NCBI GenBank assembly: GCA_963843145.1
Contig: CAWJJC010000021.1
Coordinates: 32,001-96,000, forward strand
DNA length: 64,000 nucleotides
Direction: 5' to 3'
From: an uncultured delta proteobacterium
GTDB lineage: Bacteria > Desulfobacterota > RBG-13-43-22
The position numbers and the translations under genes were made by a program. This document shows positions 1-64,000 of the stretch, one piece after another; within the stretch, counting starts at the first letter, position 1, and every line of letters starts with the position of its first letter. Below the pieces are notes generated by a model that did not search any database, was not told where the DNA came from, and saw nothing but the letters and a program-made list of their open reading frames with translations.

Positions 1-588
1 GCGACCTTCGAAATCCATGGTGTAGACCAGGTCGAGCGAACGATCGAAAAGAGCCTTGTAGCGCTCCTCGCTCGCCCGCAGGTTCTCCTCCGCCCGCTTG
101 CGCGCGGTGATGTCCTGCTGGAGGTTTTCCAGGGCCTGCTTTAATTCCTCGGTCCTCCTGGTTACCTCGAACTCCAGCTCTTTCTGGTAATTACGCATCA
201 AGTCGTTGTAGGCCTTGACCCGCAGCAGGGACCGGACCCGGGCTAAAAGCTCCAGCTTATCAATGGGATATGAAATAAAATCATCGCACCCGACTTCAAT
301 TCCCTTTATCCGATCTTCCGTTTCCTGCAATACGGTAACCAAGATTATCGGAAGCAATCGCTGGGCTTTATCTTGCCTGACCCTGCGGATAACTTCCAAA
401 CCATCCATGCCGGGCATCTTTACGTCCAGCAGCATCAGATCGATTTGATTATCAGAAAGTTTCCTCAGCGCCTCTTTACCGTTGGCCGCCTCGACAATTT
501 CATAATCCTGCGAATCAAGGTAGGCTTCGAGCAGTTCAATGTTTTGGCGCTGGTCATCCACAATTAAGATAACCGGTTTGTCTTTCAT
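1..588 (-). CDS. Response regulator receiver + coiled coil + PAS domain protein (runs off the window's left edge)
   Basis: Manual translation MKDKPVILIVDDQRQNIELL...LLDVKMPGMDG...ASEERYKALFDRSLDLVYTMDFEG; REC motifs followed by a PAS start. Confidence 0.85.
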   Translation of the reverse strand, partial: MKDKPVILIVDDQRQNIELLEAYLDSQDYEIVEAANGKEALRKLSDNQIDLMLLDVKMPGMDGLEVIRRVRQDKAQRLLPIILVTVLQETEDRIKGIEVGCDDFISYPIDKLELLARVRSLLRVKAYNDLMRNYQKELEFEVTRRTEELKQALENLQQDITARKRAEENLRASEERYKALFDRSLDLVYTMDFEGR

Positions 589-622
589 CCTCTAACTTTC
601 TTGAGTTTGACTTTTCAATAGA

Positions 623-997
623 TTAGATCGCCGACTTAATAAATTGACTGATTTCTTTCGCAAAGGTGCGCGTATTTATCGGCTTGCCTATAAATCCGGT
701 GTTGGTTATGGCTTGGGCCTCTTCTCTGCCTTCCGCCATTACAGACGCAGTCACAAAAACAATGGGAATATCGCCTGTTTCTTTTCCTTGACGCAATATC
801 CTGGCGGCTTCGGTACCCCGCATATCCGGAAGCCGGACATCCATTATTATAATATCCGGTTTTTTTCTCCTGGCAATGGCCATTCCGTCGGCAGCCGTTT
901 CGGCTTCGAATACTTCAAAGCCGGCGACCTCCAAAAGGTCTTTCTCCAGCAGCAGATTATTTCCGTTATCATCGACCACTAAGGCTTTCTGCCTCAC
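623..997 (-). CDS. Single-domain response regulator (DivK/CheY-like)
   Basis: LVVDD, IMDVRLP, FVTAS and KP receiver motifs. Confidence 0.9.
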   Translation of the reverse strand: MRQKALVVDDNGNNLLLEKDLLEVAGFEVFEAETAADGMAIARRKKPDIIIMDVRLPDMRGTEAARILRQGKETGDIPIVFVTASVMAEGREEAQAITNTGFIGKPINTRTFAKEISQFIKSAI

Positions 998-998
998 C

Positions 999-2255
999 TC
1001 ACACCACCCTCCTGGATATAATAGGCAGAGTAAACCGGACCGAGGTGCCTTTATTTAGACCCTCTGATTTTACAGAAAGCTTCCCGCCGTGCAGTTCGAC
1101 CAGCTTTTTAGAGAGCGGCAAACCGAGCCCGGTCCCCTCAGTCACCCGAGAATAGGGGGTATCGACACGGAAAAAACCTTCAAATATTTTCTCCATGTTT
1201 TCTGGCGCGATGCCAATTCCTGTATCCCAGACCATTACTTCTATCTCGGAATCGGCTTTTTTCGCCCGCATGCCAATCTGACCACCCTCGGGGGTAAATT
1301 TAACCGCGTTTGAAAGCAGGTTGTACATTATCTCTTTTACCTTCAGCTCATCTGCCTCTATATTCGGCAGATCTTCGGTTATGTTAAGCAACATGATAAT
1401 CTTTTTTTTGTTGACCATCTCCTCTACCAGTAGCGAAATCTCATTTAATAGGTTTTTCATAGGTAAGTTGGACAGGGCCAACTTCATCTTTCCGGCTTCA
1501 ACTTTGGCCATATCAAGTATCTGATTTATCAGTAAGAGAAGATGCCTCCCGCTGGTTAAAACATTGTTTACGTATTTTTTCTGCTTCTCATTAAGCGGTC
1601 CGAAAGTCTCGTCAGATAATACCTCCGAGAAACCGTTAATGGAGTTAAGCGGGGTCCTGAGCTCATGCGACATGTTGGCCAGGAATTCAGATTTTACCTG
1701 AGCGCTACGTTTTAACTCGCTGGCCAACTCCTTTAACTCTTCATGGGCTTTTTTCAGCCCATTTTCTATCTCCCTGCGCTCGGTGATATCCTCGATGGCC
1801 AGGAGAATGATCCGTTCCTTCCCCCCTTCTCTTTGAATCTGCCGAGCATTCAAAAGCATTATGCGCCGGCCAATAGAAGCAAAATCATGTTCAACCTCAT
1901 AGTTATCAAAGGTTGTTTTTTGGGGAAGGATGGTTTCCAGCAATTCCCGCAATTTAGGGATATCCCACTGTTTATTGCCCAGGTCATAAATAAGATGCCC
2001 CACGGTTTCTTCAGGCATTACCTTAAAGAATTCATAGAAGGAGCGGCTGACCGTGACCACCCGGAGGTCTTGGTCCAAAGAAATTAGGGGTTCACGCACG
2101 GTGTTGATGACGCTCTCGGCATAGAGACGGGCCTCATCGACTGCCAGCTCAGTCGACCTATTCCCGGTTATCGCTTTTTCCAGCATGGCATTTTTCGAAC
2201 GTAATTCCGATAGTTCCTGGACGAATTGCTCTCTGGTTTTGTCATCATCTTTCAT
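999..2255 (-). CDS. PAS-domain sensor histidine kinase (alternative start 2267)
   Basis: H-box FLANMSHELRTPL, N-box NLLSNAVKFT, G-boxes DTGIG and GTGLGL; cytoplasmic PAS, no TM segment. Confidence 0.93.
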   Translation of the reverse strand: MKDDDKTREQFVQELSELRSKNAMLEKAITGNRSTELAVDEARLYAESVINTVREPLISLDQDLRVVTVSRSFYEFFKVMPEETVGHLIYDLGNKQWDIPKLRELLETILPQKTTFDNYEVEHDFASIGRRIMLLNARQIQREGGKERIILLAIEDITERREIENGLKKAHEELKELASELKRSAQVKSEFLANMSHELRTPLNSINGFSEVLSDETFGPLNEKQKKYVNNVLTSGRHLLLLINQILDMAKVEAGKMKLALSNLPMKNLLNEISLLVEEMVNKKKIIMLLNITEDLPNIEADELKVKEIMYNLLSNAVKFTPEGGQIGMRAKKADSEIEVMVWDTGIGIAPENMEKIFEGFFRVDTPYSRVTEGTGLGLPLSKKLVELHGGKLSVKSEGLNKGTSVRFTLPIISRRVV

Positions 2256-2281
2256 GAGGCCACCCATTAGATGTTAGTATT

Positions 2282-2320
2282 AAAACAAAAACCCCACTCC
2301 TCTATCGAGAAACAGGGTTC
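2282..2320 (-). terminator. Intrinsic terminator immediately upstream of the kinase gene (attenuator-like)
   Basis: Minus strand AACCCUGUUUCUC-GAUA-GAGGAGUGGGGUU is a 13-bp stem with G-U pairs, followed by UUUGUUUU. Confidence 0.6.
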
Positions 2321-2458
2321 CATAACTCTTCCATCGACACTCCCTTTGGTATTAGGTTGCCAACAAGAACACTTGGATTATTTATCAAATATATCTTACC
2401 TCCAAATTATGAAAAGTCAAACAGTCCCAGCCACCTTTCTCATTCCCCCCCCCAATGG

Positions 2459-3570
2459 CTAAGGTGTATTTGGAACGATTTCTATTCGAATCGCAACTGG
2501 CTCTTCTTGGGCGGGAGGGAGCAGGCCTTTTCCCTGGACCTCCCCCAGGGTGTTCAGTTGGTTGAGGAGATTAGGGATTGTTGGAGACGCTACGGCGGCG
2601 GTGATGACTTCTCTCTCAGGCGTTGTCTCCCGGTGAACATTTTTGGCGCCTATCCGCGAAAGCAGGTCCAGGGCTTTTTTTGCGGCCTCCTGAACGTCTC
2701 GAACCCGGAGGGTAAACCCAGTCGGCGTAGATTTAAAGGCGGCGGCTGGTCCGACCGTTGAGCGGCCCGAGGCCGATTTGCCCTTCTCTTCCAATAATTC
2801 AAAGGCTCGTGGTTGCGCCCGGTCTTTTTCTTTCCTGACCGCCCCCAAGGCTGGAGCCGGTTTGCTTTCAGAGGATTCGATTTTTTTCAGAGGGGCAACG
2901 GGAGTTCCGGGCGCCTCCATTTTATTGGCGAAGATTTCATTCGGGATTTCCCTTGCCGGTGGCATCGAGGATCCGGCTGCCGCAGGTCTCTTCTCTTCCG
3001 TTTCTTTATCCCCCATGATCCCTGACCCCGAGAGTTGGCGGGCAGCCTGTTCTTTTTCTAGTCGACTCCCGGCTGCAGTTTTGGTTTCCAGATTTTGGGG
3101 GATTATCGGGGGTGCCGGGGCAGACAGGAATCGGAGCAGTCTCCTTTCCCTTTTTTTGATAGGCAAAATCCTTAGGGAACGGGGGAAACCGATTCCGAAG
3201 GCGCCCTTAAAAGCGGCATCTCCGGTTCGTTGGCTTTGAAGACATAGACGGCCAGAATCACTACCAGGATGGAAGCCATCGCCTCCAGAGGAATTTTAAT
3301 ATGGAGGGGATAAAACAATTTTCTGAGGAGACCTCTTTCCCCTGCTGCTTCTTCACGGACCCGGGCCATGACCTTTTGAGTGAACCAGGGAGGGGGAGCG
3401 ACCTCCGGGAGACGGCCTAAAAGTTCCTTGGTCTGGTTCAGGTCCCGGAGAGCCAGGCGACAGGGTTCACAGGAGCGAAGGTGGTCTTCCAGGTCCTTCT
3501 GGTCCTGACCGGAAATCAGCCCTTCCTGATAGGCCGGGAGTTTTTTCTCAAATTCCTGGCAGGGGTTCAT
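2459..3570 (-). CDS. Zinc-finger (zf-HC2) transmembrane anti-sigma factor, DUF2275-like; split by apparent frameshift(s) near 3130-3180
   Basis: N-terminal C...HLRSCEPC ZAS motif and one TM helix in ORF 3172-3570; Pro/Ala-rich C-terminal part in ORF 2459-3166; overlaps the ECF sigma stop. Confidence 0.75.
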
Positions 3571-4211
3571 AAGTCACCAAAACCTTTTTTCAGACAATTC
3601 TTGACGGACTCCCTGGCCCGGAAAAGACGGGATTTGACCGTTCCATCGGGGAGTCTAAGGGTTTGCTGAATCTCTTCATAGGAATGTCCCAGAATATCGC
3701 GGAGGACCAAAACTTCCCGATAGCCCTCGTCCAATTGATTGATGCACTCCTGGACTTTTTCCTCGATTTCCTTCTTTTCCAGTTGGGCCAGGACCGAGGC
3801 CTCCGAGGACGGAGGATCGGGGTCCAAGCGTCCCGACCCTGCCGCCGGAGGATCATCGAGGGAGAGCGCGTGGTGACGTTCCCGGGAGGCGATCTGCTTC
3901 ACGCGGTTTCTGGCCTGATTGAGCACGATACCATAGAGCCAGCTCGAAAATTTTGCCTCGCCTCTAAACTTCCCGACGGCGCGGAAGGCGGATAAGAAGG
4001 CCTCCTGAACCGCGTCGCCGGCCTCTTCATAATCTCCCAGCAGCCGATAGGCGAGGTTGAGCATCTTCTTCTGGTACTTTTCCACCAGGGTTTCAAAGGC
4101 TCGGAGATCTCCCTTCTGCGCCGATCGCACCAGGACTTCGTCTTCATCGGCCAGGGGCCGGATCGTTCCATCCCTATTATTAGACCTGTTCACCGGCTCA
4201 ATTGTTCCCAT
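3567..4211 (-). CDS. ECF (RpoE-like) RNA polymerase sigma factor
   Basis: Region 2 DAVQEAFL...FSSWLYGI; region 4 SYEEI...GTVKSRLFRAR. Confidence 0.92.
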   Translation of the reverse strand: MGTIEPVNRSNNRDGTIRPLADEDEVLVRSAQKGDLRAFETLVEKYQKKMLNLAYRLLGDYEEAGDAVQEAFLSAFRAVGKFRGEAKFSSWLYGIVLNQARNRVKQIASRERHHALSLDDPPAAGSGRLDPDPPSSEASVLAQLEKKEIEEKVQECINQLDEGYREVLVLRDILGHSYEEIQQTLRLPDGTVKSRLFRARESVKNCLKKGFGDL

Positions 4212-4280
4212 GGGAATGACTTTAGCACCCTTTGTTTTAAAATATAGAGTTATAGCGTTTTTTGTGCTACAAAACAACCT

Positions 4281-5021
4281 ATGGATCTTAAGGTCCCCTC
4301 ATCCGTAACCTTGTTTATTCCCTGTCTGATGGATTCCCTTTATCCCCGGGCGGCCCAGGACCTGCTGGTTTTGCTGAAAAAGTGCGGCTTCCGAGTGGAT
4401 TATCCCCGGGACCAGACCTGCTGCGGGCAGCCAGCTTTTAACCAGGGGTATTTTGATGTCGCCCGGAAGCTGGCTCGCCGGTTTCTCGATATATTTGAAT
4501 CGTCGGAATGCATTGTCTGCCCCTCCGGTTCCTGCACGGCCATGGTCAGGAATCACTACCCGGAACTTTTGACGACTGAGCCGGTCTGGCTGGAAAAGGC
4601 CCAGGCCGTGGGGGGGAAAATTTTTGAGGCCTCACAGTTCCTGACCACCTTCGCGGTATCCGAAAAGATTCGGGCCCGTTTCCAGGGAAAAGTCACTTAT
4701 CACGACTCCTGCCACTCCGCCCGCGGCCTGGGAATATACGAGGAGCCCAGGCGGTTGCTCTCTCAGGTCAAAGGGCTGGAGTTGGTTGAAATGGCCGATT
4801 CCAAGGCCTGCTGCGGTTTCGGCGGGCTGTTTTCCCGGCGTTTTCCCGAGGTCTCGCAGGCCATCACCGGGGAAAAGATAAAACAAATCCTGGCTACCGG
4901 GGCGGAATGGGTGGTCGGCAACGACCCGGGCTGCTTGATGAATATCCAGGGAGGTTTGAACCGGCTCAAGTCGCCGATCAAGGTTAAACACCTCGTGGAA
5001 ATTTTAAACAGCCGTTCCTGA
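4281..5021 (+). CDS. lutA: Lactate utilization protein A (CCG-domain Fe-S protein)
   Basis: TCCGQPAFN, PSGSC, YHDSCH, CCGFGG; first gene of a lutABC triplet. Confidence 0.85.
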   Translation: MDLKVPSSVTLFIPCLMDSLYPRAAQDLLVLLKKCGFRVDYPRDQTCCGQPAFNQGYFDVARKLARRFLDIFESSECIVCPSGSCTAMVRNHYPELLTTEPVWLEKAQAVGGKIFEASQFLTTFAVSEKIRARFQGKVTYHDSCHSARGLGIYEEPRRLLSQVKGLELVEMADSKACCGFGGLFSRRFPEVSQAITGEKIKQILATGAEWVVGNDPGCLMNIQGGLNRLKSPIKVKHLVEILNSRS

Positions 5022-5024
5022 TCT

Positions 5025-6386
5025 ATGAACATACGAACTGAACAATTTAGAAAACAAGCCGCCCTGGCCCTGGAAGATAAGACCATGCAGGAGGCCATAT
5101 CCCGGGCTTCCGGTCGTTTCAGCCAGAACCGGACCAAGGCCTTCGGGGAGCTGCCTGAGGCCGAGGCCCTCCGGACCCGGGCCCACGAAATCAAGGCCGA
5201 GGCCATAGCGCATTTGGACGATTATCTGGAGGAGTTCACGGCCTCGGCCCAAAAGCTGGGCATTACCGTGCACCGCGCCGCGGACGGGGCCGACGCCTGC
5301 CGCTATATCGGAGACCTGGCTCAATCCCAGGGGATCGAGATAGTGGTCAAGGGCAAGTCCATGACCACTGAAGAGATCGACCTGAACCGCTACCTGGAGG
5401 CCGCCGGAATCCAGGTCTGGGAGACCGATCTGGGCGAATTTATCATCCAGTTGGCCGGGGAAGGGCCTTCTCATATTATCGCCCCGGCCCTGCACAAGAC
5501 CCAGCAGGAGATCGCCCTCCTTTTTAATAAAAAATTAGGGGTGCCGCTCTACGATGACCCGGTAAAACTGACCCAGGTGGCCCGAGAATTCCTGCGGGAC
5601 AAATATTTTCAGGCCGGTCTGGGGATCAGTGGGGCCAACTTCGCTCTGGCCCGAACCGGAACCATCGTCATCCTGGAAAACGAGGGTAACGCCCGTTTTT
5701 CCACTACCTTCCCCCGGGTCCATGTGGCGCTGGTGGGGATAGAAAAGGTGATTCCCGGCCTCCGGGAACTGGGGGTCTTTCTGAAACTGCTGGCCCGAAG
5801 CGCCACCGGACAGAAAGCCTCCACCTATGTTTCTCTGATCCAGGGGCCCCGTCGGCCCGGAGAGCTGGACGGCCCGGAAGAAATGCACATCGTGCTGCTG
5901 GATAACGGACGAAGCCGTTTCCGCCGGGACGACGAAATGCGGCCGTCGCTGTACTGCCTGCGTTGCGGAGCCTGTCTGAATGTCTGCCCGGTTTACCAGC
6001 GGATCGGCGGTCATGCCTATGGCTGGGTGTATAGCGGACCCATCGGGTCCCTGGTGACACCCCAATTTTTGGGGATTCAACGGGCTAAATACCTGCCTAT
6101 GGCCTCCACCCTCTGCCGGGCCTGCGCCGAGGTCTGCCCGGTCCGGATTCCCCTGCCCGATTTGCTCCTGACCCTTCGCCGGCGGATTGTGGAGCAGCAC
6201 GGTCTTCCCTGGCTGGAAAGAAAAATGATGGAAATCTGGGGGTTCTGTCAGAGCAGCCCGGAAAGATACCAAGCGGCCTTTGGTCTGGCCCGGATCGGGG
6301 AGGGATTCACCTCAGGCCTATTGCCGGCCGGGGGAGACCTGCCTGAAAAAAACTTTCATCGGATTTGGGAAGATGGACAGGACTGA
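5025..6386 (+). CDS. lutB: Lactate utilization protein B (LUD domain + 4Fe-4S)
   Basis: KSMTTEEI, ETDLGEFIIQL, PSHIIAPALH, CLRCGACLNVCP, STLCRACAEVCP. Confidence 0.9.
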   Translation: MNIRTEQFRKQAALALEDKTMQEAISRASGRFSQNRTKAFGELPEAEALRTRAHEIKAEAIAHLDDYLEEFTASAQKLGITVHRAADGADACRYIGDLAQSQGIEIVVKGKSMTTEEIDLNRYLEAAGIQVWETDLGEFIIQLAGEGPSHIIAPALHKTQQEIALLFNKKLGVPLYDDPVKLTQVAREFLRDKYFQAGLGISGANFALARTGTIVILENEGNARFSTTFPRVHVALVGIEKVIPGLRELGVFLKLLARSATGQKASTYVSLIQGPRRPGELDGPEEMHIVLLDNGRSRFRRDDEMRPSLYCLRCGACLNVCPVYQRIGGHAYGWVYSGPIGSLVTPQFLGIQRAKYLPMASTLCRACAEVCPVRIPLPDLLLTLRRRIVEQHGLPWLERKMMEIWGFCQSSPERYQAAFGLARIGEGFTSGLLPAGGDLPEKNFHRIWEDGQD

Positions 6387-6948
6387 TTGGCTCGACCGGC
6401 TGGAACTGGAACTCAAGGCCCTGCAGGCCCGAACCTTTCGGGCCGAGGACCCGGCCGCTTTAAAGGAAATTTTACAAACACTATGTCGGGACAGTCTTCC
6501 TGAGGCCGTAGCCCGGGAAGACCGCCCCTGGCTGGAAAAACTGGATCTGGGATTTCCCGTTTATCAGCCAGCGGATAGACTTCATCCGGGAAACGGGTCA
6601 TGGAAGCCGCTTCGGGATATTACCGTGGGGATCACCGGGGTGGATTATGCTTTGGCGGAAACCGGCACCCTGGTGCTGGCTTCGGGACAGGCGAGGGGAC
6701 GAGGACTTTCCTTGGCCCCTCGTCACCATATCGCCTTGTTGCCCCAGGAGCGTATTCTGCCCTCCCTGGACCAGTTCCTGGACCTTTATTCCGACGGGGA
6801 AAGCTTTTTGTTTCAGGGCAGCGCCGTGACCTTTATTTCCGGGGCCAGCCGCACGGCGGACATTGAGCTGAACCTGGTCCTCGGCGCCCACGGTCCCAAG
6901 GAATTGAGTGTCATTACCCTCTGTTTTCCGGTGGGGATAGCGGGTTGA
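6373..6948 (+). CDS. lutC: Lactate utilization protein C (LUD domain)
   Basis: LAETGTLVL, ISGASRTADIE...GAHGP; ATG at 6373 overlaps the lutB end. Confidence 0.85.
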   Translation: MDRTDWLDRLELELKALQARTFRAEDPAALKEILQTLCRDSLPEAVAREDRPWLEKLDLGFPVYQPADRLHPGNGSWKPLRDITVGITGVDYALAETGTLVLASGQARGRGLSLAPRHHIALLPQERILPSLDQFLDLYSDGESFLFQGSAVTFISGASRTADIELNLVLGAHGPKELSVITLCFPVGIAG

Positions 6949-7000
6949 TAGTTTGAGGTTACGTCCAGAACGAGAATAGAATCGATGATCTCGTCGGGTC

Positions 7001-7066
7001 TAATAATCAATAATCAATTTTTAATTCTCAATTAATCATTAACCGGTGACTATTGATTATTGTTTT
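7001..7066. repeat. AT-rich period-7 (AATAATC-like) imperfect inverted repeat upstream of fabH
   Basis: aataatc aataatc aattttt aattctc ... tattgat tattgtt. Confidence 0.55.
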
Positions 7067-7100
7067 TTTCGTAACTAAAGAAAACGAGGAGTTCTAATTC

Positions 7101-8090
7101 ATGCCCATTTTTATTCAAGGAACCGGATCGTATCTCCCTCCCCAGGTGTTGCATAACCGAGACCTGGAAAAAATATTGGAGACCAACGATGAATGGATCA
7201 CCCAGCGGACCGGGATTCGTGAGCGGCGGGTGGCCGAGCCCCAGGTGGCCGCCTCCGACCTGGCCCTGGAGGCCTCCCGGAGGGCTTTGGAAATGGCCGG
7301 GATGAAGGTGGCGGACCTGCAGCTCATCATCGTAGCCACCATCACCCCGGATACCCACTGCCCGGCCGCGTCCAACTGGTTGCAGGCCAAATTGGGGGCC
7401 GACCAGGCGGTGACTTTTGACATTACCGCCGCCTGTTCCGGTTTCGTTTTTGCCCTGAACGTGGCGGAACAATATCTGAAGGCCGGGACTTTCCAAACGA
7501 TCCTGGTCGTGGCCTCGGAGATCATGACTCGAACCTTAAACTGGAAAGACCGGACTTCGGCCATCCTCTGGGGTGACGGGGCCGGTGCCGTGGTGTTGAC
7601 CGTGGATCAAGGAGGGCAGGGCCACCCGATCCTCTCCACCCACATTCACACCGACGGGGCCAACGGGGCCAACCTGCTCCTGCCGGGTGGCGGCTCCAAG
7701 ACCACGCCCATCTCCCATGAAAGCGTGGATCGGGACCTCCATACGCTTAAACTCATCGAGGCCAGCGCCTCGGTGCGGGTGGCGGTGAAACATTTTGCCG
7801 AAGCCTGTGTCGAAGCGGTAGAAACCAACGGGTACACCCTGGGAGAGGTGGACTGGGTAATTCCCCACCAGGCCAACCTGCGAATGCTCCAATCTCTGGC
7901 CAAGCGGCTGAATGTGCCTATAGAAAAGTTCTATCTGACGTTGCAGAAATTCGGGAATATTTCGTCGGCTTCCATCCCCATCGCTTTGGACGAGGCAGTC
8001 CGGACGGGGGCCATTCGGAAAGACCAGTTGGTAGTGCTAACGGCCTTTGGGGGAGGATTGACTTGGGCGAGCGCGCTGATTAGGTGGTAA
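7101..8090 (+). CDS. fabH: Beta-ketoacyl-ACP synthase III
   Basis: DITAACSGF (Cys), PHQAN (His), GNISSAS (Asn), AFGGGLTW. Confidence 0.92.
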   Translation: MPIFIQGTGSYLPPQVLHNRDLEKILETNDEWITQRTGIRERRVAEPQVAASDLALEASRRALEMAGMKVADLQLIIVATITPDTHCPAASNWLQAKLGADQAVTFDITAACSGFVFALNVAEQYLKAGTFQTILVVASEIMTRTLNWKDRTSAILWGDGAGAVVLTVDQGGQGHPILSTHIHTDGANGANLLLPGGGSKTTPISHESVDRDLHTLKLIEASASVRVAVKHFAEACVEAVETNGYTLGEVDWVIPHQANLRMLQSLAKRLNVPIEKFYLTLQKFGNISSASIPIALDEAVRTGAIRKDQLVVLTAFGGGLTWASALIRW

Positions 8091-8131
8091 CAAAGGAACA
8101 GAGGAAAGGGACGAGGATCAACCATAAAGAA

Positions 8132-8268
8132 AAATCCGAAATTCGAAGCACGAAATCCGAAACAAGCACGAAGGTCCAAAATCACAATGTTCAAAACGAG
8201 AAACTTTTGAATTTTGATATTTGGTCATTTGAATTTGTTTCGGATTTGGATATTCGAATTTCGGATTT
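8132..8268. repeat. Heptamer-periodic (AAATCCG/AAATTCG) long imperfect hairpin, copy without insert
   Basis: aaatccgaaattcgaagcacgaaatccgaaacaa ... ttgtttcggatttggatattcgaatttcggattt; related copies near 16718 and 27335. Confidence 0.8.
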
Positions 8269-8298
8269 AAACCAATAAGATAGGATGAAAGGCCTGGA

Positions 8299-9558
<1,260 letters not shown>

Positions 9559-9588
9559 TTATCCTTTCTATTGAGGCCTATTTCGCGG

Positions 9589-10779
9589 CTATTTTTTGGA
9601 AGCCCGCAGTTTATTATGAATTCCGGCTTTTCCCCGGAGGACGTCGATCTTGTCGATCTTTTCCCAGGTGAAACCGGGTTCAGTCCGTCCGAAGTGGCCA
9701 TAGGCCGCCGTGTCTTTAAAAATCGGGCGCAACAAGTTCAGGTGCCGGATGATGTCGGCCGGTTTGAAACTGAAGGTCTCCCGGATGATGCGGTTTAACT
9801 GATCATCGGGAAGCTTCCCGGTCCCGCGGGTATCCACGAAAATGGAAAGCGGGTCGGCCTGTCCGATGGTATAGGCCACCTGGAGCCGACAGACGTCGGC
9901 CAGACCGGCGGCGACCACGTTTTTGGCCACATAGCGGGCCATATAGGAAGAACTGCGATCTACTTTGGAGGGATCCTTCCCGGAAAAGGCTCCGCCTCCG
10001 TGGCTTCCCCGGCCCCCGTAGGTGTCGGCGATGATTTTTCGGCCGGTCATGCCGCAGTCCCCCAAGGGGCCGCCGACGACGAAACGCCCGGTGGTGTTGA
10101 TCAAGAACTGGGTTTTCTTGTTCAGCAAAGAGGCCGGAATGACTTTTTTGATCACGGTTTCAATAATGCCTTCCCGGAGTTTTTTATAGGTGACATCGGG
10201 GGTGTGCTGGGCGGCAATCACCACGGTGGGGATGGAAACCGGTTTTCCATTTAAATACTCCACGGTCACCTGGGTCTTCCCGTCAGGGCGGAGGAATTTA
10301 AGGATACCCTTTTTGCGGACCTCCGCCAGTCGTCGCGCCAGTCGATGGGCGTACCAAATAGGCATGGGCATATAATCTTTGGTTTCGTTGCAGGCGTAAC
10401 CGAACATCATCCCCTGGTCTCCGGCCCCCTGTTCTTTCTTCACGTCTCCGTTGACCCCCTGAGCGATATCCGGAGACTGCTTGTCGATGCTGGTCAAGAC
10501 GGCGCAGGTCTCCCAGTCGAAACCCATGGAAGAATCGTTATACCCTATTTCCTTGATGGTCCGCCGGACGATTCCCGGCATTTCCACGTAAGTGTTCGTG
10601 GTAATCTCTCCGGCAATTAGAACCAAGCCGGTGGTGACCAGGGTCTCGCAGGCGACCCGGGAGTTGGGGTCATCCTTTAAAATGGCATCCAAGATGGAAT
10701 CCGAGATCTGATCGGCTACTTTGTCCGGATGACCTTCGGTGACCGATTCCGAGGTAAAAAAATAGTTGGCTGAACTCAT
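9589..10779 (-). CDS. metK: S-adenosylmethionine synthetase
   Basis: [35 protein letters not shown]. Confidence 0.97.
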
Positions 10780-10847
10780 GGGCAACCCTCCTTGAAAAAA
10801 TAAACCATATTAGTCAATCAGTTACAATTGTCAAGCCTTAAATATGT

Positions 10848-11504
10848 TTAAATAGACGGCGGGCGGGCGGCGGAGCCGGAAGAAGGGTGGCTGTTGGCCC
10901 CCGGAGCGATCAAGCCTCCGGAAACAATCAGCTTGAAGGCCTCCTCAACGGTCATTTGAAGAAAATGCAGCTCTTTTTCCGGGGCCAGCACGTAATAACC
11001 GGTGGTGGGATTGGGGGTACAGGGGATAAAAATATGCCAGATCCGTTCGCCGGCCTGACGTTCCAGTTCACCCCGGGCCGGGCCTGCGGAGAATCCTATG
11101 GAAAATACCCCCTTTCGAGGGAATTCCAACATCACCACCTGTTTAAAATGGCCGCCCGAATTCAGGAAGATGGCCTCGGTGAATTGTTTTAAGGCCTGGT
11201 AAATATTCCGGACTATGGGAATTCGGCGTACTAAGGCCTCCCATAAACCCACCATCTTTTTCCCGGCATAATTGTGGGTCGCTATACCGACCACCAAGAG
11301 GAGAAGCGTCAAGAGGACCAGGCCCAAACCAGGGAGGTGAAACCCCAGCAGGGTGTCAGGGTGGTAGGTCTTGGGGATAACGGAAAGGAATTCATCCATG
11401 ACCCCGATCAGGGCCTGGATGATATAGATGGTGATGGCCACCGGAATGACGACGATCAGCCCGGTGAGGAGGGATTTTTTTATCCAGTTTTTTAGGCGGG
11501 ACAC
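10848..11504 (-). CDS. DUF502 family membrane protein
   Basis: Two N-terminal TM segments, IPIVRNIY, EFPRKG, FIPCTPNPTTG, IVSGG. Confidence 0.85.
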   Translation of the reverse strand: MSRLKNWIKKSLLTGLIVVIPVAITIYIIQALIGVMDEFLSVIPKTYHPDTLLGFHLPGLGLVLLTLLLLVVGIATHNYAGKKMVGLWEALVRRIPIVRNIYQALKQFTEAIFLNSGGHFKQVVMLEFPRKGVFSIGFSAGPARGELERQAGERIWHIFIPCTPNPTTGYYVLAPEKELHFLQMTVEEAFKLIVSGGLIAPGANSHPSSGSAARPPSI

Positions 11505-11516
11505 CCCGGGCCTCTA

Positions 11517-11876
11517 CTAAGCGGCTCTGAGCAAACGGCGATTCCCGGCGTCCACCTGGACGATCTTCGGTTGAAAATTCTTCAGCTCTTGTTCGTTCAG
11601 CGCAGCGTAGGTGGCAATGATGATCAGGTCCCCCACCACCCCTCTGCGGGCGGCCGCTCCGTTCAGGCAGATCTCCCCGCTTCCGCGGGCCCCTTCCACG
11701 GCATAGGTTTCAAATCGCTCCCCATTGGAAATGTTATAGACGTTGATTTGCTCAAAGGGCAGGATATCGGCGGCTTCCATCAGGTCCAGGTCTATGGTCA
11801 TACTGCCCTGGTAATGGATATTGCTATCCGTGATCGTTGCCCGATGGATTTTGGATTTTAAAAGGTGGCGCAGCAT
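11517..11876 (-). CDS. panD: Aspartate 1-decarboxylase
   Basis: [16 protein letters not shown] self-cleavage site, [16 protein letters not shown]. Confidence 0.96.
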
Positions 11877-11878
11877 GG

Positions 11879-12727
11879 TTACTCTACCTCCAATAGATAG
11901 TTATCGATCAGTCGGGTTTTGCCGACCCGGACCGCCAGGGCTAGAATGCCCTGAGGATTGATTGTTTCCAATTCTTTCAGGGTTTGGGGGTGAACGATTT
12001 TGGCATAGTCGATCCGATTTTCCGGGTGGCTGGACAGGACCTGGGTTACTTCGGCCAGGATTGATCCGGTTTCCCGTTCTCCCTCTCGGCACCTTTTTTG
12101 GGCGGCTGAAATGGACTGAGAGAGGGACAGGGCGGCCATTCGGTCCTCCGCTGAAAGATACACATTTCTGGAGCTCATGGCCAACCCGTCGGCTTCCCGA
12201 ACAGTCGGTCGGCCGATGACCTCGATGTCCATATTCAGGTCCCGGACCATTTGCTTAATGGTGACCACCTGTTGGTAGTCCTTCAGCCCGAAAATCGCCA
12301 TGTGTGGTTTAACTAATTGAAACAACTTGCAAACAATGGTAGCTACCCCTCGGAAATGCCCCGGCCGACTGGCCCCGCATAAGCCCTGAGTGACCTCCTC
12401 CACGGAAACGTACGTCTGATAGTCCTCCGGGTAAAGGTCTTCATGGCGGGGGGTAAAGAGGATATCCATCCCCGCCTCTTCGGCTAGTTGACGGTCCCGC
12501 TCGAAGTCGCGGGGGTATTTTTCGAAATCCTCCCCGACCCCGAACTGCAAGGGGTTGACGAACAGACTGACCACTACCTTATCGGCCACTTCCCGGCCGT
12601 GGTTCATTAAATTTAGGTGGCCGGAGTGGAAAAAACCCATGGTCGGCACCAAGGCAATCGTCCTCCCGGTCCGACGTTGATTATCCGCCCAGGATTGCAT
12701 GACTTTAAGTTCTTGAATGATTTCCAT
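11879..12727 (-). CDS. panC: Pantoate--beta-alanine ligase
   Basis: [39 protein letters not shown]. Confidence 0.96.
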
Positions 12728-12744
12728 ATGCGAGTCCATCAAAC

Positions 12745-12828
12745 AAAAAAAACCCCCGGACTTCTCCCAGAGGCTGTTCAGCGCTTTTTCAGGAAGTCTC
12801 AGTCCAATCCGCTTGGATCCAAGCCGCC
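12745..12828 (-). promoter_or_regulatory. pan-motif-like 5' leader RNA with intrinsic terminator
   Basis: Minus strand GCUUGGAUCC...GGACUGAGAC, then CCUCUGG-GAGAAGU-CCGGGGG-UUUUUUU, directly upstream of panC; the pan motif is known upstream of pantothenate genes. Confidence 0.65.
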
Positions 12829-12845
12829 AAATTAAATTATTGAAT

Positions 12846-12874
12846 AGTATAATTTTTTTAATTCAGAATGTCAA
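12846..12874 (-). promoter_or_regulatory. Sigma70 promoter for the panCD-DUF502 unit
   Basis: TTGACA-17 nt-TATACT. Confidence 0.75.
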
Positions 12875-12929
12875 CTATTGTGATGGTCTTTTATAATCAG
12901 GAAGAAGGACTTCTCCGAAGAGAGTTTTC

Positions 12930-12958
12930 TTGACGGCTGGAACCCTTCTGGTTATACT
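12930..12958 (+). promoter_or_regulatory. Divergent sigma70 promoter
   Basis: TTGACG-17 nt-TATACT. Confidence 0.6.
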
Positions 12959-12985
12959 CTTTATTATGCTGATGTTATTAGTATT

Positions 12986-13126
12986 ATGGCGACCTTGAAA
13001 ACCACCGATTCCATCCAGGAATATCCCCGGCAGATTCGGAACCGTAAGCTATTAGAAGGACTGCAGCAGGGCGGTTCCGAAGAAATAGACCGCCAGGAAA
13101 AAGGGTTGGCGGACGGAAAGAAGTAG
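12986..13126 (+). CDS. Possible small protein (46 aa) or gene remnant
   Basis: MATLKTTDSIQEYPRQIRNRKLLEGLQQ...DGKK* just downstream of a consensus promoter; same frame stays open after the TAG to 13336. Confidence 0.3.
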   Translation: MATLKTTDSIQEYPRQIRNRKLLEGLQQGGSEEIDRQEKGLADGKK

Positions 13127-13325
13127 CATTATCTCCACCTTTTGCTCGAATTACGGGAAAGGCAATCTAATCAGGGGGGATACTCCCTACCCGTACCAGT
13201 AGGCAACTTTAATCACCAACCCCTTGTGATTTGTTCGCTGAGAAGAATTAGGTCTTCAAATGGATTTTACCATTTTTTGCGAGAGCTTAGGAAACTCGGA
13301 GGGTATTTCAGAGGGTTGAATTCCC

Positions 13326-13353
13326 TTGACATATAACGACTTTTGATTATAGT
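13326..13353 (+). promoter_or_regulatory. Sigma70 promoter for the yceD-rpmF-plsX-fab operon
   Basis: TTGACA-16 nt-TATAGT. Confidence 0.6.
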
Positions 13354-13385
13354 AAACAGTTTATTTTAATTGCGGATAGACTTTG

Positions 13386-13922
13386 ATGGCTGATTTAGCC
13401 CCGAAGACGAAAATTATCCCGGTAGAAGCCATCCTCCGGGAGCGGTTGACCATTAACCAGGTCCTTGACCGGGACTGGTTAAAAGAGCAGATCCGGGAAA
13501 GAAATCTGGACTTTTCCCCCGTTGGAGCGTTCTCTTTGGCCGGAGATCTTTTCGCTGCCGGATCGGAGATTTTTTTTCGAGGACGCCTGAAAGCGGAGTT
13601 TCGTCTTTCCTGCGGTCGGTGCCTGGAAGAATTCAGCATCAAAATGGACGATCCGCTGGAAGCCCAATGGCGGGTGTTCAGTCCCCCAGGGTCGAAAGGC
13701 GGCGGGAACCCGGATCAAAGGATTCAGTTGGAGGACCTGGAGACCGGGGTCAGGCAGGAAGAAGGGATTGATCTTTGGGAGACGATGCTGGAACAGGTTA
13801 TCCTGCATCTTCCCATGCGGCCTTTGTGCCGTGATTCCTGTCAAGGTTTGTGTCCGGTCTGCGGCGAAAATAGAAATATCCACCCCTGCCGGTGCGGAGA
13901 AAAGGGGAAAAACAACATTTGA
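13386..13922 (+). CDS. yceD: DUF177/YceD family protein
   Basis: CGRCLEE, LPMRPLC...CQGLCPVCG motifs; position upstream of rpmF. Confidence 0.9.
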   Translation: MADLAPKTKIIPVEAILRERLTINQVLDRDWLKEQIRERNLDFSPVGAFSLAGDLFAAGSEIFFRGRLKAEFRLSCGRCLEEFSIKMDDPLEAQWRVFSPPGSKGGGNPDQRIQLEDLETGVRQEEGIDLWETMLEQVILHLPMRPLCRDSCQGLCPVCGENRNIHPCRCGEKGKNNI

Positions 13923-14077
13923 CGGACTCGCAAAAAGTCCGTCAGCAGCCCGAGCGCGGTTAAGCGCCGGGCTGGGGTGAGGGTGGTACCATTTGAATTC
14001 ACTTCAAATGGCGGGGGAGGGGAAGCCCTTCCCCGCCGAGCAGAAAGTCGTTTTTAGACTTTTTGCGAGGTCATCAA
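13919..14077. mobile_element. 159-bp MITE-like element
   Basis: Terminal inverted repeats ttgacggactcgcaaaaagtc / gactttttgcgaggtcatcaa, flanked by CAT direct repeats; internal hairpins; no transposase. Confidence 0.7.
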
Positions 14078-14128
14078 CATTTGATGGTTTAAGAAAAATT
14101 CAGCTTAGCTGATTCTGGAGGAAACGCA

Positions 14129-14311
14129 ATGGCTTTACCTAAAAGAAGACATTCCCGGTCGCGGCAGGGAAAAAGGCGGGCCCATGATGCCTTGACGGCT
14201 CCGTCTCTGTCCGTCTGCCCGCAGTGCCACGAACCCAAACTCCCCCATTTTGTCTGTCCCTCCTGCGGGATCTATCGTGGGCGGAAAGTGGTTGTTCAGG
14301 AAGAGGAATAG
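14129..14311 (+). CDS. rpmF: 50S ribosomal protein L32
   Basis: [23 protein letters not shown]...HFVCPSCG. Confidence 0.97.
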
Positions 14312-14349
14312 GGATCAGCGCGGGTCCATCCGGCTTGGGGAATCAATTT

Positions 14350-15414
14350 TTGAATCCGATTAGAATTGCCGTCGATGCCATGGGCGGGGATCAGGCGCCG
14401 AGCGCCGCGGTACTGGGGGCTGTTCTGGCCACCAGGGAGCTGGGCATCCCTATTGTCCTGGTGGGGAACCCCGAGGCCATTAAGCAGGGGTTGGCCGGAC
14501 AAACATTTAACCGGGAGCTGATTACCATCCACCCGGCTGCGCAGGTGGCCGAGATGAGCGATGCCCCCATCGAGGTCATTCGAAAAAAGAAGGATGCCTC
14601 CATTCGGGTGGCCTTGGAGCTGGTCAAAAAGGGGGAAGTCCAGGGGGTAGTCAGCGCCGGGAACTCCGGCGCCACCATGGCCTTAAGCGTAGTGGTCCTG
14701 GGCAAGCTGCCCGGGGTGGACCGTCCGGCCTTAGGGGCTATTTTACCTTCACCCCATACCCCGACGCTGGTCATCGACGTAGGGGCCAATGTAGATTGTT
14801 CGGCATCCCAGTTGATCCAGTTCGCCATCATGGCCGAACCCCTGGCTCGGTATATCATGAAACGGCCCAATCCCCGGATCGGCCTGTTGAGCATCGGGGA
14901 GGAAGAGTCCAAAGGAAATGAACTGGTTCACCAGACCTTCGAGGGGTTGAAGAAGACCCCCCTGAATTTCGTCGGCAATGTGGAAGGGCGAGACCTTTTC
15001 AGCGGGAAGGTCGACGTGATCGTTTGCGACGGATTCGTGGGGAATGTCTGCCTTAAATTGAGTGAGGGACTGGCCGAAGCCCTTGGCCAGATGCTGAAGC
15101 AAGAAGTCCTGAAAGCGGGCCTGGTTTCCAAGCTGGGGTCTCAATTGATGAAGCCGGCGTTTAATCGTTTTTTTAAAAGGGTGGATTACGCCGAAGAGGG
15201 AGGGGTTCCTCTTCTGGGGGTCAACGGGGTAGTGGTTATCAGCCACGGGGCTTCCGGACCCAAGGCCATCATGAATGCCGTTCGGGTGGCCCGGCGGGCG
15301 GTTGAGAACCGGATCATCGACCAGGTTCTCGATTCCTTGAACCGGCACGAGCCTTTCTATCGAAGAAATAAACCCCAACGCTTTTGGGAGAGCTTCCGGA
15401 AGAAAACCGGCTAA
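14350..15414 (+). CDS. plsX: Phosphate acyltransferase
   Basis: IAVDAMGGDQAP, SAGNSGA, DVGANVD, GEEESKG, CDGFVGN; TTG start inferred. Confidence 0.95.
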   Translation: MNPIRIAVDAMGGDQAPSAAVLGAVLATRELGIPIVLVGNPEAIKQGLAGQTFNRELITIHPAAQVAEMSDAPIEVIRKKKDASIRVALELVKKGEVQGVVSAGNSGATMALSVVVLGKLPGVDRPALGAILPSPHTPTLVIDVGANVDCSASQLIQFAIMAEPLARYIMKRPNPRIGLLSIGEEESKGNELVHQTFEGLKKTPLNFVGNVEGRDLFSGKVDVIVCDGFVGNVCLKLSEGLAEALGQMLKQEVLKAGLVSKLGSQLMKPAFNRFFKRVDYAEEGGVPLLGVNGVVVISHGASGPKAIMNAVRVARRAVENRIIDQVLDSLNRHEPFYRRNKPQRFWESFRKKTG

Positions 15415-15430
15415 CCACGGGTCGGAAGAC

Positions 15431-15510
15431 GAGATCCTTCGCTTTGCTCAGGATGACAGTGGAGCGAAGGGCTCAGGATGAAAGATTGGGACTTTTCGCA
15501 AGAATATCAG
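15431..15510. repeat. REP-like palindrome followed by a degenerate MITE end
   Basis: ccttcgct...agcgaagg inverted pair, gctcaggatga twice, then ggacttttcgcaagaatatca resembling the right TIR at 14057. Confidence 0.55.
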
Positions 15511-15561
15511 GTAATACCAATCAAAAATATCTCTGGTTCAAATTGTTAAGAGGGGTTCAAC

Positions 15562-16719
15562 ATGGATTACTTCCTGACCGAAGAGCAGCAGATGATCAAA
15601 GAGATTGCCCGAAAAATCGCCGACGAGCGCATCAAACCGGTTCGGGCTGAATTGGATGAAAAGGAGGAATTCCCCTGGGATATTCTTAAGCTGATCGGCC
15701 AGTCGGACCTCTTTGGCGTCTATATACCCCAGGAATACGGCGGTTTCGGGGGAGGAAGCTTCGAAAATTGTCTGGCCGTGGAGGAATTGTCCCGGGCCTG
15801 TCTGGGTGTTTCCACCAGTTACGCGGCCAGCGCCCTGGGGGCGTACCCGCTCCTTTTATACGGCAACGAAGAGCAGAAGAAAAGATATTTGCCCGAAATC
15901 GCCAGCGGCCGGAAGCTGGCCGCTTTCGCGCTGACCGAATCCACGGCCGGCAGTGACGCCAGCGGCATCATGACTACGGCGGAATTAAAGGGAAACGACT
16001 ATATCCTCAACGGCACGAAACAATGGATTACCAATGGGGGCGAGGCGGAGATCTATACCGTGATCGCCATCACCGACCGCAGCAAGGGCCCTCGCGGGGC
16101 CAGCGCCTTTGTCCTGGAAAAGGGCGATCCCGGTTTTGATTTCGGTAAGAAAGAAAGTAAGATGGGTATACGGGCTTCGGCCACCCGGGAACTGATTTTC
16201 AACCAATGCCGGATCCCCAAAGACCGGTTGATCGCCCGGGAGGGGATGGGTTTTATCGTGGCCATGAAAACCTTCGACCAGTCCCGTCCCGGGGTGGGGG
16301 CTCAAGGGGTCGGCCTGGCCCAGGGGGCGCTGGAGGAGGCCGTTCAATACGCCCGTACCCGCGTCCAATTCGGCAAACCCATTATTGCCTTTCAAGCCAT
16401 CCAACACCTGCTGGCTGACATGGCTACGCTGACCGAGGCGGCCCGAGCCCTGGTCTACTCGGTGGCCCGGTATGTCGACAGCGGGGCCAAGGAGGTATCC
16501 AAGGTGTCCGCCATGGCCAAAGTCTTCGCCAGCGACACGGCCATGAAAGTGACTACCGACGCCGTTCAAGTTTTTGGAGGGACCGGATACATGCGGGATT
16601 ACCCGGTTGAAAAGATGATGCGTGATGCCAAGATCCTGCAAATCTACGAAGGCACCAACCAGGTTCAGCGCAACATCATCGGCCAGGAGCTGAATAAAGA
16701 AGGCGGAAGGAAAAAATAA
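15562..16719 (+). CDS. Acyl-CoA dehydrogenase (butyryl-CoA dehydrogenase/CarC-like)
   Basis: FALTESTAGSD, GTKQWITNG, KMGIRAS, RVQFGKPI, QIYEGTNQVQR (catalytic Glu). Confidence 0.93.
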   Translation: MDYFLTEEQQMIKEIARKIADERIKPVRAELDEKEEFPWDILKLIGQSDLFGVYIPQEYGGFGGGSFENCLAVEELSRACLGVSTSYAASALGAYPLLLYGNEEQKKRYLPEIASGRKLAAFALTESTAGSDASGIMTTAELKGNDYILNGTKQWITNGGEAEIYTVIAITDRSKGPRGASAFVLEKGDPGFDFGKKESKMGIRASATRELIFNQCRIPKDRLIAREGMGFIVAMKTFDQSRPGVGAQGVGLAQGALEEAVQYARTRVQFGKPIIAFQAIQHLLADMATLTEAARALVYSVARYVDSGAKEVSKVSAMAKVFASDTAMKVTTDAVQVFGGTGYMRDYPVEKMMRDAKILQIYEGTNQVQRNIIGQELNKEGGRKK

Positions 16720-16903
16720 ACTCGAAATTCGAAGCACGAAATCGACTCGGCTGAGCCTTTCGGTAAACTCAAGGCCCTGAGCTTGTCGAAGGGCTCGTCG
16801 CAGGCCGAAACAAACACCAAGGCTCAAAACCCAAATGATCAAAACTAAAACGTTTAGAATCTTGAATCTCGGTCATTTGGATTTGTTTCGGTTTTCGGAT
16901 TTA
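16718..16903. repeat. Heptamer-periodic hairpin repeat carrying a 62-bp nested insert (16744-16805)
   Basis: Aligns with 8132-8268; insert is identical to 27361-27422. Confidence 0.8.
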
Positions 16904-16933
16904 TCCAAAGAAGATAAGAAAAACCAATAACTT

Positions 16934-17734
16934 ATGCATATCATAGTTTGTTTGAAACAAGTCCCCGATGCCCGGCAGGTCAAGCTGGATCCGGAGACCC
17001 ACACCCTGATTCGTTCCGGGGTGGAAAGCATCATCAATCCGTACGATATGTATGCCCTGGAAGAAGGGTTGCGGATCAAAGAGCGGTTGGAAGGCACCGT
17101 GACGGTGCTGACCATGGGCCCGCCGCAGGCCGAAGCCGCGTTACGGGAGGCCATTTCCTACGGGGCGGATGAGGCGGTACTGCTTTCGGACCGGGCCTTT
17201 GCCGGGGCCGATACCTGGGCGACTACCTATACCCTGGCTCGGGGCGTTGAAAAAATCGGGCCCTTTGATTTGATCCTTTGCGGCAAGCAGGCCGTTGACG
17301 GGGACACCGCCCAGGTAGGACCCGGGCTGGCCGAACGGCTTTCTCTGCCTTATGCTGCCTGGGTGAGAAAGATCGAAACCCTGGAGCAGGGGTTGATCCG
17401 GGTCCAACGCCTGATGGATGACGGCTACGATCGTCTGGAACTTGCCCTTCCGGCCCTGCTGACCGTGGTTAAGGAGATCAATGAACCCCGGGTTCCTTCA
17501 TTAAAAGGGAAGATGCGGGCCAAGAGTCAAAAGATCCCCCTTTACGGCGCAGCCGATATCGGGGCCGATCCCCAGCAGACCGGTCTGGCCGGTTCCTATA
17601 CCCAGGTCATTCGGATTTTCGCCCCGGTGCGCGCCCGGGAAAAGGAGTGGTTGACGGGTTCGGTGGAGAACCAGGTGGGGCAGCTCCTTCAAAAATTATC
17701 CGCCCGGCAATTAATACCTGCTGCTATTTCCTGA
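16934..17734 (+). CDS. etfB: Electron transfer flavoprotein beta subunit
   Basis: KQVPD, INPYD, MGPPQA, SDRAFAGADT, GKQAVDGDTAQVGP, EINEPR. Confidence 0.95.
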   Translation: MHIIVCLKQVPDARQVKLDPETHTLIRSGVESIINPYDMYALEEGLRIKERLEGTVTVLTMGPPQAEAALREAISYGADEAVLLSDRAFAGADTWATTYTLARGVEKIGPFDLILCGKQAVDGDTAQVGPGLAERLSLPYAAWVRKIETLEQGLIRVQRLMDDGYDRLELALPALLTVVKEINEPRVPSLKGKMRAKSQKIPLYGAADIGADPQQTGLAGSYTQVIRIFAPVRAREKEWLTGSVENQVGQLLQKLSARQLIPAAIS

Positions 17735-17750
17735 TCGAGGTCGGCGCACG

Positions 17751-18950
17751 ATGGGTTCTGAAATTTTGATCGACTTAGAGCGGTGTTCCGGTTGCGAAAG
17801 CTGTCTGGAAGTCTGCCCCTTCAGTGCGCTGGAATGGCGCGACGGAAAACCGGTGGTCAACGACCAATGCACGCTCTGCGGGGCCTGCGCCGAGGTTTGC
17901 CCGGAAGAAGCGATTACCCTTCCGGAAAGGGCTTCGGCGAGCGGTCCGGAAGCAGGCTATCAGGGCGTGATGGTTTTTGCCGAACAGCGTCTGGGGCGAT
18001 TGGCGGATGTGGCCTTTGAACTGCTGGCGAAGGGCCGCGAATTGGCCGGTACCCTGGGCGTGAACCTGACGGCGGCCTTATTGGGGCGGAATCTGGCCCC
18101 CTTGGCGGCGGAGCTGGTGGCGCAGGGGGCCGATCGGGTCTATACGGTGGATCATCCCCGGGTGGAGGGATTTACCGACGAAGCTTACGGGGAGGCCCTG
18201 ACCCAGATTATCCGGACGGTTCGGCCGGAAATCCTGCTGGCCGGCGCAACCTCCGTCGGCCGTTCCTTTATCCCCAAAGTGGCCACCCAGGTGGGCACGG
18301 GGTTGACGGCCGACTGCACCGATTTAACTATCGATCCGGAAAAAAAACATCTGCTGCAGACCCGTCCGGCCTTTGGGGGCAATATTATGGCCACCATTAT
18401 CTGTCCGCGGAGGCGTCCGCAAATGGCCACGGTCAGAGCCCGGGTGATGAAACGAGGGGCGGTACAGCCCGGACGACCCGGGGAAGTGGTCCCCTTTGAG
18501 GTGGATTGGAAACGGGTGCCCGGTAAAACCAGGCTGCTGGAAATTGTCGAAGAACTTACGGAGAAAGTGCGGCTGGCCGAAGCCGATATTATCGTGACGG
18601 GAGGCCGGGGTTTGCAGGAGGGAAAAAATTTTTCTCTGATCCGGGAATTGGCCGATTGTCTGGGCGCGGCCGTGGGGGCCTCCCGGGGGGCGGTGGATTC
18701 GGACTGGATTCCCTACGCCCATCAAGTGGGGCAAACCGGGAAGACCGTGGCCCCTAAATTGTATCTGGCCGTCGGCGTTTCCGGGGCGGTCCAGCATTTG
18801 GTGGGCATGCAGTCCTCCGAAACCATTGTGGCCGTGAACATTGATCCCCAGGCCCCTATCTTTGACGTGGCCACCTATGGTATAGTGGGCGACCTTTTTG
18901 AGGTGGTCCCGGAGATGATCCGGCAATTAAAAGCGGCCGGGGGGCGGTAA
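17751..18950 (+). CDS. etfA: Electron transfer flavoprotein alpha subunit with N-terminal 2x[4Fe-4S] ferredoxin domain
   Basis: [12 protein letters not shown] and [12 protein letters not shown]; [31 protein letters not shown]. Confidence 0.95.
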
Positions 18951-18967
18951 AGCCTAAGGGAGAGCGT

Positions 18968-19711
18968 ATGTCGGAACAGATGATAATATTAATTACCGGA
19001 GCTTCCCGAGGGATCGGCCGGGCCATCGCCCTGCGGCTGGCCCAGCCGGGGGTAGTCCTCCTGTTGAACCATTACGACCGGGAACCGGACGCGGCCGAAC
19101 ACACACTGCAGGACGTTGTGGAGCGGGGCGCTCAGGGGAAGATTTACTATTACAATGTGGCCGAATTCCAGGAAACCCAAGCTCAGGTGGAAGGGATGCT
19201 GGCGGAATGGGGTCGGATCGAGGTGCTGGTTAATAATGCCGGCATCACCCGAGACACCCTGTTGATGCGCATGAAGGAAGAAGATTGGGACCTGGTGCTG
19301 AACATCAATCTCAAGGGGGTTTATAATTCCACCCAGGCGGTCATTCGTTCCATGATTAAAAATAAGTTCGGTAAGATCGTCAATATCGCCTCGGTGGTCG
19401 GAGCCATAGGAAATGCCGGGCAATCCAATTACGCCGCTTCCAAGGCGGGGATCATCGGGTTCAGCAAATCGGTGGCTAAGGAAGTGGCCGGTCGGGGCAT
19501 TACGGTCAACGCCGTGGCCCCCGGCTTTATCGACACGGAAATGACCGCCGTTCTGCCTGCACCGGTACGCCAGGAGTTTTTGAAATCCATCCCCATGGGC
19601 CGCAGCGGGCAACCCGAGGAGGTGGCCGAACTGGTGGCCTTCCTGATCTCGGGAGCGGCCGCGTATATTACCGGCCAGGTGATTCATATCAACGGGGGGA
19701 TGTATATGTGA
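18968..19711 (+). CDS. fabG: 3-oxoacyl-ACP reductase
   Basis: TGASRGIG, NNAGITRD, NYAASK; position before acpP. Confidence 0.95.
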   Translation: MSEQMIILITGASRGIGRAIALRLAQPGVVLLLNHYDREPDAAEHTLQDVVERGAQGKIYYYNVAEFQETQAQVEGMLAEWGRIEVLVNNAGITRDTLLMRMKEEDWDLVLNINLKGVYNSTQAVIRSMIKNKFGKIVNIASVVGAIGNAGQSNYAASKAGIIGFSKSVAKEVAGRGITVNAVAPGFIDTEMTAVLPAPVRQEFLKSIPMGRSGQPEEVAELVAFLISGAAAYITGQVIHINGGMYM

Positions 19712-19780
19712 GGGGCTCGGACGAGCCCCCCCATATGAATCCTGAAAATAAGGGGGCGACATTATCCTAAGTAAGTGAGA

Positions 19781-19821
19781 TCAATAATTAATAATCAATT
19801 GTTAATTATTAACTATTAATG
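19781..19821. repeat. AT-rich period-7 imperfect palindrome upstream of acpP
   Basis: tcaataattaataatcaattgttaattattaactattaa; similar to 7001-7066. Confidence 0.5.
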
Positions 19822-19891
19822 AGAGCCTTGTGGTGCCGAATATATATTTTCATAATAAAGTAAGTAAGCAAGTAAAGGAGGGTAATCACCC

Positions 19892-20125
19892 ATGACTGTC
19901 GAAGAAAAAGTAAAGGCTATTATTCGTGAACAGTTGAGTGTTTCCGAGGAGGACGTGGTTTCCCAGGCCTCCTTTGTGGATGATTTGGGAGCGGATTCTT
20001 TGGACCTGGTGGAAATGATCATGGCCATGGAGGAAGCCTTCAATATTTCGATTGCTGATGAAGATGCCGAGAAAATAAAAACCGTTCAAGACGCCATAAA
20101 TTATGTGCAGGAACATTCCAAGTAA
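19892..20125 (+). CDS. acpP: Acyl carrier protein
   Basis: [11 protein letters not shown] phosphopantetheine site. Confidence 0.97.
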
Positions 20126-20152
20126 CGGGAAGCAAAAACCCTGCTCCCCGGT

Positions 20153-21409
20153 GTGAGGAGGAAGGTCTTGAAAAAACGCGTAGTGGTAACCGGTCTGGGA
20201 CTGGTAACTCCGGTGGGAATCGGGGTGCAGGAGAGCTGGGAAGCACTCTGCCGGGGGAAATCCGGGATCGGGCCGATTACCCGTTTTGACGCCGGCGGTT
20301 TTAAAACCCGGATCGCGGGCGAGGTCAAGGGGTTTAAACCCGAAGACTTTGTTCCCCAGAAGATGATCAGGCGGTTGGATGTCTTTATCCACTACGCCCT
20401 GGCGGCCGCCCGCATGGCGAAGGAACAGTCCCGCTTGCGGATCACCCCGGAATTGGCCCCTTGGGTCGGGGTAATCACCGGCAGCGGGCTGGGGGGGTTG
20501 CGGACCATCGAGGAAACCCATAAGACCCTGCTTTCCAGGGGTCCGGATCGGATCAGTCCGTTTTTTATTCCCATGATCATCGCCAACATGGCCCCCGGTC
20601 AAATCGCTATCGAATTCGGGGCCAAAGGCCCCAATCTTTCACTGGAGACGGCTTGCGCCGCCGGGGCCCATGCCATTGGGGATTCTTTCAAATTGATTCA
20701 GCGCGGGGCGGCCAAGGTGATGTTCTGCGGGGGGGTGGAATCGGTTATCACCCCCTTGGCGGTGGGCGGGTTCAATGCCATGAGGGCCCTTTCCACCCGG
20801 AACGACGAACCGGAAAAGGCCTCCCGTCCTTTCGATCGGGACCGGGACGGGTTTGTCATGGGCGAAGGCAGCGGCATCTTGCTGCTGGAGGACCTGGACT
20901 TTGCCCTGGAACGAGGGGCTTTGATCCTGAGCGAAATTGTGGGCTATGGATTGACCGGGGACGCCTATCACATGACGGCCCCTTCACCGGATGGAGACGG
21001 GGCCATTCGCTGCATGCAGATGGCCCTGAGTGACGCCGGATTGGCTCCGCAGGAAATTCAATACATCAATGCCCACGGCACCTCCACCGAGTTGAATGAC
21101 GCCGCCGAGACCAAGGCCATCAAGGCCGTCTTCCGGGAGCACAGCCGTCGAGTGGCGGTCAGTTCGACCAAGTCCATGACCGGTCACCTCCTGGGGGGCG
21201 CGGGCGGCGTGGAGGCGGCAATATCGGTCCTGGCCCTGGTGAACGGGATGATCCCGCCAACAATCAACTATGAAACTCCGGATCCGGATTGCGACCTGGA
21301 TTATGTCCCCAACCAGGTCCGGAAGGCGGATCTCTCCTGTGTCCTTTCCAACTCTTTTGGCTTCGGAGGGACCAACGCCGTGTTGATATTTAAAAAGTAT
21401 GTGCCCTAA
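20153..21409 (+). CDS. fabF: Beta-ketoacyl-ACP synthase II
   Basis: [39 protein letters not shown]. Confidence 0.97.
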
Positions 21410-21866
21410 AAAAAGAAAAATCGACCTGATCCTCGGCGCCGATCACGGGGGAGTGGCCTTAAAGGAAATATTGCTACCTTACTTGACGACCCGGGGAATC
21501 CCTTGGGAGGATGTCGGGACTTTTGGGACCGAGTCGGTGGACTACCCGGATCTGGCCGGAAAAGTGGCCCAGGCTGTTTCTCGGGGGAAAGTCCCCCGGG
21601 GAATCCTGATCTGTGGGACCGGGATCGGGATGGCCATCACCGCCAATCGCTTTCCCAAGGTGCGGGCGGCGGTCTGTAACGACCTTTTTTCGGCCAAAAT
21701 GGCCCGGGCCCATAATGATGCCAATATCTTGGCCTTGGGCGGACGAATGATCGGACCGGGGCTGGCCCTGGAAATCGTGGAGACTTTTCTAAACACACCC
21801 TTTGAGAGGGGCCGTCACTTGAGAAGGATCCGAAAACTGGAGGTGGGTTGCTCGTGGGGGAAGTGA
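21399..21866 (+). CDS. rpiB: Ribose 5-phosphate isomerase B
   Basis: GADHGG, VDYPD, ICGTGIG, HNDAN, GRHLRR. Confidence 0.95.
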
Positions 21867-23122
21867 GGAAAGGCAAAGGGCCGGCGCTGGCACAGGTGGA
21901 TCCTGAAGTCGCCCGGGCCATTCGCGGTGAGTTGAAAAGACAGAGCGAGAGGCTGGAATTAATCGCTTCGGAAAATTTTACCAGCCGGGCAGTGATGGAG
22001 GCCCAAGCCAGCGTGTTGACCAATAAATACGCCGAAGGGTATCCGGGAAAACGGTATTATGGGGGCTGTGAATTCGTCGATCAGGTGGAAATCCTGGCCA
22101 TTGATCGGGCCCGAAGGCTTTTCCAGGCAGACTATGTCAATGTGCAACCCCATTCCGGATCTCAGGCCAATATGGCCATCTTATTTTCAGCCCTGGAACC
22201 CGGGGATACCATTTTGGGCATGGATCTGGCCCACGGCGGGCATCTGACCCACGGCAGCCCGGTAAGTTTTTCCGGGCGGTTTTTTAAAGTCCGCTCCTAC
22301 GGGGTGGACCGTCAGACCCAGCGGATCGATTACGGTCAGGTGGCCGATCTGGCCGGAAGCTGTCGTCCCAAGCTGATTATTGCCGGGGCCAGCGCCTATT
22401 CCCGAATCATCGACTTTGCCGCCTTTGCCCAAATCGCGCGAGAAGTCGGGGCCTTCCTGATGGTCGATATGGCCCATATCGCCGGGTTGGTGGCCGCCGA
22501 AGTTCACCCTTCCCCGGTGCCTTATGCCGACTTCGTCACCTCCACCACCCACAAGACGCTGCGTGGCCCCAGAGGCGGGCTGATTCTGGCCAAGGAAAAA
22601 TACGGCAAACTTTTGAACAGCCAGATTTTTCCGGGGATTCAGGGGGGCCCGATGATGCACACCATCGCCGCCAAGGCCGTGTCTTTTAAGGAGGCCTTAA
22701 CTCCGGAGTTCAAGGTCTATCAGCAGCAGGTAATTCGCAACGCCCAAAAATTGGCGGCTGAACTCATTAGCCGTGGATATAAACTGGTGGCCGACGGAAC
22801 GGACAATCACCTGATGCTGGTGGATTTGAGCACCAAGGATCTGACCGGGCTGGAAGCGGAAAAGGCCCTGGAAGCGGCCGGGATTACCGTGAATAAGAAT
22901 AGTATTCCCTTTGAGACCAAAAGCCCCCGGATCACCAGCGGGGTGCGCATCGGGACCCCGGCCGTCACCACCCGGGGGATGAAGGAGCCCGAAATGGGAC
23001 GCCTGGCGGAATTCATAGATCGGGCCTTGGCGCCGACGGCAAATAGCAAAGCGCTCCAGACTATTCGGGAAGAGGTTCGAAAATTCAGCCGGGGATTCCC
23101 GCTGTTTCCTCAAATCGGCTGA
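21848..23122 (+). CDS. glyA: Serine hydroxymethyltransferase
   Basis: [34 protein letters not shown]. Confidence 0.97.
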
Positions 23123-23125
23123 CCG

Positions 23126-23581
23126 ATGAATGCCGTGGGGCGACCTACCTGGATTGAGTATTTTATGGATATCGCCGACCTGGTAGCCAAGCGATCCACT
23201 TGCCTGCGCAGGCGGGTGGGGGCCGTGGCGGTCAAGGAAAAAAGGATTCTGGCCACCGGGTACAACGGAGTGCCGTCCGGGATTCCCCATTGTCTGGATG
23301 TCGGTTGCCTGAGGGAACAGGAAGGAATACCCTCGGGGGAACGGCATGAGCTTTGCCGGGGGATTCATGCCGAGCAGAACGTGATCATCCAGGCGGCCTA
23401 TTCCGGGGTAGCGATCCAGGGGGCCTCGCTGTACTGCACCAACCTGCCTTGCCTTATCTGTTCCAAGATGCTGATCAATGCCGGGATTCGGGAAATATTT
23501 TATCGGCAAGGGTACGCGGATCGTCTCTCCGAGGATATGCTCGAGACCGCTCGGGTGCCTTTAATCCAGATTACCCGGTAA
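23126..23581 (+). CDS. Cytidine/deoxycytidylate deaminase (ComEB-like)
   Basis: [26 protein letters not shown]. Confidence 0.92.
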
Positions 23582-23620
23582 GAAATCCGGCCGGAACTTG
23601 CGGACGGAAAAAGGGTTGTC

Positions 23621-24121
23621 ATGAAATGTCCCTATTGCAGTTCGTTCAATAATAAAGTGGTGGATTCCCGGTTGAGCAAGGAAGGGCTGCTGATCCGCCG
23701 GCGAAGGGAATGCGACGATTGTCAAAAACGTTTTACCACTTATGAAAAAGTGGAGGAGATCAACCCGGTGGTCATCAAGAAAGACGGCCGTCGGGAACCC
23801 TACGACCGGGACAAGGTGGCCGAAGGGATCCACCGGGCCTGTCGCAAGCGGCCCATCAGCGTGGAGGACATTGAAGCTTTTCTGGATACCCTGGAACAAG
23901 CGCTGCAGGAGTCAGGACGGAAGGAGATCTCCTGCTCGGAGATCGGAGAAAGGGTCATGGCCCAGCTCCATGAATGGGATGATGTGGCCTATGTCCGCTT
24001 TGCCTCGGTTTACCGGCAATTCCAGGATACCAGCGATTTCATGCAGGAACTGAAAGACCTTTTGGAGAGCAAAAAGCGGGGGAAAAAGGTCGGTAAGGGC
24101 AGGAAAGCGGACGGCCAGTGA
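23621..24121 (+). CDS. nrdR: Transcriptional repressor NrdR
   Basis: MKCPYC, RRRREC..C..RFTTYE, ATP cone, [10 protein letters not shown]. Confidence 0.96.
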
Positions 24122-25224
24122 CCAGGAAACCCGAAGAGTCCAGCGCCTATCTGCGGCTGGCCTTGCGTTTGGCCCGCAAAGGATCGGGCCGGACTTCGCC
24201 GAATCCCCTGGTGGGGGCGGTAGTGGTCCGGGGCGGCCAGGTGGTCGGGGCGGGATATCACCAAAAAGCGGGAGGCCCCCATGCCGAACGAATCGCCTTG
24301 GCGCAGGCCGGCCTAAAGGCCCGTGGGTCCACTTTGTACGTGAACCTGGAACCCTGCAACCATACGGGGCGCACCCCTCCCTGCACCGAAGCCATCCTGG
24401 AAAGCGGCGTCAAGAAAGTGGTTTTCGGGATGGAGGATCCCAACCCGCGGGTCGCCGGCGGCGGCGGCGCTTATCTGCGGTCCCGGGGAATTGAGGTGGC
24501 GGGTGGGCTCCTGGAAAGGGAATGCCGGGCCCTTAATGAAGTTTACGTGAAGTGGGTGACCACCGGCTTCCCTTTTGTCACCTTAAAAGCCGCCCTGAGC
24601 CTGGACGGAAAGATTGCCACCCGAAGTGGTGATTCCCAGTGGATCAGTAATGAACTGTCCCGGGCCAAGGTACACCGGCTTCGGAGCCGGGTGGATGGAA
24701 TCCTGGTGGGCAGCGGAACGGTCCTGGCCGACGACCCGCTCCTGACTCCCAGGCATTCTCGAAAAATTGTCCGGACCCCGTTAAGGGTGATTGTGGACCC
24801 GCACCTGAAAACCCCCCTGCCGGCCAGGTTGTTTTCAGACCCGGGACCGGTGCTGATTGCCGCCGCTGAAGGCGCGCCGAAAAAGAAGGCGGCCGCCCTG
24901 GAGCGAAAAGGAGTCAACCTTCTATTCCTTCCGGCTCGGGGAGGACGGTTCGACCTGGAGGCCTTGCTGGGCTATTTGGGGCGGAAAGAGGTCACCGATC
25001 TTCTGGTGGAGGGCGGAGCAGAGATATTCGGTTCATTTCTCAGCGAGGGACTGGCCGATCGGATCTGGCTGTTTTACGCCCCGATACTCATCGGCGGCCA
25101 ATCGGCCAAGGGAATGATCGGGGGGCGCGGGGTGGCCACGGTGGCCGAGGCTTCAAAATTTGAACGCCTGAAGTGGCAGTCTCTGGGTAGTGATTTTTTT
25201 GTGGAAGGCTATCTCCAGAAATGA
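24118..25224 (+). CDS. ribD: Riboflavin biosynthesis deaminase/reductase
   Basis: [36 protein letters not shown]. Confidence 0.96.
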
Positions 25225-25420
25225 AAAGGTGCTACTATTGTAGCAGGCGTTCACCCTTTTGGGTGGGTAGCCAGAAGAGAGGGTGGATTAACCTAGAACC
25301 GGGCCCCCATGGCCGACGGGTCTTGGCGAAAGGGTTTTCCAAAGGTACTCCGGACTTCGAATCCGGGCCTAATTTACTAATTTTATTAGTCATTAATCAA
25401 AGGACGCCAGGGGACAGACA

Positions 25421-26077
25421 GTGTTTACCGGATTGATTGAAGGGCGGGGGACGGTCGCGCGTCTGGAAAAAAATGGCCACAGCCTTCGTCTGTGGGTCAA
25501 GGCTGGATTTCCCTGGCCCGATCCCCGGGTGGGAGAGAGCATTGCGGTCAACGGGGTCTGCCTGACGGCCACCTCCTGGCAGGATGCGGTCTTTTCCGTG
25601 GATGTTTCCGAGGAAACCCTTTCCCGTTCCACCTTAAATCTGTTGAAGATCGGGGCCGGCGTAAATCTGGAGAGGGCCTTGAGGCTTTCCGACCGCCTGG
25701 GAGGCCATCTGGTTACGGGTCATGTGGACGGGTTGGGGGAGATCAGCCGCAGAGAAACCCGAGGAGATTTTTGGTGGATTCAGATCGCCTTTCCCGAAAA
25801 CTTGGGGCCCTTTATCGTCGAAAAAGGGTCCATTGCCGTGGAGGGGATTAGTTTAACGGTCAATAAGGTTTCCGGGCTCACTTTTGACTTGACGATTATC
25901 CCCCAGACGGCCGACCAGACGACCCTGCCGGCGAAAAAGGTGGGGGAGGCGGTTAACCTGGAAACCGACCTGGTCGGTAAATATGTCGTTCATCTTCTTG
26001 ACCGGACCCGATCGGCAGGAGCGAAGCCGGAATCAAAAATAAACGCGGAATTTTTAGCCCGGAACGGATTTTTATAA
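25421..26077 (+). CDS. ribE: Riboflavin synthase (alpha chain)
   Basis: [33 protein letters not shown]. Confidence 0.96.
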
Positions 26078-26114
26078 TAAATTTAAGGAATTTCTAAAAT
26101 AAGGAGCAGCGCGT

Positions 26115-27320
26115 ATGCCCATGGTAGCGATTGAAGAGGCATTGGAAGATATTAAAGCCGGGAGAATGGTCATCCTGGTGGATGACGAAGACCGGGAGAA
26201 TGAGGGGGACCTGACCATGGCCGCCGAGAAGGTCACCCCGGAGGCGATTAGTTTTATGGCCAAGTACGGGCGGGGTTTGATTTGCCTCTCCCTGACCCCG
26301 GAACGGATCGAGCAGTTGCAGTTGCCCATGATGGTACAAAACAATACCTCCCCGTTTAAAACGGCCTTTACTATTTCCATCGAGGCCCGGCGGGGTGTAA
26401 CCACCGGTATTTCAGCCCACGACCGGGCAACGACCATCCGGACGGCTATTGCCGAAGATACCCACCCGGAGGACCTAGTCAGTCCCGGTCATGTGTTCCC
26501 GTTGCGGGCCCGTAAGGGCGGGGTCTTGGTGCGTACCGGTCAAACGGAAGGGTCGGTGGACCTGGCCCGGATGGCCGGCTTAAAACCCTATGGGGTGATA
26601 TGTGAGATCATGAAGGATGACGGGACCATGGCTCGCCTTCCGGACCTGGAGATCTTCGCCCGGGAACACGGATTGAAAATTATTTCCATCCGGGACCTGA
26701 TTGAATACCGATTCCAGAACGAATCTTTCGTGCACCGGCGGGCGGAAACGGTTCTGCCCACGGCCTATGGGGCTTTTACGGCCATTGTCTATGAAAATGA
26801 CGTGGATGAACACCAGCATCTGGCCCTGGTAAAAGGGGAAATCAAATCGAAGGAGGAAATCCTGGTCCGGGTTCATTCCGAATGCCTGACCGGAGATGTC
26901 TTTAAATCGCTGCGCTGTGACTGCGGGGACCAGTTGATTTCCGCCCTGCAGCGGATTGAGGCAGAAGGCCGGGGGGTTCTTCTCTATATGCACCAGGAGG
27001 GCCGGGGGATCGGACTGGTCAATAAGCTGCGGGCCTATATGCTCCAGGATCAGGGAAAGGACACCGTGGAAGCCAATGAGGCCTTGGGGTTTAAGGCGGA
27101 CCTGCGCGATTACGGTATCGGGGCCCAGATCTTAGCCGATTTGGGAGTGCGCAAAATGCGCCTGATGACCAATAATCCCAAAAAAATAATCGGCCTGGAA
27201 GGCTACGGGATCCAGGTAACCGAACGGGTGCCGATCGAGGTCTTTCCCCAAAAAGAGAATATCAACTACTTGAAAACCAAATGCGAAAAAATGGGGCATC
27301 TGCTAAATTTGCCCCTCTGA
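26115..27320 (+). CDS. ribBA: DHBP synthase / GTP cyclohydrolase II
   Basis: [36 protein letters not shown]. Confidence 0.97.
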
Positions 27321-27334
27321 ACAAGAGGACCTAT

Positions 27335-27462
27335 AAATTCGAAATTCGAAGCACGAAATCGACTCGGCTGAGCCTTTCGGTAAACTCAAGGCCCTGAGCT
27401 TGTCGAAGGGCTCGTCGCAGGCCGAAACAAGCACGAAGGTTCAAAATCCGAATTCGGATTTG
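27335..27462. repeat. Truncated heptamer hairpin repeat with the same 62-bp nested insert (27361-27422)
   Basis: Identical to the 16723-16813 copy over about 90 bp. Confidence 0.8.
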
Positions 27463-27486
27463 AATCCAGGTAATCGGGAGGGGAAC

Positions 27487-27957
27487 ATGACCAAAGTCTA
27501 TGAGGGAAAACTGCAGGCGGAAGGGATGAAGTTCGCTTTAGTGGTCAGCCGCTTTAATGATTTTATCAGTGATCATCTGCAGGGAGGGGCACTGGATGCC
27601 CTGATCCGCAACGGGGCCCGAGGGGAGGATGTGGACGTTTTTAAAGTCCCCGGGGCCTACGAGATCCCTTTCCTGGCCAAGAAAATCGCCCTGCTCAACA
27701 AATACGACGCCGTGATCTGCCTGGGGGCGGTGATCCGGGGGGCTACGCCCCATTTTGAATATGTCAGCGCTGAAGTATCCAAGGGGGTGGCCAATGCCTC
27801 CCTGGAAACCGGGGTGCCGATGGTCTTCGGCGTGATCACGGCCGATACCTTGGAACAGGCCATTGAACGGGCCGGATCCAAGGCCGGCAATAAAGGTTGG
27901 AGCGCGGCCCTAGCGGGGATTGAGATGGTCGATCTCCTTCGTCGGCTGAACGATTAG
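27487..27957 (+). CDS. ribH: 6,7-dimethyl-8-ribityllumazine synthase
   Basis: [25 protein letters not shown]; ATG at 27487 after GGAGGGG. Confidence 0.96.
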
Positions 27958-27994
27958 CCTTTTATAGAAAACCCCGAAGACTTCTTCCGACGTT

Positions 27995-28525
27995 ATGGCC
28001 AGTCGACGGCAATCCAGGGAATCGGCCATTCAGGCCCTTTACCAACTGGACTTAAATCCCGGGGACTTTCAACAGGGGTTGATGCTTTTCGAGAAAAATT
28101 ATCCTCCCCAGGAGGACGGCTATCCCTTCTTCCGAAAATTGGTTCAAGGGGTTTGTGAAGAAAAGAAAGCCATTGATCTACTGATTCGGCGTCATTCTCA
28201 GCATTGGCGGTTGGAGAGGATGTCTCCGGTGGATCGCAATATCCTGCGGTTGGCCGTCTATGAACTGCGGTTCGGCGGTGAGACGCCTCCCAAGTCCGCC
28301 ATCAATGAAGCCATCGATTTGGGAAAACGATACGGAAGCGAAGAATCCAGCGCTTTTATCAACGGGATACTGGATAGTATCTTAGCCGAGATCCAAACGC
28401 CGGTCGCAGAGGCCGGAGGCCCGGAAGGACCAGCCCCAAAGAGGGACAAGGCACCGCCTTCGGCCTCCGGGGAGGCGAAGGGAAAACCGAGGGGGAGTGG
28501 GAGTGGTCATAAAAAACAAATATAA
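27995..28525 (+). CDS. nusB: Transcription antitermination factor NusB
   Basis: RRQSRE, WRLERM..VDRNILR, INEAIDL, FINGILD. Confidence 0.94.
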
Positions 28526-31001
28526 TCCGGAAGCGATTGAAACCAAGTGGCAGGTCCGCTGGGGAAAGGAAAAACCCTACCGGGCCCGGGAAGCGCCGGA
28601 TCGGGAGAAATATTATCTCCTGGAAATGTTTCCCTATCCCTCCGGAAAGATCCACATGGGGCATGTGCGCAACTACTCCATCGGAGACGTAGTGGCCCGT
28701 TATAAAAGGATGCGGGGCTTTAACGTCCTCCATCCCATGGGCTGGGATGCCTTCGGAATGCCGGCAGAAAATGCGGCCCTGGCCCGCGGCATTCATCCGG
28801 CCCGCTGGACCTACGACAATATTGCCGCCATGCGGGTTCAACTGAAACGCTTGGGTTTCAGTTACGACTGGGACCGGGAGCTGGCCACCTGTGACCCCTC
28901 CTATTACCGCTGGGAACAGCTTTTTTTCCTCAAGATGTGGGAACGCGGGCTGGTGGTTCGAAAAAAATCGCAGGTCAACTGGTGCGACCACTGCCAAACG
29001 GTATTAGCCAACGAGCAAGTGGTGGGCGACGGCCGCTGCTGGCGCTGCGACCAGACTGTGGGCTCCAAAGAACTGGAACAGTGGTTTTTTCGGATCACCC
29101 GGTATGCCGATGAGCTGTTGGAGGGCTGTGCCGCCCTTTCCGGTTGGCCGGAAAAGGTCCTGGTCATGCAGCGCAACTGGATCGGCAGGAGCGAGGGGGC
29201 GGAAATCGATTTTCCATTGGAAAAGGGGCCGGGAGTCCTGTCGGTCTTTACCACCCGTCCCGACACCTTGTTCGGCGCCACCTTTATGAGCCTGGCGCCG
29301 GAACATCCCCTGGTCCGGGAATTGATCCGGGGCACGTCACAGGAAAACCAGGTCCAGGATTTTATTCGGAAGGTGCAGGCCCAGGATCCGTCCCAGCGAC
29401 TGGAAGCGGACCTGGTCAAGGAAGGCATCTTTACCGGGGCCTATTGTCTCCATCCGCTGACCGGGGAGCGGATGCCCATTTATGCGGCCAATTTCGTGGT
29501 CTGGGGTTACGGAACCGGAGCGGTTATGGCGGTCCCCACCCATGACCAGCGGGATTTTGAATTTGCCCGCCAATACGGGCTTCCTCTCCGGGTAGTGGTC
29601 CAGCCGCCAGAAGCGCCTCCGTTGACGCCGGAGTCTATGACCGAGGCCTATGAAGGGCCCGGGCATCTGGTCCATTCCGGACCCTTCAACGGCCTGGAGA
29701 ACGAGGTCGGCAAAGAAGCCATTACCCGGCATCTGGAAAAATTGGGGCAGGGGCGGAAAAAAGTCCAATACCGGCTGCGGGACTGGGGGGTATCCCGTCA
29801 GCGTTACTGGGGGGCGCCGATCCCGATGGTCTATTGTCAGCAATGCGGCATCGTTCCGGTGCCCGAGACGGAGCTGCCGGTGGTGTTGCCCCTGGAGGCC
29901 CAAATTCCGCCCAGCGGAGGATCGCCTTTGCCGCTGCTTCCGGAATTTGTCCAGACCCGTTGTCCGAAATGCCAAGGTCCGGGAAGACGGGAGACCGATA
30001 CCATGGACACTTTTGTGGAATCCTCCTGGTATTTTGAGCGGTATACCTGTCCGGACTTCGATCAGGGGCCATTGGATCCGAAAAGGGTCCGCTATTGGAT
30101 GCCCGTGGATCAATACATCGGGGGTATCGAGCACGCCGTCCTGCACCTCCTCTATTCCCGTTTTTTTACCCGAGTGCTCCGGGATCTGGGCTGGGTAACG
30201 GTCAGTGAACCCTTTACCAATCTCCTCACCCAGGGGATGGTGATCAAGGACGGTTCCAAGATGTCCAAATCCAAGGGCAATGTGGTTGATCCCGATGCCC
30301 TGATTCGCCAATACGGGGCCGATACGGTCCGTCTTTTCTGCCTTTTCGCCGCACCGCCGGAAAGGGACTTGGACTGGAGCGATCAGGGAGTGGAAGGATC
30401 CTTTCGTTTTCTAAACCGGGTCTGGAATCTGATCCAGGAAGATCGGGAGCTTCTGGAAGGAGCGGGTGCTATCCCGGACGCGGCGGCCCTGGACGGAAAA
30501 AATCGAAGTCTGTACATCAAACTGAATCAAACCATTAAAAAAGTCACCGAGGATATCGAGGACCGTTTTCATTTTAATACGGCCATCAGCGCCATTATGG
30601 AATTGGTCAACGCCCTCTATCTGTTTCGGGGTGAAGGACTGCAGGATCCTCCGAGCCGGTCTGTTTTTTCTCAAGCCCTGAAAACCCTGCTGATCCTGCT
30701 GTCCCCCCTAGTCCCTCACCTGGCTGAAGAGCTTTGGGAGCTATTGGGCCAGGAGGGGCAGGCCCAGGGCCAGCCCTGGCCTGCCTGGGATCCCGGGGCC
30801 TTGACTGAAGAGGACCGGGTACTCGTGGTTCAAGTCAACGGGAAGGTTCGCAGCCGGCTGACCGTGAAGGTCAGCGCCGCGGAAGGGGAAATGATACGGC
30901 AGGCCCTGGAAGACCCCAGAATTCAGGAATGGCTCCAGGGGAAGGAAATCATCAAAACGGTGGTCGTTCAGAATAAACTGATCAATATCGTTATTCGTTA
31001 A
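28497..31001 (+). CDS. leuS: Leucyl-tRNA synthetase
   Basis: [26 protein letters not shown]. Confidence 0.97.
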
Positions 31002-31084
31002 TCAGGCCGGCTGGCAAACCCCAGGGGTTTAAGAAAAACGGATCGCCCGGAAAAGGTTCGCACCGTCCGGAAAGAAGGAAAAAG

Positions 31085-31615
31085 ATGAATAAAAAAATAG
31101 TCTTGAGGGTGCTCCTGCTGCTGGGACTTATGGCCTTGGGGTTGGTTAGCGGATGTGGGTATGGATTTCGGGGAGCGGTGAATAACCTGCCCCCCGATAT
31201 TAAGGGGGTTTATATCCCGGTTTTCGTCAACAATACCACCGAAGGGGGGGCCGAGGTCGTTTTTGCCAACGCCTTAATTTACGAATTCACCCGCGGCGGG
31301 GTTATAGGGGTGGTTCCGGAGGCCAACGCCCAGGGGATCATTTATGGAAGGATTAAATCGGCTACAGTGGATTCGGTGATTTACGCCAGTCAGACCCAGT
31401 CGGTGGACCGGAAGGTGACCGTGGTCCTGGAGGTCATTTTTCGGCGGGCGGACAACAAGAAAATCCTCTGGCAGAATCTGGATATGATCCGCTATGAGAA
31501 TTTCCGAGCAGGGGCGGATCCCAATCAGAACGATCGGAATCGGGAGGAAGCCCTGAGAAAGATTTCCAAGGACCTGGCGGAAAGAATTTATAGTGGAATT
31601 TTAGAAAATTTTTAG
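31085..31615 (+). CDS. lptE: LPS assembly lipoprotein LptE family
   Basis: Lipobox VSGC-GY; position after leuS. Confidence 0.8.
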   Translation: MNKKIVLRVLLLLGLMALGLVSGCGYGFRGAVNNLPPDIKGVYIPVFVNNTTEGGAEVVFANALIYEFTRGGVIGVVPEANAQGIIYGRIKSATVDSVIYASQTQSVDRKVTVVLEVIFRRADNKKILWQNLDMIRYENFRAGADPNQNDRNREEALRKISKDLAERIYSGILENF

Positions 31616-31679
31616 TCGCCGCCTCAGGAGACCACCGGTCATCCTTTCGCTGGATCAGGGAGCGGAGACCGGCGTTTTC

Positions 31680-31955
31680 TTACGCGGACGGGACGGAGTG
31701 TCGGTTCAGTTTTTTCGACAACCGGGATATCTTTCGCGAGGCCGTACGAGGGTGGACGACTCCTTTGGAGGCGGCTCGGTCGATTTGGGCCATGGCCTGG
31801 ATCAACGCCGGGCGGGCCGATTCAACGGTGCCGGTTTCCAAGACCTGATAAAATTTCTTAATGGTTGTTTTAACTAATGATTTTGTGCTCACGTTACGCA
31901 GGCGACGCGCCTGGGACTGCTTCACCCGTTTCAAGGCTGAGGGATGGTTGGCCAA
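31680..31955 (-). CDS. rpsT: 30S ribosomal protein S20
   Basis: ANHPSALKR...KGVVHPRTASRKISRL. Confidence 0.96.
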   Translation of the reverse strand: MANHPSALKRVKQSQARRLRNVSTKSLVKTTIKKFYQVLETGTVESARPALIQAMAQIDRAASKGVVHPRTASRKISRLSKKLNRHSVPSA

Positions 31956-32041
31956 AAGGTTCTCCTTTTTCTTGAAAAAAATTTAAAATAGGTATACTAT
32001 AGCTGTTTATTAAAAAAGTCAACGAATTTATTTGGCACGAT

Positions 32042-32117
32042 GGGGATGTAGCTCAGATGGGAGAGCGGTACGTTCGCAACGTACAGGCCGGGGGTTCGAT
32101 CCCCCCCATCTCCACCA
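32042..32117 (+). tRNA. tRNA-Ala (CGC)
   Basis: GGGGATGTAGCTCAG..., anticodon loop TTCGCAA, GTTCGAT T-loop, G3-U70 pair, CCA end. Confidence 0.95.
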
Positions 32118-32271
32118 ATTTTTTAGTTCGAAAATAAACAGCTCGGTTGACTAAACTGGTAATATTCATTAATAATTAATATTTTTATTTTCTTTCCTCA
32201 CGCGGGGCATGAATGTCTGGTACGGCTTCGTCCTGGAACCCCTTTCGCCGAAAGGGATGTAAGGTTGCAAA

Positions 32272-32868
32272 ATGCCCTCAAAACGGATCGGAAAAGTAAA
32301 CCGAGAGACGAAGGAAACCCAGATTCGCCTGGCCCTGCGGCTGGACGGAAGCGGTAAAAGCAGGATTCAAACCCCGATCCCTTTTTTGAATCATATGCTG
32401 GAGCTTTTGGCCCATCATGGCCGGATGGATTTGACCATCCTGGCCTCCGGGGATATTGAGGTGGGTTTTCATCATACGGTCGAGGACATCGGGCTTTGTT
32501 TGGGCGAAGCCCTGAATCAATGCTTCCATGATTTGGCGGGGGTGAATCGCTACGGGAGTGCCCTCTTGCCCATGGATGAGGCCCTGGTGCTGGTGGCCCT
32601 GGATATTTCCCGGCGTCCCCATTTGCACTATGGCTGGAAAACCAGGAAAATCCGGGTGGAAGGCTTTGATATCGGGCTCATCAAGGAGTTTTTTCAGGCC
32701 CTGGTTAATCGCGCCGGGGTGACCCTTCATATACAGGTGATCCACGGCGAGAACCTGCACCATATTATTGAAGCCATGTTTAAAGGGTTAGGCCGGGCCC
32801 TCCAGCAAGCCGGTCGCCGCCTGCCAGGGCGGCTACAAGTCGTCTCGACCAAGGGGATATTGGGATGA
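32272..32868 (+). CDS. hisB: Imidazoleglycerol-phosphate dehydratase
   Basis: RETKET, FLNHML, HHTVED, PMDEAL, NLHHIIEAMFK. Confidence 0.95.
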   Translation: MPSKRIGKVNRETKETQIRLALRLDGSGKSRIQTPIPFLNHMLELLAHHGRMDLTILASGDIEVGFHHTVEDIGLCLGEALNQCFHDLAGVNRYGSALLPMDEALVLVALDISRRPHLHYGWKTRKIRVEGFDIGLIKEFFQALVNRAGVTLHIQVIHGENLHHIIEAMFKGLGRALQQAGRRLPGRLQVVSTKGILG

Positions 32869-33536
32869 AACGAATTTTCACGAATCGACTGGGGGGAATC
32901 CTTACCGCTCTGGGCCTTTTGGGGGGTCTGTTGACCGGCGCCTGGGCCGCCGATGCGCCGGCTAAGAAACGTCTGGTCCTGGTTCCCTTTCAGGTGGAGA
33001 GCAATGGCAACGCGGACGTCATCCGCTGTCGGGCCTGTGGCAATATCTTAGGCGCTGGAAAGGTGGAAGGAGATCCCAGTCCGGCCTTGACCTTATTGCT
33101 TTGGAATTTGCTTAAGGATCAGGTCAAGGGCTACGAATTGATCAGCCCCGGGCAGGCGGAAGGGGCCTATCAGACCCAACTGGCTAAAAAAATTGAACAA
33201 GACCCCAAGGTTCTGATGAAGGCCATCGGGCAGGACCTGAAGGCCGATGGGGTAATCTGGGGAGGGATTTTTCGCTACGAGAATCGAAAGGGGACCGCTT
33301 ATGGCGTGCAGGAACCGGCTTCCGTTTCCCTGGATCTGCATCTTCTCCGGGTCAGTGACGGGTTGATCGTTTGGAAGATCCAGTGGAGCCATACCCAGAA
33401 ATCCCTCAGTGAAGACCTCTTCCAATTGGGGGAGGTGGCCAAGCGGGGTCTGCGCTGGTTGACGGCGGAAGAATTGGCTCAGTCGGGCCTGGCCCAGATG
33501 ATCAAGAATTTTCCCGGCCCCCAAGCTTGGGAATGA
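32865..33536 (+). CDS. Exported hypothetical protein with CxxC
   Basis: Signal peptide ending AWA, IRCRACG; overlaps the hisB stop (ATGA). Confidence 0.7.
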   Translation: MKRIFTNRLGGILTALGLLGGLLTGAWAADAPAKKRLVLVPFQVESNGNADVIRCRACGNILGAGKVEGDPSPALTLLLWNLLKDQVKGYELISPGQAEGAYQTQLAKKIEQDPKVLMKAIGQDLKADGVIWGGIFRYENRKGTAYGVQEPASVSLDLHLLRVSDGLIVWKIQWSHTQKSLSEDLFQLGEVAKRGLRWLTAEELAQSGLAQMIKNFPGPQAWE

Positions 33537-33594
33537 GCGGGCAAAACAAGCCGACTGCGGGTTTCGGGGGGAGCGCTAGGTCGCGAGGGCCTCG

Positions 33595-34347
33595 ATGATT
33601 ATCATTCCGGCGGTGGATATTAAGCAGGGCCTGTGCGTCCGCCTTCGGGAAGGGAAGGCGGACGCGGTGACCGTTTTTTCCGATGACCCGGCGCAGATGG
33701 CCCGGCAGTGGGTCGCTCAGGGGGCCGAACGTCTCCATGTGGTGGACCTGGACGGGGCCTTCGAAAAGGGACCCCGTAATTTTTCCCTTATTAAAAAACT
33801 GGTCCGATCCGTCTCCATCCCGGTCCAACTGGGAGGGGGACTTCGTGATCTGAAGACCATCGCCCGTTATTTGAAGGCCGGGGTCGCCCAGGTTATTTTG
33901 GGAACCATTGCGCAGAAGCAGCCTGCTCTGGCCCGGGAAGCCTGCCGCCTCTTTCCCGGCCGGATCATCATTGGAATAGACGCCCGGGACAACCGGGTGG
34001 CCGTCGAAGGTTGGACCGAGGTTACCGCTCAGGATCCTTTGGATTTGGGCCGAAAATACGAAGACTGGGGGGTACGGGCCATCATCTATACCGATATCCG
34101 CCGGGATGGGACTCAGAAAGGACCGGCCCAGCGGTCCACGCAACGTCTGTCCCAGGGACTGCAGGTCCCTATTATTGCGGCCGGCGGGATTGCCACCCTG
34201 GAAGATGTTCAAAAAATGGCTCGGTTGGAAAAATATGGGGTGGCGGGGCTGATAACCGGGAAGGCGATATACAGCGGTTCCTTACGCTTGCCGGAGGCCA
34301 TCGGCTGGCTTAAGAATAATTCCCAGGCCGGTCGCCTTTTTGAATAA
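33595..34347 (+). CDS. hisA: ProFAR isomerase
   Basis: IPAVDI, LHVVDLDGA, QLGGGLR, YTDIRRDG, AAGG. Confidence 0.95.
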   Translation: MIIIPAVDIKQGLCVRLREGKADAVTVFSDDPAQMARQWVAQGAERLHVVDLDGAFEKGPRNFSLIKKLVRSVSIPVQLGGGLRDLKTIARYLKAGVAQVILGTIAQKQPALAREACRLFPGRIIIGIDARDNRVAVEGWTEVTAQDPLDLGRKYEDWGVRAIIYTDIRRDGTQKGPAQRSTQRLSQGLQVPIIAAGGIATLEDVQKMARLEKYGVAGLITGKAIYSGSLRLPEAIGWLKNNSQAGRLFE

Positions 34348-34353
34348 TACCTA

Positions 34354-34382
34354 TTGACTTATTGAGTTATTATAATCATAAT
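34354..34382 (+). promoter_or_regulatory. Putative sigma70 promoter of rpsU-dnaG-rpoD
   Basis: TTGACT-17 nt-CATAAT in an AT-rich region. Confidence 0.5.
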
Positions 34383-34439
34383 AAAGGTTTGACTAAAAAA
34401 ACAATTTAAATAAATTTTCGATGGGAGGGAGGGAATTGA

Positions 34440-34637
34440 ATGACGGGCGTAAGGATCAAGTCTGCTGAATCCTTTGAAAACGCCTTAAGACGGTTCAAGA
34501 AACAGTGCGAAAAGGCCGGAATTCTTTCAGAGGTCCGCAAAAGAGAATATTATGAAAAGCCCAGCGTCAAGCGGAAAAAGAAGGCCTTAGCCGCCAAAAA
34601 AAGAGCACTCCGGAGAATGCGGAAATTTGAATCATAA
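34440..34637 (+). CDS. rpsU: 30S ribosomal protein S21
   Basis: [13 protein letters not shown]...[14 protein letters not shown]. Confidence 0.97.
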
Positions 34638-35001
34638 TTTCTCTCTCGGTGCGGAACGAGGCCGTGTTTTTACTTGAGCGTTTAAATCCCAAGCTAAAGA
34701 GCGGCTTCTAGAGGGCGCCTATTACGCACTTCGTTGAAAAACCGGATTGAACAATTTCAAAAGGAGAAATTATCGGCGGTTGAAATTTGAAAACCGTCCT
34801 GATATTTGCCTAAAATCCATGAAGCTCCCACCAGAGTATCGGCGGGAGCTTCAAAACTTTCGGGAAACCGTGGGAATCCCCTGGACCATAGATTCTTAGC
34901 TAGATGTTGGGTTAGCGTTTTGGTCCAATCTCGAGTCTGCAGCGTCTCCGCATCGTTGACCGCCAACCCCCAATCGAGCCCGCGAGCCGACGGATAAGCC
35001 G

Positions 35002-36781
35002 ATGGCCTTCATCTCCGAATCGTTTGTCAGTCAACTCAAGGAGGCGTCCAATATCGTTTCGGTTATTTCGAGATTTGTCCCCTTAAAGAAGGCCGGGCGC
35101 AATTTTTTAGGGCTTTGTCCTTTCCATCAGGAAAAGACGCCCTCCTTGACGGTTAATGAAGAAAAACAGATTTTTCATTGCTTCGGCTGCGGGTTAGGGG
35201 GCAATGTCTTTACGTTTCTCATGCACTACCAGCGCTTGAGTTTTCCGGAAGCGGTTAACGAATTGGCCCAATTTCTGGGGATGGCGGTCCCGACCGCCGT
35301 GCTTTCCCGCGAACAGGTGGCGGAAAATCGCCAGCGGGATGAACTAAGGACCATTCATCAACTAGCGGCGGATTTTTATCATCGCCAACTGATGTCCGCC
35401 CAGGGGGGACGGCCGGGCCGGGAATACCTGCGCCGGCGGAAAATGACCCGCGGGATCATCGAAGAGTTTACCCTGGGCTACGCTCCGGACGCCTGGGATC
35501 GGTTGGCCCAATTTTTACAGCAACAGGGTTTGGATCCGTCCCGGATAGAACAATCGGGCCTGGGTAATCAAAAAAGACCGGGGAGGGATTTATGACCGGT
35601 TCCGCAATCGACTGATCTTTCCGATTTGGGATGAAAAAAAACGGGTGGTGGCGTTCGGGGGTCGGACCTTGGGAGAAGATAATCCTAAGTATTTGAATTC
35701 CCCTGAATCCGTCATTTTCAGCAAGGGACGGTCGCTCTATGGCCTACCTCAGGCTCTGCCGATCATTCGGCAGGAACGGCAAGCGTTAATCGTCGAGGGC
35801 TATTTTGACTGTTTGAGCCTCCATCTTCATGGTTTTAAACAGACGGTGGCCACCTTGGGGACGGCCCTGGGCGCCCATCAGGTTCGCCGCTTGAAGGGGA
35901 TGGCCGAAGAACTTATATTGGTCTATGACGGGGATTCGGCCGGACGGCAGGCGGCCTTGCGCAGTGTGGCCATTTTCCAGGAGGAGGGAGTTTCCGCCCG
36001 GATCAAGGTCCTGCCCCCCCAGGCCGATCCGGACAGTTATTTGTTCCAGGTCGGGGCCGAGCGGTTTGCCGCGGAGTTGAAGGAGTCCGTCCCGATGATG
36101 GTTTTTTTCCTGGACCAGCATTTGGAGGGGGTATCGGGCGACATTCAAGATCGACTCCGAGCCTTGGAAAAAGTCCTGCCGACGATCCAGTCCCTGGCCC
36201 CGGCCGAGCTGGCTTATTATGTCCAATTGATCGGCGAACGGTTGACGCTGTCGGAATCGGCGATAAACCAGATGCTGAGGGCCCAAGGGCGGACTAATCC
36301 GGCAGCCCGGATTGCTGAAAAAATCAAAGGGGAGCAGGTTCAGGGCCTGGAGTGGCGGATCATCGAAGCCCTGCTGCGAATCCCTCAGGCGCCGGAACGG
36401 CTCTTGAGCCTGGATTTGCACAACGTCGTGGTCGGTGTGGAAGCCGTTCAGGTGTTTAATGCCATTTCCCAGACGGTGAAAGAAAAAGGCCAGATGGATC
36501 TGGTTTGGCTGCTGGAGCGGTTGGAGAATCAAACTCTTAAAAATCGGGTGGCGGCCCTGGCCCTTCAAGAGTTTGTCGACGAGCGTGATCAGGATTCTTT
36601 TTTGCTAGACTTGTTGAAGACCCTTGAACTGAGAGCCATTCGCCGTCGGGAAAGGTCTCTGCTCCAGGCCATTCAGGACCAGGAGCGACAAGGGATGACG
36701 TCTGAGTTGATGGCCCTGCTGGAGAGGAAACAGGACCTGCTTAAACAACGGAAGCAACTATTAGCCCCACTGAAGAATTAA
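35002..36781 (+). CDS. dnaG: DNA primase; one extra G at about 35562-35564 splits the ORF (probable sequence error)
   Basis: CPFH...HCFGC zinc finger; removing one G gives GLVIKKDRGGIYDRFRNRLIFPI in frame with KYLNSPE, VEGYFD and YDGD. Confidence 0.92.
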
Positions 36782-36790
36782 GGAGCTCTA

Positions 36791-38533
36791 ATGTCTAAAA
36801 ACACCACTCTGGAAGATTTCAAGATGATTTCCCTGACCAAAGAAAAGGAATATCTAGATCTGGAGGAGGGCGGGGAGGCTTTGACCCAGGAATTAGTGGG
36901 TCACGAACCCATCGATGATATGTTGTTGATCTTTGAAGAAACGGAAATTCAGCTTCTGGACGCCACCCCCCGGGGCCGAACCAAAGATAAGCTGGAGGAG
37001 GAGCGAACCGAGGAAGAGGAGGAAACGGAAATTCGCTGGGGGACGGAAGTAGGGGCTAAAACCACCGACCCGGTAAAGATGTACCTGAAGGAAATGGGAT
37101 ATTATTCCCTCCTGACCCGGGAAGGGGAGGTAGAAATCGCCAAACGGATCGAAGAGGGCAAGCATGAGGTGATTAATGCCTTGCTGGAATCCCCGGTGGG
37201 TATTAAGGAATTTATCACCCTGGGTGAAAAATTCCAACAGGGGATCGTCAAGCTGAGAGAGATCGTTCGAGACAGCGATGACGAAGAACCGTTTATCGAA
37301 ACCGAGGCCCATCGAAAAAAAGTCCTGCAGCTTTTCTTGGAAGTCAAGACGATCTATGAAAAGAACATCAAGTTGCAGGAGAAATTAGGACAGGATTTGG
37401 TGGCCGCTCGGAAGAAAAAGATCAAGGATCAGATCGATGAGAATAAGCACCGGATCGTCGAGCGCCTAAAAGAATTGCGGTTGGATAAACGGCAGATCGA
37501 CCGGGTAGTCAATAAGCTTCGGGCTTTCGTTGATCGCATCGAAAAGGGGGAAGCGGAGATTCAGGAGGCCCTAAAAAGGGTCTCGATTCCTTTGACGGAT
37601 CTAAAAAAACCACTCCGCAAGTTTAAACAGGACGGCCTGTCCCGGTCCTTAGTGCGGCTGACCGGTCTTTCCAAGGAAGAGCTACTGGAACTGGACCGCC
37701 GGGTCCGCAATGGGGAGCGAAAAGTTCGCCGGGTGGAACAAGAATCGAAGATGACTTCCAAGTTTTTGAAGAAAATCCTCCGGCAAATCGAGAACGGGGA
37801 GTATAAAGCCAAGTATGCCAAATCCGAACTGATCGAGGCCAACTTGCGTCTGGTGGTCAGCATCGCCAAGAAATATACCAATCGTGGCTTGCAGTTTCTG
37901 GATTTGATCCAAGAGGGCAACATCGGACTGATGAAGGCGGTGGATAAGTTTGAATACCAGCGAGGATATAAATTTAGCACTTATGCCACCTGGTGGGTGC
38001 GCCAGGCCATCACCCGGGCTATCGCCGATCAGGCCCGAACCATTCGCATCCCCGTACATATGATCGAAACCATCAATAAGCTGATTCGCACCGCCCGTTA
38101 CCTGGTCCAGGAGATGGGACGGGAACCCACTCCGGAGGAAATTGCCGAGCGAATGGAATTCCCGCTGGATAAGGTGCGCAAGGTCTTAAAGATCGCCAAA
38201 GAGCCCATATCCCTGGAAACACCGATCGGCGAGGAAGAGGACAGCCACCTCCGGGATTTCATTGAAGACAAGAAGATCTTGTCGCCCTCGGAGGCGGTGA
38301 TCCGTCTGAACCTCTCCGAGCAGACTCGCAAGGTATTATCCACGCTGACCTCCAGGGAAGAGAAAGTGTTGCGCATGCGGTTCGGTATCGGGGAAAAAGC
38401 CGATCATACGCTGGAAGAGGTGGGCCGGGATTTTGACGTCACCCGGGAACGAATCCGCCAGATTGAGGCCAAGGCCCTCCGCAAACTTCGCCATCCCAGC
38501 CGGAGTAAGCGCTTGAAAAGCTTCGTGGATTAG
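36791..38533 (+). CDS. rpoD: RNA polymerase primary sigma factor
   Basis: [53 protein letters not shown]. Confidence 0.98.
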
Positions 38534-38576
38534 AAAACACCGCTAAAGCAATAGGGAAAACCCTTTCCAAAGGCCA

Positions 38577-40028
38577 TCAACGTTCCTTAAATTCGGAAAG
38601 GCGGATAAGCGTCCGATCAACCCCGGTAAGCTTATCCGCTTCGACCACCCAACCACCACCCATGGACTTGTAGAGATTGACCAGGGCCCGAAATAGAACG
38701 CCTTGGGTCTGAGTATAGGAAAGCTCCGCATTAAAAAGACCCCGTTCGGCATCGAGGACCTCCAAATAACTGGTATACCCGTTTTCATATCGCATCTGGG
38801 CCAGGTCTAAATAGGCCTTCAGTGCCTCCACCTGCTTTTTCTGAACGGCCAACTGTTCCCTGGTTTTGGACTGATCGATCAGCGCGTCCTCCACCTCCCG
38901 GAAGGCGGTTTGAATAACCTGCTGGTATCGGGTCAGGGCCTGTTGCCGGACCGCCTCCGAAACCTTAACTGCCCCAGCGATGCCTCCGGCCGAGAAAATA
39001 GGTGCGGTCAAGGAGGTTGAGAAATTCCAGGCCCTGGCCGCACCGGTAAAGAGAAGGGATAAATCGGTACTTTCTAGACCCAAAAAGCCAGTCAGGGAAA
39101 GGGTCGGGAAATAGAGGGCCCTGGCCACGCCGATTCTGGCATTGGCGGCGATGAGGTCCTGTTCGGCCCGACGGATATCGGGTCGTCTTTCCAGTACCTG
39201 GGAGGGGATCCCGGCCGGAACCGGGGGAAGCTTCAGGCTGTCCATGGTTTTGCCCCGGGGAATAGGACCCGGGTTTTGCCCCAGCAAAATACTTAAGCTG
39301 TTTTCCTGCTGGCCGATTCCTTTTTGCAAAGCCGAAACGGTGGCCAGGGCCGACTGGACTTCCGAATCAATTTGTCGTAATTCCAGTTCGGCAATCAGTC
39401 CCCGCTCATAACGAAGCTTGAAAAGGTTGTAGGCGTCCCGGCGACTCTCGGCGGTTCGTTGGGCGATCTGGAGCTGTTTATCCAAATCCAGTAGATCGGT
39501 ATAGGCTATGGCCACCGCGGTGATCACCGTTAAAATAACCGTTCGTTTGCCTTCTTCGGTGCCCAGAAGGTCGGCTTGAGCCGCTTCCCGGGTTCTCCGG
39601 AGACGTCCCCAGAAATCAATTTCCCAACTGGCGTTGAGCAGGGTTTGGTAATCGTTATACAGATTATCGGCCGTAGCCGGCCAGGGTGGATTGGTATATT
39701 GGGTAACATTTTTTCGTTGCCCAAGGATCAGGGCACCAACCTGAGGGAAGGATCCTGACCGGGCCAGGCCGTAGCGGCCCAGAAATTCTTCGACCCGCGA
39801 GGCCGCGATCTTGATTTCCTTATTTTCCTGAAGGGCGGTCAGGATCAACCGGTTCAAAACCGGATCTTGGAACTGCTCCCACCAGGGCGTATTGGCCGTC
39901 TCTTGGGCCTCCCTTTCTTCCCAGCGCCAGGATGATGGGGTATTTAATTCCGGACGTTTATAATTGGGACCCAGGGTACAGGCACCAAGGAATATAACCA
40001 GGAGGAAAACAACCAGCCATTTAGTCAT
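38577..40028 (-). CDS. RND efflux outer membrane lipoprotein (NodT/OprM family)
   Basis: Lipobox LGAC-TLGP, WEIDFWG, RRPDI, LYKSMGGGW; ATG at 40028. Confidence 0.92.
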   Translation of the reverse strand: MTKWLVVFLLVIFLGACTLGPNYKRPELNTPSSWRWEEREAQETANTPWWEQFQDPVLNRLILTALQENKEIKIAASRVEEFLGRYGLARSGSFPQVGALILGQRKNVTQYTNPPWPATADNLYNDYQTLLNASWEIDFWGRLRRTREAAQADLLGTEEGKRTVILTVITAVAIAYTDLLDLDKQLQIAQRTAESRRDAYNLFKLRYERGLIAELELRQIDSEVQSALATVSALQKGIGQQENSLSILLGQNPGPIPRGKTMDSLKLPPVPAGIPSQVLERRPDIRRAEQDLIAANARIGVARALYFPTLSLTGFLGLESTDLSLLFTGAARAWNFSTSLTAPIFSAGGIAGAVKVSEAVRQQALTRYQQVIQTAFREVEDALIDQSKTREQLAVQKKQVEALKAYLDLAQMRYENGYTSYLEVLDAERGLFNAELSYTQTQGVLFRALVNLYKSMGGGWVVEADKLTGVDRTLIRLSEFKER

Positions 40029-43000
40029 GAGTTGCCTCGCTTTCCGTCTTCCGGCTATCTTTTTTTCGACGATGGGCGATTTTTTCCACCACATAAAAGG
40101 TTACCGGTATCAGAAAAATGGCGATCACCGAGGCGGCTGTGGTACCGCCCATAACCGCTGTGCCCATAATCCGTCTGGCCACGGCCCCGGCGCCCTTGGA
40201 AAAGACCAGAGGCAGCACCCCCAGGAGGAAGGCCAAGGAAGTCATCAAGATGGGTCGGAGACGGAGACGGGCCCCTTCCAGGGCGGAATCTTCCAGGGGA
40301 TGTCCCTTTTCATAGCGCGTCTTGGCGAATTCAACGATTAGAATGGCATTTTTGGCCCCCAGACCGATGAGGACGATAAGGCCGATCTGGGCGTAGACAT
40401 TGTTGGCCTGTCCCAGAATCCAGATTCCGGCAAAGGCCCCAAAAACAGCCACCGGGGTGCAAAGCAGCACACTGAAGGGCAAAGACCAGCTCTCATAGAG
40501 GGCGGCCAGGATCAGAAAAACACAAAGGAGCGAAAAACCGAATATGGCCGAGGCCGGGATCCCTTCCTGGGCCTTTTTTTCCTGAAAGCTCATGCCGATA
40601 TAGTCGAATCCCATCTCAGCCGGCATGGCTTGATGGAAGACTTCTTCGAGGGCCTTCATGACCTGTCCGGAGCTGTAACCGGGTTTGCCCATGGCATTAA
40701 TCTGAGCCGAACGGTAGAGATTATAGCGCATGGTAAACTCCGGACCCGAGCGAGACTCCATGGTCGTCAAGGCGGAAAGGGGCACAAAGTCCCCTTTGTT
40801 ATTATGAACATAAAATTGCCGGATATCATCCGCCTTGGTTCGATATTCCCCTTCGGCCTGGACAAAGACCTGCCATTGCCGGCTAAAGCGATTAAAGTAG
40901 TTGATGAAATAACCGCCCATGAAGGTCTGGAGAGTCTGATAGACCTCTCCCAGGTCAATCCCCTGTTTAAGAATCTGGTCGCGATCCACTTTCACGAAGC
41001 GCTGGGGAACGGCCGGTAGAAAGGTGGTGGTTACCCTTGCCAGTTCCGGTCTTTTGCGGGCCTCCTCAATGAACTTGTTGACGTTTTCAGCCAGGAAGGA
41101 AATGGGCTTGCCGGCCCTGTCTTGGAGAACCATCGTGGCCCCACCGGCCAGTCCGATACCTTGTATGGCCGGTGGGGGAAAGGCAAAGGCCACGGCCTGG
41201 GGCAATTTGGCCAGTTCGGTATTCAGGTGATCCATGATGGCCTGGTATTGCTCTTCCGGTCTTTTGCGGTCTTTCCACTCCTTCAGCGTGACAAAGAAGA
41301 AGCCGCTGTAGGTATTTTGAGCGATACTCATCAGGCTGATACCGATGATGGCCTGGTTGTGTTCCACTCCCGGCGTATTTTTAAGAAGGGTTTCAATTTT
41401 TCGGCAGGTATCGTCCGTCCTTTGAAGAGAGGCAGCCTGGGGTAGGGTCAGGTTGACGAACATGTACCCCAGATCTTCTTCCGGCAGGAATCCGGAAGGG
41501 ATTTTAGAGCCCAAGAGCCCGCCGAGAAGGGCTATTCCGGCCAGCAGGATTAGACTCAAGGCACTTTTGCGAAGGAGAGACCCGCAGATACGGATATAGC
41601 CTCTCGAAGCCTTACCGAAAGAGCGGTTGAACCATCCAAAAAAGATCCCCAGGGGGCCCCGTGTCTGTTTCCCCGGTCTGAGCAAGAGGGCGCAGAGGGC
41701 CGGGCTGAGGGTCAGGGCATTGAAGGCCGAGATCAGGACCGAAATGGCTATGGTTATGGCGAACTGCTGGTAGAGGCGGCCGGTGATCCCCGGGATGAAA
41801 ATGGTGGGGACAAAGACCGCCGAGAGGATCAGGGCAATCGCGATAACCGGTCCCGAGACCTCCTCCATAGCTTTAAAGGCCGCCGCTTTGGGCGCCAACC
41901 CTTCTTCAATGTGCCGCTCCACCGCCTCTACCACAATGATGGCGTCATCGACCACCAGACCGATGGCCAGGACCAGACCAAAAAGGGAGAGGGTGTTGAT
42001 CGAGAATCCCAATAAGGGAAAGACGGCAAAGGTCCCGATGAGAGAGACCGGAACCGCCAGGGCCGGGATCAGGGTGGCTCGCCAGCCCTGAAGAAAAATG
42101 TAGACGACCAGGATGACCAGGAGCAGGGCCTCTAAAAGAGTAATAACGATTTCCTTGATCCCTTCGTTGATGGACTTGGTGGTGTCCAAGGAAATGGTAT
42201 AATCCAGGTCCGGCGGAAATCGTTTCTTAGCCTCTTCCATCAATTTTTTTATAGTGGCTACGGTGGCTAAGGCATTGGAACCGGGCAACTGATAGATGGC
42301 CATGATTCCGGCCGGTTGGCCGTCGATACGGCCCTTGATGCTATAGCTTTGACTGCCTAATTCGATGCGGGCCACGTCCTTCAGCCGGACAATGGATCCA
42401 TCGGGATTGGCCCGGAGCACGATGTTTCCAAAATCTTCCTCGGAAACTAATCGGCCCTGGGCCGTAACGGTATAGGTATATTCCTGGCCGGGCGGTACAG
42501 GCTCGTTGCCGATTTGTCCGGCCGGGTTGACGGTATTCTGCTCTCGGACGGCGTTGACAATATTGGAAACCGTAAGGCCCAGCTTCCCGAGAGCGTCGGG
42601 TTTGACCCAGATCCGGATGGCATAGGGGCCGGCCCCGAAAATGGCCACCTGACCAATGCCGGGAACGCGCAGGAGCTGGTCGTTGAGATTGATATTGGCA
42701 TAGTTGGCCAGGAAGGTGGCGTCATAGGTCCCCCGGGGAGAAACCAGGCCGATGAGCATCATGAGGTGCGGCGCGGGATTTCACCATGGTTACCCCGTAA
42801 TTGCGCACATCCGCCGGTAACTGCGCCTCGGCCTGGTTTTCCCGCATCTGGGTAAAGATCAGGTCCGTATTGGGGTCGGTCTTGACATCGAAGTTGACAA
42901 ACATGCGCGAGGTGCCGTTACTGGCATTGATGGAATACATATACCCCATGTTATCCACGCCACTGACCTGTTGCTCGATGGGCGTGGCCACCGATTGCTC

Positions 43001-43170
43001 CACGGTCTCCGCGTTGGCCCCGGTATAGGTGGCGTAGATCTGAATCTCGGGGGGGACGATTCCGGAAATTGGGCCACCGGCAATCCCAACACGGACACCA
43101 GTCCTAAAATGACAAACAAAATAGAAATGACCATGGCCACGATGGGGCGATTGATAAAGAACTTGGACAT
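40021..43170 (-). CDS. HAE1-family RND efflux permease (AcrB-like) with two frameshifts (about 43060 and 42770)
   Basis: MSKFFINRPI, EQSVATPIEQQ, AIGLVVDDAIIVVE, KNAILIVEF, RLRPILMTS; N-terminus spread over three frames. Confidence 0.88.
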
Positions 43171-43189
43171 TCGATCTACCCCCTAATTT

Positions 43190-44410
43190 TTACGGGCCCG
43201 CGGGCCTTCGGGTGCGGAGGCTGATTTTGAGGCGGGAGGCAGCAGTCCCCGGAGGCGGGGAGGAAACGGAGGTCTGAGGGGTCATTTTAAAAGGCTGGGT
43301 CTTGACGACCGCCCCGTCCTTGACCTTCTGGAGCCCTTCACTAATAATCTTTTCGCCGGGTTTGAGGCCCTCTTGGATGATCCAAAGGGTATCGATCCGT
43401 TCACCCACCGTAACCGTCCGGATGGCCACCTTATGGTCGGAACCTACTACGCCGACCTGATAACTGCCTTGAAGTTCCGTAACCGCCCTTTGGGGGACCA
43501 GCAGGGCCCCTTTTCGGGTCTCCACCTTGGCCCTTACTCGGGCAAATTGGCCGGGCCGGAGAACGTTGCCCGGATTGGGGAATAGGGCGGCTACCTTGAT
43601 GGTGCCGGTTCTGACGTCTACGGATCTCCCGGCAAAGGAAAAGGTCCCGGGATAAGGATGAAGGTTGCCATCGGCCAGGATCAACTCGAGGGGAATATGC
43701 TGAACCCGGTTATGATCTTTGGCCACATAGCGCAAATACTCCTGTTCGCTCATGGGGATATAAGACTTTGATCGGATCCACGGTGGAAACATTGGTCAGT
43801 TCTCCCGGGGTCCCGGGACCTACCAGGTTGCCGATCTGGATCTTGGCGATACCGGCTATGCCATCGATAGGGGAGGTAATCCGGGTGAAGCCTAGGTCCA
43901 CTTTGGCCTTGTCCACCACGGCCTGGGCGGACACCACTGCGGCCCGGGCGGCCTGTTCCGTACCTGCGGCATCATCCAGGTCTTTCATGGCTGACGGCCC
44001 TCCGTTCCACCAACGGTTTAATCCGCTCCAGATTGGCCCGGGCGTTTTCCCAGCGGGCCCGCTGCTCCGTGAGCTGCCCTTCGGCCTGGGCCAAAGCGGC
44101 TTGAAGGAAACGGTCATCAATATGAAAGAAGAATCTGGCCCTTTCTGACGAAATCTCCTTCCTTGTAGTCCTGTTTGACAAGATACCCTTGGATCTGGGC
44201 CCGAATCGCGGAATTGATCCAAGCCGCGGAGGAAGCGGTCCATTCCGTATAAATCGAACTTGTGACCAGGACATCTGCCTCTTCAACGGTCATTCTCGGC
44301 GGGGCCTCTGTGGTCGGTGCCTTTTGACATCCCAGACTAATAAAAGTCATCCCCCTCAGCCTAAGAACGGATACACCAGAGCGCACGGTCAATCTCTTTC
44401 CTCTCATCAT
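43190..44410 (-). CDS. RND membrane fusion protein (AcrA-like) with several single-base frameshifts
   Basis: Segments IRAQIQGYL..YKEG, ITSPIDGIAG, TGTIKV, LRPGQFARV and VPQRAV lie in four different ORFs. Confidence 0.8.
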
Positions 44411-44753
44411 GCCAACCCCTCCTTGTTACCGGCAGGCTTCCTCCCGATTGGAGGTCCAGTCCCTCGTTGCCCACCGAATCTCCAGAACCGGGCGAAGATT
44501 AACTTCAATGGGCGGGGAATTCAACTTAATATCGCTCACCCCTCAAGGGGCAGCTTTCGGTAGAACAAGGATTTTCACCTCAGGGATATTTAACATTCGA
44601 GATTTTAAGGTGTCTGAGAAAAAAATAGGTAGTTTAGTCCGGTCTATTGACTTAACAGGTCTATGAGACGATATTTTTTTCCTCTTAAAAGACCCCAGGC
44701 GATTGCCTAGTGCTCCTGAGGGAGCTCCACTCCTTTGATTTCTTGGCGAGGTC

Positions 44754-45980
44754 ATGATGGTTGAAGAACTTTCGGAAAAACAGGCCGGAGCGAACCGCCC
44801 CCGCGGGGGCTTACGCAGGCGTTGGTGGGCCGTCGTTTTGTTGTTAGCCCTGGTCGGGGCCGGGACGGTGGCCTATTTAGTGAAGGGAGGAAATACGCGA
44901 GCTCCGGGGGCCAAACCAGAGGCCGGCCCTCCCGTTCGCGCCGTATCGGTGGCGGCTGTGGCCGCCAAGCAAGGGGAAATGCCCATCTACCTTAATGGGC
45001 TGGGATCCGTGATTCCCCTGAATACGGTCACGGTTAAGAGCCGCGTCGACGGGCAGCTTATGGAGGTCCTTTTCCAGGAGGGGCAGACCGTGAGTAAGGG
45101 TCAACTCCTGGCCCGGATCGACCCTCGGCCTTTCGAGGTGCAGTTGACCCAGGCCGAAGGGCAGATGGCGAGGGACCAGGCGCTCCTGAAAAACGCCGTC
45201 CTCGACCTGGAGCGCTACCGAGGTCTCTGGCAGCAGGACTCCATCCCCAAACAGCAACTCGACACCCAGGAGGCCCTGGTGCGCCAGTACGAAGGAACGG
45301 TCAGGGCCGACCAGGGGCCGATCGATAACGCCAAGCTGCAATTGGTTTACTGCCGGATAACGGCTCCCCTCAGCGGCCGGGTCGGTTTACGTCTGGTGGA
45401 TCCGGGCAATATCATCCATGCCGCCGATCCCAACGGGCTGGTGGTTACCACCCAGCTTCAACCCATCTCGGTTATTTTTTCTCTGCCCGAGGACAACATT
45501 CCCCAGATACTCGCCCAGCTCAAGGCCGGCCGGCGTCCTCCAGTTCTGGCCCTCGACCGTGATCAGAGCAAAAAACTGGCCCTGGGACATCTGCTGACCA
45601 TCGACAATCAGATCGATGCCAACACCGGGACCGTGCGGCTGAAGGCCCTGTTTGAAAACAAGGACAACCAACTGTTTCCCAACCAATTCGTCAATGCCCG
45701 CTTGTTGGCGGAGGTCAGAAAAGATGTCATCCTCATCCCGGCGGCGGCCATCCAGCAAGGTCCCCGAGGGGCCTTCGTCTATTTGGTTAACGCGGACCGG
45801 ACCGTGTCCGTCCGCCCGGTCAGCGTCGGCGAGATACAGGGCGCCGAGGCCTCCCTCCAGTCCGGTCTGACCAGCGGGGATCGGGTGGTCGTGGACGGCG
45901 CCGAACGGCTGCGGGAAGGGGCCAGAGTGGAATTGCGGGAAAAGGGCAACGGGAACGGAAACGGCCGGCGGAGCCGCTGA
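44754..45980 (+). CDS. mdtA: MdtA/MuxA-family RND periplasmic adaptor
   Basis: [41 protein letters not shown]. Confidence 0.88.
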
Positions 45981-48900
45981 TGAACCTTTCCCGCCCTTTC
46001 ATCCTGCGACCGGTGGCCACCACCTTGCTGATGGTGGCCCTCCTGCTGGCCGGCGCCGTGGCCTACCGTGAGCTGGCTGTCTCGGCCCTGCCCCAGGTGG
46101 ATTACCCCACCATTCAAGTTCGGACCTTTTATCCCGGCGCCAGTCCCGAGGTCATGGCCTCGTCGGTGACCGCCCCTCTGGAACGTCAATTCGGGCAAAT
46201 GCCCGGTCTGACCCAGATGACCTCCACCAGCTCGAGCGGCAGTTCGATCATCACCCTGCAGTTTACCCTGGACTTGAGTCTGGACGTGGCCGAGCAGCAG
46301 GTCCAGGCCTCGATCAACGCCTCCTTTACCTTTCTTCCTCGAGACCTGCCGTCTCCGCCGGTCTATAGTAAGGTCAATCCGGCCGACGCCCCGATCCTGA
46401 CCCTGGCCCTGACCTCCAAGACCTTGCCCCTGCCCACCGTGGAGGATCTGGCCGATACCCGGTTTGCCCAAAAGATCTCTCAATTACCCGGTGTGGGTCT
46501 GGTGAGCATCAGCGGCGGGCAGCGGCCGGCGGTGCGGATTTTGGCCAATCCTACGGCCCTGGCCGCCTATGGACTGTCTTTGGAAGACCTGCGGACGGCC
46601 ATTACCAACGCCAATGTCAATCTGGCCAAGGGCAGCTTCGACGGCCCACGCCAGGCCTATAGCATTGAGGCCAACGATCAGCTTTTTACCAGCAGTCAAT
46701 ACCGCCCTCTGATCATCGCCTATAAAAACGGGGCGCCCATAAAATTGTCCGCTGTGGCCGAAACCGTGGACGATGCCGAAAATATCCAGCAGGCGGCCTG
46801 GACCAACACGGTTCCGGCCGTGATCTTAAATATCCAAAGGCAGCCGGGGGCCAATGTCATCGAAGTGGTCGACCGGATCAAGAAATTGATGCCCAAATTG
46901 CAAGGTTCCCTGCCGGCGGCCGTCCAGGTCTCGGTTCTGACCGACCGGACTACGACCATTCGCGCCTCGGTCCGGGATGTGGAGTTCGAGCTAATGCTGG
47001 CCGTGGCCCTGGTGATCCTGGTCATCTTTATCTTCCTGCGCAACCTTTCGGCCACGACGATTCCCAGCGTGGCTGTCCCCCTTTCTCTGGTGGGTACTTT
47101 TGGGGTCATGTATCTTTTGGGATATAGTCTGAACAACCTCACCTTGATGGCCCTGACCATTTCCACCGGATTCGTCGTCGATGACGCCATTGTCATGATC
47201 GAAAATATCGCCCGGTTTATCGAGGAAGGAGATACTCCCCTCGAGGCCGCCCTCAAAGGCTCCAAACAGATCGGCTTTACCATCTTGTCTCTGACCGTTT
47301 CCCTGATCGCCGTGCTTATTCCCCTTTTGTTCATGGGCGACGTGGTGGGTCGGTTGTTCAGGGAATTTGCCGTCACCCTGGGGGTGACCATCATCATTTC
47401 CGCCGCCGTCTCCTTGACCCTGACGCCGATGATGTGCGCCCGTCTCCTCAAACACACCCCCCTGGAGCGTCAGGGCCGGTTTTACCGGGTCTCCGGGCAG
47501 ATGTTCGATCGCATTATCGCCGCCTACGGTCGGAGCTTGCGCTGGGTGCTCAGGCATCAGCCGGCGACTTTAATCGTGGCCGTCGGCACCCTGATCCTGA
47601 CCGTGGTCTTGTTTTTCATCGTTCCGAAAGGGTTTTTCCCGGTCCAGGACACGGGGCTCCTCCTCGGCATATCGGACGCCCCCCAAACGATCTCCTTTCC
47701 CGCCATGGCCGGGAGACAACAGGACCTGGCCAAAGTGATCCTCAAGGACCCGGCGGTCATGAGCCTGTCCTCTTTTATCGGGATCGACGGGACCAACGCC
47801 ACCCTCAACAGCGGACGGATCCTGATCAACCTCAAGCCCCTGGAAGAGCGGGGGATCAGCGCCACCCAGGTGATCAACCGACTCCAGCCGGAGCTGGCCC
47901 GGGTCGAAGGGGTCCGGCTCTTTCTTCAGCCGGTGCAGGACCTGACGGTCGACGCCCGGGTGAGCCGTACCCAATTTCAGTATACCATGGAAGACCCCGA
48001 CGCCAAGGAATTGTATGTCTGGGCCCCCAGGCTGGTCAAGGCCTTAAGCCAGCGGCCCGAGCTTCAGGAGGTCAGCAGCGATCAGCAGGACCAGGGACTG
48101 CGGCTGGCCGTGGACCTCGACCGCAACACGGCTTCCCGCTTCGGCATCCAGCCGCAACTCATCGACGATACCCTCTACGATGGCTATGGACAGCGAATCA
48201 TCTCGACCATCTTTACCCAATTGAATCAGTACCGGGTCATTCTGGGCCTCAAGCCGGAGTTTCAGCAAGATCCGAGTAAAATAAGAAACCTCTACCTCCC
48301 GGGGAAGACCGGCGATCAAGTACCGCTCAGTGCCTTCACCCGGACCTCGGAGACGACCGGACCGCTGCTCATCAGCCGCCAAGGACAATTCCCCTCGGTG
48401 ACCATCTCCTTCGACTTAAAAAAAGGGGCCTCCTTGGGAACGGCCGTTCAAGCCGTGGAGGAAACGGCCCGGCAGTTAGGCCTGCCCTCCAGCATCCGGG
48501 GGAGTTTTCAAGGAACGGCCCAGGCCTTCAAGGCTTCCCTGGCCAGCGAGCCCCTGCTGATCCTGGCGGCCCTGATAACGGTTTACATCGTCCTGGGCAT
48601 CCTTTACGAGAGCTACATTCACCCCATCACCATTCTTTCCACCCTGCCCTCAGCCGGGGTGGGAGCCTTCCTGGCCCTGTTGCTATTCCGATCCGAATTC
48701 AGTGTTATTGCCCTGATCGGCATCATCCTGCTCATCGGCATCGTCAAAAAGAACGGGATTATGATGGTCGATTTCGCCCTCGAGGCCGAGCGTAAGGAGG
48801 GAAAGACACCGGAGGAGGCCATCTACCAGGCCTCTTTGTTGCGTTTCCGGCCAATCATGATGACCACCCTGGCCGCCCTGCTCGGGGCCCTCCCTCTGGC

Positions 48901-49096
48901 TATGGGCGGCGGAGTAGGGTCGGAGCTGCGACATCCCCTGGGGATATCCATCGTCGGCGGCCTGATCATCAGCCAGATCCTGACCTTCTACACTACGCCG
49001 GTCATCTATCTGGCGTTCGACCGGTTGGCCCAAAGGATCAAAAACCGTCGAACCCATCATTCAGACGATGAACCTTTCAGCCCACTTCATCAATAG
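45980..49096 (+). CDS. mdtB: MdtB/MuxB-family RND permease
   Basis: [42 protein letters not shown]. Confidence 0.9.
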
Positions 49097-52000
49097 ACCG
49101 GTAGCCACCACCCTGCTCACTCTGGGACTGGCCCTGGCCGGGATAATCGCCTTTCGGCTGCTGCCCGTATCGCCGCTGCCCCAGGTGGATTTCCCCACCA
49201 TCCAGGTATCGGCCTCCTTGCCCGGGGCGGATCCCGAGACCATGGCCACCTCGGTGGCCGCCCCCTTGGAGCGCCAGTTCGGACGCATCGCCGGAGTCAC
49301 CGAAATGACCTCCACCAGCTACCGGGGCTCTACGGGCATTGTCTTGCAGTTTGACCTGGACCGCAATATCAACGGAGCGGCCAGGGACGTCCAAGCGGCC
49401 ATCAATGCCGCCCGGGGTTTTATGCCGGCCAATCTTCCCCGCAACCCTACCTATCGCAAGGTTAACCCGGCCGATGCCCCCGTGCTGATTGTCGCCCTGA
49501 CCTCGGAAACGATCACTACGGCCAAGCTTTATGACGCGGCCTCGAGCATCATGCAGCAGAAACTTTCCCAGGTGGATGGCGTGGGCCAGGTATTTATCGG
49601 CGGCAGTTCCCTGCCGGCCGTACGAGTGGAGTTGAACCCGACGGCCTTAAATAAATACGGGATCAGTCTGGAAGACGTCCGGGGCGTCTTGAGCCGGACC
49701 ACGGTAAACCGGCCTAAAGGCCAGTTGTTTAACCAGGAAAAGACCTGGGAGATCCAGACCAACGACCAGCTCCGTACCGCGGACCAGTATCTGCCCTTGG
49801 TCATCAGTTACCGGGCCGGCGCCGCCCTCCGACTAACCGATGTGGGCCGGGTGACCGACTCGGTGGAAGACCTGCGCACTGCCGGGATGGTCAACGGAAA
49901 ACCCGCGGTGATGGCGGTCATTTTTCGACAGCCCGGGGCCAACATCATCGAAACGGTCGATCGGGTCAAGGCCCTGCTGCCCCAACTTAAAGCCGCCCTG
50001 CCCGGGGAAGTGGAATTTTCCGTCGTTTCCGACCGAACCCCCCCCATCCGGGGTTCCTTGAGAGACGTGGAACGGGCTTTGCTGATCTCCTTCCTGCTGG
50101 TCATCCTGGTGGTTTTCGGCTTCTTAAGGAGCTTCCGTTCCACCATCATTCCGGGCGTGGCCGTGGCCGTCTCGCTGATCGGCACCTTTGGGGTGATGTA
50201 CTTGTTCGGCTACAACTTGGACAACCTTTCCCTCATGGCCCTGACCGTGGCCACGGGATTTGTGGTGGATGACGCCATCGTGGTCCTGGAAAACATCACC
50301 CGCCATATCGAAGCAGGCGTCCCCCCACGGGAGGCTGCCTTCCAGGGGGCGCGGGAAATCGGCTTTACTGTTTTGTCCATGAGCACCTCCCTGGTGGCCG
50401 TCTTCATTCCCATCCTGCTGATGGGCGGCATGGTGGGCCGCTTGTTCCGTGAGTTTGCCGTCACCCTCTCGGCGGCCATCCTGGTCTCTTTGGTGGTTTC
50501 GCTCACCACCACGCCCATGATGTGCGCCGCCTTCCTAAAGTCCGGGAAAAACGGGGACCATGGCACCTGGTATAAATTCAGTGAGGGCGTTTTCAATTGG
50601 ATGCACCGGCGCTATGAAACCACCTTGGGCTGGTCCCTGCGCCACTCCCGGTTCATGCTGCTCTTGATGTTCATTACGGTGGGTACCAGCGGCGTCCTCT
50701 TTGTCGTCGTTCCCAAGGGTTTTTTCCCGGAGCAGGATACCGGACGGATTGCCGGGTCCATTCAGGCCGAACAGGATATATCCTTTCAGGCCATGCGGGC
50801 CAAGCTGGCTCAAATTTTGGCCATCATCAAATCGGACCCGGAAGTGGTTTATTCCGCGGGTTTTACCGGGGGCGGGGGCGGCGGCGGGACGGCGGCCAAT
50901 ACCGGCCGGATGTTCATTACCCTGAAGCCCTTCGAGGAGCGAACCTCCCAGATCGGGCAAGCGATTGCCCGGCTGCGTAAAAAGCTGGCCCAGGTGCCCG
51001 GCGCCCCGAGCTATCTTCAGCCGGTCCAGGACCTGCGCGTCGGAGGGCGGGCCAGTAATGCCCTGTATCAGTATACCCTCCAGAGCGATATCTTAGCCGA
51101 CCTGACCACCTGGGCCCCGCGCGTCCTGCAGCGGTTGCGCAGCCTGCCGGCGCTGGTGGATGTGAGCAGCGACCAGCAAAACAAGGGGCGGGAGGCCCGG
51201 CTGGAAATCGACCGGGATACGGCCTCGCGGCTGGGGATTACTTCCCAAATGATCGACAACATCCTCTATGATGCCTTTGGACAGGCGCAGGTGGCCATCA
51301 ATTATACGCTGTTAAACCAATACCACCTGATCATGGAGGTGGCCCCGGAATATTGGCAGCAACCGGAAACGCTTAAAGATATTTTTGTCCGCGGCGCCCA
51401 GGGGGTCATGGTGCCTTTGGGGGCCTTCAGCCGGTTTGATCGCAAGGCCACTTCCCTGGCCGTCAACCACCAAGGTCAGTTCCCTTCGGTGACCATCTCT
51501 TTTAATTTGCAGCCGGGCAAATCGCTCGGAGAGGCCGTCAAAGCCGTAGAAACCGCCACCCGACAAATGGGAATGCCGGCCTCCATCCGGGGCAGCTTTT
51601 CAGGCACGGCCCAGGCTTTTCAAGCCTCTTTGGCTAACCAGCCCCTGCTCATCCTGGCGGCCCTGGTGACGGTCTATATTGTGCTCGGTATCCTTTATGA
51701 GAGCTATATCCATCCCATCACCATCCTCTCCACCTTGCCCTCGGCCGGGGTGGGCGCCTTACTGGCCCTGCTGATCTTTCGCACCGATTTGAGCGTCATC
51801 TCCTTTATCGGGATTATCCTGCTGATCGGCATCGTCAAAAAGAACGGCATCATGATGGTGGACTTCGCCGTCGAGTCCGAGCGTCAGGAGGGGAAAAGAC
51901 CGGAGGAAGCCATCTATCAGGCCTGTTTGTTGCGGTTCCGCCCGATCATGATGACCACCATGGCGGCCCTCTTCGGCGCTCTGCCCCTGGCCTTGGGCCG

Positions 52001-52190
52001 GGGCGTAGGCTCGGAGCTTCGCCGTCCCCTCGGTATCGCCATCGTCGGCGGACTGGTTATCAGTCAGATGCTCACCCTGTATACGACACCCGTCATGTAT
52101 CTCTATCTTGATCGGTTCAGGCTTCGCCTGAAAGGGTTGAGGCAAAAACGCCCTCGGGAAGCCATAGGAAATAGTCCGGAAATTGTGTGA
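49068..52190 (+). CDS. mdtC: MdtC/MuxC-family RND permease
   Basis: [28 protein letters not shown], paired with mdtB. Confidence 0.9.
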
Positions 52191-52199
52191 GGTGAAGAC

Positions 52200-53639
52200 G
52201 TGAAGATCATTACCCGGAGAATAAAGTTGATGGGGACAGCGGCGCTGTTTCTCTTGTTCACCGCCTGCGTGGTGGGGCCCGACTATCGAAGACCCGACGC
52301 CCCCGTGCCGGAAGCCTACAAAGAAAGCGCAGCTTGGAAAGCGGCTCAGCCGGCCGATGCCGTCACCCGGGGGGCCTGGTGGGAAGTCTTCGCCGATCCG
52401 CAGTTGAACGGCCTGGAAGAGCAAATAAACCTCTCGAATCAGACCGTCAAAGCGGCCGAAGCCCAGGTCCGTCAGGCCCTGGCGCTGGTTCAGATGGCCA
52501 GGGCCAGTTATTTTCCCTTTGTCACCGGCGGCGTCTCCTTTACACGGTCGGAGAGCTCCGCCACCCTCACCAAGAGCCAGGCGGTTGGGGGCACTCCCAC
52601 CTCGGATTATCTTTTACCCGTCAACCTGTCCTGGGAGGCGGATGTCTGGGGACGAATCCGCCGCACGGTCGAGGCCAGCCGGGACAGCGCCGAGGCGAGC
52701 GCCGCCGATCTCGAATCCGCCCGTCTGAGCGCGCAGAGCGCGCTGGCCCAAGCCTATTTTCAATTGCGAACGGTGGACACCCAGAGGCAGCTTTTCCAGG
52801 CGACGGTCACGGCCTACCAAAAGGCGCTGCAGTTGACCCAGAACCGTTATGGCGGCGGTGTGGCGGGGAAGGCCGATGTACTCCAGGCGCAGACTCTTCT
52901 GGAGTCCACCCAGGCCCAGCTTATCGACCTGGGCGTGCAGCGCGCGCAGTTGGAGCACGCCCTGGCGCTCCTCATCGGGAAGCCGGCGTCGGCCTTCTCA
53001 CTGGCGGAGACTCCGTTTAACCTGGTCCCGCCCGCCGTACCCGTCGGCCTGCCGTCGGAGCTTCTCGAACGAAGGCCCGACATCGCGGCCGCGGAGCGGC
53101 GGGTGGCCGCGGCCAACGCGCAGATCGGCGTGGCCACCGCCGCCTTTTTTCCGAGATTTACCCTGAGCTTATTGGGCGGGTATGAAAGCGGCGTCGCTGC
53201 CAACTGGCTTACCTGGCCGAGTCACTTCTGGTCGCTGGGGCCGGCCCTGGCGCAGACGCTCTTTGCCGGCGGCTCGCTTCGAGCTCTGACCGACCAGGCG
53301 CGGGCGGCCTACGACGGCGCGGCGGCGTCTTACCGTCAGACCGTGCTGACGGGATTTCAGGAGGTCGAGGACAACCTGGCGGCGCTGCGTATCCTGGAAG
53401 GGGAAGCGCAGGTGCAGGAGGCGGCGGTGAAGGCGGCCCAGCAATTGCTCACGGTGACCATGAACCAGTACCGGGCGGGGATAGTGAGCTATCTCAATGT
53501 GATCACCGCGCAGACGACGGCTTTGACGAATGAACGGGCGGCAGTAAACATTGCCGGGCGGAGGATGGCGGCTACGGTACTGCTCATCAAGGCCCTGGGC
53601 GGGGGGTGGAAATCGGCCGCCTCCGCACCAGGAATCTAG
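52200..53639 (+). CDS. RND outer membrane lipoprotein (NodT/OpmB-like)
   Basis: Lipobox FTAC-VVGPDY, WEADVWG, RRPDI, LIKALGGGW. Confidence 0.92.
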   Translation: MKIITRRIKLMGTAALFLLFTACVVGPDYRRPDAPVPEAYKESAAWKAAQPADAVTRGAWWEVFADPQLNGLEEQINLSNQTVKAAEAQVRQALALVQMARASYFPFVTGGVSFTRSESSATLTKSQAVGGTPTSDYLLPVNLSWEADVWGRIRRTVEASRDSAEASAADLESARLSAQSALAQAYFQLRTVDTQRQLFQATVTAYQKALQLTQNRYGGGVAGKADVLQAQTLLESTQAQLIDLGVQRAQLEHALALLIGKPASAFSLAETPFNLVPPAVPVGLPSELLERRPDIAAAERRVAAANAQIGVATAAFFPRFTLSLLGGYESGVAANWLTWPSHFWSLGPALAQTLFAGGSLRALTDQARAAYDGAAASYRQTVLTGFQEVEDNLAALRILEGEAQVQEAAVKAAQQLLTVTMNQYRAGIVSYLNVITAQTTALTNERAAVNIAGRRMAATVLLIKALGGGWKSAASAPGI

Positions 53640-53707
53640 CCCGGCTGTAGATAGCCTGAGGGCCGACGGTTCCGGTTAGGTTCATGTTCAACGAGGGATT
53701 AGGCCGT

Positions 53708-54274
53708 TCATCCTTTGATGCGCGGGTGGTTTTTTTCGACCCCGCCCTCCGCATCATCGCCGGAGGAGTGCTGGGCGCCGAGAAACCAAAATAAAAAGGC
53801 CAAAATCACGGTCAGGAAGAAGAGCGTGAAGGCCAGCGGTTGGCCGTGCCACAACCCGCCAAACCATTCCCGAAACTCCGTAGCCAGAATATTGACTTTA
53901 CCGCCATAGAGCTCTAAATCACGTAAGTATTTTTTTGTCTCCAGAGGATTGTAGCCCAGCGGGTTGGGAACGGCAGGCCCGGCGGTTAAATAAACAAGGA
54001 GGGAACTGCTCAAACCAACAGCTAAGAGGATAACGGCAATCGATTTGGCGTGGGTTGCCAAGCGCTTGAGGGTATTTGGCCTGTGGTCATTTTGGGTAAG
54101 AATATTTTCTCGTATAGTGTTTAATTCATCTATGGATATAGGGTGGCCGCGCCTTCTAAGCTCATTGGCGGCTGCCTCAACGGCTTCCAATCGATACTTT
54201 GAATAATTGGCTATATATTCCTTAAGTTCTGCATCTGAAAGAGTGGGGATCCTGGTATGAAATGGTTCTGCCAT
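53708..54274 (-). CDS. Hypothetical membrane protein (2 TM)
   Basis: Soluble helical N-terminus, two hydrophobic segments flanking KKYLRDLELYGGK...GLWHG. Confidence 0.65.
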   Translation of the reverse strand: MAEPFHTRIPTLSDAELKEYIANYSKYRLEAVEAAANELRRRGHPISIDELNTIRENILTQNDHRPNTLKRLATHAKSIAVILLAVGLSSSLLVYLTAGPAVPNPLGYNPLETKKYLRDLELYGGKVNILATEFREWFGGLWHGQPLAFTLFFLTVILAFLFWFLGAQHSSGDDAEGGVEKNHPRIKG

Positions 54275-54369
54275 GGGCTTCCTAATCAAGTGAGGCTTCG
54301 TCCTTTTGGGTGGGTAGCCCAAAAGATCTGGCGCGGCCGTCGGGTCTCGGCGAAAGCGTTTTCCCTCTC

Positions 54370-55887
54370 TCAATTTAACTGGAAAGTCACATAGGACAGG
54401 CCCGCCGCCCGTTCTACTTGGAGAACCACGTAGCTGCCGGGTTTCAGGTGATGCAAGGCCGAATAAAGCGACTCGAGGCTGTTGATGGCCGCTCCATTCA
54501 GGGCGTGAATGATGTCCCCGGTGGTCAGGGAGTTCTTGGTCAACCCGGATGTGGCCGTTTTGGCTACCACGACGACTCCGGAGCCCTGACGAATCCCCGG
54601 AAGGAGCGAAAGGACCTTTTCGTCGACGTTGAGGCCCACAATCCCCAATTTTCGCACCAGGTTCTTTTCAGGGTCCGCCAAATCAAACAGACGATCTACG
54701 TTTTCATGGTGCTCAATGACCTCCACGTCGAAGGACAACTTCTTCGTTCCGCGCAGGACCTCCATTTTGACGTTCTCCCCGGGGTTGACTAGAAAGAAGC
54801 TGATTCCCAAAAGGGGGAGATTGTCGACCGGTCTCCCCTTGACCGTCAGGATGATGTCCTGAATCTTGAGGCCCGCCTTATCGGCGGGAGATCCAGGGGC
54901 CACATCGCTGATAAGGACCCCCCAGTCTCTGGGAAGGCCCAGGCCGGCGGCCATCCCCGGCGAGATGGACTGAACGTGGATGCCGATTACTCCCCGGTGG
55001 AGGTGCCCATATTGACGGAGTTGGGGATAGGCGAAGCGGACGATGGCGCTGGGAATGGCGAATCCCAAGGCCTCATTTCCTCCGGACTGGGTAAGGATGA
55101 AAGTGTTGATCCCCACCAGTTCTCCCTGCACGTTTACCAGCGGACCGCCGCTATTGCCGGGATTGATGGCGGCGTCTGTCTGAATGAAAACCAGTGGACT
55201 ATCAGGTTCGAGCTGACGGGCGACCGCACTCACCACGCCCATGGAAACGGAATTCCGCAGTCCGCTGGGACTGCCGAAGGTGAAAACGATCTCTCCCTGC
55301 CGCAGTCCCTCGTACTTTCCAATGGGCAAGGCCGGCAGTCCCCGGGCCTCCACCTTCAGCAACGCCAGGTCCAATTCGTTTGAGACGCCCACCACGCGGG
55401 CCTCCAGGGTGCGACCTAGGGAGGTAGAACTTGAAAAGGCGGAAGCCCCCTCATCCCCTAAAGAGGACAAAACCACTTGGACCCGGCTCTCGCCGCTGAC
55501 GACATGCGCATTGGTGACGATAAAGCCATCGGGATCGATGATGGCTCCAGATCCAATGCCTCGTTGTTTTCCAAAGACCAAACTCCCTTCTCGATGACTT
55601 TCATCATCCAAAGGCTTGAATCCTGTGACCAGTACCTGCACCACACTCGGGGAAACCTTTCCTACCAGGTCTTCCACGGAAGCATTGAATTGAATAAGGG
55701 CTTCGGAAGCCTGGGCCTTCTGGGCCGAATGTGCCTGCAACTCTCCGGCCAGCAAGGCGTACCCGACGCTGACGATTACGAGTCCTAGTCGCATCCTGCT
55801 CAGTCGAAACAACCGTCCTTGAAATCGGATCCATCCGAAATTCCTCACGTTCAAGTCCGAATTCCCCACTTTATTCTCAGCGATCAT
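54370..55887 (-). CDS. DegP/HtrA family serine protease with two PDZ domains
   Basis: VTNAHVV, DLALLK, TDAAINPGNSGGPL. Confidence 0.93.
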   Translation of the reverse strand: MIAENKVGNSDLNVRNFGWIRFQGRLFRLSRMRLGLVIVSVGYALLAGELQAHSAQKAQASEALIQFNASVEDLVGKVSPSVVQVLVTGFKPLDDESHREGSLVFGKQRGIGSGAIIDPDGFIVTNAHVVSGESRVQVVLSSLGDEGASAFSSSTSLGRTLEARVVGVSNELDLALLKVEARGLPALPIGKYEGLRQGEIVFTFGSPSGLRNSVSMGVVSAVARQLEPDSPLVFIQTDAAINPGNSGGPLVNVQGELVGINTFILTQSGGNEALGFAIPSAIVRFAYPQLRQYGHLHRGVIGIHVQSISPGMAAGLGLPRDWGVLISDVAPGSPADKAGLKIQDIILTVKGRPVDNLPLLGISFFLVNPGENVKMEVLRGTKKLSFDVEVIEHHENVDRLFDLADPEKNLVRKLGIVGLNVDEKVLSLLPGIRQGSGVVVVAKTATSGLTKNSLTTGDIIHALNGAAINSLESLYSALHHLKPGSYVVLQVERAAGLSYVTFQLN

Positions 55888-55967
55888 CGTCCGCCTCTCT
55901 GGTCTGCGCTTGGTTCCTTGGTTCTATCTGGAAAAAGTATAGGGTAAGAAAAAAGACCGGTCAACTC

Positions 55968-56297
55968 CTAAAAGATGGAATAGGTAATGATGCCGCAGAC
56001 CGCCACCATCAAAATCAAACCCAGGATGAAGGCCCCATCGGCAATTTGTTCCAGGCGAGGCATTCGATGAAGACTGCGCATTCGCAAGGCCCAATAAGCA
56101 CAAAGACAGGAGCAGAGAAAGAAAAGGGCGTCGAGAGAAAGAAGGTCGTCGGCCAAGGTATCGATCTTTAGGGTGGAAATAACCACGCGAATAAGTCCGA
56201 TGACCGTTAGACAGACGCCGACCATGGCGGCGGATACCGAAAAAAGGTGGATGGAAATGTCCTCTTCGAGAGGTTTAGGCATTCTTAGCTGAGGCAT
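55968..56297 (-). CDS. Small 3-TM membrane protein
   Basis: SAAMVGVCLTVIG, ADDLL; three hydrophobic segments. Confidence 0.7.
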   Translation of the reverse strand: MPQLRMPKPLEEDISIHLFSVSAAMVGVCLTVIGLIRVVISTLKIDTLADDLLSLDALFFLCSCLCAYWALRMRSLHRMPRLEQIADGAFILGLILMVAVCGIITYSIF

Positions 56298-56387
56298 AGG
56301 TTCGGTCTCCAGGCTTGCTCTGCAAAAAAAGGTGGTCTAGTTGGGTTTGATGTGTATTTTCAAATAGCGATCAAGGACGCTTAGGCG

Positions 56388-56837
56388 TTAGGGATGATCT
56401 TCTCTCTTCTTGAACGATTTTCCATCAAATTCCGGATAGAGTATCTTTAGGCAGTCAGGGCAGATCGAATGGCTAAACTTCGCCAGAGAATTTGCACTGA
56501 TATAGTCTTCCAATGTTTTCCAATCAATGTCTTGTCTAATCTTTTTGCAATTGGCGCAGATGGGGATAAACCCTTCAAGAATTCTAATTTCCTTCTCTAA
56601 TCTCTTTCGAAAGTAACAGAACGATGAGAAGATGACCAAGAAATATATTACTAGTTCAAAGATCACCTCCCCTTTTCGCTGAGAGAATTTGGTGGGTTCG
56701 TCGCCGAACAGGTAATGAGGTAAGTCCAGAAGCTCATTGGCTATGGTCAAAAAAACAAATATGGTCAGCATAACTAGAAAAACAACCCAGATTTTCTTGT
56801 GAGCCCGTAAAGGCAATGGATTATGACTTTTTGACAT
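56388..56837 (-). CDS. 2-TM protein with C-terminal Cys/His zinc-binding motif
   Basis: IPICANCKKIR...FSHSICPDC. Confidence 0.8.
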   Translation of the reverse strand: MSKSHNPLPLRAHKKIWVVFLVMLTIFVFLTIANELLDLPHYLFGDEPTKFSQRKGEVIFELVIYFLVIFSSFCYFRKRLEKEIRILEGFIPICANCKKIRQDIDWKTLEDYISANSLAKFSHSICPDCLKILYPEFDGKSFKKREDHP

Positions 56838-56858
56838 GGATCTGCCCTCCCTCTGGGT

Positions 56859-58961
56859 TTAATCAAATGCGGAGGCGACGATCTGCTGAAGGTCCTTCGG
56901 AGTGGTGGCACCGAGGGCCTCCTGGGCCAGGGCTCGCGCCTGATCAATCGTCACCTGTCGGATAGCGTGACGTACCCGCGCCGCCAGAAATGGATTCAGA
57001 CTGAGGTCCGTCACGCCCAGGCCCACCAACAGGCAGGCGACCACGGGATCACTGGCCGCTTCTCCGCAGACGGTTACGGCCATCCCCCGGTTCACGGCAG
57101 CACGGACTATCCGCTCCGTGGCCCGCAGCACGGAGGGATGGAGAAATGAAAGCACCCCCGAAGGTCCCTGCGATCCACGGTTCATGGTCAAGATGGAGTG
57201 GGCCAGATCGTTGGTCCCGATGGAGACAAAATCCGCGATTTGCAGAATTCCCTGGATATCAAAGGCCGCGGCCGGAGTCTCGATCATGGCTCCGATAGGC
57301 GGTCGTTTGCTCAGTTGCTCGCTTTGCACTACTTCGTCCACCAAGCGGCAAGCCTCGCTCAAATCCGCCACGCCTATGACCATCGGGAACAAGATTTTCA
57401 CGTCACCCCTTGGTGCGGCTCGGAGGATCGCCAGGATCTGGGTGCGGAACATGGTTTTCTCGGCCAGGGAATAGGCCAGACCGCGCAGGCCGGCGCGCAA
57501 AGCCAGATCGGTGGCGATGCCGTCAAAGCGCGGCATCTTGTCCCCCCCGAGATCCATCGTGCGGATGACGACCGGCCGCGGAGCAAGCAGACCGGCTACC
57601 TCGGAATAGGCCGCTGTTTGCGTTTCCAGGTCCGGCGGTCGTTCCGCCTCCAGAAACAGGAATTCCGAGCGAAACAGGCCTACGCCATCCAGTCGATGCT
57701 CCAGGACTAGGCAAGCTTCATCCGGACGGCCGATATTCGCCTGTAACCCGATCGCGACACCATCCTTGGTGATACAGGGCTGGACCGGCTCCTGGGCGGT
57801 GGCCGCCCTGAACAGGGCGGATTGTGTCTGACGCGCCGCAAAGCGCGCCTTCTGGGCCGGGGTCGGGGCTACCGTAACGGTTCCCGCTTCGGCATCCACC
57901 AGCAGCCGGTCCCCGGAGGCCAGCAGCGACGTGGCGTCCTTGATGTCGCAGACTGCGGGAATATGTCTGAATCGGGTCAGGATCGCGACATGCGACGCGG
58001 GGCCCGTTCTCTCGGTGACGATGGCGGCCACAAGGGCCGGATCGATCTGGAGCGCATCGGACAAAAGGAGTTCTTCAGAGACCAAAATGGTTCCCGGCGA
58101 AAGGGCGGACAGGCGGTTCGAGGCCGAATTATTCGAGGTTCTGAGGTGGCGTAGAACTTGATGCCCCAAGTCGCGCACGTCAGCGCTGCGCTCCCGCATG
58201 AATTCCTGTTTCAACCCCTGGAGCCGCCGCTCCATCTCTCGGATCTCGGCCAGGACGGCCTGTTCGCTTCTGACCAGATCCTGAGACACGCGTCGTTTGC
58301 ATTTCTTCGTAAAGGAGGGGTCTTTGAGCATGGCCAGACGCATCTCCACCAGAGCGATCTCATCGTCTGCCTTTTGGCGTTCAAACTGCTTCCGAATGGT
58401 ATCCAACTCGTGGATTGACGCCGCCAAAGCGCAGTCAAAGCGGTCACCCTCCGACTTCACCTCATCCAGAGCAATGTTTGGCTCCCCGAGTGCGGATTCA
58501 GGCTCCGGCAGGTAGACCACGGCCACTCCGTCGGCTAAGCCAGGGGAAACCCCGCGGCCTTGCATGGTCGTGCCTACCAGTCGGGAAAAGGCGCGAAGAT
58601 GCTGCATCTCTTCGTCCTTCGTCGTCAGGTCCTTTTTAATCTGTCTGGTCTCAATGGCTTTTCGGCCTACTAAGTAGGCATATAATGACAAGGCGAGCAC
58701 TTCAATCGCGGCATTGATGCTCTCTAAGGGAAGTAATTCAGGTACCCGCCAATAGACTTCAAAATAGACCCTCAGCACCGGAAGCAAGACGGATAAGATA
58801 TAAGCCAGGGTCCTTGTGCCCATCCAGGCCGCCAGGCCAATCGGCAGAACATAGAGGAGAGGAAAGCGAATATCTCGGCCCGTGACCAAGTCAACGGACA
58901 AGGTAACCAGCGTGACCAGCAGGCAAACGGCTGTGGGGTTCCTCTCGGTGAGCTGTTTCAT
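56859..58961 (-). CDS. PEP-protein phosphotransferase (PTS enzyme I) fused to an N-terminal 4-TM domain (ORF open to 59015)
   Basis: ASHVAIL phospho-His, GVGLFRSEFLFL, VIRTMDLGGDK, MIETP, SIGTNDL, VCGE; hydrophobic N-terminal ~95 aa. Confidence 0.88.
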   Translation of the reverse strand: MKQLTERNPTAVCLLVTLVTLSVDLVTGRDIRFPLLYVLPIGLAAWMGTRTLAYILSVLLPVLRVYFEVYWRVPELLPLESINAAIEVLALSLYAYLVGRKAIETRQIKKDLTTKDEEMQHLRAFSRLVGTTMQGRGVSPGLADGVAVVYLPEPESALGEPNIALDEVKSEGDRFDCALAASIHELDTIRKQFERQKADDEIALVEMRLAMLKDPSFTKKCKRRVSQDLVRSEQAVLAEIREMERRLQGLKQEFMRERSADVRDLGHQVLRHLRTSNNSASNRLSALSPGTILVSEELLLSDALQIDPALVAAIVTERTGPASHVAILTRFRHIPAVCDIKDATSLLASGDRLLVDAEAGTVTVAPTPAQKARFAARQTQSALFRAATAQEPVQPCITKDGVAIGLQANIGRPDEACLVLEHRLDGVGLFRSEFLFLEAERPPDLETQTAAYSEVAGLLAPRPVVIRTMDLGGDKMPRFDGIATDLALRAGLRGLAYSLAEKTMFRTQILAILRAAPRGDVKILFPMVIGVADLSEACRLVDEVVQSEQLSKRPPIGAMIETPAAAFDIQGILQIADFVSIGTNDLAHSILTMNRGSQGPSGVLSFLHPSVLRATERIVRAAVNRGMAVTVCGEAASDPVVACLLVGLGVTDLSLNPFLAARVRHAIRQVTIDQARALAQEALGATTPKDLQQIVASAFD

Positions 58962-59290
58962 GGAACGCAGAGCAGTTGTCAGGTGAGCTTCCCTCCTCCT
59001 ACCATTAGACGCCAATCATAGTTAGGTTAATCCGCAGAGTAAAGAATAGTCTTCAATAAATCATTATTAAACTTAGGAGTACAGGACCATAAAAAGGTTA
59101 AATATCCGATTAAGAACCCTGGTTTCATCCGCCCTAAAAACATCCCTTTTTCAATTCCAGAATAGACTCATTATGCCAAGCGATGAAAGCAAATTTAACC
59201 TAATGAAATACTTCCTGGTCCAAGAGATCATGACTAGGTAAGATTTGAGGATGTTTTATTCGCCAAGTCAACCTGAAGAGGAGGACCCGT

Positions 59291-59800
59291 ATGAAAAAGA
59301 TCATTGTTTTGTTGATTATCTGTTCGATGCTTGTTTTATTTGTTCCCGCCAAACAAGTGGAGGCTCACGGCGGGTTAGGGTGGTTACTTCCCGGATTGAT
59401 TATCGGTGGGGCCATCGGCTTGAGCCTAACCCCTCGATACTACTACCCCCCGCGTTACTATTATCCGCCTCCGGCCTATTATTATCCCCCGCCCGCCTAT
59501 GACTACCCGCCTCCGGCCTATAGTTCACCTCCGCCCCCACCCGATACCTCTTCGAGGGAAAGTGATCAGGCGTCGAAGTCAGGGGGTCGGATCTTCATCT
59601 ACCCCCGCCAGGGTCAGACCCAGGAAAAACTGGAACTGGATCGCAACGATTGCCATAACTGGGTTTTGGGCCAAACAGGATACGACCCGACCAAGCCGCC
59701 GCCCAGCGATATGTCTCTTGCTCAGATAGAACAAGAAAGTGCGGATTACCAGCGGGCCTTGGGAGCCTGCCTGGATGCCCGGGGGTACACGGTGAGATAA
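59291..59800 (+). CDS. Exported Pro/Tyr-rich repeat protein with a two-Cys C-terminal domain
   Basis: Signal peptide, YYYPPP-like repeats, IYPRQGQ...DCHNW...ACLDARGYTV; RBS GAGGAGG. Confidence 0.8.
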   Translation: MKKIIVLLIICSMLVLFVPAKQVEAHGGLGWLLPGLIIGGAIGLSLTPRYYYPPRYYYPPPAYYYPPPAYDYPPPAYSSPPPPPDTSSRESDQASKSGGRIFIYPRQGQTQEKLELDRNDCHNWVLGQTGYDPTKPPPSDMSLAQIEQESADYQRALGACLDARGYTVR

Positions 59801-59878
59801 CGCGCCATGGTCGTTTAACTCACTGAATGTTCATAAAAAATACAAACCAATAGAATTTTCCAGAAAGGAGAAAATCTA

Positions 59879-60319
59879 ATGAAAACCAGGACTAAAATAG
59901 TATCGATGCTTGTTTTGATGGTTTTTTGCTTCAGCGCTTATGAGGCCTACGCCTTCGGAGGGCCCGGCAGGCGAGGATCTGAGATGAAGCACCTCAAATG
60001 GGTACTGGCCAAGGCCGGGGTTCCATTGACCGACGACCAGAAAACCCAGATCAAAGGGATTTTTCAGGGAAACCGGGACCAGATAAAGACGGAGCGGACC
60101 GCTTTATTCCAAGCCCGCCGGGCTCTTCAAGCAGCTATTTTATCTGGCAAACTCAATGATCAACAGATCAATGACCAGGTAGCCAAAATGATGCCCCAGA
60201 TCAGTGCCTTGGCGGTGAACCGGGCCGGCCTTTATAATCAAATCGTTTGGGATGTGTTGACGCAGGACCAACAGGCGGCGCTACAAGCCCGTGCCACTTC
60301 CGAACAGGTCCAGCAATAA
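59879..60319 (+). CDS. Spy/CpxP family periplasmic chaperone
   Basis: Signal peptide and two LTxxQ motifs (LTDDQ, LTQDQ). Confidence 0.8.
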   Translation: MKTRTKIVSMLVLMVFCFSAYEAYAFGGPGRRGSEMKHLKWVLAKAGVPLTDDQKTQIKGIFQGNRDQIKTERTALFQARRALQAAILSGKLNDQQINDQVAKMMPQISALAVNRAGLYNQIVWDVLTQDQQAALQARATSEQVQQ

Positions 60320-60346
60320 AAAACCTGGAAAGGATGGTTTAATTTG

Positions 60347-60393
60347 AAAAAAGGGATCGGGGGCCTTTACGTTTTCTCGGCCCCTGATCCCTT
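60347..60393. terminator. Hairpin terminator after the Spy/CpxP gene
   Basis: aagggatcgggggcc...ggcccctgatccctt stem with an A-tract on the left. Confidence 0.55.
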
Positions 60394-60697
60394 CCAAACG
60401 GTCTTTACCGTGGCTCAAAGTTTTCTAACCCCTGACCAAGCAGAACGGTTACCCGTCTTTGGTTTACGTTTAGACATTGAACCCAATTTTTACGTCGGCC
60501 CCGGAGTTCCATCCTGGAATAACCTGATCTTATTATCAACCAAAGGACGAAAGCTTTCTTAGAAATGGATGGTATCTTTAAGGCTGACCACTAGACCTCC
60601 AACAATGAAGGAAGGCGTATTTCAGGGCCAGCGAAATAGGAAAGGGGAATTTAAATTGACTTTCCAAGGCAGTTCGCCTAAATTAAATAGTTTGGGT

Positions 60698-60773
60698 GGG
60701 CCCATAGCTCAGTTGGAAGAGCCACCGGCTCATAACCGGAAGGTCCCTGGTTCGAGGCCAGGTGGGCCCACCA
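60698..60773 (+). tRNA. tRNA with CAT anticodon, most likely tRNA-Ile2 (lysidine)
   Basis: GGGCCCATAGCTCAG...CCGG-CTCATAA-CCGG...CCA; G1-C72 paired and no GGG/CCC anticodon stem, so not initiator. Confidence 0.9.
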
Positions 60774-60869
60774 TTAAATATTATAAACCCAGACGATTAA
60801 CATTTAAAATGATGCTCCATCAAAATAGCAAAAAGCGAATCCCCAAACCGCTCAGGGGATGGGAGGACG

Positions 60870-60905
60870 AAAAAAGGGTGCCGCGTTAATCGGGCGCCCT
60901 TTTTG
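60870..60905 (+). terminator. Intrinsic terminator downstream of the tRNA
   Basis: aaaagggtgcc...ggcgccctttttg. Confidence 0.6.
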
Positions 60906-60916
60906 TTTAATAGCGG

Positions 60917-62035
60917 ATGGTGGTCACCACTAAAGAGATTATCCAGTGGCTCGATTCCCGATATCCCCCCCACTGGGCCGAGGATTGGGACCAGGTCGGA
61001 CTTCAAGTGGGCGATCCCGGGCAAGCGGTTCGGCGCCTGGGAATCGCCCTGGAAGCCTCACCTCGAACGATTCAATGGGCGGCTTCTGAATCCATCCAAT
61101 TGCTCTTATGTCACCATCCTTTATTATTCCAGCCAGTTAGCCGACTTCGCTATGATCGGGAACCCGGTAAGACGGTGCGGAAGCTGATCCGGGGGGAGAT
61201 AGCCCTCTGGGTGGCCCACACCAACCTGGATGCGGCTCCGGAGGGAGTCAGCACAGCACTGGCTCGAAGGTTGGGGTTAACCCGTTTGAAGCCCCTGGAA
61301 GAAAAAACCAAGGACCTCTGCAAACTGGTGGTCTTTGTTCCGGCGGGTTATGAAGAACGTCTGCAGCAGGCCCTCAAGATTCCGGGTATCGGACAAATCG
61401 GGACCTATCGGTTTTGTACCTTCTCCGCCCGGGGGGAAGGGCGGTTCACCCCCGAACCGGGGTCCCATCCCTTTCAGGGGAAAGCCGGGCTTGAAAACCG
61501 GGCGCCGGAAACCCGATTGGAGGTCCAGGTTCCACGGGCGCAAGTCGAAACATTGCTTCAGCGTTTTCGAGCGTCCCATCCCTACGAGGAGATGGCCTAC
61601 GACCTCTACCCGCTTCAGAACAGTGCGCTCGGGGTGGGGATAGGGCGGCTGGGGATCTACGACCCCCCCTTATCCTGGGATCAATTCATCTCTTTTCTGC
61701 GCGAGGGCGCTGAAGCGCCGTTTATCCAAGTTGCCGGAAAAATTCCGCAAAAAATTGAGCGGGTCGCCGTCTGCGGTGGCGCCGGGCGTTCGTTGCTTCC
61801 GGCCGCTCTGGCCGCTCAAGTCCAGGTCTTCGTAACCGGGGAGATCGGACACCATCCTTCCGTGGAGTTTTCCGGAGAGGATCTGGCCCTGGTCAGCATT
61901 GGGCACTATGTGTCTGAAAAATGGATCCTTCCAGTTTTAGGACAGCAATTGATCGAGGCCGCGGAGGCGCAGGGTTGGGAGTTGGAGGTCCGGGTCCACC
62001 TTGAACCAGGCGATCCGACCTGTCGGTATTTTTAG
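60917..62035 (+). CDS. Nif3-like dinuclear metal center protein with PII-like insert (YqfO type)
   Basis: WDQVGLQVG, HHPLLF, HTNLD, KLVVFVP, HPYEE, GHYVSE. Confidence 0.92.
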   Translation: MVVTTKEIIQWLDSRYPPHWAEDWDQVGLQVGDPGQAVRRLGIALEASPRTIQWAASESIQLLLCHHPLLFQPVSRLRYDREPGKTVRKLIRGEIALWVAHTNLDAAPEGVSTALARRLGLTRLKPLEEKTKDLCKLVVFVPAGYEERLQQALKIPGIGQIGTYRFCTFSARGEGRFTPEPGSHPFQGKAGLENRAPETRLEVQVPRAQVETLLQRFRASHPYEEMAYDLYPLQNSALGVGIGRLGIYDPPLSWDQFISFLREGAEAPFIQVAGKIPQKIERVAVCGGAGRSLLPAALAAQVQVFVTGEIGHHPSVEFSGEDLALVSIGHYVSEKWILPVLGQQLIEAAEAQGWELEVRVHLEPGDPTCRYF

Positions 62036-62066
62036 ATGGAAAGCGAATTCAAATAGGGGGAAACGA

Positions 62067-62792
62067 ATGGAGGAACAAATTCGTCGGTTGGTTTACCTGC
62101 AACAGATCGATAACGATATCCAACAAGTGAAGGTCCAAGCGGAGGAGACTCCCCGTCGTTTGGCCGGGATTGACTTGGAACTCCAAGCGGCCCGGCAAAC
62201 CTATGAGACCTTTTTGAACAAGTTGGAGGAAGTAAAAAAACAGCGACGCGACCTGGAAAAGGAAGTTGAACAATACGACCAGAAAATTAAGAAAAGTCGA
62301 ACTAAACTGATGGAAGTAAAAAACAATAAAGAATATAAGGCGATGCTCACCGAGATAGACGACCTGGATAAAAGCAAGGCCAGCCAGGAAGACGCTCTTT
62401 TGGAACTGATGGAACAAATGGAGGCCTTGACCCTCCAGGTGCGGGAGCAAAAAAAAGTTTTGGATCTAAAAATCGTTGCCGGCAAAACCCAAAAAGAAGA
62501 ATGGGAAAAAGCCGGTGAGGGTTATGCCCGGGAATTAGCCCGCTTTGAGGAAGATCGCCAAAAAGCAGCCGCCCGGGTGGAAGATTCGCATCTTAAACAA
62601 TATGAATTTTTACGGGAGCGTTTGCGTGGTTTGGCCTTGGCCGAGGTTCGTAATGCCGCCTGTATGTCCTGTCATATGCATATCCCGCACCAATTATATA
62701 ACGAAATTCAACGGTGCGACCGGATTATCAATTGTCCCAATTGCCTGCGAATTTTATTTTACTCGGGGAAACCCGAGGCCGCCAAGGAATAA
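62067..62792 (+). CDS. Coiled-coil protein with C4-type zinc ribbon (DUF164/CT398-like)
   Basis: LQQID, long coiled coil, CMSCHM...CPNCLRIL. Confidence 0.9.
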   Translation: MEEQIRRLVYLQQIDNDIQQVKVQAEETPRRLAGIDLELQAARQTYETFLNKLEEVKKQRRDLEKEVEQYDQKIKKSRTKLMEVKNNKEYKAMLTEIDDLDKSKASQEDALLELMEQMEALTLQVREQKKVLDLKIVAGKTQKEEWEKAGEGYARELARFEEDRQKAAARVEDSHLKQYEFLRERLRGLALAEVRNAACMSCHMHIPHQLYNEIQRCDRIINCPNCLRILFYSGKPEAAKE

Positions 62793-62831
62793 ACCCTGTC
62801 TGATTTTAAGAAACAAGCTGTCGGGCAGTGG

Positions 62832-63242
62832 GTGGTTTTCTCCGATGGGGCGGCTAAGGGCAACCCTGGGCCTTCCGGGGCCGGATGGCTCATCCGTGAT
62901 CCCCAAGGGCAGATCCGGGAAAATGGAAAGTTTCTGGGGCCTGGGACCAACAACGAGGCGGAATATCAGGCCTTGACGGCGGCCCTGGAAGAGGCCTTGT
63001 CTCTGGGGGCGAAAGCGGTTAAAGTGCATCTGGATTCCGAACTGCTGGTCCGCCAGATTAACGGACAGTACCGGGTGAAAAGTGATCGCTTGCGAAAGTA
63101 TTACCACCAGGCGCAAGATCTTTTGAGCCGTTTTCACGATTATGCTATAATTCATATTCCCCGGGAGCAGAATCGGGAGGCGGACCGGTTGGCCAATGAG
63201 GCCATCAAGAATCATTATAAAAACCAAACCAAAAATATTTGA
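62832..63242 (+). CDS. rnhA: Ribonuclease HI (short type); true start may be slightly upstream
   Basis: DGAAKGNPG, TNNEAEY, DSEL, NREADRLAN. Confidence 0.9.
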   Translation: MVFSDGAAKGNPGPSGAGWLIRDPQGQIRENGKFLGPGTNNEAEYQALTAALEEALSLGAKAVKVHLDSELLVRQINGQYRVKSDRLRKYYHQAQDLLSRFHDYAIIHIPREQNREADRLANEAIKNHYKNQTKNI

Positions 63243-63294
63243 ATAATTGGTTTAACTAAATAATCAAGCAATAAATAATGATACCCTATAGCGT

Positions 63295-63660
63295 GGAAGT
63301 GGATCAGATGATCGCCCGCTTTCGGGCGGGAGGAAAGTCCGAGCTCCAAAGGGCAGGATGCTGGGTAACACCCAGTCCCGGTGACGGGAAGGAAAGTGCC
63401 ACAGAAAATATACCGCTCCGCCTCCGGCGGAGTAAGGGTGAAAAGGCGGGGTAAGAGCCCACCGGTATCCCGAGCGATCGGGATAGCCTGGTAAACCCCA
63501 TCCGGAGCAAGACCAAATAGGGGGGCGTTACGGGTAGCCCGCCCAAGGCCCCCGGGTTGGTTGCTTGAGGTCCGAAGCAATTCGGACTCTTAGAGGAATG
63601 ATCATCATCCCGGCCGGCGTGAGCCTCCGGGAAACAGGACTCGGCTTATGATCCACTTCC
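63295..63660 (+). ncRNA. rnpB: RNase P RNA (bacterial type A)
   Basis: GAGGAAAGTCCGAGCTC, AGTGCCACAGAAA, GGTAAACCCC, ACAGGACTCGGCTTA; P1 GGAAGTGGATCA / TGATCCACTTCC. Confidence 0.96.
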
Positions 63661-63732
63661 ACCTATTTTCTTTCACCTTTATCCGCGAGGGTCAGGCTAT
63701 GCCCGCCATCGAAAAAAAATAGAGATCAGGCC

Positions 63733-64000
63733 TTGAAGACCATCGCCTTGATTACCGCCGGCGGGAAAGGACAACGGATGCAATCCTCCACGGCAAAACA
63801 GTTTTTGCTCCTGGGGGGAAAGCCTATCCTGGCGCAGACCATTGCGGTTTTTGATGCCTGTCCGGTCGTGGATGAGATCTTTGTCATAGCTCCCCAAGAT
63901 GAAATGGCGAAGGTTCAAACGGATATCGTCGAAAAGTACCACTATAAAAAAGTGCTCAAGGTGGTTCAGGGGGGCCGGAGACGGCAACAGTCCGTCTGGA
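63733..64000 (+). CDS. ispD: 2-C-methyl-D-erythritol 4-phosphate cytidylyltransferase (runs off the right edge)
   Basis: Manual translation KTIALITAGGKGQRM...KQFLLLGGKPIL...GGRRRQQSV. Confidence 0.9.
   Translation, partial: MKTIALITAGGKGQRMQSSTAKQFLLLGGKPILAQTIAVFDACPVVDEIFVIAPQDEMAKVQTDIVEKYHYKKVLKVVQGGRRRQQSVW

Follow-up and report, generated by a model that had tools for sequence, protein, structure and literature searches.

The PTS begins with enzyme I (EI), which is regarded as a soluble cytoplasmic enzyme, and to our knowledge the only sensory form of it is the GAF-fused EI-Ntr. The stretch of DNA analyzed here (64,000 nucleotides, hereafter the window) holds a gene that appeared to place about four transmembrane (TM) helices and a short linker in front of a full EI, which raises the question of whether such a fusion is real and, if so, whether it might work as a receptor that gates PEP-dependent phosphorylation from the membrane. 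The architecture was borne out by Pfam, hydropathy, and AlphaFold models, and the reading that we favor, with a probability of roughly 55%, is that of a membrane-signal-gated EI paralogue feeding the single HPr of its genome, where signal, gating, and acceptor are all things that we infer.

The gene and the reality of the fusion

The gene is complete (Table 1), and its ATG is the first in the EI frame; an in-frame TTG at position 59015 would yield a longer form (56859..59015, minus strand) of 718 amino acids, with 18 residues added to the ATG form. The alignment of the relatives begins at residues close to the ATG. With regard to the promoter-like pair, 5 such sites were counted versus 2.9 ± 2.1 in shuffled sequences, and the pair is not significant alone. 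Throughout this work, Pfam positions of the EI domains are in the 718-amino acid numbering, while single residues are mapped in the 700-amino acid numbering.

Table 1. Position of the fused EI gene, its parts, and its neighbors within the window.
Feature	Position	Strand	Remarks
Membrane-fused EI gene, complete	56859..58961	-	700 amino acids from ATG at 58961; stop at 56859-56861
Promoter-like -35/-10 pair	59015..59043	-	Directly upstream of the ATG start; consensus match only
Four-helix membrane module, residues 8-99	58665..58940	-	Hydropathy, AlphaFold, alignment
Stalk and junction, residues 100-134, RKAIETRQIKKDLTTKDEEMQHLRAFSRLVGTTMQ	58560..58664	-	Models and conserved motif
EIN alpha subdomain (PEP-utilisers_N)	58188..58562	-	Pfam 66 bits, cut-off 24.4
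Mobile phosphohistidine domain (PEP-utilizers)	57882..58100	-	His324 codon at 57990-57992
EIC PEP-binding and dimerization barrel (PEP-utilizers_C)	56952..57803	-	Holds PEP/Mg-site residues
Downstream gene, 149 amino acids, 2-TM module and Cys-rich tail (LEGFIPICANCKKIR...FSHSICPDC)	56388..56837	-	22 bp past the EI stop
Small membrane protein, 109 amino acids	55968..56297	-	No family found

Among the 119 other proteins listed, 104 cover at least 96% of the membrane-fused EI, with identities of 49-85%, and because these full-length relatives derive from independent sources and several phyla, an assembly artefact is excluded. Confirmation of the fusion, which the original prediction had left to a later check, also comes from independent metagenome contigs that bridge the junction, one of which, from soil (X5 record 14), joins TM4, the stalk, and EIN; the fusion is thus not unique to this assembly. 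The soil and lake contigs matched hold only small shares of the EI query (up to 0.17), none of them carries the whole gene, and no RNA run was found to hold the EI sequence among the sequencing runs listed. At the level of genome loci, intact full-length copies were seen at five, and broken frames at three more (L011, L014, and L015), all in long-read MAGs. That the gene stems from chimeric assembly or an overlooked stop codon, or is a pseudogene in decay, a reading to which those three broken frames lend some color, is exceedingly improbable and in fact already refuted by a frame open over 700-718 amino acids, by the 104 full-length relatives, by the invariance of catalytic and TM residues, and by the bridged junction. 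The organisms carrying the fused EI are uncultured.

Enzyme I core, membrane module, and stalk

The three EI domains PF05524 (PEP-utilisers_N, 152-276), PF00391 (PEP-utilizers, 306-378), and PF02896 (PEP-utilizers_C, 405-688) follow each other in canonical order, all above cut-off, with 66, 61, and 240 bits, versus 108, 88, and 389 bits for the canonical EI of the same genome; the Pfam scan found no family in the first ~150 residues. Since divergence is even across the three domains, the EIN alpha subdomain, which is the HPr-binding domain of EI, is not more degraded than the others. As for the NCBIfam models, the protein reaches 383.3 bits with the family-level TIGR01417 (PTS_I_fam, cut-off 341.7), 308.4 bits with the PtsI equivalog NF008382 (cut-off 824), and 293.8 bits with the EI-Ntr/PtsP equivalog NF008283 (cut-off 583), and belongs to the first but to neither of the latter two.

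Alignment to E. coli EI (2KX9/2HWG) and alignment of 50 relatives allowed us to place the catalytic residues. H189 of E. coli corresponds to H324, and the residues of EIC to R431 (R296), R467 (R332), K475 (K340), R493 (R358), E561 (E431), N584/D585 (N454/D455), R595 (R465), and C632 (C502). With the exception of K475, present in at least 90% of the 50 relatives, all of them are invariant in 50/50. The original prediction was therefore right that the catalytic residues are retained, but mislabeled two of them: the IRTMD motif carries the equivalent of R332 rather than R296, and GLRG that of R358 rather than R332, while the actual R296 equivalent, R431, lies within GLFRSEF. It had also noted that the usual ENPFLG segment is replaced, and DLALRAG indeed stands in its place, before the R358 equivalent. 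Judging by its residues, the EI core is catalytically intact.

Hydropathy and two AlphaFold models (pLDDT 84 and 85.5) place the four helices of the membrane module at residues 9-27, 34-46, 50-70, and 74-99, with a predicted topology in which both termini are inside and the outer loops measure ~6 and 3-10 residues. D24, P34, P40, and W46 are invariant in this module, and G28, F33, R64, N83, and E87 nearly so. The likeness to DUF4118-type input domains of kinases and diguanylate cyclases, which had been part of the prediction, appears to be a distant one. The window's own module scores 10.3 bits (E 0.63) with DUF4118 (PF13493), for which the Pfam gathering threshold is 28.4; among its relatives 7/50 match at E≤1e-3 and 15/60 at E≤0.01, and a single one (P0150, 28.8 bits) lies above the threshold. 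On these matches, we regard the module as a putative input module with a distant likeness to DUF4118, linked to that family only transitively through its relatives. We collected 264 representative relatives of the module, and the 50 that were scanned include seven with histidine-kinase cores (HisKA, HisKA_2, or HisKA_3 plus HATPase), two with GGDEF, and five with EI; most of the remaining ones carry a Cys-rich tail, the commonest partner outside EI. A four-TM bundle N-terminal to signaling outputs, which is the DUF4118-type architecture, is thus found in these relatives, and the partners of the module are such as one would expect for an input module.

Searching for similar folds with the N-terminal model was less telling. 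Foldseek returned no match in the PDB at E≤1e-3, the best Z from VIA-align wide was 10.6, with designed helical bundles, a range usual for any helical bundle, and neither KdpD nor any other sensor TM domain stood out in these searches. In the ESM Atlas, residues 1-135 matched hypothetical proteins best (0.82), and a cluster in which 31% of the members have DUF4118 ranked 22nd (0.79), both being leads only, as they are below the 0.9 level. The dimer prediction for two copies of residues 1-140 (score 0.01, mark 0.42) says nothing either way on dimerization.

In both AlphaFold models, TM4 is predicted to continue unbroken to residue ~129 and from there to run straight into the first EIN strand. 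A conserved motif, LRAF..(5-6)..T(L/M)QGRG, marks the junction; it is present in all members of the EI clade to which the protein belongs and is common to forms with the four-helix module, with a different 2-TM module, and with REC-PAS-PAS, these alternative inputs joining the EI core at the same junction. EI cores with these three kinds of input form one clade (SH-aLRT 100), which sits on a long branch and is well separated from canonical, GAF-type (PtsP-like), and multiphosphoryl EIs; GAF-type EIs from this phylum (L034-L038) group in a clade of their own. Distribution is patchy, as a sample of 150 further genomes from this phylum contained no other member. To judge from these architectures, the clade behaves like an output domain with exchangeable inputs, and it is a widespread and unstudied EI branch that appears to serve as the output of modular receptors. 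Its interest lies in that receptor-like build, with swappable inputs, a conserved junction, and an EI output, spread over several phyla.

PTS context and proposed function

The prediction that the window holds no HPr or EII gene was correct, and the matches of this genome sit on other contigs. A canonical EI-HPr pair is found on contig C17 and an rpoN-hpf-ptsN-rapZ-EIIA(Man) cluster on contig C28, the HPr being the only copy, and no EIIC of PF02378, PF03609, or PF03611 was found in this genome, which is 97.9% complete. The fused EI, ~31% identical to the canonical one, adjoins neither HPr nor any EIIA. The PTS of this organism looks purely regulatory as far as gene content can tell, and because of the canonical pair, the rpoN-associated cluster, and the lack of EIIC in those three families, we take the fused EI to be an additional EI of a PTS with regulatory function. 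HPr was also found in all of the five other genomes with the fusion (hence 6/6 with our own). In G153 (the genome of L010), no canonical-type EI was found, which might have made the fused EI the sole EI of that genome; we dropped this argument because the bin looks mixed, the HPr contig having 67.8% GC versus 56% for the EI contig. G153 also holds a 723-amino acid ORF with PEP-utilizers_C.

According to the reading that we favor, the four-helix DUF4118-like module would be embedded in the inner membrane, its two ends lying in the cytoplasm, and TM4 would continue as a rigid stalk directly into EIN. The EI core would autophosphorylate on His324 from PEP and hand its phosphoryl group on to the only HPr of the genome, and from there to a transport-less regulatory PTS comprising EIIA-Ntr, EIIA-Man, and a KdpD-N/EIIA fusion. 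An intramembrane or envelope cue, or else a partner membrane protein, might change the stalk and, with it, the freedom of the phosphohistidine domain to swing from the PEP site to HPr and back. The phosphorylation of the PTS would then reflect a membrane signal besides the PEP/pyruvate ratio. The alternative inputs found at the same junction, together with a PTS that is regulatory by its predicted genes, favor such a receptor. If this were the case, the PTS would read membrane or envelope cues at its very first step with PEP as the phosphoryl donor, and the fused EI would offer a tractable test case for the control of the EI domain swing by an N-terminal signal.

Alternatively, the module might be a mere membrane tether that passes no signal and holds a constitutively active EI at the membrane, for instance close to regulatory PTS targets that are bound there. 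With outward loops of just a few residues, the protein has no periplasmic sensor domain, and plain anchoring would fit equally; no ligand-binding domain is present, the fold searches gave nothing specific, and a soluble EI is already available for bulk phosphorylation of HPr. A simple anchor, however, would have no need for invariant polar or helix-breaking residues such as D24, P34, P40, W46, and N83, and histidine kinases and GGDEF cyclases carry the same module as well. Within the EI clade, its position can be occupied by REC-PAS-PAS, an input that regulates rather than anchors, and junction and stalk are strongly conserved. We therefore regard the tether as unlikely, though still worth keeping in mind.

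A second alternative concerns the acceptor, which could differ from HPr because the clade is on a long branch and scores far below both equivalog cut-offs. Here the fused EI would be a PEP-dependent protein kinase of a clade that has departed from the PTS, and one candidate partner would be the adjoining 149-amino acid protein. The EI gene is unlinked to HPr. The tail of this neighbor, ~55 residues with the pattern C..C...H..C..C and with an invariant His123 and four Cys, is the same that most often accompanies the four-helix module. In its 2-TM loop, the neighbor is similar to the N-terminal part of the EI forms with a 2-TM module, a likeness with moderate support from profile comparison, whereas pairwise BLASTP against one such form (P0083) was not significant (E 2.3). 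Tail and EI core share both input modules. The tail matched neither a Pfam nor an NCBIfam family, nor any relative of solved structure, and proteins in which it follows either module are named "hypothetical protein" in every source. An undescribed Cys-rich output domain with the same receptors has thereby come to light. Because Cys-tail loci number only five in the 5.35-Mb genome, we calculated the probability of a chance adjacency at ~1 in 1000. In spite of this, the adjacency is limited to the window and a pair of close relatives, in both of which the 109-amino acid gene stays alongside, and is absent at L009, L012, and L013; gene neighbors of the fused EI are, more generally, conserved in close relatives only. 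The HPr-binding EIN alpha domain is kept, with no greater divergence than in the rest of the core, HPr accompanies the fusion in every genome checked, and numerous EI paralogues that score low with equivalog models nonetheless work with HPr-like carriers, all of which makes departure from HPr quite improbable.

A broader version of this idea would see the EI clade and the Cys-rich tail as two outputs of one unrecognized membrane signaling system, in which shared 4-TM and 2-TM receptor modules would be wired either to a PEP-driven kinase or to a small Zn-ribbon-like effector. The sensor EI would then be a PEP-powered receptor kinase, and the Cys-tail protein, rather than HPr or in addition to it, its dedicated partner, possibly as phospho-acceptor through the invariant His or as co-receptor through TM-TM pairing. 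We consider this a long shot, even though it would amount to a phosphorelay parallel to two-component systems and run on PEP instead of ATP.

Comparison with known systems

Neither a membrane-fused EI nor the Cys tail was found in the literature by full-text searches (subscription-only papers being outside their scope), in agreement with the expectation that this architecture had not already been characterized. The accessible portions of PMC1183210 and PMC2405797 hold nothing on either of them, and an EI phylogeny from 2008, in the part available, lists only GAF-type EI and multiphosphoryl fusions, the word "membrane" being absent from its main text.

A close counterpart is EI-Ntr (PtsP), in which a sensory extension likewise precedes the EI core and which acts as an additional or regulatory EI where the PTS has no sugar permeases; the matching rpoN-hpf-ptsN-rapZ cluster exists in the window's genome. 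Its input, however, is a soluble GAF domain, which the Pfam scan did not find in the window EI, while the window protein has a 4-TM membrane module. Canonical PtsI (2HWG, 2KX9) shares its three-domain core with the window protein; the alignment covers residues 135-695 (E 6e-75), and all catalytic residues have equivalents. The window protein adds the membrane module and the stalk to this core and has another sequence in place of the ENPFLG loop before R358. Multiphosphoryl transfer proteins are also EI fusions, with HPr and/or EIIA, as in the EIIA(Man)-HPr-EI protein L039 of the same phylum, but they join successive PTS carriers, whereas the window protein joins EI to a membrane input module foreign to the PTS. 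The proteins in which a 4-TM or 2-TM module precedes a Cys-rich tail have the two input modules of the EI clade and differ in their output. Finally, KdpD-like kinases and diguanylate cyclases with DUF4118-type input share with the window protein the progression from an N-terminal 4-TM module through a helical stalk to a catalytic or phosphotransfer core, but where their output is an ATP-dependent kinase or a cyclase, that of the window protein would be, by class, a PEP-dependent EI.

The fused enzyme I and its clade

The fusion of an enzyme I (EI) to membrane helices, which the original prediction had read from this region, is genuine, as 104 of the 119 non-query proteins among the matches listed cover at least 96% of the 700-aa query (P0001; 49-85% identity, 692-755 aa), the alignment of 50 full-length fused EIs (A1) is conserved, and a soil-metagenome contig (X5 record 14) crosses the junction. 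Short soil contigs of this kind match segments of the gene with 95-100% identity. Of 8000 candidates scored in the whole-protein search, 1741 reached E<=1e-3; wherever the source names a listed relative, the name is 'phosphoenolpyruvate--protein phosphotransferase', and the taxa named are Luteolibacter, Verrucomicrobiales, Deltaproteobacteria, Syntrophales, Brocadiia, Sedimentisphaerales and Candidatus Accumulibacter. Seventeen loci of the genome collection match the fused EI. Eight (L008-L015, titled delta proteobacterium MAGs, Calditrichota, Luteolibacter and Verrucomicrobiales) align from residues 1-5 on, three of them (L011, L014, L015) with frames broken in their assemblies, and nine align only from residue ~132 at about 30% identity, being ordinary EIs. 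An EI match was found in 140 of 150 other genomes sampled from the same phylum, none of which holds a member of the sensor-fused clade; among the matches listed, all begin at residue 100 at the earliest, and the best E value outside this genome is 8.4e-90, versus 0 for the window. This patchy distribution across phyla suggests horizontal spread.

The start proposed originally, at 58961, is indeed the first ATG of the frame and yields the 700-aa version to which our residue numbers refer. Pfam recognizes the three domains of an EI, arranged canonically, with no domain within the first ~135 residues. The general EI family TIGR01417 of NCBIfam is matched with 383 bits (cut-off 341.7), and the equivalog scores fall far short for both PtsI (NF008382; 308, cut-off 824) and PtsP (NF008283; 294, cut-off 583). 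HMMER aligned residues 135-695 with residues 4-565 of E. coli EI (2KX9/2HWG; E 6e-75), so that E. coli H189, R296, R332, K340, R358, E431, N454/D455, R465 and C502 correspond to H324, R431, R467, K475, R493, E561, N584/D585, R595 and C632, respectively; all are invariant in the 50 members of A1, with the exception of K475 (at least 90%). The catalytic assignments made earlier agree with this alignment except for two shifted labels, IRTMD being R332 and GLRG being R358, and the replacement of the ENPFLG segment was correctly recognized. By every sequence criterion tested, the protein is a member of the EI family and neither a PtsI nor a PtsP equivalog.

Its EI part belongs to a clade of its own, which accepts alternative regulatory inputs at one junction. 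In six close relatives from the whole-protein search (676-703 aa), the input is a 2-TM module (…WLDEF.DLP..FLG…), and in P0120, a 1015-aa protein from the same search and outside the window, REC-PAS-PAS replaces the membrane module; this receiver and two PAS domains would place an EI under two-component control. The motif L(R/C)(A/S)F…T(L/M)(Q/H)GR at the junction is common to the 4-TM, 2-TM and REC-PAS-PAS forms. An unrooted tree (IQ-TREE quick, LG+G4) was built from 44 EI cores. The sensor-fused ones were 19 with four TM helices, 3 with two, and P0120; these were set beside 8 canonical EIs (the genome's own among them), 7 EIs of other phyla and, from the same phylum and with domains verified, 5 EIs of the GAF type and an EIIA(Man)-HPr-EI. 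The 23 sensor-fused cores lie on one side of a branch of length 0.69 (SH-aLRT 100), GAF-type EIs form a separate group (SH-aLRT 96), and the 2-TM forms are nested within the 4-TM forms (SH-aLRT 93). The sampling of this tree is small, and the tool flagged some of the other EIs as long branches.

Neighboring genes and a Cys-rich tail

Features in the window and on other contigs of the same genome
Feature	Position	Strand	Remarks
Fused EI, open frame	56859-59015	-	718 aa counted from TTG
H324 codon	57990-57992	-	
Soil contig X5 record 14	58521-58688		spans TM4, stalk (helix stretch from TM4 to EIN, the N-terminal EI part), EIN start
149-aa gene	56388-56837	-	22 bp after fused EI
109-aa membrane protein		-	91 bp after 149-aa gene
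HtrA/DegP-like protease (Trypsin_2 + PDZ)	54370-55887	-	after 109-aa gene, same-strand cluster
221-aa membrane protein		-	after the protease
169-aa Pro-rich secreted-type protein	59291-59800	+	upstream of fused EI; signal-peptide-like start, Y/P-rich repeats PPRYYYPPPAYYYPPPAYDYPPPAY
LTXXQ/Spy-CpxP-like periplasmic protein	59879-60319	+	divergent, upstream of fused EI
558-aa KdpD-N/EIIA protein	G000:C20, L031:2661-4337	-	
PEP-utilizers_C match	G000:C22:155282-156389	+	two adjacent frames (381 + 147 aa), one in-frame TGA

No terminator-like site was found between the fused EI and the 149-aa gene. The 149-aa and 109-aa genes accompany EI solely in two close relatives (L008 and L010), and at more distant loci the neighbors are unrelated. 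The HtrA/DegP-like and LTXXQ/Spy-CpxP-like genes give the locus an envelope-stress flavor, an association confined to close relatives; no family was found for the Y/P-rich protein.

In the 149-aa protein, a pair of TM helices precedes a Cys-rich tail (ICANCKKIR...FSHSICPDC), which equals the tail of relatives of the 4-TM module (hhalign probability 99.7 against A2, the alignment of these relatives). All its 436 relatives are 'hypothetical protein' entries with no Pfam domain, and for none is there a homologue of solved structure. The tail matches no Pfam or NCBIfam family, has no relative in the PDB and represents an undescribed output-like domain. It is the majority state in A2, and the 4-TM module is joined to it more often than to any other partner; in 9 of 13 inspected 'stand-alone' relatives of ~180 aa it follows this module in the form LEG.LPIC..CK.IR...W...E.YI..HS.A.FSHG.CP.C. 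Moderate support links the 2-TM loop of the 149-aa protein to the N-terminus of the 2-TM EIs (hhalign 84%, E 7e-6, 31 columns), a pair for which BLASTP was not significant. Because the genome has just five Cys-tail loci, the odds of a chance adjacency are about 1 in 1000 by our own arithmetic, assuming random placement. Overall, both outputs, EI clade and Cys tail, are combined with 4-TM as well as with 2-TM inputs; REC-PAS-PAS was seen in the EI clade (P0120), and histidine-kinase and GGDEF outputs are further partners of the 4-TM module. The receptors shared with an undescribed Cys-rich output are a separate lead.

Membrane module, regulatory PTS and a possible gated enzyme I

Hydropathy and two AlphaFold models (N-terminal 138 residues with A2, pLDDT 84.3; full length with A1, pLDDT 85.5, pTM 0.74) concur on helices at residues 9-27, 34-46, 50-70 and 74-99, and in both models helix 4 runs unbroken until residue ~129-135, where the first EIN strand follows. 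TM1 is preceded and TM4 followed by basic residues, which also occur between TM2 and TM3; their placement fits a predicted N-in/C-in topology, with a cytoplasmic EI part and outward loops of few residues. In A1, D24, P34, P40 and W46 are invariant and G28, F33, R64, N83 and E87 nearly so; next to this conservation, the possibility that the module is a plain tether appears unlikely. A search with the N-terminal 172 residues retrieved 264 representatives at E<=1e-3 (63 at E<=1e-10) among 1.84 billion. Among the 50 covered by a Pfam scan, five are EI fusions or fragments thereof, seven have histidine-kinase cores (HisKA, HisKA_2 or HisKA_3 with HATPase, PAS being common), two carry GGDEF, two PAS alone, and one a nucleotidyl transferase N-terminal to the module. 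The resemblance to DUF4118 (PF13493, threshold 28.4 bits) suggested earlier holds through relatives, with matches at E<=0.01 in 15 of the 60 members of A2 and weak ones in 7 of the 50 scanned (one of them, P0150, just above threshold), but not for the window's own module (10.3 bits, E 0.63); we therefore term it DUF4118-like on transitive evidence, membership not being demonstrated.

At 97.9% completeness and 6.9% contamination, the genome comprises 5.35 Mb in 32 contigs. It has a single HPr, encoded on contig C17 immediately before a canonical EI of 605 aa, and an rpoN-hpf-ptsN(EIIA-Ntr)-rapZ-EIIA(Man) cluster on C28. On C20, a 558-aa protein has the N-terminal sensor domain of KdpD (PF02702, 311 bits) and, at its C-terminus, a domain of the EIIA-Ntr type (PF00359, 69 bits), so that a K+-sensor module is fused directly to a PTS phospho-acceptor; on that strand and immediately upstream, small ORFs with a DUF4118 end and a GAF fragment are possibly KdpD remnants. 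The genome has no HPr kinase above threshold and no EIIC of PF02378, PF03609 or PF03611. With EIIC judged on these three families, the gene set is that expected of a regulatory PTS which does not transport sugars, and the fused EI would be a second EI in it. The PEP-utilizers_C locus on C22 could be a frameshifted or broken PEP-utilizing enzyme, or a recoded one.

HPr occurs in all five other fusion-bearing genomes examined, and an acceptor other than HPr seems quite improbable. Four of the five also have a separate EI of ~600 aa; the fifth (G153, which holds L010) is uninformative, as the contig of its locus L046 (G153:C51:162500-168500) has 67.8% GC versus 56% for the fused-EI contig, so that the bin is probably mixed and gene-content arguments from it are unsafe. 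That the fused EI is an artefact has almost no chance.

We give a probability of roughly 0.55 to a gated EI within the regulatory PTS, based on the intact EI core, the conserved kinase/cyclase-type input module, the conserved continuous helix between them, the alternative inputs at one junction of this EI clade and the single HPr. The module, or a membrane partner in contact with it, would answer an intramembrane or envelope cue, which the stalk would carry to EIN; there it would alter how H324 is autophosphorylated from PEP or how the phosphoryl group passes to HPr, and the cue would then be reported by how far EIIA-Ntr, EIIA-Man and the KdpD-N/EIIA protein are phosphorylated. The analogy is with EI-Ntr, in which a GAF domain at the equivalent position modulates EI. 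Our guess for the cue is K+ or envelope homeostasis, attractive because the genome combines a DUF4118-like module with a KdpD-N/EIIA fusion, and because of the envelope-protein neighbors.

Full-text searches of the openly accessible literature and passages of PMC1183210 and PMC2405797 yielded no account of a membrane-fused EI, and a membrane-integral EI with swappable inputs would surprise a PTS specialist. In its receptor-like build the fused EI resembles histidine kinases of the DUF4118 type; presumably it works like EI-Ntr, from which it would differ in taking its input from the membrane.
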